This document shows, one piece after another, positions 1 through 24,000 of a stretch of DNA of 24,000 bases. Every line of letters starts with the position of its first letter. The first letter of the stretch is position 1. The notes under the pieces are model-generated. The model had not been told where the DNA came from. It worked only from the letters and a program-made list of their open reading frames with translations, and searched no databases. The stretch covers positions 105,919-129,918 of the forward strand of contig JBHOHG010000010.1 of assembly GCA_043422575.1 (NCBI GenBank), in the 5' to 3' direction. Both the position numbers and the translations under genes were made by a program. The DNA comes from a bacterium sp. HQB-39. GTDB lineage: Bacteria; Pseudomonadota; Gammaproteobacteria; Enterobacterales; Vibrionaceae.

Positions 1-1
1 T

Positions 2-1264
2 GATATGGATGCTTGGTACGTGTTGGACCCTGTGATTACGGTTCATCCTGACCAAGTGTTTTTTGAATGCTTTTCAGAAGATGAATCCAGCTACGGCAAA
101 TTAAGCTGCAACTACGACGCATTTGAAAAGATTAGCGATAAAGAGTATGGCACGACGAACATTGATTACTCTCAAGGGCTTTATGACGAGTTCCAGAAGA
201 TCCGAGATTATCGCCAGACCCAGCTTAAAGTGGATCCAGATGGTTTTAGTGTTCAGACGAGTGGTAGTGAAGCATTTGATGAGAAGAAAATCGACCTACC
301 TGAATCTTGGGTAAGAGGGTTTCTTCAGGTCAGTTCTGCCATGACCATGCCTATGGTCAAAATCACGTTACAACCTATGGATATTCATAATATCTGTACG
401 CACTTGAAGCAGAAAAAAGAGCGCGTAGGGCCTCGTTCAATGCGTTTTGAACTGACGCCAGATCAACCGATACGCATTGTGATGGAACCTTGGAATGATG
501 TGATTGTATGTCCACGATCGATCTATCGAGGAGAGAAGCAAAGAAGCATTCGAACTTGGGGACGTCGTCGTTTGTTAATACTTGAGCGATTATTGGCGGT
601 GACGGATAGCTTTGATGTCTGTTTACTCGGCGATGGGATGCCGTCGTTCTACTTAGCGAATATGGGCAATCTAACATTTACCCTAGGTTTATCAGGTTGG
701 AGCGCAAATGACTGGTCGGCGGCAGGGCAATTTGATTTACTTGCCCCGCGAGAGCCCGTCGATGAAGTCACCAGTCAACAAATTTATGTCGCACTACAGT
801 CTACTCAACAAGAGAGTGCACACAGCTTATCCATCCGATTGGGGCTTGAAGTCAGTGTAGTAAAGTCCGCGTTGGCGCAATACAGCCAGTTGGGACAAGT
901 GCTTTATGACATTGAACTCGATGTGTATCGCATCCGTCATCTCTACAAGGAGCCGATAGAATTAGACCAGATTCGTTTTGCGAACGAACGAGAGGAAAAA
1001 GCACAGCGTTTTGTCGATGCCAATTTAGTCACCATTACCAAACTTGAGCATTCTGATTTAGGTGCCGAGGTTTGTGGCTCGGTATTGGATGATGGAAAAG
1101 AATACATAGTGAAACTGAAATTGGACAGCGACCAACGTTTAATTGACGCTGAATGCCAATGTCATTTCTGGTTTACTAACAAGCTGAGACAGGGTCCATG
1201 TGAGCATATTTTGGCGTTGAGAATTTTCGCGCAAAGTAAAATGCAGCAGGAGGTGACAGCGTGA
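2..1264 (+). CDS. Winged-helix + SWIM zinc-finger protein, a candidate retron accessory gene. The reading frame is open to the window edge, so the true start may lie upstream.
   Basis: Long ORF with a first in-window ATG at 5. SWIM CxC...CxH signature CQCHFWFTNKLRQGPCEH at nt 1154-1207. It is preceded by a wHTH-like segment (SLSIRLGLEVSVVKSALAQYSQLGQVLYDIELDVYRIRHL). It lies directly upstream of the RT on the same strand. Confidence 0.8.
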   Translation, partial: DMDAWYVLDPVITVHPDQVFFECFSEDESSYGKLSCNYDAFEKISDKEYGTTNIDYSQGLYDEFQKIRDYRQTQLKVDPDGFSVQTSGSEAFDEKKIDLPESWVRGFLQVSSAMTMPMVKITLQPMDIHNICTHLKQKKERVGPRSMRFELTPDQPIRIVMEPWNDVIVCPRSIYRGEKQRSIRTWGRRRLLILERLLAVTDSFDVCLLGDGMPSFYLANMGNLTFTLGLSGWSANDWSAAGQFDLLAPREPVDEVTSQQIYVALQSTQQESAHSLSIRLGLEVSVVKSALAQYSQLGQVLYDIELDVYRIRHLYKEPIELDQIRFANEREEKAQRFVDANLVTITKLEHSDLGAEVCGSVLDDGKEYIVKLKLDSDQRLIDAECQCHFWFTNKLRQGPCEHILALRIFAQSKMQQEVTA

Positions 1265-1347
1265 TAGTTACCTGGCTCTCAAAAACATCATATGCAAGTG
1301 ATTTTGTACTTGCAGCACAGCCGTTTAACTTTAGAATGTTCGGTAAC

Positions 1348-1571
1348 AGTAGCGCGGCAGAAGAACCTTGCATCTCGAATGGTGGATCGCCATTCAGGTT
1401 TTATGACTGCCCACGCATCACTGATGCTATCTTTACTGAACCGTACGGTCACCTATGTCGCTATTGCGGTATGACTTCGATGAAGTCAATGAGCGACATA
1501 GGTAACGTACGGCATCGAGTTGATAACCTCAGTACCAAGAACTCTTCGAAGGAATATCTCGTCGCGCTACT
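1348..1571 (+). ncRNA. Candidate retron msr-msd non-coding RNA
   Basis: A 9-nt inverted repeat, AGTAGCGCG (1348-1356) and CGCGCTACT (1563-1571), brackets the region. A G follows immediately at 1357, in the position of a branching G. Two short hairpins lie at 1377-1395 and 1415-1427. A long nested hairpin at 1441-1512 has 7+12 bp arms plus an inner 7-bp hairpin at 1472-1488. The element sits about 100 nt upstream of the RT start, as in retrons. Boundaries are inferred. Confidence 0.45.
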
Positions 1572-1669
1572 TTCCTTCCTTTCGCACAAGGTGACTGCGT
1601 GTCACAAACATCTTCAACTCACCCTTCGACGTCACGTCTTACGTCCAGCCTCATTTGAGGAGCATTGCT

Positions 1670-3538
1670 ATGTCTGATTCCATTACGTCTAACTCCAACA
1701 CATCTAACTCCAACACACAAACGACGCGAGAGAATGATGAATCTCAGCCGAAACTTACTCGTCAACAAATCTATGACCGTGTTCGCCAAAGCAGTAAAGA
1801 TGAATACATACTGCAAGAAATGGTCAGGCTCGGCTTTTGGGAGCATGATGAAGAAAAGCCAACTTTAGCGCAGGAGTTTGTGCAACGTCGGAGCGAACTC
1901 AACAGTAAGATTCGTGAACTGAGCAAACTTGATGAGATATATTCTGATCCGGATAAAGCGCTTGAAGCGATGCGCAAGGAACGTAAAAAAGCGGCGCTGA
2001 TTAAGCGAGAAGAGACCAAACAAGCACGTAATCAATCACGCTATCAAAGAGCACTGCAGTGGTTCGAAAAACAGAAGTATCAAATTACGTGGTTAGGCGA
2101 GCATGTATCACAAGGACTGGGGAAGCAAGAGTGCGATGAAACCCGCCTAGATAGACAGCAAATTCCAGTGTTTCATAAAGCGGAACACTTGGCACAAGCA
2201 ATGGGCATAAGTGTGCCAGAATTGCGATTCTTAGCTTTTCAAAAAGAAGTGTCGAAAGTCTCTCATTATCAAAAATTCACCATCCCAAAGAAGACGGGAG
2301 CGCCACGATCTATTTCGGCGCCTATGCCTCGTTTAAAACGAGCTCAGTACTGGATTTTAGAGAACATATTGAATGAAGTGACCATTCATGGTGCCGCTCA
2401 TGGCTTCGTGCCAAAGAGAAACATCGTCACGAATGCGGAGCTTCATGTAGGTAAAGAAGTTGTGATCAACATGGATCTTAAAGACTTCTTTCCGAGCATA
2501 AGCTATCGCCGAGTGAAAGGGGTTTTCCGTGGTTTTGGCTACAGCGAAGAAATTGCGACCATACTCGGATTGTTGACGACGGAACAAGACACGCAGAAGG
2601 TCGAGATGGACGGGGATACTTGGCATGTTGCCACAGGAGAGCGTCGATTACCTCAAGGAGCACCATCCAGCCCTGCGATAACGAATGTGTTATGTAATCG
2701 TCTTGATTCTAGATTACAAGGCATGGTGAACAGTCTCGGCTTTGAGTACACTCGCTATGCGGATGATCTTACTTTCTCAGGAAACGACCCTAAAAAGGTT
2801 CAAGCGCTGTTATGGCGAGTCAAGCAAATCGTCGCTGACGAAGGGTTTACTCTCCACCCTGATAAAACCAGAGTGATGCGTCGACATCAGAAGCAGGAGG
2901 TGACTGGCGTCGTCGTTAATGACAAGATCTCGATTGATCGTAAAACCTTGAAGCGATTCCGAGCGACGTTACATCAGATTGAGAAAGATGGTCCAGAAGG
3001 AAAGGTGTGGGGAGCTGGTGAACTGTTCCAGTCTCTGCAGGGGTATGCTCAGTTTGTTTCAATGGTAAATACCGTTAAAGGTGTGCCATTAGAGAAAAAG
3101 GTAATCGATCTCAAGCGTAAATATGGCATATCGACCAAGCCGGGGCGCATCACCGAGTTAAATAAGCGATTATTCCGAGAAAAGGCGGCGCAAGGGGAGG
3201 CGCCAAGAGGTGACTGGTGGCAACCTGAAGAGAAATCAGCTCCCGAGCTAGAGTTGACCGCGCAGCAAAAAGCGGAACAGAAAAAGCGTGAAAAACACAA
3301 TGCTCGATACAGCGAAACACCGACCAGCGATGAATCAAGCAGTGAAGTGCAGACAGAAACGGTGGTCGACGCCGAATCACAAGATTCAACCAAAGAGGAT
3401 AAAGAGGAAGTCGGACCGTTTATATATATTCTGGCTATCGTGTTCTCTCCGTTAATTCTCTTTCTTTTCCTTTTATACCGTTTTCCTACAGCGACGATCT
3501 TAATGCTGATTCTAGGATTTATCATTTTTGGCGATTAA
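1670..3538 (+). CDS. Retron-type reverse transcriptase with an approximately 190-aa N-terminal charged extension and a C-terminal acidic linker plus two hydrophobic helices
   Basis: ATG at 1670 with GAGGAG 8 nt upstream; the ORF-track TTG start at 1655 is less likely. Motifs: NAELH (NAxxH) at 2432-2446, MDLKDFFPSI, RYADDLTFS (YADD at 2756-2767), and QEVTGVVVN (VTG at 2900-2908). The C-terminus FIYILAIVFSPLILFLFLLYRFPTATILMLILGFIIFGD is strongly hydrophobic. Confidence 0.9.
   Translation: MSDSITSNSNTSNSNTQTTRENDESQPKLTRQQIYDRVRQSSKDEYILQEMVRLGFWEHDEEKPTLAQEFVQRRSELNSKIRELSKLDEIYSDPDKALEAMRKERKKAALIKREETKQARNQSRYQRALQWFEKQKYQITWLGEHVSQGLGKQECDETRLDRQQIPVFHKAEHLAQAMGISVPELRFLAFQKEVSKVSHYQKFTIPKKTGAPRSISAPMPRLKRAQYWILENILNEVTIHGAAHGFVPKRNIVTNAELHVGKEVVINMDLKDFFPSISYRRVKGVFRGFGYSEEIATILGLLTTEQDTQKVEMDGDTWHVATGERRLPQGAPSSPAITNVLCNRLDSRLQGMVNSLGFEYTRYADDLTFSGNDPKKVQALLWRVKQIVADEGFTLHPDKTRVMRRHQKQEVTGVVVNDKISIDRKTLKRFRATLHQIEKDGPEGKVWGAGELFQSLQGYAQFVSMVNTVKGVPLEKKVIDLKRKYGISTKPGRITELNKRLFREKAAQGEAPRGDWWQPEEKSAPELELTAQQKAEQKKREKHNARYSETPTSDESSSEVQTETVVDAESQDSTKEDKEEVGPFIYILAIVFSPLILFLFLLYRFPTATILMLILGFIIFGD
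1688..1717 (+). repeat. Perfect 15-nt tandem duplication TCTAACTCCAACACA x2, encoding SNSNT x2 in the RT N-terminus
   Basis: Read directly: 1688-1702 is identical to 1703-1717. Confidence 0.95.
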
Positions 3539-3585
3539 CTGAACATCACTGATGGCAGGTGTGAATCATTCTGTGCGTTGTATTC

Positions 3586-3613
3586 TACCCAGTGTTTGCG
3601 ACGATACTGGGTA
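3586..3613 (+). other. 8-bp hairpin (TACCCAGT ... ACTGGGTA) between the RT and GNAT genes; a member of the ACCCA(A)G/C(T)TGGGT hairpin family
   Basis: Perfect inverted repeat 3586-3593 / 3606-3613 with a 12-nt loop. There is no T-run, so it is not a classic intrinsic terminator. Confidence 0.5.
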
Positions 3614-3628
3614 TCATTGAGGGGTTTT

Positions 3629-4153
3629 ATGTTGTACGTGTTTTCAGAACCAGTTCGAATGGAAATCGAGAGCTTGCCTATATCATTACTCATGGAAGCG
3701 GAGCCCTGTGAGTTATCTATCCAGCAATACCCACCGCATGCTGAAGCTATCGCAGTGTTTGCTCGTGAAGAAGGGTTGATCAATCAACGTGTGGCAGGCT
3801 GTTTAGTATGGGCAGAAGTTCAAACTGAACGTGATGTAAAGGTAGTGGAAATCTTAAATTTATCTGTTTTTGAGCACTATCAAGAACAAGGAATTGGCTC
3901 CAAATTGCTTGAGAATGTAATTCGTGTTCTCTCTAAGCAGGGAGTTGATGAAATCGTTCTTTCAACGGGAACGTTTGGATACCAACTTGCCTTTTATCAA
4001 AGATTTGGGTTTCGGGTTGTTGAAGTACAGAAGGATCACTTTATTGAGAAATACCCCCAAGCAATTTTCGAACATGGAATACGTCATAAAGATGCTCTAA
4101 AGCTTTCTCTCACGCTTGACTTGGAATATACCCAAGTAACCTCGAGATGCTAG
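3629..4153 (+). CDS. GNAT family N-acetyltransferase
   Basis: Acetyl-CoA binding motif QEQGIGSKLLENV and a C-terminal YQRFGFR motif. ATG at 3629 follows GAGGGG; the ORF-track start at 3578 lacks a Shine-Dalgarno sequence. The last 8 codons and the stop codon lie inside repeat copy 1. Confidence 0.8.
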   Translation: MLYVFSEPVRMEIESLPISLLMEAEPCELSIQQYPPHAEAIAVFAREEGLINQRVAGCLVWAEVQTERDVKVVEILNLSVFEHYQEQGIGSKLLENVIRVLSKQGVDEIVLSTGTFGYQLAFYQRFGFRVVEVQKDHFIEKYPQAIFEHGIRHKDALKLSLTLDLEYTQVTSRC

Positions 4154-4173
4154 GTTCAGCGATAACTGCTTGG
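4128..4173. repeat. 46-nt repeat, copy 1 (43/46 identical to 5577-5622); internally forms an ACCCAAG...CTTGGGT hairpin
   Basis: Direct alignment by eye. A 25-nt perfect block is followed by 3 mismatches, at 4153, 4163 and 4165. Confidence 0.9.
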
Positions 4174-4303
4174 GTTGTTTGTAAGGAGATTTGCTAGCAA
4201 GTAATTAAACCATACTTGCCACAAGTTACGTTTCAGTTTTTTGACAAATCATTGAGGTGAACTACTCTTTAGAGAATTCTTAACGTCACGAAAGGAGACG
4301 CCG

Positions 4304-4498
4304 ATGGCAAGACTCAAGCAAGATATTCCTCACCGCGTAACGGTATATCATGATAGCGATGAGCAGGAAAGAGAGCTAAAGAATGCAATGAAACCTGAAA
4401 AGCCTAGCTATTGGAATGGCTCTCCAACCTACAAAGCTGAAAGCCTTGCAGAATTTGAAGAAAAAATTAGCCAGCTAGGGATTTCCATCGAGAAGTAG
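4304..4498 (+). CDS. Small hypothetical protein (64 aa, hydrophilic)
   Basis: Strong RBS AAAGGAGA 6-7 nt upstream of the ATG, and an intrinsic terminator about 30 nt downstream. No recognisable domain. Confidence 0.7.
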   Translation: MARLKQDIPHRVTVYHDSDEQERELKNAMKPEKPSYWNGSPTYKAESLAEFEEKISQLGISIEK

Positions 4499-4527
4499 CT
4501 TCTACTAGTGATAAATAGAGTAAGAGT

Positions 4528-4558
4528 AAGCCCAAGAGATGATTCCCTTGGGCTTTTT
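4528..4558. terminator. Rho-independent terminator, probably bidirectional, between convergent small genes
   Basis: AAGCCCAAG (4528-4536) pairs with CTTGGGCTT (4547-4555), followed by a T-run on the + strand. Confidence 0.75.
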
Positions 4559-4572
4559 GGTTTGTCAGATAC

Positions 4573-4899
4573 CTAGTAGCAAGGCCCACCACCATCACTG
4601 CAAGATGATGAGTCCATAGTTCCGTTAGAGTGATGATAATTACCACCAATACCATTTGAGTAGCAGCAGTTTTTAGCAAGGATTTCTCTATCTGGCGTAT
4701 TAGGAACCTGAATGTCAGCCTCGTCAGATGTTGGGCCTTCGAGATCCATTTTATTTAGGTTGCTAATAAATAATGCTAATAAAACAATTGAAAAAATGGC
4801 TGAAATTATGGTGTATAAGTTCAATCCAAATGTTGAATAAATTTGTATGGTAATGAGAAAGACTATAAATTTGGCACATAAAATCAAAGGTGCAATCAT
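4573..4899 (-). CDS. Small membrane protein: two N-terminal TM helices plus a Cys/Gly/Ser-rich tail (108 aa)
   Basis: RBS AAGGATG upstream of the ATG. Hydrophobic segments at roughly aa 3-20 and 27-46. The tail ends ...NCCYSNGIGGNYHHSNGTMDSSSCSDGGGPCY. No family recognised. Confidence 0.65.
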   Translation of the reverse strand: MIAPLILCAKFIVFLITIQIYSTFGLNLYTIISAIFSIVLLALFISNLNKMDLEGPTSDEADIQVPNTPDREILAKNCCYSNGIGGNYHHSNGTMDSSSCSDGGGPCY

Positions 4900-5107
4900 A
4901 TGTCATCCTTTTCTATGAATGAGTAACTTTTATAGCTTAAAAGGTGGATGTTTACTTTTCATTATTGCTCTAATTCGGTACTAGTCTCACATATTGTGAA
5001 AATGAAAATGATATAAAAGTAATTAAATCGAGGGGAGATTGGAAAGTAAAGTAATGTTTATGCCTATGATTTTAAGATCCAAACATTAATAATTACGACT
5101 TCATTCT

Positions 5108-5374
5108 CTAATCACCACCATCGCCTCCACCACCACTGTCGCTATCGCCAAATCCATTTTCATCGTCGCTATAATAAGTATGGAATGACTTTACTGATAA
5201 GAGCAAGTCTCGGACCTCTTTCGGGATGACAAAAAAATAGATCATGAGTAAGTTAATAGCGAGCGTTATGAGTCCGTAAAACTCTGAATTTTCTGATGAA
5301 AAGAAGCGAGTGGTTAAACCGAGGGAGAAAGTAAAAATCGTCACAAATAGAAAGACTTTCATATCTTGATCCAT
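5108..5374 (-). CDS. Small membrane protein: two TM helices plus an acidic Gly-rich tail (88 aa)
   Basis: Same architecture as the 4573-4899 ORF. The tail ends ...YYSDDENGFGDSDSGGGGDGGD. The RBS is weak, and an alternative start exists at the MKVF methionine (5362). Confidence 0.55.
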   Translation of the reverse strand: MDQDMKVFLFVTIFTFSLGLTTRFFSSENSEFYGLITLAINLLMIYFFVIPKEVRDLLLSVKSFHTYYSDDENGFGDSDSGGGGDGGD

Positions 5375-5576
5375 GATTCAATATACGTAACGCCGTTGAG
5401 GGTGTTTGCTTATGGCGTTAAAAACTGCGTTTCTAATACCATAACCATTGAGATTAACCGTTTGTGACCGTGAGTTTTAGCGATTGTTTTATGTTTCTCA
5501 CCATTTACTAAAACCTCACAGCTACAATTAATAGCAGCTACAGAATTTTAATTGTGAGACAAAGGTACTAAGTTTG

Positions 5577-5622
5577 ATACCCAAGTAACCTCGAGATGCT
5601 ACGTTCAGCGAGAGCTGCTTGG
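5577..5622. repeat. 46-nt repeat, copy 2 (direct repeat of 4128-4173)
   Basis: 43/46 identity. Its first 10 nt, ATACCCAAGT, also form a perfect inverted repeat with ACTTGGGTAT at 5831-5840. Confidence 0.9.
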
Positions 5623-5866
5623 TTTGATAGCAAGGCATTGCTTTGAAGATCTAGTGGCTCTAAATCAAGAAGCGATAACACAGCTAGCGAGCCAAGCAGA
5701 CTCGCCCTTCGGGAGCCTGTCACTGGCTTCACTTCTGCGTTAGAGACATTGAAAATAGAATGACTATTTCCTTCATCTCTGCCTTGAATTGAAACCAGTG
5801 ACAAGGCTCTGAATACCGCATCTTGAAGTCACTTGGGTATAAGATGGGGCATTGTAAAGCAGATCC

Positions 5867-7471
5867 TTATTTTACTTGCGGAACATCACTCCATTTCAAT
5901 CCAAATTTGGTCAGGTACTTTTGCAAGCGGCTGGTGTCATTGTGAGCGGACTTTTGTGTCCGAGAATACTGGAATAATTCGCGACCTGTTGCGGCCATGG
6001 AGTCATGTTGACTGGCGACATTCAGTACATAATTGAGCTGGTGGGCATCAAAATTATCTAACTGATCTAGCTGTTCATCATCGAAAACCGACTTTAAATG
6101 CTCCATTGAGTGTGTGCTTGGCTCATCACACTGCCAAGAAGCCTTTAAGCGAAGGATCTCTTGGTCTACATCCTGTAAAGTAATCCTAGAAGAGTCGGCA
6201 AGGGTACACATACGAGTGATCGCTGAACTTAAATCGCGAAAGTTTCCTGTCCAGAGTGCTGATGGGGATGAGGAAAAAGTAAGGAAACGCTGTTTTGCTT
6301 CCTTATTAAATTGAATTCGTCGTTCAGTTTTCTGTGTGTATTGATCAAGTTCAAAATCGATGTTGGCCGGAATATCTTCTTTTCGTTCTTTTAACGCTGG
6401 TAATTTATATGTCCATAAATTAATTCTGGCTAACAGATCGCCTCTGAAGTTACCCAATTGAACTTCGCGTTTTAAATCTCGGTTGGTTCCTGCGATCAAC
6501 TGAAAGTCACTGCTGACAGCGGTATCGCTTCCGACTGGATGGAAGGATTTACTTTCAATTGCGTGCAGTAACATCGCTTGTTCTTCTAGTCCTAGTTCAC
6601 CAATCTCATCTAAAAACAGTACACCCTGATTGGCAGTCAGTAAAAAGCCATCTCTCGACTTCAATGCCCCTGTGAACGCGCCTTTGGTGTGCCCGAAGAG
6701 CGCAGCCATTGCATTTTCCCCTTTCAAAGTGGCGCAGTTGACAGACACCAAGCTTCCCGAGACCATGCTGCGCTTTTTTTTGAGCTGGTAGATCCGAGTT
6801 GCTAGCTGGCTTTTACCGGCACCGGTTGGGCCGGTCAGTAGCATAGGGTCACGAGAGCGGATCGCGACCTTTTCTAATTGGGTGATCAGTTGGTTGAAAT
6901 GACGATTTTTGGTCGCGATGCCATTTTTAAGAAAAGTGGTGCCCTCTGAGTGTTCCTTGTCAAATCGTGTTGCAAGCTGATCATATTTTGATAAATCGAG
7001 ATCGATGATCTGAACGGTGCCGATTGAGCGGTTTTCTTGATGGCTATCGGGCGATGTTTGAATTAACCGCCCTGGAAAATGGCGACTTTCAGTCAATAGA
7101 TAAGCGCAGATCTGTACCACGTGTGTCCCGGTTGTAATGTGAAACAAGTAATCATTCTGCTCGGTATCGAAATGTTGCTGCTTACACCAATCAAATAATT
7201 TGGCATACACCTCCTCAAAATCCCATGGATTGTCAAAGTCAATGGGGTGACGAACCACTTCGGTTTCAGGGGATATTGTTTCGATATCGACAGCAATGTT
7301 ATGGGCGAGTCGCCCCGATGGATGACCATGGAGCAAATGCATGGTATCAATTTGCAAGTCTTCTTGACTGCACAAGCCAACATTAGGTCGCCATCTATCC
7401 CAACGCTTTTTCCCTCGCCCGACACGATCCAGTTGTGTTCCCAGTAAACTCACGACAATCGTTGATTTCAT
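5867..7471 (-). CDS. rtcR: RtcR, a sigma54-dependent transcriptional activator with an N-terminal CARF-type sensor domain
   Basis: The N-terminus MKSTIVVSLLGTQLDRVGRGKKRWDRWRPNVGLC resembles E. coli RtcR. AAA+ Walker A LLTGPTGAGKSQLA and the GAFTGA motif (TKGAFTGAL) are present. The gene is divergent from rtcBA. Confidence 0.93.
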   Translation of the reverse strand: MKSTIVVSLLGTQLDRVGRGKKRWDRWRPNVGLCSQEDLQIDTMHLLHGHPSGRLAHNIAVDIETISPETEVVRHPIDFDNPWDFEEVYAKLFDWCKQQHFDTEQNDYLFHITTGTHVVQICAYLLTESRHFPGRLIQTSPDSHQENRSIGTVQIIDLDLSKYDQLATRFDKEHSEGTTFLKNGIATKNRHFNQLITQLEKVAIRSRDPMLLTGPTGAGKSQLATRIYQLKKKRSMVSGSLVSVNCATLKGENAMAALFGHTKGAFTGALKSRDGFLLTANQGVLFLDEIGELGLEEQAMLLHAIESKSFHPVGSDTAVSSDFQLIAGTNRDLKREVQLGNFRGDLLARINLWTYKLPALKERKEDIPANIDFELDQYTQKTERRIQFNKEAKQRFLTFSSSPSALWTGNFRDLSSAITRMCTLADSSRITLQDVDQEILRLKASWQCDEPSTHSMEHLKSVFDDEQLDQLDNFDAHQLNYVLNVASQHDSMAATGRELFQYSRTQKSAHNDTSRLQKYLTKFGLKWSDVPQVK

Positions 7472-7620
7472 GTTGTATCCATATAGATAGTTTGACTATC
7501 CATATGTATATCTTTTTATGAATTGAAAATAAACCATCCAGATAAATAAAATGATTAAAATTTAATTTAAGTGTTAAATATCAATTGTTTATGCTTTGTT
7601 TTGGTGTTGTTTTTTATAAC

Positions 7621-7636
7621 TGGCACAAGGATTGTA
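7621..7636 (+). promoter_or_regulatory. Candidate sigma54 (-24/-12) promoter of the rtcBA operon
   Basis: TGGCAC-AAGGA-TTGT matches TGGCAC-N5-TTGC, except that the -12 element is GT rather than GC. It is correctly oriented and placed between rtcR and rtcB. Confidence 0.55.
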
Positions 7637-7774
7637 ATAGAGGAAGGGTCAAGTGATGTTAGCGGTGATTCTGAATGTCACGTTGGTGCACTGAGCTATG
7701 CAGATGTGTATGCCTTCACTTGTCACGCCAATCCATAGAGGGAAGGAAACTTCAAGGGTGCAAATCCCTAATTT

Positions 7775-7845
7775 GGCACCGAAACTCAATGGTAGAGCAC
7801 TGAAAATCAACTTCAGTTGTTGTGGGTTCGAATCCCACCAAAAAA
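7775..7845 (+). ncRNA. tRNA-like element in the rtcBA leader (D-arm, anticodon-like arm and T-arm, but no acceptor stem); possibly a Y-RNA/YrlA-like module
   Basis: D-arm-like CTCAATGGTAGAG at 7785-7797. Hairpin CTGAA-AATCAAC-TTCAG at 7800-7816. Canonical T-arm GTGGG-TTCGAAT-CCCAC at 7822-7838. The flanking 7-mers GGCACCG and CAAAAAA cannot pair. A second T-arm-like hairpin, AGGG-TGCAAAT-CCCT, lies at 7755-7769. Confidence 0.5.
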
Positions 7846-7967
7846 CATGGATAAATGAAAAACAAAGGTTATATAGCGAGCCAAGCCAAGGTTCAATAAA
7901 CCTCAACCCTGAACAGTAATCAGCGAGCAGTAAAAGTGAATCGCTGAAAAGTTAACGATGGCTAGGG

Positions 7968-8013
7968 GTGTCGTGAGAGGAACAATAATGATCAACTCAA
8001 CCTCTCACGACAC
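7968..8013 (+). promoter_or_regulatory. Perfect 13-bp stem / 20-nt loop hairpin immediately upstream of the rtcB RBS
   Basis: GTGTCGTGAGAGG (7968-7980) pairs with CCTCTCACGACAC (8001-8013). There is no T-run, and the rtcB RBS AAGGAAAG follows about 10 nt later. Confidence 0.6.
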
Positions 8014-8033
8014 GCCAATTTAAGGAAAGAAAG

Positions 8034-9257
8034 ATGTGTCAGAAATTTAATTTAATTGAAAACCCAGGCAACACACCGATCAAAGCATGGACGCAAGGTG
8101 TGCCATTTGAAAACAAAGCACAAGAGCAGGTGAAAAACATCGCCAAGATGCCATTTATTCACTCACACGTCGCTATTATGCCCGATGTTCATTTAGGTAA
8201 AGGAGCCACAATCGGCAGTGTGATCCCATCGGTCAATGCGGTGATCCCAGCCGCTGTCGGGGTAGATATAGGTTGTGGTATGGTCGCGACCAAAACCTCA
8301 TTAAGTGCGAGTCAGTTGCCAGATAATTTATCCGCCATCCGTTCCGCGTTTGAAGCCGCTATTCCACATGGGCGTAGCAGCTCTAGAGCCAAAGTCGATC
8401 GTGGTTCATGGGGAAACATCCCTGAATTGGTCGCGGGTGAATGGCAAAAGCTAGAACAGCGTTTCAAGCGTATTTGCGAGAAACACCCCGCGATTGCCAA
8501 GTCAAATCATGTTGTCCATTTAGGTACTATGGGTACGGGTAATCACTTCTTGGAGCTCTGTCTGGATGAGAATGATGCTGTCTGGATCATGCTGCATTCA
8601 GGGAGTCGTGGTGTCGGTAACCGGATTGGGACCTATTTTATTTCGTTGGCAAGAAAAGAGATGGAGCGTCATCAACGTCAGTTGCCAGACCTTGATCTTG
8701 CCTACCTTGAAGAGGGCAGCGACTACTTTGACGACTACGTAGAGGCAGTAGAGTGGGCACAAGATTTTGCCGCGAAAAACCGTGAAATCATGATGTTTAA
8801 TGCGATTAAGGCTCTGCGTGAACAAATGCCTGTAGAGTTCACAACCATGGATGTCGCTGTGAACTGCCATCACAACTATATCTCCCGAGAAAAGCATTTT
8901 GGAAAAGAGTGCTACGTGACTCGAAAAGGTGCCGTGAGAGCTGAGAAAGGGGAACTCGGGATCATTCCGGGTAGCATGGGAGCGCGTTCCTTTATTGTTC
9001 GAGGCTTAGGCAATCCTGAAAGCTTCAACAGTTGCAGTCACGGTGCTGGTCGAGTTATGTCACGAACACAGGCGAAGAAAGTGTTTAACGTGAAAGATCA
9101 AGAAGCAGCGACGCAAGGGGTTGAGTGTCGAAAAGACCAAGGGGTTATTGACGAGATCCCCCATGCCTATAAAGACATTGAAAAAGTCATGGAGGCTCAA
9201 AGTGATTTGGTCGAAGTGGTGCACACCCTAAAGCAAGTGGTCTGTGTGAAAGGCTAG
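8034..9257 (+). CDS. rtcB: RNA-splicing ligase RtcB (3'-phosphate/5'-hydroxyl RNA ligase)
   Basis: RtcB hallmarks are present: IMPDVHLGKG, VGVDIGCGM, GTGNHFLE, HSGSRGVGN, NCHHNY, GSMG and SCSHGAGR. A good RBS precedes the start. Confidence 0.95.
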   Translation: MCQKFNLIENPGNTPIKAWTQGVPFENKAQEQVKNIAKMPFIHSHVAIMPDVHLGKGATIGSVIPSVNAVIPAAVGVDIGCGMVATKTSLSASQLPDNLSAIRSAFEAAIPHGRSSSRAKVDRGSWGNIPELVAGEWQKLEQRFKRICEKHPAIAKSNHVVHLGTMGTGNHFLELCLDENDAVWIMLHSGSRGVGNRIGTYFISLARKEMERHQRQLPDLDLAYLEEGSDYFDDYVEAVEWAQDFAAKNREIMMFNAIKALREQMPVEFTTMDVAVNCHHNYISREKHFGKECYVTRKGAVRAEKGELGIIPGSMGARSFIVRGLGNPESFNSCSHGAGRVMSRTQAKKVFNVKDQEAATQGVECRKDQGVIDEIPHAYKDIEKVMEAQSDLVEVVHTLKQVVCVKG

Positions 9258-9317
9258 GTTCCGTAAGCCGAGCCGGCTCTTAAAACGGCACTCTGAAGTT
9301 AATAAGAAAGGGAAAAT

Positions 9318-10487
9318 ATGATCACCATAGATGGCTCATTGGGAGAAGGTGGAGGGCAGATCCTTAGGACGTCGTTGACTCTGGCGATGCTGACCCAACA
9401 GTCGATAGAAATCGTTAATATTCGAGCTGGGCGTAAAAAGCCCGGTTTACTTCGCCAACATTTAACTTGTGTATTAGCAGCTCAGGCGATTTGCCAAGCC
9501 GAAGTACAAGGCGCGGAACTGGGTTCGCAGCATGTGGTGTTTCGTCCTCAAGCGGTAAGAGCGGGAGAATATCGTTTTGCCATCTCGGGCGCTGGCAGTA
9601 CCGCTTTGGTTTGCCAAACCGTGTTTCCGGCACTGGCGGTGGCTGAGGGGGAGTCGATGGTGACCTTCATCGGGGGGACACATAATGGTTTATCACCCTC
9701 TGTGGATTTCTTGCAAAAATCGTATTTCCCGATTTGGCATGAAATGGGTGTCGTGACGGCAATGACGATGCAAAAAATTGGCTTTAATCCGGCTGGAGGA
9801 GGGGAGTGGCAACTTAGGATCACACCAGCACAGACGCTAAAGGCTTTCAATTATACAGAGCGAAAGGCTTTTGATTACACAGAACAAAAGGCTTTCGAAC
9901 TCACGGGGAAAAAGGAGTGTGATCTCGGAGCTTTACAGCTCAAAACAGGCCCTACTCTATGGCAAGACAAAGTTCAAATTAATGTATTAATCAGCGGTAT
10001 TGAGCACAAAGTGGCGCAAAGAGAGGTCGCTGAGGCGATACGATATTGTCGCCTTGATGCGCACACCATTAATAACAACGTGGTAATTAAAGGGGTCAAC
10101 AGTGCGTGCGCAGGCAATAGCTTCCAAATGAGTTACTTACTCGACCACAACCATGCCGTATTCGAAATGGTCGGTGAAGTACGTGTATCTGCTGAAAAAG
10201 TGGCGCGAAGAGCGGCTGGGCGATTTAACAAGTGGGTAAACAGCGGAGCGGCAGTGGAAGAGTACTTGGCGGATCAACTCTTGATTCCGATGTGGATGGC
10301 AGGAGAAGGGCGTTTTTCCACCACCCAACCTAGCCTTCATTGCCAAACGAATATGCAAGTGATTAAAGCCATTACTGGCTGCGAGTTTTATGTCACGCCA
10401 ATCGGAGTGGATAAGCAACAGTGGTTGGTAAGAATTAAGGGAGAGAAGGGTGAAGCAAGCAGTCATAAACCCAAGAGTGATACCTGA
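9318..10487 (+). CDS. rtcA: RNA 3'-terminal phosphate cyclase RtcA, with an internal repeat-containing insertion
   Basis: The N-terminus IDGSLGEGGGQILRTSLTLAML is typical of RtcA. The protein is 389 aa, compared with about 338 aa for E. coli RtcA from memory. It lies downstream of rtcB. Confidence 0.93.
   Translation: MITIDGSLGEGGGQILRTSLTLAMLTQQSIEIVNIRAGRKKPGLLRQHLTCVLAAQAICQAEVQGAELGSQHVVFRPQAVRAGEYRFAISGAGSTALVCQTVFPALAVAEGESMVTFIGGTHNGLSPSVDFLQKSYFPIWHEMGVVTAMTMQKIGFNPAGGGEWQLRITPAQTLKAFNYTERKAFDYTEQKAFELTGKKECDLGALQLKTGPTLWQDKVQINVLISGIEHKVAQREVAEAIRYCRLDAHTINNNVVIKGVNSACAGNSFQMSYLLDHNHAVFEMVGEVRVSAEKVARRAAGRFNKWVNSGAAVEEYLADQLLIPMWMAGEGRFSTTQPSLHCQTNMQVIKAITGCEFYVTPIGVDKQQWLVRIKGEKGEASSHKPKSDT
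9840..9911 (+). repeat. In-frame 24-nt tandem repeat x3 inside rtcA (KAFNYTER / KAFDYTEQ / KAFELTGK)
   Basis: Units at 9840-9863, 9864-9887 and 9888-9911, read directly. The units are imperfect copies. Confidence 0.9.
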
Positions 10488-11283
10488 TTCAGTCAGATCA
10501 GAAATTTTACGACGTATTTCTGCCGCTGAACAAGAACATAATGTGAAGGTACTGTTTGCGATCGAATCCGGCAGCCGAGCGTGGGGATTTGAAAGCGCTA
10601 ACAGTGATTTCGATGTGCGTTTCGTCTATATCCATGAAAAAGACTGGTATCTCACTATTGATGTCGAAGAAAAACGTGATGTGATTGAATATCCGATCAC
10701 AGATGAAATCGACATCAATGGCTGGGAATTACGTAAGGCATTAAAATTATTTCGAAAATCGAACCCAGCCATCCTTGAGTGGATTCAATCACCGATTGTG
10801 TATCGCGATGATGGCTTGACGATGACAAGCTTGAGAGACCTCATTAGCTTAGTGGCTGATCCGCGAAAGGCGGGGTATCATTATTTTCATATGGCCCGCA
10901 ACAATTTTCGAGAATACCTGAAAAAAGAACAGGTACCACTGAAGAAATATTTTTATGTGTTGCGCCCTTTATTAGCCATTCGGTGGTTAGAAGCCCATCA
11001 ATCGCAGCCTCCGATTGAATTCGACACCTTATGCGAACTCATCGTTGATCAAGTTGATTTAAAAGATGCCATCGATGAGCTGTTGGTACGTAAGCGTGCA
11101 GCAACAGAAAAAGAAATGATATACAGCGTGCCTGTGATCAATGACTTTATTGCTTCTGAGTTAGCGCGTAACGGCGACAGTGATGATTTGCAGTTCATAA
11201 AATTACTCATGAAACGCGCACAACACGATCACACGCCGCGACTCAATCACGTCTTTCAACAATGCTTGGAAAACGAAATTTGA
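10450..11283 (+). CDS. Pol-beta-superfamily nucleotidyltransferase (RlaP-like, RNA-ligase-associated)
   Basis: Motif ESGSRAWGFESANSDFDVRFVY, i.e. the GS...D.D minimal NTase signature. GTG start at 10450 follows GGAGAGAAGG and overlaps the rtcA 3' end by 38 nt. From memory this matches the PF10127-type family linked to RtcB. Confidence 0.85.
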   Translation: MKQAVINPRVIPDSVRSEILRRISAAEQEHNVKVLFAIESGSRAWGFESANSDFDVRFVYIHEKDWYLTIDVEEKRDVIEYPITDEIDINGWELRKALKLFRKSNPAILEWIQSPIVYRDDGLTMTSLRDLISLVADPRKAGYHYFHMARNNFREYLKKEQVPLKKYFYVLRPLLAIRWLEAHQSQPPIEFDTLCELIVDQVDLKDAIDELLVRKRAATEKEMIYSVPVINDFIASELARNGDSDDLQFIKLLMKRAQHDHTPRLNHVFQQCLENEI

Positions 11284-11467
11284 GGGAATCTTTGTCTCAC
11301 AGACCATACGGTTTACTCTATTTTTAACGCCTCGGCGTATACCTAGATGTTTGGCCGTTAGTGTCACGTAGATCGAGGTTATGGGTTCTTGAAATGAACC
11401 ACTTGCACTGTATACGTTGATGCTAATGGCTTTATCCCGTAACCGATAAAACATCAAGGTATTGCCG

Positions 11468-11647
11468 ATGAAGTTACAAGCAGAAGATTACTCTAGAATT
11501 ATTGAAATGGCGTGGGAGGACCGCACGCCTTTCGAAGCTATCCGTCATCAGTTTGGCCTCACAGAGCCGGATGTGATTAACATGATGCGCGGAGAGCTGA
11601 AGCCGTCTAGCTTCAGGCTGTGGCGAGCCAGAGTCAGTGGGCGTTAG
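11468..11647 (+). CDS. DUF2805/TIGR03643-like small protein, terminated early by an in-frame TAG
   Basis: MKLQAEDYSRIIEMAWEDRTPFEAIRHQFGL...FRLWRARVSGR* matches my recollection of this family. The frame stays open after the TAG (11645-11647) for 23 more codons (TKHGQLRHPDINRGYCPTQYKPR*), ending at 11719. Confidence 0.6.
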   Translation: MKLQAEDYSRIIEMAWEDRTPFEAIRHQFGLTEPDVINMMRGELKPSSFRLWRARVSGR

Positions 11648-11700
11648 ACCAAGCATGGTCAATTGCGACATCCTGATATCAATCGTGGCTACTGTCCCAC

Positions 11701-12585
11701 TCAATATAAACCTAGGTAACATGCTGGGCACTCCTCGGGTGACAGTGTGTGTTCTCCTCGCCGATTGGCAACATGTTCCTGTCCGGCTTGGATGCCCATT
11801 TTGTACCCTGTTTGTAGTAATTGCGACTTACGAGTGAGACGCTTAACCGGAAATGTTTCTGGTGGCGCAATAACACGTATGGTCGCATCCTTTGGTGGGT
11901 TTCTGATAAAAGCTAATGCTTCATTGTAACGCTTTGCTCTTGTTTTCAGAGTTGCGGCCACTTTAGGGTTTCCATTAAGCAATCGCTTCACCAACCAGTG
12001 ATGTTGAGACTCCGGCATTGAGTAGCTCAATGGGTGAGAAAGAATCACTGTGATTTCTCTTGCCCCTCTTCTGTAGGCTTCTTTAACGGGAATCGAGTCG
12101 GCAACAGCGCCATCAGTAAAACAACCGCCAGAAAAGCAAGGAGTATGTTTGTAAGCGATGGGCAGAGCCGTCGTTGCCTCTATCACTTCTTGCATATTCT
12201 CTTGCGTGACTCGGAAATAATGAGCTAAGCCAGATTCGATATCTGTCGTTGCTGCATAGAACGGGATAGAGCCAAACAACCTTTCTAAATCGATAGGATA
12301 GCGTTCTAGAGACGTTTCACTGAGCCATTTCACGTCAGTCAAGTTTCCTCCCTTCGCAAAACGAACCGGATTAAAGAAGTCTTTGGAAGTGGCGAGCTGG
12401 GTAATGACGTGATAGCTGCGCTGTGGTGCATTGGCAAGGTAGCCCAGTAGATTGGACGCGCCAGCTGATACGCCAATTGCAAAATCGAAAGGCACATACT
12501 GCCGCGCTAAAAACGCATCTAATACGCCAGCAGCGAAAATCCCGCGCATTGCTCCACCTTCAACGACTAATGCCTTCATCATTTT
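11701..12585 (-). CDS. Patatin-like phospholipase
   Basis: Oxyanion motif VVEGGAMRGIFAAGVLD and nucleophile elbow GVSAGA (GxSxG). An Asp-Gly-type motif occurs later (FTDGAVAD). The start is chosen at the MMKAL methionine. Confidence 0.88.
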   Translation of the reverse strand, partial: KMMKALVVEGGAMRGIFAAGVLDAFLARQYVPFDFAIGVSAGASNLLGYLANAPQRSYHVITQLATSKDFFNPVRFAKGGNLTDVKWLSETSLERYPIDLERLFGSIPFYAATTDIESGLAHYFRVTQENMQEVIEATTALPIAYKHTPCFSGGCFTDGAVADSIPVKEAYRRGAREITVILSHPLSYSMPESQHHWLVKRLLNGNPKVAATLKTRAKRYNEALAFIRNPPKDATIRVIAPPETFPVKRLTRKSQLLQTGYKMGIQAGQEHVANRRGEHTLSPEECPACYLGLY

Positions 12586-12988
12586 TACCTTTTTCAACAG
12601 TTGATTAGGCCAAAGCATACGCTTTCAAATTAAGTGAAGAAAATCAGTTGTTTTTATCAATTCAATAGACAATACCTATCAGACAGACATTATTGTGACG
12701 ATGGTCAACAGTTATCGAGTAGTGGAGAATGTTACAAAATGTGAGGTTAAGTTTCTAAAAACGAACGAATATCAAAGTTATTTTCTACCGATTAATAATA
12801 AATGCATCAATCCTCATTTTGACGTGATTTTGCCCGCATAGCGCGTCAAATTTTTATAGTTTGACAGATAAAGTCATCAAGAGTTGCTAACTTATTTCTA
12901 GATAATTATTTATCTACTTTTGGTCATTTTATATGACGTTTTGACGTGTGATTTTGAGAGATATAAACACATACTGAAAGGGAAAATT

Positions 12989-15637
12989 ATGTTTAGGATG
13001 AGTAAAGTAGCGGCTTCACTAGCCTGCATCGTTTTAAGCGGCAATCTATTTGCAGCTGAACCGTATGACGCTTCGAAAACTTACTCTGGTGGCGCGCAAG
13101 TAACACTAGACGGTAAGACTTATGAGGCGAAGTGGTGGGCAAACGCTGGTCAAAGCCCAACGAACAAGTACTCGAACGAATGGGATTCACCGTGGAAACT
13201 GGTTAGCGGTTCAACGCCGAAGCCTGACCCACAGCCAGATCCGAAACCAGATCCACAGCCAGACCCTAAGCCGGATCCACAACCTGATCCAAAACCAGAT
13301 CCACAGCCAGACCCACAACCTGATCCGCAACCAGACCCTGGTGTAGGTCAAGCTTGTTCTGCGTTCAAAGTGTACCCAGAATGGACTCGCGGCAACCACG
13401 CTGTTGGCGGCGACATCATGGTTGATAAGAACGTTGCTTATAAAGCAAACTGGTGGACAATGTCTATCCCAGGTAGCGACAGCAGCTGGTCTAAGCACAT
13501 TGATTGTAACGGCTCATCTACGGGCGAACCGGGCAACGGCAGTGGCCCAGCAGTAGCACTTTCTCTACCAAACCCACTTGATCCAGTACGTCTAGAAGTA
13601 GCGGGCTGGCCAGCAAACTTTGTGGTAGCAGGTCCTACAACATTCGGCGCTCCTGAAACAGTTTCAGTGAATGCAGCAAGCAGTCAAGATCTTAACGATG
13701 TTGCGAAACTAACAGCAGCATTCGTGAGCTTGATTGAAGCAGCGTCAGCTGCGGGTTCTTCTTCGATCATCATTACATCAGACGTTCTTGATGTTGCAAC
13801 AGCCGACAAGGGCAAAGCACTTGGTACGGTTGCAGTGAAAGAAGCATTGGCAGCGGCAGTGAGCGCAACAGCGACTCAAATTGATGCAGCGGCAATCAAT
13901 GCTCTAACGAACGATGTGAAAGGTTGGGCTCACGCTCACAACCTTGTGATCTCATCTGTAGCACCTCAAGCGACCTTTGGTTGGACACTGAGCATCGGTG
14001 ACTTTGCTTACGATAACCACTCAGGTAAGCGTTCAGTTTGGAATGCAGCATCATCAGCTTCAGCTGATTTGCTAGCAAGCTTTGATCTTTACAAAGCAGG
14101 CGCTGCAAACTCAGCGGACTTCGTTGCGTTCACTAAATCGGCGACTACGCCAGCACTTAATCCAGACCAGTGGCACAACGCTCTAGAGTACGTTAAGCAA
14201 GTTTCTGATCACATCAGAACACCTGCATTGCTATCGTCTATCCCGACGTCACAAGCTGCGGCTTACTTCCTAGGTAACACGAATGGTGAACGCCATATCC
14301 GTAAAGCTGCGCACAGCAACGTATTTGGTTTACTGTTCGATTCGAACACTGCGTTTTTAAACACGAAGATTGCTGACTACGAAAACGCTACAGTTCCTCT
14401 ATATTACGTTGGTGAAAGTGTGACAAACGGTCCACTAACACGTATTGCATCACTTAACGCAGAGTTAACTGGTGCTGAGAACAAGATGAACAACGAAGCG
14501 TTCTTGTACGAAACACCAAGCAGCTCTTGGTTGCCTTCAACCGTGTACAAGTGGAATGACTTCCTTGCAGGTCTGAACTCTATGCACAACATTGGCGTAG
14601 CAGGTAACAAGTTCTGGCTACTTGATGAGAATGCAGACGACGCGACTAACGCAATGTACGCGAAAGTAGCGATTGCAGCGTTCCTATCGCAAAGTATGCA
14701 AGAGACTATCCGTTACAACGCTTGTGACGAGAACAACTGGTCTGAAATCCGTTGGGGTGCTCCAGTTAACTACCCAATGACAGCAAGTTGTGGTCAGCTT
14801 GACCAGAAATACGCAGACTACGGTATGGACCCTGTAACTGGTGTTGATCACCCTTACTCATGTCCTCGTAACCCTAAGATGGAAGTTAGCGCACTGACCA
14901 ATGCTAAATGGTACGGTGCTCCAGCGCCTATCTTTGCTGCACCAGATGCTGTACTTGCTGAAAAAGGTCTGATCAAGAATGGTAACGTTGGTCGCTGGAC
15001 GAACAACGGTCACTGTATGACAGTACCAAGCACGGTTGATAAATCTAAGCAGGTTTGGGAACGTGAAGAGTGTGAAATCTACGAAGGTCAGAAAGCTGGT
15101 AAGTGGATTTGGGATGGTAGTGACACTAACGGTACAGTCGAAGGCTGTGGCTGGTGGGGTCGTGGTGTAATCCAGACTACAGGTCGTCAGAACTTCGGTA
15201 CACTTAACCACTTCATGGGTCGTTCACACGTGAACCCAGATACAGTTGGTACAACCGTTAACGGCGTGGTAGTTGAAGCAGCTCCTGCGAACCCACTGTA
15301 CGCTGATTTAGACTTCTGTTCTAACCCTGGTCTAATTTGTAGCTCTGAAGAGAATGCTGAGATCAAGTGGATTGCTGGTCTATTCTACTGGGTGAGCTCA
15401 GTTCAGGCATACAACGATGTAGGCGGTCAATACGCTTACTGGAACTACCACACAGAGCTTAAGAAGTACGTTGACGGTGGTCTGAAGGGTACTGAGTTTA
15501 TCGATGCAATTTCTGGTATCGTAAACCGTGGTTGTCCAGACAGCACTTGTCCTGTAAGTGGTAAAGTACACGCGATTAAAGAGCGTCAAGATAACTTCAA
15601 ACTGGTTCTTCAGACTCTGGGTCTAAACCCACAGTAA
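12989..15637 (+). CDS. Secreted multidomain GH19-type chitinase with two CBM5/12 chitin-binding modules
   Basis: Signal peptide MFRMSKVAASLACIVLSGNLFAAEP. CBM5/12 motifs YEAKWWANAGQSP and YKANWWT. A PDPQ/PKPD linker is present. GH19-like motifs AAFLSQSMQET and GCGWWGRGVIQTTGRQNFG. ATG at 12989 follows AAAGGGAAAA. Confidence 0.9.
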   Translation: MFRMSKVAASLACIVLSGNLFAAEPYDASKTYSGGAQVTLDGKTYEAKWWANAGQSPTNKYSNEWDSPWKLVSGSTPKPDPQPDPKPDPQPDPKPDPQPDPKPDPQPDPQPDPQPDPGVGQACSAFKVYPEWTRGNHAVGGDIMVDKNVAYKANWWTMSIPGSDSSWSKHIDCNGSSTGEPGNGSGPAVALSLPNPLDPVRLEVAGWPANFVVAGPTTFGAPETVSVNAASSQDLNDVAKLTAAFVSLIEAASAAGSSSIIITSDVLDVATADKGKALGTVAVKEALAAAVSATATQIDAAAINALTNDVKGWAHAHNLVISSVAPQATFGWTLSIGDFAYDNHSGKRSVWNAASSASADLLASFDLYKAGAANSADFVAFTKSATTPALNPDQWHNALEYVKQVSDHIRTPALLSSIPTSQAAAYFLGNTNGERHIRKAAHSNVFGLLFDSNTAFLNTKIADYENATVPLYYVGESVTNGPLTRIASLNAELTGAENKMNNEAFLYETPSSSWLPSTVYKWNDFLAGLNSMHNIGVAGNKFWLLDENADDATNAMYAKVAIAAFLSQSMQETIRYNACDENNWSEIRWGAPVNYPMTASCGQLDQKYADYGMDPVTGVDHPYSCPRNPKMEVSALTNAKWYGAPAPIFAAPDAVLAEKGLIKNGNVGRWTNNGHCMTVPSTVDKSKQVWEREECEIYEGQKAGKWIWDGSDTNGTVEGCGWWGRGVIQTTGRQNFGTLNHFMGRSHVNPDTVGTTVNGVVVEAAPANPLYADLDFCSNPGLICSSEENAEIKWIAGLFYWVSSVQAYNDVGGQYAYWNYHTELKKYVDGGLKGTEFIDAISGIVNRGCPDSTCPVSGKVHAIKERQDNFKLVLQTLGLNPQ
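13217..13339 (+). repeat. Tandem Pro-Asp-Pro-Gln/Lys linker repeats inside the chitinase gene
   Basis: PKPDPQPD repeated about 5 times, with matching periodicity at the nucleotide level. Confidence 0.9.
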
Positions 15638-15700
15638 GCTTGATAGATAAGCGATGAACCATAAGAGTTATGAAACAAAATAGGTCGTTTCAATAAAACA

Positions 15701-15726
15701 AGGCCCCCAATTTGGGGGCCTTTCTT
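15701..15726. terminator. Bidirectional rho-independent terminator between convergent genes
   Basis: AGGCCCCCA-ATT-TGGGGGCCT is followed by TTTCTT on the + strand and flanked by an A-rich run on the other side. Confidence 0.8.
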
Positions 15727-15779
15727 GTGCTATCAGAGTCTTCAATTCATGATAACGCCAGCAACGGGCAATCGTCGTT

Positions 15780-16406
15780 TTACTTAACTCTGATCAGTGT
15801 GCTCGAATCGGTGTGCGCAAATGGCTTACCGTAAATTTCTAAACTCGTGGTTTGAGTGTAACGAAGCACGTCTTTATCTCTCATATCCAAACGCATAATA
15901 AAGTTGGTTGTGGTCGCTTTCTCTGACATAAATTGGCTTTCGGCAATGCCTTTGGGCTTAACTGCAAAGTTAATCGTATCGCCTGCCTTACCTTCCGCAA
16001 CGACACAAACGGCACGTGGAACACAATAGGAGTTGTACACGAGTTGGTTTTTCTTATCGTAAATTAAGTAACCACGCTGATCGTGAAACTTCTTATCGTC
16101 TCTTGCTCTAAAGACTTCCTGTTTATAGTAAAGCGCGACGAGATACTGTTCGCTCGCATTGGTCGCATCGGCAGCGGGTTCAAATTCTAAGGTTTCATAG
16201 AATTTTTCGACGGCTGGTCCCCCCTTACCGACGGCTGACCCTTCTTGACCTGGTGATAAGTCGACACCACCAGATTGACCCGACTTCCATTGACCGACAA
16301 GTTTCGCAAGCGGGCCAAAATCCAGACCGTCGATCACGGTCGATTCTGTAGCAAAAGTAATAGAAGATGGAGAAAGTAAAGCAGCTAGCAAAAGCACTTT
16401 TTTCAT
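15780..16406 (-). CDS. Secreted lipocalin-like / heme-binding beta-barrel (nitrobindin/DUF1794-like) domain protein
   Basis: Signal peptide MKKVLLLAALLSPSSITFA. LAKLVGQWKSGQSGG...FYETLEFEP...YLVALYY resembles the THAP4-like beta-barrel family. The functional call is tentative. Confidence 0.6.
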   Translation of the reverse strand: MKKVLLLAALLSPSSITFATESTVIDGLDFGPLAKLVGQWKSGQSGGVDLSPGQEGSAVGKGGPAVEKFYETLEFEPAADATNASEQYLVALYYKQEVFRARDDKKFHDQRGYLIYDKKNQLVYNSYCVPRAVCVVAEGKAGDTINFAVKPKGIAESQFMSEKATTTNFIMRLDMRDKDVLRYTQTTSLEIYGKPFAHTDSSTLIRVK

Positions 16407-16632
16407 CGTAACGCTTCCTTAAGTAGGGCAGTTATGTCATTCGACAACATTTTATTTCAATAAGTTAGTGGTTTCTATCAATATTGAACGAAGATAAAAA
16501 ATACGGGATTGATATCAATGAATGGCTATTTCTGAGACATTGAACCCTTTAAAACTAAATGTGTCGAATAGGCTTGTCCTGCCTCTATTTATACTACTAT
16601 TAATAGTGTCGAGTGTACTCTCTGGGGGATGT

Positions 16633-17778
16633 ATGAAACTCACACTTTTTACCGTAGGAATCACAGCGATTTTTTCAATATCGGCTCAGGCACAAGATGA
16701 GCCAACAGAAACGTATAGTCAGATTCATTTCGAGGCACAAAATAGGTGTATTGTGCGGATGAGTGACTCTATCTCTTCAGAAGATGTGGAAGGCAGGGTA
16801 AAAGGCTTGCTTAAGGCAGTCAATGCGTCTGCTGCTTATATCTACAAACACAGCGTGAAAGGGTTTACTGTTAATCTACCTTGTACAAAGGCAAAAGCGG
16901 CTTTTATTGGAAGTAGTGATGTGGTGAGCTTTGAACCTGATGGTTTGATGTTTGCTTTACCGAAACCGCCGGGTCGAGGTAATGGTGGAGGTGACGCTAC
17001 ACCAGAACCACAAGCATTACCATGGGGGGTTACCCGAGTCGGGGGCGTAGCGGATGGTAGCGCGCTGACTGCTTGGATTATTGATACAGGCATTGACCTC
17101 GATAATCCCGATCTCAATGTGGATCAAACTTATGGATTCTCAGCTTTTACCTCGGGTAAAGAGCGTTCTCCGAATGATGGCAATGGGCATGGCACTCATG
17201 TCGCGGGTACGGTTGCAGCATTAGATAATTCTATTGATGTCGTTGGTGTTGCGGCTGGAGCCGCAGTTGTGCCTGTCAAAGTGTTAAACCGCCAAGGGTC
17301 AGGATCGTATTCTGGCGTTATTGCGGGCATAGATCATGTTGCCGCGTATGCTAGTGCTGGCGATTGTGCCAACTTGAGCTTAGGCGGAGGATACAGCCAG
17401 GCTGTTAATGATGCGGTTATAAGGTTAGGTGAGAAGGGGGTTTATGTTGCAGTTGCTGCGGGTAATGAGTCACAACATGCTGAGAATGTGTCACCAGCGA
17501 GCGCGAATGGTTTAAATGTATGGACGATTTCAGCAACAGACATCAACGATGAATTTGCATATTTCTCTAATTTTGGTAATCCCCCTGTGGATTATGCTGC
17601 ACCTGGCTATAGTGTTTTATCTTTAAAAGTAGGTGGTGGTACATCGATCAAAAGCGGAACGTCAATGGCAGCCCCTCATGCTTGTGCTGTTCTCATGTTA
17701 ACCTCAGGGAGTCCCAGTGTCGTTGGTCATGCTATCGGTGATCCAGATGGAACGGCTGATATCATACTTGGTCACTGA
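16633..17778 (+). CDS. Secreted subtilisin-family (S8) serine protease with an I9-like propeptide
   Basis: Catalytic triad motifs WIIDTGID, GHGTHVAGT and GTSMAAPH. Signal peptide MKLTLFTVGITAIFSISAQA. ATG at 16633 follows GGGGGA. Confidence 0.92.
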   Translation: MKLTLFTVGITAIFSISAQAQDEPTETYSQIHFEAQNRCIVRMSDSISSEDVEGRVKGLLKAVNASAAYIYKHSVKGFTVNLPCTKAKAAFIGSSDVVSFEPDGLMFALPKPPGRGNGGGDATPEPQALPWGVTRVGGVADGSALTAWIIDTGIDLDNPDLNVDQTYGFSAFTSGKERSPNDGNGHGTHVAGTVAALDNSIDVVGVAAGAAVVPVKVLNRQGSGSYSGVIAGIDHVAAYASAGDCANLSLGGGYSQAVNDAVIRLGEKGVYVAVAAGNESQHAENVSPASANGLNVWTISATDINDEFAYFSNFGNPPVDYAAPGYSVLSLKVGGGTSIKSGTSMAAPHACAVLMLTSGSPSVVGHAIGDPDGTADIILGH

Positions 17779-17796
17779 GTGTGTTTGTGTTTAAGC

Positions 17797-17826
17797 AAAC
17801 CGCTGCATTGCAGCGGTTTCTTTGGT
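17797..17826 (+). terminator. Rho-independent terminator after the S8 protease gene
   Basis: AAACCGCTGC-ATTG-CAGCGGTTT followed by CTTTGG. Confidence 0.75.
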
Positions 17827-18001
17827 TATAAGTCAAGGGATATTTTGTATAGCTGAAAGGCAGTCACTAAACGGCTGCAACTGTGTGACGCAGATCCGAT
17901 CATCGGTCTCTAACATCAATAGGCGGTGAACAAATAAGCAACAACTTGGTCATAAATAACACAGTGAACATTGAATCCATCTTGGAAATAGGACTCAATA
18001 G

Positions 18002-18373
18002 GTGATTTTGGTGGAGATAAATGTGTTGCAACAACCTTATCGAAAGTGGCTTCTGGTCGTATTATCGTTCTTACAAGCCTACCTTTGTTATTTATCGCAC
18101 AACGAGAAAATGCCTTTGTCTGTGTTTGATTGGTTACTGTTACCGTTTTCAATCCCCGTCTACTTTTTGTTATTGCCGGTGGTGTCGCTGCTAGAAAGTG
18201 TAACCACAATAGACTTAAACCTTGCTCATTACAGAAACTTCATGTTCCCTTATTTACAACTGAACGCATGGCTTCTTGGCGTTGTGTTTTTTATCCCGAT
18301 AAATCTACTGTATCTCAAGATAGCAAAGTCGATTTGTCGGCTTGTGAATAGGGTATATACCTCGAAAAGCTAG
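18002..18373 (+). CDS. Hypothetical membrane protein; weakly supported
   Basis: ORF with several hydrophobic stretches. It has a GTG start, no clear RBS and no recognisable family. Confidence 0.35.
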   Translation: MILVEINVLQQPYRKWLLVVLSFLQAYLCYLSHNEKMPLSVFDWLLLPFSIPVYFLLLPVVSLLESVTTIDLNLAHYRNFMFPYLQLNAWLLGVVFFIPINLLYLKIAKSICRLVNRVYTSKS

Positions 18374-18484
18374 GTACTCAAGACGGTATCTTGAGATCGC
18401 TGATACACCACTAGGGCTGTGCTTTTCATAACAGGACGTCCTAGTGACTTGTTAAACCACGAACATACCCTTGGAGGAGAGCCA

Positions 18485-19111
18485 ATGGATTTGCAATCAC
18501 TTCTATTATTCATCGTCGCATGCCTTGCGATCAATATGATCCCTGGACCCGATGTGATTTACATTGTTTCAAACACAATGAAAGGCAAGTTAACGGCAGG
18601 GTTTAAAGCGGCATTAGGACTGGGTATGGGCTATTTTGTACATACGTTGGCAGCGTCCTTAGGTTTATCAGCCATTATACTGAGCTCCGCAGTTGCCTTT
18701 AGCGCAGTCAAATGGCTAGGTGCCGCTTATCTCGTCTATTTAGGGGTTCAATCATTATTGTCAATGTGGCATGGAAAGAGCCAAGTCGTTGTCAGTGAGG
18801 ACGTCGACACTCAAAAAAATGTCTTTATGCAAGGTGTTATCGTCAGTGTGTTGAACCCAAAAGTCGCACTGTTCTTCCTTTCATTTTTGCCTCAATTTGT
18901 TGATGTATCCGCCGGTTCAACTTCGATGCAACTGTTATTACTGGGTCTGCTTTTCAGTGTGTTAGCAACGCTGTGCAATGTCTTATATGCCTCCGTAGGC
19001 AGTTGGCTGTTTAGCCGCCCCAATGCACAACGATACTCACGAGCTTTAGAAGGGGTTTCAGGCGTTTTGCTTATTGGTTTAGCAAGTAAAGTGGTCACCA
19101 GTGATCGCTAG
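18485..19111 (+). CDS. LysE/RhtB family amino-acid exporter
   Basis: N-terminus MDLQSLLLFIVACLAINMIPGPDVIYIV and LNPKVALFFLSFLPQF are typical LysE motifs. ATG at 18485 follows GGAGGAGAG. Confidence 0.9.
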   Translation: MDLQSLLLFIVACLAINMIPGPDVIYIVSNTMKGKLTAGFKAALGLGMGYFVHTLAASLGLSAIILSSAVAFSAVKWLGAAYLVYLGVQSLLSMWHGKSQVVVSEDVDTQKNVFMQGVIVSVLNPKVALFFLSFLPQFVDVSAGSTSMQLLLLGLLFSVLATLCNVLYASVGSWLFSRPNAQRYSRALEGVSGVLLIGLASKVVTSDR

Positions 19112-19384
19112 AGAGTGTATTTTGATTAGGAGATACCATGTTCTCAGTGAAAACGGCTTGTTAACTAATTTTCGATTTAAACGCAGAGTATTTGAATACC
19201 TTACGGCCCAGACCCATTAATCTCTAGTCGATTGAATCGAACCTTTTTAGAGCCGATATTTACTCATTGATGTCTATTGCTACTGACAACGATAGCAAAT
19301 GGAAGGAAGTTCAGCGCAGACAGCTTTAAATTCAACTCATTAGGCTACGGCTATTCAATTAAGAAACAATCAAAAAGGGCAGAT

Positions 19385-19867
19385 ATGATCAGAGAAATGA
19401 CAAAGGCAGATTTTGAGGCTTTTTGGCCACACTTCTCAGACGTTATTCTGGCTCAAGAAACATATGCTTTCGACCCAGATATGACCAAGGAACAGGCATA
19501 TTCTTTATGGTGTCAAACGCCGCTTAAATCCTATGTATTTGTTGAAAATGAAGTTGTTCTTGGTACTTATTACATCAAGCCAAATGCAATGGGGCCGAGT
19601 CGTCATATCTGTAATTGCGGTTATATGGTATCAAGCGAAGCAAGCGGGCAAGGCATTGCACGCCGCATGTGCGAACACTCGCAGCAGACAGCGAGAAAAC
19701 TTGGCTTTGAAGCAATGCAATTTAACAGTGTGGTATCGACCAATATGGTGGCTGTTAACCTATGGCAAAAACTAGGGTTTCAGATCATAGGAACCATCCC
19801 CAAAGCGTACCGACATGCCAAACTAAGGTTAGTTGATAGCTACATCATGTATAAGTGGTTTGCGTAG
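19385..19867 (+). CDS. GNAT family N-acetyltransferase
   Basis: SSEASGQGIARRMCEH (Q/RxxGxG/A motif) and NLWQKLGFQIIG. The start is chosen at MIREMTKADF. Confidence 0.85.
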   Translation: MIREMTKADFEAFWPHFSDVILAQETYAFDPDMTKEQAYSLWCQTPLKSYVFVENEVVLGTYYIKPNAMGPSRHICNCGYMVSSEASGQGIARRMCEHSQQTARKLGFEAMQFNSVVSTNMVAVNLWQKLGFQIIGTIPKAYRHAKLRLVDSYIMYKWFA

Positions 19868-19990
19868 TAAAATGGCACACTTGAGTGCATCGTATCATTC
19901 ACCATCAACAATCGTTCGTCAGCTCTCCCCCTTGATCGCGGTACTAATGAGATCGGTGCAATCAAGAAAAGGGGGAGTTGGAGGGGGTTG

Positions 19991-20025
19991 CTCATTCAAA
20001 ACGGCTTTACTGTGAATGAGTTTTT
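19991..20025 (+). terminator. Rho-independent terminator
   Basis: CTCATTCA (19991-19998) pairs with TGAATGAG (20013-20020), followed by TTTTT. Confidence 0.7.
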
Positions 20026-20065
20026 AATTCACTCTCATGCTAGAGAAGAAAAATGCTGAGCCTGA

Positions 20066-20100
20066 AAACAAAAAAGCCGCTGAACTATCAGCGGCTTTTT
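20066..20100 (-). terminator. Rho-independent terminator downstream of tRNA-Ser (bidirectional hairpin)
   Basis: GCCGCTGA-ACTA-TCAGCGGC, flanked by an A-run on one side and a T-run on the other. Confidence 0.75.
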
Positions 20101-20108
20101 ATAGAATG

Positions 20109-20199
20109 TGGCGGAGAGATAGGGATTTGAACCCTAGATACGCTATTAACGTATGCCGGTTTTCAAGACCGGTGCTTTCAACCACTCAGCCATCTCTCC
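20109..20199 (-). tRNA. tRNA-Ser (anticodon UGA), with an encoded CCA end
   Basis: The reverse complement folds as a class II cloverleaf. Acceptor GGAGAGA/TCTCTCC. Anticodon arm CCGGT-CUUGAAA-ACCGG. Long variable arm ATACG...CGTAT. T-arm TAGGG-TTCAAAT-CCCTA. 3' end GCCA. Confidence 0.95.
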
Positions 20200-20210
20200 T
20201 TGTGGCGGCA

Positions 20211-20239
20211 ATATTAATAGTGTTGTTTTTCCTTGTAAA
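20211..20239 (-). promoter_or_regulatory. Candidate sigma70 promoter for tRNA-Ser
   Basis: On the minus strand: TTTACA, a 17-nt spacer, TAATAT, then the GC-rich discriminator TGCCGCC about 5 nt before the mature tRNA 5' end. Confidence 0.55.
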
Positions 20240-20687
20240 GATAAAAATCATGCCGTCAGTACCGTTTGGCTAATATTTGTTCTTTCGTTGTTATAAGTAA
20301 GAAAGAAGTCTGAATAAGTACTATCCAAGATGCAAGATTCACTGTGAATGGAAAGGCACTTACTTGTGACTTGCTCATTTGTCAATAGACGACTCTGAGA
20401 TCGTGCCGTTGCTGATTTTACGTCATCTATCAGTAAGGCAGTGTGATCCATGGTTTACTTTGTTGTTGGTTTTGCTGAAAAAATCGGCAAAAAATGACAA
20501 AAAAGACGAGTAAAAGCTCTATCGATAAAATTTTTAAAAAATAGTGTTTTATTACTTAGTTGTTGATTTTATTGGTAAAAGTTACTTTGAGTTAACGCCT
20601 GTTCGCCCGAAAATATTTGCAAGACTTTGTGAACTGTTTCAAAATTAACTGGTTGAATCAGTTGAACTGAGCCAAGTAAGGTTAATT

Positions 20688-21365
20688 ATGAGAGTCACAA
20701 ATCTTTTAAAGCACAAAGTTGATGCCCTGTCTTCGAACCACTCTGAGTTTATGAGCTGGATGTCGCCGACTTTGCGCGAATATTGGGGTGATTTTCTAGG
20801 GAAGGCGCAAGGCAGCTTTTTGTTCTCTAAAGTTCGTGATCACGAGCAGCCAGCAATCAATGAAGAAGCACCCGTACCCGCACCTATTGTGTTGAAACCA
20901 GAAGCACAGTTGGTGTACGACGAACTCAAAGAAAAAATCGGTGAAGTGATCCATGTGGGTGACTGGATTCACGTATCTCAAGAGCGCATTAACCAGTTTG
21001 GTTCTGTGACAGAAGATATGCAGTGGATTCATACGGACCCAGAGCGCGCGGCAGCTGAATCTCCATTTAAGACCACCATTGCACATGGCTTTTTGACATT
21101 GGCGCTGTTGCCTAAGTTGACCGACTCGGTTAATCCCGAGCAGTCACTCTTCCCAACGGCCAAAATGGTGGTGAACATCGGTCTGAATCAAGTGCGTTTC
21201 CCTTATCCTGTCAAAGCAGGGAATAACGTTCGCGCTGAAAGTACTCTGACTAAGGTGACACCGATTAAGAAAGGCCTTGAGATTGAACGCGAAATCAAGA
21301 TAAAAATTGATGGTGTTCGCCGACCAGCAGCGGTCGTGGTGTCAGTTATCCAACTGCACTTTTAA
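20688..21365 (+). CDS. MaoC-like (R)-hydratase/dehydratase hotdog-fold protein with an N-terminal extension
   Basis: GDWIHVSQERINQFGSVTEDMQWIHTDPERAAAESPFKTTIAHGFLTLALLP is a typical MaoC dehydratase motif. Confidence 0.85.
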   Translation: MRVTNLLKHKVDALSSNHSEFMSWMSPTLREYWGDFLGKAQGSFLFSKVRDHEQPAINEEAPVPAPIVLKPEAQLVYDELKEKIGEVIHVGDWIHVSQERINQFGSVTEDMQWIHTDPERAAAESPFKTTIAHGFLTLALLPKLTDSVNPEQSLFPTAKMVVNIGLNQVRFPYPVKAGNNVRAESTLTKVTPIKKGLEIEREIKIKIDGVRRPAAVVVSVIQLHF

Positions 21366-21381
21366 CCCGAATTCCAATTCG

Positions 21382-21410
21382 ATACCCAGCCAAGTGCTGG
21401 GTATTTTTTT
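21382..21410 (+). terminator. Rho-independent terminator after the MaoC gene
   Basis: ATACCCAGC-CAAGT-GCTGGGTAT followed by a run of seven T. Confidence 0.8.
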
Positions 21411-21420
21411 ATGGGTTTCT

Positions 21421-21448
21421 TACGTTTCAGCGAGAGTTGCTTGGGTAT
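21421..21448. repeat. Partial third copy of the 46-nt repeat family
   Basis: TACGTTTCAGCGAGAGTTGCTTGGGTAT compared with TACGTT-CAGCGAGAGCTGCTTGG in copy 2 (5600-5622). Confidence 0.6.
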
Positions 21449-21501
21449 ATAATGAGCCCGCTTACAATAAAACCGCTAACAAAAATAACAAGGACACAGA
21501 G

Positions 21502-21816
21502 ATGTATCACGCTCACGTTTACTTTACTCTATTACAAGCAAAAGCCGCAGAGGAGTTCCGCTCAAAAATATCCGCTGAACGTGACGACGTAACGGAAGTT
21601 TTTCCTTTGGTGAAGCGCTTGGTAGGGCCGCACAAGCTACCAATGTTTGAGCTGAATTTTGTGGATAACAGCCAAGGCATTATCGAGTGGCTGGATGAAA
21701 ACCGTGGTCAATTTGATGTGCTGGTTCACCCTGTCACAGGCGATGATATTGTCGATCACAGTGACAGTGCGGTTTGGCTCGGTCGCGAACTCGGAGTGTT
21801 TGAAGACAAACTATAA
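21502..21816 (+). CDS. DOPA 4,5-dioxygenase family protein (small, about 104 aa)
   Basis: MYHAHVYF...LVGPHKLPMFE...VLVHPVTGDD resembles the PF08883-type family. ATG at 21502 follows AAGGACACAGAG. The upstream part of the ORF-track call overlaps the MaoC gene and its terminator. Confidence 0.8.
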   Translation: MYHAHVYFTLLQAKAAEEFRSKISAERDDVTEVFPLVKRLVGPHKLPMFELNFVDNSQGIIEWLDENRGQFDVLVHPVTGDDIVDHSDSAVWLGRELGVFEDKL

Positions 21817-21962
21817 TAGGCCCATGTCGACCTAACCTCGCGCACCTCCCTTTGCTGACAAGAGGTCTCCCAATTCAATCAACCTAAGGGCTGTGATAAG
21901 CGGTAACTTGGCGTTTAATGTGCTAAACATTAATAGTAAAGTATGAAAATTGGGGGACTCCT

Positions 21963-23501
21963 ATGGACTTTTTTTCCGATAGGAAGAGCAGTGCTTCAAA
22001 CGATGATCGTTCGCAATCTGTGAGCACTCGACCTTGGAAAGTACTACTGATTGATGATGACAGGCAAATGCATGATGTCACTCGCTTAGCGTTAACTGGT
22101 TTTGAGTTTCGTGGACGTAAGCTGGACATTGCGAGTGTCTATTCGGCAGAAGAAGCTCAAATCTGGTTGAAAAATAATACAGATACTGCCTTGGCACTGA
22201 TAGATGTCGTGATGGAGACTGAGCATGCTGGCTTGGATCTTGTCCGTTTCATCCGAGATGATTTACAAAACTCAATGATTCGTTTAGTGCTTAGAACCGG
22301 TCAAGCAGGGCAAGCACCTGAAGACATTGTCATTCGTGAGTATGAGATCGATGACTATAAAGAGAAAACGGAGCTTACTTTACAAAAGTTAAAAACGTTA
22401 CTTTATTCAGGCTTGCGTTCTTACAATGACCTTTGTGTTATTGAACGTCAGAAAATGGGTCTAAAGAAGGTCATTCAAGCTTCAGCTCAAGTGCAAAATA
22501 CCTCTACGATGAAGGCTTACGCGGCAACGGTATTGGAGCAATTAACATCGTTATTGGGGATTGAAGGTTCAGCATTGTATTGTCTTTTTCATCCCAAACC
22601 TGAAGGCGAAGAGTGCAGGGCTTTAACGCTTGCTGCCACTGGTGAGTATATAGATTGTCATTCCGGTTGCGACTTCTCTGATCTTCCGCCCCTTGTATCA
22701 GAGCGCTGCCAAATCGTACTTCAATCCCAACAATCACAACATTTTGATGATGCCTACGTACTTTATGCCAATGATGAACATGACATGAACTGCCTGTTGT
22801 ATGTCAATGTGAACAAGAAGCTAAGTGAACATGATTGCCAACTTCTCGAAATTTATATGCGTAATATCGGGCTTACGTTTGAAAATCTTAACCTATTGGA
22901 AGATTTAAGGGAGACGTCTAAAGAGCTCGTTTATAACCTTGCTAATGCAGTAGAAGCTCGTAGTAAAGAGACGGGGTCACATGTTCAGAGGGTTTCCATC
23001 ATTTGTGAAAAATTAGCGAAATTTGTTGGCCTCACAGAGTCTAAGGTGGTGTTAATCAAACATGCTTCACCTTTGCATGATGTGGGGAAAGTCGCCATAC
23101 CTGATCATATTTTACACAAGCCTGGAAAGTTGACGGACGATGAATGGGAAACGATGCAGAAGCACGTTGAGTTTGGTGTGGAGATTTTAAACAAGAGCAA
23201 TCGAAAGTTGATGAAACTCGCGGCAGTGATTGCTGCGACGCACCATGAGAAGTGGGATGGCACAGGCTACCCCAATCAATTAAAAGGTGAAGAAATCCCT
23301 ATCGAAGGAAGAATTGCTGCATTAGCCGATGTGTTTGATGCGCTAGGATCTGCCAGAAGTTATAAAAAGCCATGGTCTGAACAAGCGATCTATGACGAAA
23401 TTCAATCGCAAAGTGGCAAACATTTTGATCCGAAACTGGTGACTCTCTTGCTAGACCATTGGCAGGACTTTATTCAAATTCGTGAACAGTATCCTGATTG
23501 A
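21963..23501 (+). CDS. Response regulator with a central GAF-like (DUF3369-type) domain and a C-terminal HD-GYP phosphodiesterase domain
   Basis: REC domain motifs KVLLIDDD...DVVM. HD-GYP motifs HDVGK and HHEKWDGTGYP. Confidence 0.92.
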   Translation: MDFFSDRKSSASNDDRSQSVSTRPWKVLLIDDDRQMHDVTRLALTGFEFRGRKLDIASVYSAEEAQIWLKNNTDTALALIDVVMETEHAGLDLVRFIRDDLQNSMIRLVLRTGQAGQAPEDIVIREYEIDDYKEKTELTLQKLKTLLYSGLRSYNDLCVIERQKMGLKKVIQASAQVQNTSTMKAYAATVLEQLTSLLGIEGSALYCLFHPKPEGEECRALTLAATGEYIDCHSGCDFSDLPPLVSERCQIVLQSQQSQHFDDAYVLYANDEHDMNCLLYVNVNKKLSEHDCQLLEIYMRNIGLTFENLNLLEDLRETSKELVYNLANAVEARSKETGSHVQRVSIICEKLAKFVGLTESKVVLIKHASPLHDVGKVAIPDHILHKPGKLTDDEWETMQKHVEFGVEILNKSNRKLMKLAAVIAATHHEKWDGTGYPNQLKGEEIPIEGRIAALADVFDALGSARSYKKPWSEQAIYDEIQSQSGKHFDPKLVTLLLDHWQDFIQIREQYPD

Positions 23502-24000
23502 GCGGTAATTCTTTTGGGAGTTTGATATAAAAATACACCCCTTGGTTGACTTCTGATTCAAATATTAGCTCGCCTTTAAGCTTTTGGGTGACAAGGTTGA
23601 AGACTAAGTTTAACCCTAGTCCTGAGCCGCCATGACCACGCTTACTAGTATAGAATGGCTCAAAAATCTTCTTGTGTAGTTTAGGATCTACCCCAGAGCC
23701 ATTATCTCGAAATTCCACAATAACCCATTCATCCTGTTGACTTACGTCTATGGATATTTTGGGTTCAGGCTGTTTGTCAAAGGCATGATTGATACTGTTT
23801 AAAATCAAATTGGAGACGACCTGAGAGAGCACGCCGGGTAGACTGATCATTTTTATATCGTCAGGGCAGTGGAGTTCTGGGGTGACCTTGGCCTTACGTG
23901 TCTCTGGTGTCAGGCTCGCAAGTAATGCATCTAAGGTATTTTGAGCAGTAAACTGACATCGGGCTTCAGAAACCTGATCGACGGCCGTTTGCTTAAAGTC
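23470..24000 (-). CDS. Sensor histidine kinase, C-terminal HATPase_c part (partial; continues beyond the window)
   Basis: N-box LILNSINHAF, G1 box FRDNGSGV, and G2 box GGSGLGLNLV. My translation of the minus frame is open from 23850 to the window end at 24000. It overlaps the convergent HD-GYP gene by 32 nt. Confidence 0.88.
   Translation of the reverse strand, partial: DFKQTAVDQVSEARCQFTAQNTLDALLASLTPETRKAKVTPELHCPDDIKMISLPGVLSQVVSNLILNSINHAFDKQPEPKISIDVSQQDEWVIVEFRDNGSGVDPKLHKKIFEPFYTSKRGHGGSGLGLNLVFNLVTQKLKGELIFESEVNQGVYFYIKLPKELPLNQDTVHEFE

What the first reader, a model, noticed from the sequence alone, without database searches (positions are those of the whole stretch)
1..3538. Retron-like three-part module: WH-SWIM protein, structured ncRNA, and an oversized membrane-anchored RT
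What the sequence shows:
- An ORF ends in a winged-helix-like segment plus a SWIM zinc finger (CQCH...CEH, nt 1154-1207).
- About 400 nt of hairpin-rich sequence with no convincing coding signal follows.
- Next comes a 622-aa RT carrying NAxxH (NAELH, 2432-2446), YADD (2756-2767) and VTG (2900-2908). Established knowledge treats this trio as diagnostic for retron RTs rather than group II intron, DGR or Abi RTs.

What is unusual:
- The RT is about twice the size of a minimal retron RT.
- It has an approximately 190-aa Lys/Glu/Arg-rich N-terminal extension that looks coiled-coil.
- A C-terminal acidic linker leads into two hydrophobic helices, so the polymerase itself would be membrane-tethered.

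From memory, the 2020 retron classification by Mestre and colleagues includes a rare type (XIII) whose accessory genes are an ARM-repeat protein and a WH-SWIM protein. This locus may belong there, in which case the missing partner lies just upstream of the window. I cannot verify that. I know of no experimentally characterised member, msDNA or phage-defence phenotype for such a system.
Basis: partly seen in the sequence, partly recalled or inferred. Interest (0 to 1): 0.85.

Follow-up and report, generated by a model that had tools for sequence, protein, structure and literature searches.

The report
Canonical type XIII retron operon
This is a complete, standard member of a common bacterial retron family (type XIII) that makes a small branched RNA-DNA molecule; the family's cellular role is still unknown, and two features seen here (a sliding-clamp-like fold in the partner protein, a membrane anchor on the polymerase) may help to work it out.

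Summary
The module is a type XIII retron. PADLOC models match all three proteins: RT_XIII (E 2e-193), SWIM_XIII (E 2.8e-231) and, just upstream of the window, WGR_XIII (E 1.5e-237). The order WGR/HEAT, SWIM, gap, RT recurs in 76 of 80 related loci.

The gap holds a roughly 230-nt structured RNA (window 1346-1573, + strand). 59 of its 74 base pairs show compensatory changes. It aligns with type XIII ncRNAs whose reverse-transcribed DNA has been sequenced. That mapping predicts branching G1370, template 1547 to 1406, and a 142-nt msDNA.

- The type is not rare.
- It includes the founding retrons Mx162, Mx65, Sa163 and Ne144, plus recently tested RT-DNA producers.
- The RT's size is normal for the family.

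Two points may be new:
- The predicted SWIM protein structure has a PCNA-like clamp fold, not a transposase or nuclease fold.
- The C-terminal membrane helices are conserved across the close RT subfamily.

I found no published defence phenotype or mechanism for type XIII. Verdict: a new member of a known kind, of modest interest.

The parts
2..1264 (+). 3' 420 codons of the SWIM_XIII accessory gene. The full protein is 551 aa; its start lies 392 nt upstream of the window.
   Evidence: PADLOC SWIM_XIII E 3.9e-189 for the window part and 2.8e-231 for the full length. A 100%-identical full protein is P0121.
26..703 (+). Predicted PCNA-like two-domain clamp fold (aa about 140-365). It carries the invariant acidic residues D140, D148, E153, D186 and E225, which form Mestre's 'DEDE' motif.
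   Evidence: AF2 model with pLDDT mostly 76-96 in this region. Foldseek against PDB gave 475 hits at E<=1e-3; every one of the 50 best listed is a PCNA, 9-1-1 or viral sliding clamp, with target-normalised TM up to 0.71. Motif and invariance.
764..943 (+). Winged-helix segment of the SWIM protein (aa 386-445).
   Evidence: AF2 secondary structure shows three helices plus a beta hairpin. Mestre et al. report a DprA-like WH at this position.
1154..1207 (+). SWIM zinc-finger motif CxCx12CxH.
   Evidence: Regex match at exactly these coordinates. Pfam SWIM hit below threshold, 16.4 bits. C516, C518, C531 and H533 are invariant in 40 homologues.
1310..1337 (+). Promoter-like TTGCAG-16 nt-TAGAAT. 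It ends 8 nt before the ncRNA closing stem.
   Evidence: Read from the sequence. TTGnnn-16/18-TAnAAT sits at the same place in about 9 of 12 Vibrionaceae loci (alignment). The consensus scan did not flag it because the -35 matches only 3 of 6. Inferred, weak.
1346..1573 (+). Retron ncRNA (msr-msd). Closing stem 1346-1358/1561-1573; inner stem 1366-1369/1549-1552; msr hairpin 1377-1395; long msd hairpin 1420-1533.
   Evidence: Sharp conserved block. RNAalifold gives 74 pairs. The covariance model hits the + strand between SWIM and RT in every related locus with enough upstream sequence, at 75-279 bits against at most 55 on the - strand; the three weak Aureispira L081 copies score 48-53 bits. 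92.2% of cells are paired against 35-42% in slid controls, and 59 of 74 pairs have compensatory changes.
1370..1370 (+). Predicted branching guanosine (2'-OH primer) in the conserved CCUUG*CA motif.
   Evidence: Inferred by aligning the window ncRNA with three type XIII ncRNAs whose RT-DNA 5' ends were sequenced. The stem-G geometry is the same as in Ec86, which I recall from my own knowledge.
1406..1547 (+). Predicted msd template. It is read 1547 to 1406 and gives a 142-nt msDNA with a long hairpin.
   Evidence: Homologous start and stop columns of the sequenced RT-DNAs of Mestre-1710, -1703 and -1687. Predicted msDNA sequence and fold. Inferred for this locus.
1670..3538 (+). Retron RT, 622 aa. 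N-terminal extension nt 1670-2140 (aa 1-157); RT core nt 2141-3130 (aa 158-487); helical C-terminal region nt 3131-3325; acidic disordered linker nt 3326-3409.
   Evidence: PADLOC RT_XIII E 2e-193, 642 bits, against 341 bits for the next model. Pfam RVT_1. PDB sequence hits are all retron RTs. The AF2 model matches Ec86 RT best, target-normalised TM 0.78-0.80.
3416..3529 (+). Two C-terminal hydrophobic helices of the RT (aa 583-602 and 606-620); a predicted membrane anchor.
   Evidence: Kyte-Doolittle windows of 2.1-2.9. AF2 helices. A hydrophobic C-terminal helix passes the hydropathy threshold in about 85% of the 120 closest homologues despite no sequence conservation. It is absent from the short type XIII RTs of 468-486 aa.

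Best explanation
The region is the 3' three-quarters of a four-part type XIII retron operon. The order is a WGR + HEAT/ARM protein (upstream of the window), a clamp-like/WH/SWIM protein, the msr-msd ncRNA, and the RT.

Shown, or shown in close homologues:
- The ncRNA folds with a 13-bp closing stem.
- In homologues, the RT alone with the ncRNA makes abundant reverse-transcribed DNA.

Inferred for this locus:
- Transcription starts at a promoter about 10 nt upstream of the closing stem and reads through the ncRNA into the RT gene.
- The RT uses the 2'-OH of G1370 as primer. It copies 1547 to 1406 into a 142-nt hairpin msDNA that stays attached to the msr RNA.

Inferred by analogy with characterised retrons, not shown for type XIII:
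- The RT-msDNA complex holds the two accessory proteins in an inactive state until phage infection disturbs the msDNA. A growth-arresting activity is then released.

Specific to this subfamily, and also inferred:
- The RT's C-terminal helices tether the complex to the inner membrane.
- The SWIM protein binds the msDNA duplex through a PCNA-like domain plus its WH and SWIM modules.
- The WGR domain of the HEAT protein reads a DNA end or junction.
For: - Identity: full-length PADLOC matches to RT_XIII, SWIM_XIII and WGR_XIII. The CxCx12CxH and DEDE motifs are as Mestre et al. describe them.
- Synteny: 76 of 80 loci keep the gene order.
- ncRNA: covariation is strong and strand-specific.
- RT-DNA production in homologues: clades 2, 9 and 10 gave the greatest RT-DNA production in E. 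coli from RT plus ncRNA alone. Sequenced RT-DNAs of 139-151 nt come from ncRNAs that align with this one.
- RT fold: closest to retron RTs.
- Membrane helices: conserved in the subfamily.
- Clamp-like fold of the SWIM protein.
- ncRNA primary sequence: 77-92% identical across Vibrionaceae genera, while the RT and SWIM genes are only 58-68% identical at nucleotide level. This fits sequence-specific protein recognition of the msDNA or ncRNA.
Against: - I found no phage-defence phenotype, toxicity or effector activity reported for any type XIII retron.
- Mestre et al. note a moderate correlation with 16S (0.78) and suggest vertical inheritance and possibly a non-defence role.
- Relatives that carry the N-terminal extension were found only on chromosomes, megaplasmids or chromids, not in phages.
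- No recognisable toxin or nuclease domain was found.
- The clamp fold rests on one AF2 model (mean pLDDT 75) and one search program. There is no sequence-level similarity to PCNA.
- The branching G and the msDNA ends are mapped by homology, not measured for this locus.
Confidence: 0.85

Rival explanations
1. It is a type XIII retron that makes msDNA, but it serves a vertically inherited housekeeping or DNA-metabolism role rather than phage defence. One possibility is a clamp-like, WGR-containing complex acting on DNA ends at the membrane.
For: - Mestre et al. report a 16S correlation of 0.78 and suggest domestication.
- Relatives are chromosomal or on megaplasmids, and absent from phages.
- PCNA-like and WGR modules are typical of replication and repair proteins (plus my own knowledge of WGR in PARPs).
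- No defence data exist.
Against: - Flanking genes differ in every related locus. NUDIX, the 396-aa gene and GNAT are never conserved. That pattern fits an island-like accessory element.
- No match in any of the 5,426 complete E. coli genomes, while Citrobacter, Yokenella and Phytobacter carry it. That indicates patchy distribution.
- Every retron type whose function has been tested so far acts in defence (abstracts).
Confidence: 0.3
2. The SWIM protein is a DEDE-type, transposase-derived nuclease and is the effector. This is the proposal of Mestre et al.
For: The Dx7Dx4Ex32Dx38E pattern is present, and all five acidic residues are invariant in 40 homologues. Mestre et al. group type XIII with the nuclease-associated retrons.
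Against: The predicted structure of that region matches sliding clamps only (475 hits at E<=1e-3, and every listed top hit is a clamp) and not RNase H-like or DDE transposase folds. There are no Pfam, PDB-sequence or NCBIfam hits to transposases or nucleases.
Confidence: 0.2
3. The 1261-1677 stretch encodes the 138-aa protein that gene callers annotate there, rather than an RNA.
For: A gene is called there in the public assembly (L001 6958-7374). The same frame stays open across the conserved block in the first 21 listed homologues, which are nearly all gammaproteobacterial.
Against: - 15 of 74 homologues have stops in all three frames.
- Block lengths differ by non-multiples of three.
- Variable columns show no codon-position bias, 22/24/27, p = 0.71.
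- The sequence upstream of the block, including the start codon, is not conserved.
- 59 of 74 base pairs covary.
- Homologous sequences are experimentally reverse-transcribed.
Confidence: 0.02

Closest known systems
Type XIII retrons of Mestre et al. 2020 (RT clade 10; includes Retron-Nex2/Ne144, Mxa1/Mx162, Mxa2/Mx65 and Sau1/Sa163)
   Same: The RT profile matches. The SWIM accessory protein has CxCx12CxH and the DEDE motif. A WGR + HEAT/ARM gene comes first. The ncRNA sits directly upstream of the RT. The RT has an N-terminal extension.
   Different: The ncRNA belongs to a different subclass from the myxobacterial Sa163 ncRNA, with no shared motifs visible. The RT carries an extra linker plus membrane helices of about 70 aa that the 468-486-aa type XIII RTs lack.
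Mestre-1710 (Comamonadaceae), Mestre-1703 (Comamonas serinivorans), Mestre-1687 (Tenacibaculum) and Mestre-1718 (Hahella chejuensis), tested by Khan et al. 2024
   Same: The ncRNAs align along their whole length, including CTTGCA, GGTGxxTCGCC, CACTG, TCGAGTxxA and TTCGAAGG. The RT-DNAs are 139-151 nt, and their start and stop columns map onto window 1547 and 1406.
   Different: These are different hosts. Only RT plus ncRNA were tested there, in E. coli. The accessory genes and phage defence were not addressed.
Retron Ec86/Eco1 (type II-A), the best-understood retron
   Same: The RT core fold matches (target-normalised TM 0.78-0.80, 32% identity). The stem-then-G priming geometry is the same. 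NAxxH, YADD and VTG are present.
   Different: Ec86 RT is 320 aa, with no N-terminal helical hairpin and no membrane helices. Its effector is an N-glycosidase filament partner, not WGR-HEAT plus a clamp-like SWIM protein. Its msDNA is 86 nt against a predicted 142 nt here.
PCNA and 9-1-1 sliding clamps
   Same: Predicted two-domain clamp fold over about 245 aligned positions, rmsd 3.2-4.5 A.
   Different: No detectable sequence similarity. The domain is embedded in a 551-aa protein with an N-terminal coiled coil and a C-terminal WH + SWIM. Ring formation is unknown.

Membership tests
Type XIII retron (Mestre et al. 2020) | RT belongs to clade 10 / the RT_XIII profile | tested here: met
   PADLOC RT_XIII E 2e-193, 641.7 bits, profile 5-462 of 469. 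The next model scores 340.8 bits. No explicit tree with the Mestre set was built.
Type XIII retron (Mestre et al. 2020) | [quoted passage not shown] | tested here: met
   SWIM_XIII E 2.8e-231. Both motifs were found. The WH appears in the AF2 model.
Type XIII retron (Mestre et al. 2020) | A preceding WGR-like + HEAT/ARM repeat protein (cluster 216_1), present in many but not all members | tested here: met
   The 1073-aa gene upstream in L001 matches WGR_XIII at E 1.5e-237, profile 1-971 of 973. It lies outside the window.
Retron (general) | RT motifs NAxxH, YADD and VTG | tested here: met
   NAELH at aa 255, YADD at aa 363, VTG at aa 411. All three are in invariant columns of 33 homologues.
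Retron (general) | Adjacent structured ncRNA with terminal inverted repeats that enclose msr hairpins and an msd hairpin | tested here: met
   A 13-bp closing stem in which all 13 pairs covary, and an msd stem in which 20 of 21 pairs covary. It is found in every related locus with enough upstream sequence.
Retron (general) | Produces msDNA branched by a 2'-5' bond at a conserved G | not testable with these tools
   Homologous ncRNA/RT pairs give sequenced RT-DNA. G1370 and the 142-nt product are homology-based predictions.
Anti-phage defence system | Protects against phage when expressed | not testable with these tools
   I found no report for type XIII. Defence tools list it by classification only.
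Sliding-clamp (PCNA-like) fold | Two topologically repeated beta-alpha-beta-beta-beta domains that superpose on PCNA | tested here: met
Sliding-clamp (PCNA-like) fold | Sequence homology to PCNA or DnaN families | tested here: not met
   hhalign probability 1.7%. No Pfam or PDB sequence hit. It is therefore not filed as a PCNA family member.
Sliding-clamp (PCNA-like) fold | Closed ring oligomer that encircles duplex DNA | not testable with these tools
   No multimer prediction or experiment was available.

The most novel reading that the evidence does not exclude
In type XIII retrons the 'SWIM' accessory protein is a sliding-clamp-like ring, not a nuclease. It would load onto the long msDNA hairpin. 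The WGR-HEAT partner would read the branched 5' junction. In this proteobacterial subfamily the RT's conserved C-terminal helices would hold the whole particle at the inner membrane. That would be a sensing or effector architecture unlike any characterised retron.
Probability: 0.2. Interest if true: 0.7.

Novelty: new member of a known kind. Interest (0 to 1): 0.33.

Why it matters
As a locus it adds little. Standard defence-annotation tools already label it, and hundreds of species carry close relatives.

Its value is as a clean, compact example of the largest retron type that still lacks a known function. The analysis gives concrete handles for experiments:
- exact ncRNA boundaries;
- a predicted priming G and a 142-nt msDNA;
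- a clamp-like fold that argues against the published nuclease guess;
- a conserved membrane anchor on the polymerase.

Type XIII includes Mx162, which I recall as the first retron discovered. Explaining what these accessory proteins do would close a question open since the 1980s.

Tried and rejected
- Rfam at gathering thresholds found nothing in 1-3538.
- Pfam and NCBIfam gave no domain for the SWIM protein beyond a sub-threshold SWIM hit, and only a weak HEAT_2 hit for the upstream protein.
- The coding hypothesis for the 138-aa ORF over the ncRNA was tested and rejected.
- The minus-strand RNA was considered because the minus strand also folds well (z = -4.7). It was rejected because the covariance model scores 75-279 bits on the + strand against at most 55 on the - strand, and because sequenced RT-DNAs fix the template strand.
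- Group II intron, DGR, Abi and DRT readings were rejected on HMM ranking and fold ranking.
- Sequence-level tests of the PCNA link were negative.
The Sa163 ncRNA from the census supplement looks like a different subclass.
The nearest relatives are Vibrio nigripulchritudo and V. penaeicida.
- No E. coli complete genome carries the ncRNA.
- The consensus promoter scan did not flag the promoter I propose.
Full report
**Observation**

All features are at the stated coordinates.
- The ORF ending at 1264 carries CQCHFWFTNKLRQGPCEH at nt 1154-1207.
- A 405-nt gap follows.
- The RT starts at ATG 1670, with GAGGAG 7 nt upstream. It is 622 aa, with NAELH at 2432-2446, YADD at 2756-2767 and VTG at 2900-2908.
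- Hydropathy analysis and an AlphaFold2 model (pLDDT 83) agree on the RT's C-terminus. A disordered acidic linker (aa 553-580) leads into two hydrophobic helices, aa 583-602 and 606-620.
- The N-terminal extension relative to Ec86 RT is about 157 aa. It consists of a disordered Ser/Asn/Thr-rich start, a small conserved helical motif (aa 31-57) and a long helical hairpin (aa 65-137).

**Identity**

PADLOC profiles give near full-length matches.
- The RT matches RT_XIII at E 2e-193 (642 bits). The next model scores 341 bits.
- The window part of the first ORF matches SWIM_XIII at E 3.9e-189, covering profile positions 96-504 of 509. About 130 N-terminal residues are therefore cut off by the window edge.

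An exact look-up found the same sequence on a 9.85-kb public contig, L001. Window position equals L001 position minus 5697.
- Upstream of the window lies a 1073-aa gene whose stop overlaps the SWIM start (ATGA).
- That gene matches WGR_XIII at E 1.5e-237 over the whole profile. The complete 551-aa SWIM protein matches SWIM_XIII at E 2.8e-231.
- The SWIM protein also carries the Dx7Dx4Ex32Dx38E pattern that Mestre et al. describe for their cluster 114_1. All five acidic residues are invariant in 40 homologues.

**Comparative evidence**

A scan of one genome per GTDB species found at least 553 relatives of the RT. Eighty loci were kept. They come from Vibrio, Enterovibrio, Photobacterium, several Enterobacteriaceae, Massilia, Variovorax, Methylobacterium, Desulfosarcina and Bacteroidota MAGs.
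- tblastn shows the order HEAT, SWIM, gap of 300-700 nt, RT, all on one strand, in 76 loci.
- Three of the other four loci have too little upstream sequence to tell. The fourth (Aureispira, L081) has 1.1 kb upstream and shows no HEAT or SWIM match anywhere in its 10.5 kb.
- The NUDIX gene, the 396-aa gene and the downstream GNAT gene are never conserved next to it (one locus, L046, has a short unrelated NUDIX match). The unit is therefore HEAT to RT, inserted in varying contexts.

**The ncRNA**

Aligning the gap from 12 Vibrionaceae loci reveals a sharply bounded block, window 1343-1577. The block is 77-92% identical in nucleotides, while its flanks cannot be aligned. The RT and SWIM genes of the same loci are only 58-68% identical at nucleotide level.
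- RNAalifold predicts 74 pairs: a 13-bp closing stem (1346-1358 with 1561-1573), a short inner stem (1366-1369 with 1549-1552), an msr hairpin (1377-1395) and a long msd hairpin (1420-1533).
- A covariance model built from 11 sequences hits the + strand between SWIM and RT in every related locus that has the sequence. Scores are 75-279 bits (48-53 for the three weak Aureispira copies), against at most 55 bits on the minus strand.
- On 74 sequences, 92.2% of cells are paired, against 35-42% when partners are slid. 59 of 74 pairs show compensatory changes, and no shuffle out of 500 reaches the observed values. The alignment was fitted to the model, which favours the structure, but the margin is very large.
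- Gene callers annotate a 138-aa ORF over this stretch. It is not coding. 15 of 74 homologues have stops in all frames, block lengths differ by non-multiples of three, and there is no codon-position bias.

**Link to experiments**

Mestre et al. list Mx162, Mx65, Sa163 and Ne144 as type XIII. The type therefore includes some of the earliest characterised msDNAs.

Khan et al. tested 17 type XIII retrons.
- They report clades 2, 9 and 10 as the highest RT-DNA producers in E. coli from RT plus ncRNA alone.
- Their supplement gives ncRNA and sequenced RT-DNA for Mestre-1710 (139 nt), Mestre-1703 (151 nt) and Mestre-1687 (142 nt). It also gives the ncRNA of Hahella chejuensis.
- All of these align with the window block along its length.
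- In all three, the RT-DNA starts at the base just 5' of the G that precedes the inner stem's 3' strand. All three end at the same alignment column, within 1 nt.

Transferred to the window, this gives the following predictions:
- Branching G at 1370, in the conserved CCUUG*CA motif.
- Template read from 1547 to 1406.
- A 142-nt msDNA that folds into a long hairpin.

These are homology-based predictions, not measurements.

**The 'unusual' RT features**
- Size: all but one of the 120 closest homologues are 559-735 aa; the exception is a 450-aa sequence from a 1.6-kb contig.
- Membrane helices: about 85% of them end in one or two hydrophobic helices after a low-complexity linker, although the helices are not conserved in sequence.
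- N-terminal extension: a search of 50%-identity representatives shows it is shared by type XIII RTs generally. This includes forms of 468-486 aa that stop right after the RT core.
- C-terminal tail: the linker plus membrane helices is confined to the closer subfamily. Several other relatives instead end in a Trp-Trp motif.

So the size is not an oddity of this locus. The conserved membrane anchor is, however, a real subfamily trait. The retron papers I could search do not mention it.

**The SWIM protein**

I built an AlphaFold2 model from 40 homologues (pLDDT 75 overall, 76-96 across aa 140-365) and searched it against PDB with Foldseek.
- The search returned 475 hits at E<=1e-3. Every one of the 50 best listed is a PCNA, 9-1-1 or viral sliding clamp. 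Target-normalised TM reaches 0.71, with rmsd 3.2-4.5 A over about 245 columns.
- The secondary-structure order matches two repeated clamp domains.
- No RNase H-like or DDE transposase structure appears among the listed matches. This speaks against the published suggestion of a transposase-derived nuclease.
- There is no sequence similarity to PCNA.
- A second fold-comparison method could not be run. I therefore treat the clamp-like fold as likely but unconfirmed.
- I found no paper linking retrons to clamp folds.

**Mechanism**
- Solid: the locus is a type XIII retron, and its ncRNA is a template for msDNA synthesis by the adjacent RT.
- Inferred: the promoter at 1310-1337, the priming G and the msDNA ends.
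- Analogy only: that the msDNA-RT complex restrains the accessory proteins until phage infection.

I found no defence phenotype for type XIII. Mestre et al. raise vertical inheritance and possible domestication. Relatives with the N-terminal extension occur on chromosomes and megaplasmids, not in phages. Against a pure housekeeping role, the flanking genes vary from locus to locus and the distribution is patchy.

**Verdict**

The locus is an ordinary member of an abundant, already catalogued retron type, and annotation tools already label such loci. Interest is modest. It rests on the unknown function of the type and on two structural leads: the clamp-like accessory protein and the membrane-anchored RT.

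Noticed in passing
window 5867-11283: An RNA-repair cluster lies 2.3 kb downstream of the retron: rtcR on the minus strand (CARF + sigma-54 activator, NCBIfam 773 bits), then rtcB, rtcA and an RlaP-family gene. A tRNA-like element at 7781-7839 (Rfam tRNA, 30.5 bits; not called by ARAGORN) sits between rtcR and rtcB. From memory, this recalls the tRNA-like Y-RNA modules of Salmonella rsr-yrlBA-rtcBA operons.
   Followed up: partly
L067 7229-7460 and 7720-7953; L071 7380-7613 and 7631-7848; L081 132-912: Some related loci carry two tandem copies of the ncRNA upstream of the RT. The Aureispira locus has three weaker copies. Multiple msr-msd copies per RT are unusual.
   Followed up: no
window 1343-1577 against the genes at 2-1264 and 1670-3538: The ncRNA primary sequence is far better conserved across Vibrionaceae genera (77-92% nt) than the protein genes beside it (58-68% nt). 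This includes long unpaired stretches that never vary. The selection acts on sequence as well as structure.
   Followed up: partly
window 1261-1677 (L001 6958-7374): Public gene calls place a 138-aa protein over the ncRNA. The frame stays open in the first 21 listed homologues (nearly all gammaproteobacterial), but the stretch shows no coding signature. This is probably a recurrent mis-annotation.
   Followed up: yes
RT aa 516-517 (window 3215-3220) and the C-termini of P0254, P0266, P0268 and P0270: A Trp-Trp motif is invariant in the aligned homologues. In several relatives that lack membrane helices, the protein ends at a WWxF/W motif. It may be a short amphipathic or interaction element that predates the membrane tail.
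   Followed up: no
window 4500-5500: A low-GC stretch (35-36%, against about 45% elsewhere) holds two small, very hydrophobic minus-strand ORFs (4573-4899 and 5108-5374). It lies between the GNAT gene and rtcR and may be an island remnant.
   Followed up: no
window 1685-1715: The RT gene begins with a 15-nt direct repeat (TCTAACTCCAACACA twice) that encodes SNSNT-SNSNT. It falls in the disordered, non-conserved first 25 residues.
   Followed up: no
literature: A 2026 preprint says the type XIII ncRNA has not been identified. Mestre's Table 1 lists type XIII ncRNA structure classes, and Khan et al. give sequenced RT-DNAs for the type. The statement appears to be an error.
   Followed up: yes

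What the first reader, a model, noticed from the sequence alone, without database searches (positions are those of the whole stretch)
1265..1669. Predicted msr-msd architecture in the SWIM-RT intergenic region
Seen directly:
- A 9-nt inverted repeat, AGTAGCGCG (1348-1356) and CGCGCTACT (1563-1571), with a G immediately 3' of the left arm at 1357. This is the geometry of retron a2/a1 repeats and the 2'-OH priming G.
- Between the arms lie two short hairpins (1377-1395 and 1415-1427), which look msr-like.
- A long, almost continuous hairpin follows (CCGTACG-GTC-ACCTATGTCGCT at 1441-1462 pairing with AGCGACATAGGT-AA-CGTACGG at 1492-1512). It encloses an inner hairpin, TGACTTC-GAT-GAAGTCA (1472-1488), and looks msd-like.
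- Extra hairpins lie outside the repeat at 1294-1313 and 1591-1605.

Caveat: a 9-mer inverted repeat between two 150-nt regions is only weakly significant. My rough expectation is near 0.1 by chance, so the exact boundaries are inference.
Basis: partly seen in the sequence, partly recalled or inferred. Interest (0 to 1): 0.7.

Follow-up and report, generated by a model that had tools for sequence, protein, structure and literature searches.

The report
Retron template RNA between SWIM and RT

Summary
The overall reading, a retron msr-msd RNA, is right. The flanking genes match the PADLOC models SWIM_XIII (E 1e-188) and RT_XIII (E 2e-193). The RT carries the retron motifs NAxxH, VTG and YADD.

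A covariance model finds it just upstream of the RT in about 45 loci from many phyla. Covariation is strong: 90% of cells are paired against 33-42% in slid controls, and 62 of 73 pairs show compensatory changes.

Corrections:
- G1357 is an ordinary covarying stem position. The only invariant G at the inner end of the stem is G1370 (context CUUGC), which faces invariant G1548.
- The hairpin at 1415-1427 is not conserved.
- The msd stem is much longer than described (1420-1533).
- The outer hairpins are not conserved.

This is a new member of a known kind.

One extra result: the 138-aa ORF stays open in 16 related loci. It has a Shine-Dalgarno-like motif, its start overlaps the SWIM stop, and its stop overlaps the RT start. 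It shows no protein-level conservation. It may act as a translational relay.

The parts
2..1264 (+). 3' part (last 419-420 codons) of the type XIII retron SWIM-domain gene. The gene runs off the left end of the window; relatives are about 547 aa.
   Evidence: PADLOC SWIM_XIII E 1.3e-188, profile positions 98-504 of 509. The motif CxCx12CxH appears as CQC-HFWFTNKLRQGP-CEH. Full-length neighbours in relatives are 540-568 aa and are preceded by a WGR/HEAT gene.
1261..1677 (+). ORF-X, a 138-codon open frame that covers the whole ncRNA. Its GTG start overlaps the SWIM stop (GTGA). Its stop at 1675-1677 overlaps the RT start (ATGTCTGA). AGGAGG at 1248-1253 lies 7 nt upstream of the start.
   Evidence: The same frame, defined relative to G1370, is stop-free across the SWIM-RT gap in 16 related loci, while the other two frames carry 4-12 stops each. 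A Shine-Dalgarno-like motif is conserved. There is no codon-position bias and the flanks cannot be aligned as protein.
1310..1337 (+). Candidate sigma-70-type promoter for the ncRNA: TTGCAG-N16-TAGAAT. The predicted transcript start is about 1344-1348.
   Evidence: Conserved among the four Vibrio loci. A -10-like hexamer (TAnAAT, TATACT or TACACT) lies 7-14 nt before the left arm in most gammaproteobacterial loci. It did not pass the strict consensus scan because the -35 matches only 3 of 6.
1348..1369 (+). 5' strand (a2) of the terminal stem: the perfect 9-nt arm 1348-1356, then G1357, C1358 and A1359-A1361 paired, then an internal loop at 1362-1365, then CCUU at 1366-1369.
   Evidence: Helix 1 has 14 of 14 pairs with compensatory changes and is 93% paired. 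Helix 2 is 96% paired. In L033 a perfect 20-bp arm runs right up to CUUU|GC.
1370..1370 (+). Invariant unpaired G (context CUUGC) at the inner end of the a2/a1 stem. This is the predicted 2'-OH priming (branching) guanosine.
   Evidence: G in 41 of 41 CM-aligned copies and in all 47 copies once the six added loci are included. The other G candidates (1352, 1357, 1360) are covarying stem positions. The rule for where the priming G sits comes from Simon et al. 2019, PMC6868368.
1377..1395 (+). msr hairpin: 8 bp with a 3-nt loop.
   Evidence: 99% paired across 41 sequences with compensatory exchanges. It was predicted independently from a MAFFT alignment by RNAalifold.
1396..1419 (+). Conserved single-stranded msr linker (G1405; CAYGCnUC at 1412-1419). 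The RT stop site and the RNA-DNA hybrid probably lie here.
   Evidence: Column conservation: G1405 in 40 of 41, G1415 in 39, C1416 in 40, C1419 in 41. No candidate hairpin here is supported. The function is inferred.
1420..1533 (+). Long msd stem-loop. The base is ACUGA / UCAGU. The apical hairpin is 1472-1488.
   Evidence: Helices 4-9 are 85-100% paired apart from one 2-bp helix (55%) below the apical hairpin, and the distal 14-bp helix has 14 of 14 pairs with compensatory changes. Two compensatory double changes occur even among the Vibrio loci. RNAalifold on the MAFFT alignment agrees.
1548..1548 (+). Invariant G opposite G1370. This is the predicted first template nucleotide of the msd.
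   Evidence: G in 40 of 41. It lies exactly 178 nt from G1370 in 29 of 47 copies across phyla. The 'two opposing G residues' feature of retron ncRNAs is described in Mestre 2020.
1549..1571 (+). 3' strand (a1) of the terminal stem: AAGG at 1549-1552, then a loop, then the 9-nt arm at 1563-1571.
1670..3538 (+). Retron reverse transcriptase gene (622 aa), with GAGGAG at 1656-1661 upstream. The protein has an N-terminal extension of about 160 aa and a C-terminal hydrophobic tail.
   Evidence: PADLOC RT_XIII E 1.9e-193. Pfam RVT_1. Motifs NAELH, VTG and YADD. The best solved relative is the retron Ec86 RT, E 2.6e-44.

Best explanation
Positions 1348-1571 (+ strand) are the msr-msd non-coding RNA gene of a type XIII retron, the family of Mx162, Mx65, Sa163 and Ne144.

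Proposed mechanism:
1. The RNA is transcribed from a weak promoter just upstream, and probably also as part of the operon mRNA.
2. Its ends pair into a composite a2/a1 stem, 1348-1369 with 1549-1571.
3. The downstream RT binds the msr part, which consists of hairpin 1377-1395 and the conserved linker 1396-1419.
4. The RT uses the 2'-OH of the invariant G1370 as primer.
5. It copies the RNA leftwards from G1548 through the long stem-loop 1533-1420 and stops in or near the conserved linker.
6. The product is a branched msDNA of roughly 130-145 nt that folds into a long hairpin.
7. By analogy with other retrons, the msDNA-RT complex works with the SWIM-domain protein and an upstream WGR/HEAT protein that lies outside this window.

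Shown here: homology of both proteins to type XIII models, the RNA structure by covariation, the invariant opposing Gs, and the transcribed strand.

Inferred: the branch point, the msDNA ends, the promoter, and any biological role.
For: Protein context:
- SWIM_XIII and RT_XIII match at E 1e-188 and 2e-193.
- The RT carries NAELH, VTG and YADD, and its best solved relatives are all retron RTs.
- The SWIM protein carries CxCx12CxH, as described for cluster 114_1 in Mestre 2020.

Conserved block:
- It is delimited exactly by the arms. Identity is 97% inside the block and the flanks diverge with indels.
- nhmmer and the covariance model R1 find it on the + strand directly upstream of the RT in about 45 loci from Gammaproteobacteria, Bacteroidota, Cyanobacteria, Verrucomicrobiota, Desulfobacterota and others.

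Covariation:
- 90.3% of cells are paired against 33-42% for slid partners.
- The covariation score is 0.698 against 0.180 in shuffles, and 0 of 500 shuffles reach it.
- 62 of 73 pairs show double-sided changes.
- A model-free script finds a different 9-20 bp terminal repeat in nearly every locus.
- RNAalifold on a MAFFT alignment recovers the msr hairpin and the msd stem, with 38 of 43 pairs compensatory.

Other points:
- G-U pairs (U1383-G1389 in 37 of 41 sequences) fit only the + strand.
- G1370 and G1548 are invariant and exactly 178 nt apart in most copies.
Against: - No msDNA, branch point or transcript ends were measured.
- Rfam has no matching family, at the gathering threshold or at E up to 10.
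- Model R1 did not hit the myxobacterial (Polyangia) or planctomycete type XIII loci, and I could not retrieve the experimentally characterised Mx162 or Ne144 loci. The link to a validated msDNA producer therefore rests on protein homology.
- The G context is UUGC. The literature reports TAGC, CAGC, GAGC, CAGA or ACGC for characterised retrons.
- The promoter fails a strict consensus scan.
- A stop-free ORF overlaps the whole RNA.
Confidence: 0.9

Rival explanations
1. The region is also, or instead, a translated gene. ORF-X (1261-1677) is read by ribosomes that reinitiate at the SWIM stop (GTGA or ATGA) and terminate on the RT start codon, coupling SWIM and RT translation across the ncRNA. 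The act of translation, rather than the peptide, would be what is selected.
For: - In 16 related loci one + frame has 0 stops (1 in L083) across the 280-450 nt gap. Summed over the 15 loci with no stop in that frame, the other two frames carry 193 stops.
- In most of these loci it is the same frame relative to G1370.
- The probability that any frame is open in shuffles of the whole gap is 0.001-0.04 per locus of ordinary GC content. Shuffling only the unalignable flanks gives a combined probability of about 1e-11 if the loci are treated as independent.
- The start overlaps the SWIM stop as (A/G/T)TGA in most loci, and the stop overlaps or abuts the RT ATG in most.
- A GGAG-type motif lies 6-10 nt before the start in the ORF-bearing loci. 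It is absent in the ORF-less L013 and L023.
- A gene caller called the ORF in Enterovibrio.
Against: - There is no excess of third-codon-position variation inside the block: entropy is 0.94, 0.97 and 0.90 by codon position.
- The N- and C-terminal flanks do not align as protein, and their composition looks non-coding.
- There are no Pfam or PADLOC hits.
- The same nucleotide core is conserved in many loci where every frame is closed, including Bacteroidota, Cyanobacteria and the tandem arrays.
- The RT has its own GAGGAG Shine-Dalgarno motif.
- The GC-rich loci are uninformative, and the loci are not fully independent.
- As a replacement for the RNA explanation, this reading is excluded by the covariation.
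Confidence: 0.4
2. One reading: G1357 is the branching G directly after a 9-bp a2 arm, there are two msr hairpins (1377-1395 and 1415-1427), and the msd is limited to 1441-1512.
For: The geometry is present in this one sequence. The left arm contains TAGC here and CAGC in the Vibrio relatives, which is the commonest context of priming Gs.
Against: - Positions 1352, 1357 and 1360 all covary as ordinary base pairs and are not conserved as G.
- In L086, L005 and L007 the equivalent of G1352 is A.
- Hairpin 1415-1427 is 59% paired, with C-C at 1416/1426 in 22 of 41 sequences.
- The stem base 1420-1424 / 1529-1533 covaries.
Confidence: 0.05
3. It is a structured template RNA of a non-retron defence RT (DRT/UG type), or a cis-regulatory leader of the RT gene, with no branched msDNA.
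For: No experimental product is known for this subfamily. Rfam has no model for it.
Against: - The RT scores far best against the retron type XIII model, and every solved relative is a retron RT.
- The retron-specific NAxxH and VTG motifs are present.
- The RNA has the full retron layout: terminal repeats, opposing Gs, an msr hairpin and a long msd stem.
Confidence: 0.04

Closest known systems
Type XIII retrons (Mestre et al. 2020, RT clade 10): Retron-Mxa1 (Mx162), Mxa2 (Mx65), Sau1 (Sa163), Nex2 (Ne144)
   Same: - The RT clade and its extended N-terminus.
[quoted passage not shown]
- An ncRNA directly upstream of the RT with terminal inverted repeats, a short msr hairpin and a long msd stem.
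- The closest named protein hit is annotated 'RT-Ne144' in Vibrio nigripulchritudo.
   Different: - The predicted priming G sits in UUGC, not CAGC or GAGC.
- My model of this ncRNA does not detect the Polyangia loci. Mestre 2020 lists several ncRNA structure families within this clade.
- The RT here has a C-terminal hydrophobic tail.
- A stop-free ORF spans the ncRNA in this gammaproteobacteria-centred subclade.
Retron-Eco1 (Ec86), the best-studied retron and the closest solved RT structure
   Same: General mechanism and layout: an a1/a2 stem, a priming G at the inner end of the stem followed by C, an opposing G on the 3' strand, msr hairpin(s), and an msd stem-loop. The RTs are homologous at E 2.6e-44.
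   Different: - Ec86 belongs to a different type, with a nucleoside deoxyribosyltransferase-like effector rather than SWIM plus WGR/HEAT.
- Its RT is shorter (320 aa) and has no N- or C-terminal extensions.
- Its msd is 86 nt, against a predicted 130-145 nt here.
- There is no sequence similarity between the ncRNAs.
Defence-associated RTs with their own ncRNA templates (DRT2, DRT9 and other UG classes)
   Same: An RT gene preceded by a conserved structured ncRNA that serves as template.
   Different: Those RTs lie outside the retron clade, and their RNAs lack the a1/a2 stem and the branching G. Here every retron hallmark that can be tested in sequence is met.

Membership tests
Retron (general) | RT of the retron clade with the NAxxH motif, the VTG triplet and a YADD catalytic core | tested here: met
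   NAELH, EVTGVVV and YADD are in the translation. The top 25 PADLOC hits shown are all retron RT models, and all 16 solved relatives are retron or retron-type RTs.
Retron (general) | An ncRNA gene next to the RT whose 5' and 3' ends are inverted repeats (a2/a1) that pair | tested here: met
   All 14 pairs of the terminal helix show compensatory changes across 41 homologs. A model-free search finds locus-specific 9-20 bp repeats.
Retron (general) | A conserved priming guanosine at, or just after, the inner end of the a2 strand, with an opposing G on the a1 side | tested here: met
G1370 is invariant in 47 of 47 copies, and G1548 is invariant in all but one. Whether G1370 is truly the branch point cannot be tested here.
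Retron (general) | One to three short msr hairpins and one long msd stem-loop | tested here: met
   One msr hairpin (1377-1395, 99% paired) and a 114-nt msd stem-loop (1420-1533), both with covariation. A second msr hairpin is not supported.
Retron (general) | Production of msDNA linked 2'-5' to the msr RNA | not testable with these tools
   This needs msDNA extraction, debranching and sequencing.
Type XIII retron (Mestre 2020 / PADLOC) | RT belongs to clade 10 (RT_XIII) and has an N-terminal extension | tested here: met
   RT_XIII matches at E 1.9e-193 over residues 22-546. The next model scores 340 bits against 642. About 160 aa precede the RVT_1 domain.
Type XIII retron (Mestre 2020 / PADLOC) | [quoted passage not shown] | tested here: met
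   SWIM_XIII matches at E 1.3e-188. The motif is CQC-x12-CEH. Pfam SWIM scores only 16.5 bits, below its cut-off.
Type XIII retron (Mestre 2020 / PADLOC) | An upstream WGR/HEAT-ARM repeat accessory gene (cluster 216), present in many but not all members | tested here: inconclusive
   The window starts inside the SWIM gene, so the position is not covered. All six relatives fetched have a large gene there (up to about 1040 aa), and five of the six carry faint or weak WGR or HEAT hits.
Type XIII retron (Mestre 2020 / PADLOC) | An ncRNA homologous to that of an experimentally validated member (Mx162, Mx65, Sa163 or Ne144) | not tested
   I could not retrieve those loci. The second protein search returned only MAG and Minicystis relatives. 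R1 gave no hit in Polyangia loci.

The most novel reading that the evidence does not exclude
In a gammaproteobacteria-centred subclade of type XIII retrons, the msr-msd template lies inside a short translated 'relay' ORF. This ORF-X has a Shine-Dalgarno-like motif, a start that overlaps the SWIM stop, and a stop that overlaps the RT start. It is kept open by selection even though its peptide is not conserved.

Ribosomes crossing the template on the operon mRNA would couple SWIM and RT synthesis and would unfold the a1/a2 stem. Only transcripts from the internal promoter, or untranslated copies, could then be reverse-transcribed. That would link translation status to msDNA production.
Probability: 0.35. 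Interest if true: 0.6.

Novelty: new member of a known kind. Interest (0 to 1): 0.4.

Why it matters
Type XIII retrons include the first msDNA ever found (Mx162), yet I found no study of their biological role or of the SWIM effector in the searchable literature, and no solved structure of a type XIII RT or SWIM protein.

This locus gives a well-bounded ncRNA for a Vibrio-type member:
- the stem, the priming G and the first template base are defined;
- the G-to-G spacing is a fixed 178 nt;
- the distal msd stem is freely variable.

That is what is needed to design mutants, to express the system, or to re-engineer the msd as a DNA donor.

The conserved open frame across the template is a cheap, testable lead on how the mRNA and template roles of a retron transcript are separated. 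The tandem ncRNA arrays in Bacteroidota relatives are a second lead.

Tried and rejected
- **Rfam.** The whole window at gathering thresholds, and 1200-1750 at E up to 10, gave no RNA family for the region.
- **PDB search with the SWIM protein.** No hit.
- **Anchoring the priming G on a characterised retron.** The first protein search listed only close relatives. A second search, using a Polyangia RT as query, gave MAG, Nannocystis sp. and Minicystis proteins but not M. xanthus or N. exedens. In the Nannocystis MAG the SWIM gene abuts the RT with no ncRNA between them, and model R1 found nothing there.
- **Literature.** The census and environmental-retron papers do not mention type XIII or SWIM. 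The supplements of Mestre 2020 are not held.
- **Promoter scan.** No site passed the 9-of-12 rule. I kept the promoter only as a candidate, on the basis of cross-locus conservation.
- **Frame test on the G1370-G1548 distance modulo 3.** This was uninformative, because the distance is 178 nt in ORF-bearing and ORF-less loci alike.
- **Alternative hairpins rejected by homolog counts.**
- **Minus-strand RNA.** Only the palindromic msd stem matches on the minus strand, and the conserved G-U pairs fit the + strand only.

Full report
**Observation.** The inverted repeat AGTAGCGCG (1348-1356) / CGCGCTACT (1563-1571) is exact, and G1357 follows the left arm. The hairpins at 1377-1395, 1415-1427, 1441-1512 (with 1472-1488 inside) and 1293-1314 are all present. 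The 9-mer alone is weak evidence. The region folds better than shuffles on both strands (z = -4.4 and -4.0). In the minimum-energy fold of the + strand the 9-mer arms close the structure.

**Context.** The gene that ends at 1264 matches the PADLOC model SWIM_XIII (E 1.3e-188). The gene at 1670-3538 matches RT_XIII (E 1.9e-193), far ahead of any other RT model. The RT has RVT_1 and the retron hallmarks NAELH (NAxxH), VTG and YADD. Its solved relatives are all retron RTs, with Ec86 best at E 2.6e-44.

The SWIM protein ends with CQC-x12-CEH. This is the CxCx12CxH motif that Mestre et al. 2020 describe for the cluster-114 protein of type XIII retrons, the clade that holds Mx162, Mx65, Sa163 and Ne144 (PMC7736814). 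Relatives fetched by protein identity show the full operon: WGR/HEAT gene, SWIM-type gene of about 547 aa, a gap, then the RT. The window starts inside the SWIM gene.

**The RNA.** I fetched 80 related loci by RT similarity. The three closest are Vibrio penaeicida (two loci) and V. nigripulchritudo, with RTs 62-70% identical.
The flanks on both sides diverge with indels.
- Within the block the few differences are compensatory. The arm is AGUAGCGCG / CGCGCUACU here and AGCAGCGCG / CGCGCUGCU in the others. The long stem has AUGUCGCU / AGCGACAU here and AUACCGCU / AGCGGUAU in the others.
- A profile of the four sequences finds the block by sequence alone, on the + strand just upstream of the RT, in about 35 further loci from several phyla.
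- A covariance model (R1) finds full-length copies in 41 places among the first 80 loci and in all six added gammaproteobacterial and Variovorax loci.

On the 41-sequence alignment the structure holds up well:
- 90.3% of cells are paired, against 33-42% when the partners are slid by 1-3 columns.
- 62 of 73 pairs show changes on both sides.
- The covariation score is 0.698 against 0.180 in shuffles, and 0 of 500 shuffles reach it.

That alignment is fitted to the model, so I looked for model-free support. A simple script finds a different 9-20 bp terminal inverted repeat at the same place in nearly every locus. RNAalifold on a plain MAFFT alignment of 24 sequences recovers the msr hairpin and the msd stem, with 38 of 43 pairs compensatory. 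Conserved G-U pairs (U1383-G1389 in 37 of 41) fit only the + strand.

1. *The priming G.* G1357 pairs with U1562, and that pair covaries across homologs (GC 10, AU 8, UA 8, GU 4). The position is G in only 14 of 41 homologs.
   - The same is true of G1352, which lies in TAGC (CAGC in the relatives), the commonest context of priming Gs according to Simon et al. 2019 (PMC6868368).
   - It is also true of G1360, which lies in CAGA.
   - The terminal stem does not stop at the 9-mer. It continues through G1357-U1562, C1358-G1561 and 1359-1361 with 1557-1559, then an internal loop, then CCUU (1366-1369) with AAGG (1549-1552). That last helix is 96% paired and shows a CG/UA exchange at its outer pair (21 against 13).
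   - Directly after it comes G1370, in CUUGC. It is G in all 47 copies examined. It faces G1548, which is G in all but one.
   - In Sulfidibacter (L033) a perfect 20-bp arm runs right up to CUUU|GC.
   - This fits two published descriptions: the rule that the a2 strand 'contains or ends immediately 5' to' the priming G, and the 'two opposing G residues' of retron ncRNAs.
   - I therefore assign the branch to G1370 and the first template base to G1548. This is an inference, with about 0.75 confidence.
2. *The second msr hairpin.* The hairpin at 1415-1427 is only 59% paired in homologs. It competes with 1420-1424 / 1529-1533, which is 92% paired and covaries. The msr has one supported hairpin (1377-1395, 99% paired) followed by a conserved unpaired linker.
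3. *The msd stem.* It spans 1420-1533.
4. *The outer hairpins.* Those at 1294-1313 and 1591-1605 lie in flanks that do not align even among the Vibrio loci.

The distance from G1370 to G1548 is exactly 178 nt in 29 of 47 copies across phyla, which points to a tightly fixed product length. If the RT stops in the conserved linker, as it does just beyond the stem base in Ec86 (from my own knowledge of that system), the msDNA would be about 130-145 nt.

**Promoter.** TTGCAG-N16-TAGAAT (1310-1337) is conserved in the Vibrio loci. A -10-like hexamer lies 7-14 nt before the left arm in most gammaproteobacterial loci. It fails a strict consensus scan, so it stays a candidate.

**The ORF.** The result is mixed and is the most interesting part of this locus.
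- In 16 related loci one + frame has no stop (one stop in L083) across the whole 280-450 nt SWIM-RT gap. In most of them it is the same frame relative to G1370. These loci are Vibrio, Photobacterium, Enterovibrio, Motilimonas, Citrobacter, Hahella, Variovorax, Pleionea, a Ketobacteraceae MAG, a Polaribacter-labelled MAG, Pelagimonas, a Verrucomicrobiota MAG, a Verrucomicrobiales MAG and Sulfidibacter.
- The other two frames carry 4-12 stops each in the loci of ordinary GC content.
- Whole-gap shuffles leave any frame open with probability 0.001-0.04 per locus of ordinary GC content. Shuffling only the unalignable flanks gives about 1e-11 combined if the loci are treated as independent, which overstates the case somewhat.
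- The start codon overlaps the SWIM stop: GTGA here, and ATGA or TTGA in most of the others. The stop overlaps or abuts the RT ATG: ATGTCTGA here, and ATGA or TAATG elsewhere.
- A GGAG-type motif lies 6-10 nt before the start in the ORF-bearing loci but not in the ORF-less L013 and L023. A gene caller annotated the ORF in Enterovibrio.

Against a real protein:
- Variability inside the block does not depend on codon position (entropy 0.94, 0.97 and 0.90).
- The flanks do not align as protein.
- There is no family hit.
- The same nucleotide core is conserved in many loci where all frames are closed.

The RNA explanation therefore stands. The frame seems to be kept open for the sake of translation itself, most simply as a relay that couples SWIM and RT synthesis across the template. 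That is an inference, with roughly 0.4 confidence that the ORF is translated and that this matters.

**Comparison and novelty.** This is a type XIII retron ncRNA, and Mestre 2020 already modelled ncRNA consensus structures for that clade. It is a new member of a known kind. It differs from the characterised members in four ways:
- the UUGC context of the predicted priming G;
- an ncRNA that my model does not find in Polyangia loci;
- a C-terminal hydrophobic tail on the RT;
- the relay ORF.

I could not retrieve Mx162 or Ne144 to anchor the branch point.

**Verdict.** The finding is ordinary as a class, with one unexplained conserved feature worth a small experiment.

Noticed in passing
L024 2054-2883; L026 2054-2883; L028 2063-2890; L029 74-1211: Bacteroidota and Chitinophagales type XIII loci carry tandem arrays of 3-4 complete msr-msd units between the SWIM gene and a single RT. 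The copies share the msr and the basal msd almost exactly. They differ on both strands of the distal ~45 nt of the msd stem, with pairing kept. Matching copies in different loci are 92-94% identical, so the arrays are old.
   Followed up: partly
window 3410-3535 (RT residues ~581-622): After an acidic low-complexity linker the RT ends in a hydrophobic segment (FIYILAIVFSPLILFLFLLYRFPTATILMLILGFIIFG). Relatives from Vibrio, Photobacterium, Enterovibrio, Motilimonas, Hahella, Citrobacter and Variovorax have similar tails. This suggests a membrane-anchored retron RT in this subclade. No topology prediction was run.
   Followed up: partly
window 1370 to 1548, and the equivalent positions in 47 ncRNA copies: The spacing between the two invariant Gs is exactly 178 nt in 29 of 47 copies from different phyla, although the intervening stem sequence is free to vary. 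This implies strong selection on product or template length.
   Followed up: partly
window 7781-7839 (+): A weak, partial tRNA-like Rfam match (30.5 bits against a gathering score of 29, model positions 7-64) lies between an RtcR gene (5867-7471, - strand) and RtcB (8034-9257). RtcA (9318-10487) and RlaP (10450-11283) follow. ARAGORN does not call it a tRNA. It may be a tRNA-like RNA of the RNA-repair operon.
   Followed up: no
window 3578-4153 (+): A GNAT acetyltransferase ORF lies directly downstream of the RT (Acetyltransf_7 E 2e-10). The relatives have unrelated genes at this position, though the Variovorax locus also has a faint acetyltransferase hit downstream. It is probably not part of the retron.
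   Followed up: no
L035, L038, L041, L054, L065, L087: In some type XIII loci the SWIM gene abuts or overlaps the RT gene with no gap (for example the Polyangia and Nannocystis MAGs), and model R1 finds no ncRNA nearby. Their ncRNA must lie elsewhere or belong to another structural family.
   Followed up: partly
window 20109-20199 (-): A tRNA-Ser (anticodon TGA) gene. It is unrelated to the retron and about 16.6 kb downstream of the RT gene.
   Followed up: no

Follow-up and report, generated by a model that had tools for sequence, protein, structure and literature searches.

The leader of the rtcB-rtcA-rlaP operon studied here contains a tRNA-like sequence without an acceptor stem, which raises the question of the class of RNA to which this element belongs and of whether it is still working or only a vestige. 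The original prediction, made from the 24-kb stretch of DNA analyzed here (24,000 nucleotides; referred to below as the window), recognized a tRNA-like RNA in a sigma54/RtcR-driven leader and took the Y RNA YrlA, with its Ro60 partner Rsr, as the relevant relative. As described below, the relevant relative is b7a-tRNA, so that the missing protein partner is Band-7 and not Ro60. Judged by sequence and structure homology, the element is very probably a remnant of the leader RNA of the b7a-tRNA cassette found in RtcR/sigma54-controlled RNA-repair operons. The explanation that we prefer for the locus as a whole, with some reserve, is that of an orphaned and partly eroded b7a-tRNA cassette remnant, most likely vestigial.

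The operon is encoded on the forward strand and comprises rtcB (8034-9257; Pfam RtcB, 1.2e-129), rtcA (9318-10487; Pfam RTC, 7.5e-73) and a gene for an RlaP nucleotidyltransferase (10450-11283; Pfam RlaP, 3.4e-87). A gap of 562 nt separates rtcB from the divergent rtcR gene (5867..7471, reverse strand), which encodes a sigma54 activator with an RtcR/CARF N-terminal domain (Pfam RtcR, 3.9e-80; Sigma54_activat, 2.2e-45). Pfam and motif analyses identified in the window the features of an RtcR/sigma54-controlled rtc operon, i.e. a divergent rtcR, a CARF-like N-domain, an AAA+ domain and a predicted -24/-12 promoter. The sigma54 motif (TGGCAC-N5-TTGT; 7621..7636, forward strand) is the sole match in the 24 kb, compared with 0.08 expected; in the intergenic regions of the relatives, the same motif precedes the 5′ module of the leader RNA by ~22 nt. 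Two copies of TATCCATAT(A/G), 21 nt apart, are located by the start of rtcR (7476..7510, no strand assigned), where TATCCA..AGATA / TATCCAT repeats are present in all relatives; this pair is probably the upstream activating sequence of RtcR. Only one other copy of the locus was found among the matches listed (L086), and it is identical over 7,471 nt. The next RtcB shows 84% identity to that of the window, with no closer one among the matches listed, and searches of plasmid and phage collections revealed no similar DNA.

Rereading of the sequence recovered the arms and loops of the predicted tRNA-like RNA, the sigma54 motif and an additional hairpin (7755-7769), all at the positions predicted for them. 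The tRNA-like unit (7781..7839, forward strand) starts 145 nt downstream of the sigma54 motif and is composed of a D-arm (CTC-AATGGTA-GAG; 7785-7797), an anticodon-like arm (7799-7817; CUGAA/UUCAG plus the pair A7799-U7817, with the 7-nt loop AAUCAAC), a variable loop (UUGUU) and a T-arm (GTGGG-TTCGAAT-CCCAC; 7822-7838), all on the same strand. The Rfam tRNA model (RF00005) matched 7781-7839 with 30.5 bits, against a gathering score of 29 (E 0.0087 for the whole window), and no other Rfam family matched at E<=10 within 7450-8100. Since the match spans model positions 7-64 of 71, the acceptor stem is unmatched. The pairing of the unit (acceptor 1/7, D 3/4, anticodon-like 5/5, T 5/5) and the presence of A at position 33 agree with the original description of an RNA with neither an acceptor stem nor U33. 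A covariance model built from related units (R2), with the window sequence among its 25 training sequences, gave 58 bits over 7775-7846. This score, together with the shared leader position of homologous units in related loci, places the unit beyond chance resemblance. The arms proved to be conserved in orthologous leaders, a point on which the original prediction depended: homologues of the unit are present at the same place in 28 of 28 readable related rtc loci.

The genetic context of these homologues was examined in related loci. The nearest RtcB homologues among the matches listed (80-84% identity) were represented by eight fetched loci, from Paraglaciecola, Vibrio sp. Of7-15, V. aerogenes, V. 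neptunius, Motilimonas, Alteromonas, Pseudoalteromonas and Shewanella. Every one of them has the same organization, in which rtcR (reverse strand) is followed by a gap of 550-670 nt, a Band_7 gene (384-390 aa) and rtcB. The order is leader-Band_7-rlaP-rtcB in Aliikangiella (RtcB 76% identity) and rtcB-rtcA-RNA-Band_7 in three gammaproteobacterial loci. In all of these loci, the Rfam tRNA model recognized tRNA-like units (one to three per locus, 45-59 bits) immediately ahead of Band_7.

A search with an HMM built from 12 Band-7 proteins of the cassettes was positive for all close relatives and for 10 loci in a diverse set of 80 rtcB loci drawn from species-representative genomes. In nine of these 10 positive loci a tRNA-like unit lies upstream of Band-7; the exception is Pseudomonas entomophila (L037), in which Band-7 is present with no detectable unit and with a GC-rich structure resembling the 5′ module at a low score (5.6 bits). 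Scanning of metagenomes with a DNA pattern of the 5′ module identified 23 contigs, 20 of which were real according to the model of this module, R1 (55-98 bits). Band_7 and then rtcB follow in all 19 of the metagenomic loci with readable downstream sequence, the twentieth (L106) ending before this point. In total, a b7a-type leader RNA precedes a Band-7 gene in about 30 related loci. Band-7-less rtcB loci often carry YrlA instead (72-78 bits in seven loci with the Rfam model), and in some distant rtcB loci 5-27 real-looking tRNA genes are situated directly beside rtcB.

The window differs from all of these. Among ~110 rtc loci, it alone combines b7a-type RNA modules with the lack of a Band-7 gene: tblastn with four Band-7 proteins against the 24-kb window did not rise above noise (best E 0.057), and the HMM of the 12 cassette proteins had no match within the same 24 kb. 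A Band-7 gene could be located beyond the window.

Comparison of the related loci defined the anatomy of the complete cassette, in which a sigma54 promoter is followed by the 5′ module, one to three tRNA-like units, a rod hairpin of ~135 nt, a Band-7/SPFH gene and rtcB; the rod as a cassette feature is a definition of the present analysis. The tRNA-like units fold as a cloverleaf in which 92.6% of cells are paired, with changes on both sides in 18 of 21 pairs (43 distinct sequences), and their anticodon-like loops are short or variable, with no conserved U33. Three types of unit were distinguished. Types A and B have the acceptors AUUAAG/CUUAAU and AUUUAAG/CUUAAAU, respectively, while type C, the last unit, is characterized by an anticodon-like stem UCGAA/UUCGA, the variable loop UUGUU and a T-stem GUGGG. 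The acceptor is formed by 6-7 of 7 pairs in types A and B and by 4-6 of 7 in type C, where its 5′ strand extends into the 3′ end of the unit before it and where position 33 is usually a base other than U; in Motilimonas only 2/7 pairs are present and Band-7 is kept. The rod contains 43 predicted pairs, 29 of them with compensatory changes, and the apex GGCAAGCNGGAUGCUCCCC. It has no match in Rfam, and the rod model R3 recovered it with 77-137 bits in 19 Band-7 loci, some of which were outside the training set.

The 5′ module is intact in the window (7643..7727, forward strand; R1 69 bits). In the family it is a three-way junction of ~80 nt, closed by P1; P2 is a hairpin of 4 bp whose loop is UUCNNAANN, and P3 combines GG with 5 bp and contains a UR bulge. 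Among 26 distinct sequences, 95.7% of cells are paired, compared with 25-49% in slid controls, and changes on both sides were observed in 12 of 17 pairs. No Rfam family matches the module, either in the window or in the relatives. In the window, P1 (7650-7656/7716-7722, 7 bp) is formed by CAAGUGA/UCACUUG, a sequence unlike that of every relative and perfectly paired; P2 (7665-7668/7678-7681) has the loop UUCUGAAUG, and P3 (7685-7691/7706-7714) has a UG bulge. All 20 columns conserved in the other members are matched (20/20). R1 also matched upstream of the tRNA-like units of two loci, L004 and L005, both outside its training set.

The tRNA-like unit of the window is a type C orthologue. Its UUGUU and GUGGGUUCRANUCCCACC recur in type C units from 18 loci, it also has the D-loop in common with its orthologues, and its anticodon-like stem differs from the UCGAA/UUCGA of the relatives at two pairs, both fully compensated. 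The T-arm, the anticodon-like stem, the GG of the D-loop, the A15:U48 combination and the variable loop are intact. At the same time, this is the most eroded of the 44 units: it keeps 39 of 50 family-conserved columns, the lowest value (0.83-1.00 in the other units), U8 is changed to A, and it is the only one among 43 distinct sequences in which G10-C25 is broken (A10·C25). Its D-arm is out of the minimum-energy fold, in contrast to the Motilimonas and Alteromonas units, which keep it. By these comparisons, the missing acceptor and U33 are partly a trait of the last unit of the relatives and partly an erosion specific to the window genome.

Compared with the complete cassette, units A and B, the rod and Band-7 have been lost from the window, in which the sigma54 motif, the 5′ module and the type C unit persist. 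A possible relic of an upstream tRNA-like unit, for which the evidence is weak, was located at 7727..7777 (forward strand). It consists of a GCCAA/UUGGC stem, a GAAG-GAAA-CUUC hairpin and the T-arm-like hairpin AGGG-UGCAAAU-CCCU (7755-7769, forward strand; AGGG-TGCAAAT-CCCT in the DNA). When this segment was folded by itself, its minimum-energy structure was a small cloverleaf (z -1.9), and R2 matched its T-arm part only (6.3 bits, E 0.09); in the fold of the whole leader, a hairpin formed by GGUGCAAA and UUUGGCACC competes with the relic structure and replaces it.

The rest of the leader, at the position of the rod in the relatives (7847..7964, forward strand), has a faint likeness to the 5′ strand of the rod, with its apex and 3′ strand absent. 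MAFFT alignment to the conserved columns of the rod gave 11/19 matches in the 5′ half and 8/22 in the apex plus 3′ half. With filters off, the best match of R3 in the window (6.4 bits, E 0.24) amounted to nothing, compared with 77-137 bits in the relatives (n=19). A very stable hairpin (7965..8016, forward strand; 13+2 bp, 20-nt loop, -28.8 kcal/mol, z -7.3) ends 5 nt ahead of the rtcB ribosome-binding site. It lacks a U-tract, and no second copy of its sequence was found within the window; nor did a search of the leader for a terminator-like site or attenuator find one. The hairpins between the tRNA-like unit and rtcB, this very stable one among them, are unrelated ones. A Band-7 pseudogene or a scar of Band-7 deletion was also considered and rejected, given the tblastn result above and since Smith-Waterman comparison of 7920-8033 with the 3′ ends of Band-7 genes and the Band-7-rtcB spacers of the relatives performed no better than shuffled sequences; an 8-mer shared with the end of V. 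neptunius Band-7 (GTAAAAGT) was not significant.

What these remnants may do depends on the role assumed for the complete RNA. In complete cassettes the RNA would pair with Band-7 as a ribonucleoprotein, similarly to Y RNA and Ro60, in line with the published prediction. Through its tRNA-shaped domains, the RNA would present repair enzymes or tRNA-cleaving nucleases with a tRNA-like surface; contact with tRNA-binding enzymes or nucleases has been speculated for the tRNA-shaped domain of YrlA by Hughes et al. (PMC7790460). The loss of the rod together with Band-7 in this single case suggests that the rod is likely to be the Band-7-specific, protein-docking part. In the window, each activation of RtcR would lead to transcription of the remnants from the sigma54 promoter, and they would form the 5′ UTR of the rtcB-rtcA-rlaP mRNA. 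Since the rod and Band-7 are both gone, the partnership cannot form, so that the unit would most likely be vestigial; at most, the eroded unit and the intact 5′ module may serve as a structured leader.

Acceptor loss alone does not indicate decay, as Motilimonas, with 2/7 pairs, has kept Band-7. It is the changes of U8 and G10, unique to the window, in combination with the loss of the acceptor, that lean towards relaxed constraint on the tRNA-like unit. On balance, the evidence inclines slightly to a unit that is vestigial rather than still working. The intact core of the unit and the 20/20 conserved positions of the 5′ module could point to continued selection. Dating the loss of Band-7 by differential decay was attempted and rejected: the residual 5′ half of the rod is no more diverged in the window (0.58) than in two lineages that keep Band-7, V. 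aerogenes (0.57) and Aliikangiella (0.60). Since the loss is undatable, with no deletion scar detectable, and the sole other copy of the locus is identical, the intact 5′ module and unit core would fit either a recent deletion or continued selection.

Rather unlikely, in our view, is the alternative that the 5′ module and the acceptor-less tRNA-like core are still functional without Band-7. Together they could exert cis control over the stability, processing or translation of rtcB mRNA, or they could mimic tRNA in shape and so serve RtcB, RtcA, RlaP, the CARF domain of RtcR or a tRNA nuclease as decoy, sensor or cofactor. Full conservation of the 20 invariant columns of the 5′ module, with a 7-bp P1 that is lineage-specific yet perfectly paired, argues for such a function, and so does the unit itself, in which the T-arm, the anticodon-like arm and both the D-loop and the variable loop are intact. 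In all relatives the last unit has a weak acceptor and shares sequence with the 3′ end of the unit ahead of it; it may therefore never be freed as a tRNA-like RNA. Moreover, the presence of the 5′ module in cassettes away from the promoter (L004, L005) points to a role at the RNA level. These arguments are opposed by the state of the window unit, which is the most diverged member and alone is changed at the otherwise invariant U8 and G10, and by the survey of ~110 rtc loci, in which the 5′ module and b7a-type units were encountered without Band-7 only here.

A bolder reading, which we regard as doubtful, is that the b7a “tRNA” is one domain of a ~400-nt RNA whose other domains are absent from Rfam 15, and that the window is a natural separation-of-function allele of it. 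The rod would then go with Band-7, and the 5′ junction plus the acceptor-less tRNA “elbow” would be an autonomous RtcR-induced RNA, acting scaffold-free on the repair enzymes, on the CARF domain of RtcR or on tRNA nucleases.

It is very improbable that the element is a YrlA-type Y RNA working with a Ro60 (Rsr) encoded elsewhere in the genome. tRNA-like RNAs are known from the RtcR-controlled rsr-yrlBA-rtcBA operon of Salmonella (PMC4201824, PMC7790460), the T-arm-like hairpin at 7755-7769 precedes the D-arm, as in the YrlA order, and b7a-tRNA occasionally adjoins Rsr, according to a 2018 preprint (bioRxiv 10.1101/312249). However, the YrlA model (RF02553), which scores 72-78 bits in seven other rtc loci, had no match at E<=10 in 7450-8100, the arm order of the window unit is canonical, there is no long 5′/3′ terminal stem, and the sequence homology of the unit goes to the Band-7-linked units. 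The original statement that no rsr gene is nearby holds for the window, in which no ORF of at least 150 aa contains a TROVE/Rsr domain according to Pfam; it was the choice of YrlA/Rsr as the relevant relative that did not survive the search.

Hardly credible at all is a decayed housekeeping tRNA, a chance resemblance or a part of a small ORF (7698-7919), despite an Rfam score barely above threshold (30.5 vs 29) and an ATG-started 73-aa ORF that overlaps the element, as the homologous units occupy the same leader position and covary as a cloverleaf, the translations resemble those of the relatives only over the tRNA-like nucleotides, and to the same degree for an ORF on the opposite strand, the open frames have not been preserved (longest stop-free stretch of 34-73 aa in the relatives) and there are no Pfam hits. 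Comparison with the translations of the relatives led to the rejection of both small-protein ORFs, 7698-7919 on the forward strand and 7649-7906 on the reverse strand. The original prediction had mentioned a decayed remnant as a possible outcome; this part stands for a b7a cassette and falls for a housekeeping tRNA.

We return to the preferred reading, that of an orphaned cassette remnant, and to its meaning. Bacterial RNA-repair operons carry tRNA mimics, YrlA with Ro60 and b7a-tRNA with Band-7. The predicted b7a-tRNA now gains a concrete anatomy (5′ junction module, A/B/C units and rod), each part with covariation support, and one locus has been found without the protein partner and the rod, yet with a persisting 5′ module and tRNA-like core. 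This locus suggests which part of the RNA docks Band-7 and represents a source of ready constructs for examining scaffold-independent action on RtcB, RtcA, RlaP or RtcR. Should simple decay account for the remnant, the locus would hold little further interest beyond documenting cassette loss.

The b7a-tRNA was described in the preprint of Wang et al. (bioRxiv 10.1101/312249) as a predicted non-coding RNA located next to RtcB and a Band-7 protein, without experimental validation, which “strongly resembles an authentic tRNA”; the prediction is credited there to Burroughs and Aravind (2016). With the class on record as a prediction since 2016, the tRNA-like element as such adds no novelty. What appears to be new is the orphaned state without an acceptor, the multi-domain architecture now resolved and the co-loss of the rod and Band-7; the 5′ module and the rod may already be contained in Burroughs and Aravind (2016).

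Three known systems can be compared with the element. With canonical tRNAs it shares textbook D-loop and T-loop sequences, and it differs from them in its acceptor (1/7), in the unconserved anticodon-like loop without U33 and in the outcome of ARAGORN, which called no tRNA at the element in the window; a canonical tRNA or tmRNA was rejected on the basis of this negative result together with the acceptor, A8, A10·C25 and A33. Like the YrlA/Rsr system (RF02553), it involves a non-coding RNA that mimics tRNA, is expressed together with RtcB under the control of RtcR and has a putative scaffold protein as its partner; in one relative the RF02553 model gave sub-threshold matches (30 bits) across the junctions of tandem b7a units. 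Unlike YrlA, the arms in the window have the canonical, not permuted, D-anticodon-T order, with no RF02553 match, no rsr nearby and no Ro-binding terminal bulged stem evident in the fold of the leader. From the b7a-tRNA described by the preprint and in the relatives, the window element differs in the lack of the Band-7 gene, rod hairpin and acceptor stem, in the changed U8 and G10, and in having one recognizable unit instead of up to three. Like b7a-tRNA, it belongs to an RtcB operon, its D, anticodon and T arms are tRNA-like, and it shares sequence and structure homology, the sigma54 promoter and the 5′ module with the Band-7-adjacent units.

At its 5′ end, the b7a cassette, the Band-7-associated tRNA-like leader RNA, carries a conserved three-way-junction RNA module of ~80 nt, which shows strong covariation (26 distinct sequences). 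This module was located at positions 7643–7727 of the window, at 2279–2362 and 2220–2303 of the comparison rtc loci L081 and L089, respectively, and in 24 other distinct sequences; it matched no family in Rfam 15. A ~135-nt rod hairpin with a conserved apex, GGCAAGCNGGAUGCUCCCC, is situated between the tRNA-like units and the start of the Band-7 gene (L081, 2590–2726; L098, 3291–3427; 17 other loci), and compensatory changes were identified in 29 of its 43 pairs. The rod, which also lacks a match in Rfam, is absent from the window.

The Rfam YrlA model gave sub-threshold matches (30 bits, compared to a gathering score of 69) with positions 2393–2466 and 2471–2533 of L081. These matches run across unit junctions, from the T-arm of a b7a unit into the D-arm of the unit that follows, and hint at a possible evolutionary kinship between tandem b7a units and YrlA's permuted tRNA-like domain.

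In three other loci, rtcB is directly adjoined by arrays of tRNA genes: 27 genes in a Blastocatellia MAG (L047, 697–3957), 13 in a Planctomycetota MAG (L061, 6892–8600) and 5 in a Pseudomonadota MAG (L062, 993–1609). The last of these loci contains an additional b7a-like unit (2410–2482) immediately upstream of its Band-7 gene.

Variants of the Band-7 region were found in two further loci. Pseudomonas entomophila (L037) carries a cassette-type Band-7 gene (Band_7 at 2597–3964) and no detectable tRNA-like unit; a GC-rich P2/P3-like structure at 2440–2503 yielded a weak score (5.6 bits) with R1, the covariance model of the 5′ module. V. aerogenes (L084) contains a second, short ORF (3429–3923; 164 aa) between the Band-7 gene and rtcB, whose product matched the cassette Band-7 HMM weakly (3.4e-25) and no Pfam family.

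The RtcA protein of the window (389 aa; 9318–10487), whose gene overlaps the start of rlaP by 38 nt, shares just 45–49% identity with those of its relatives in full-length alignments, compared to 80–84% for RtcB, 67–76% for RtcR and 61–68% for RlaP. This lineage may have undergone a remodelling of its rtc operon. In Pseudoalteromonas (L091/L092, 6274–7530), a CCA-adding-enzyme-like gene (PolyA_pol and HD) is placed between rtcA and rlaP. A second RtcB gene paired with an RF-1-family (PrfH-like) gene occurs near the RtcR-controlled operon in L087 (8591–9227) and L089 (6309–8116); within the bounds of L091 as fetched, the RF-1-family gene (8692–9227) is present alone, without the second RtcB.

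Upstream in the window, on the forward strand, lies a gene encoding a 627-aa reverse transcriptase (1655–3538; RVT_1, 1.2e-26), which may be of a defence or retron-like type. It is preceded by an ORF of 419 aa (5–1264, forward strand) with no match in Pfam.

Two TATCCATAT(A/G) repeats, 21 nt apart, adjoin the rtcR start codon (7476–7489 and 7497–7510). They are retained in the intergenic regions of all the relatives and probably represent RtcR binding sites. At the rtcB end of the intergenic region, a hairpin of exceptional stability (7965–8016; −28.8 kcal/mol, z −7.3), unique in sequence within the 24-kb window and devoid of a U-tract, ends 5 nt upstream of the rtcB ribosome-binding site. Hairpins are found in the Band-7–rtcB spacer of Alteromonas and Shewanella.
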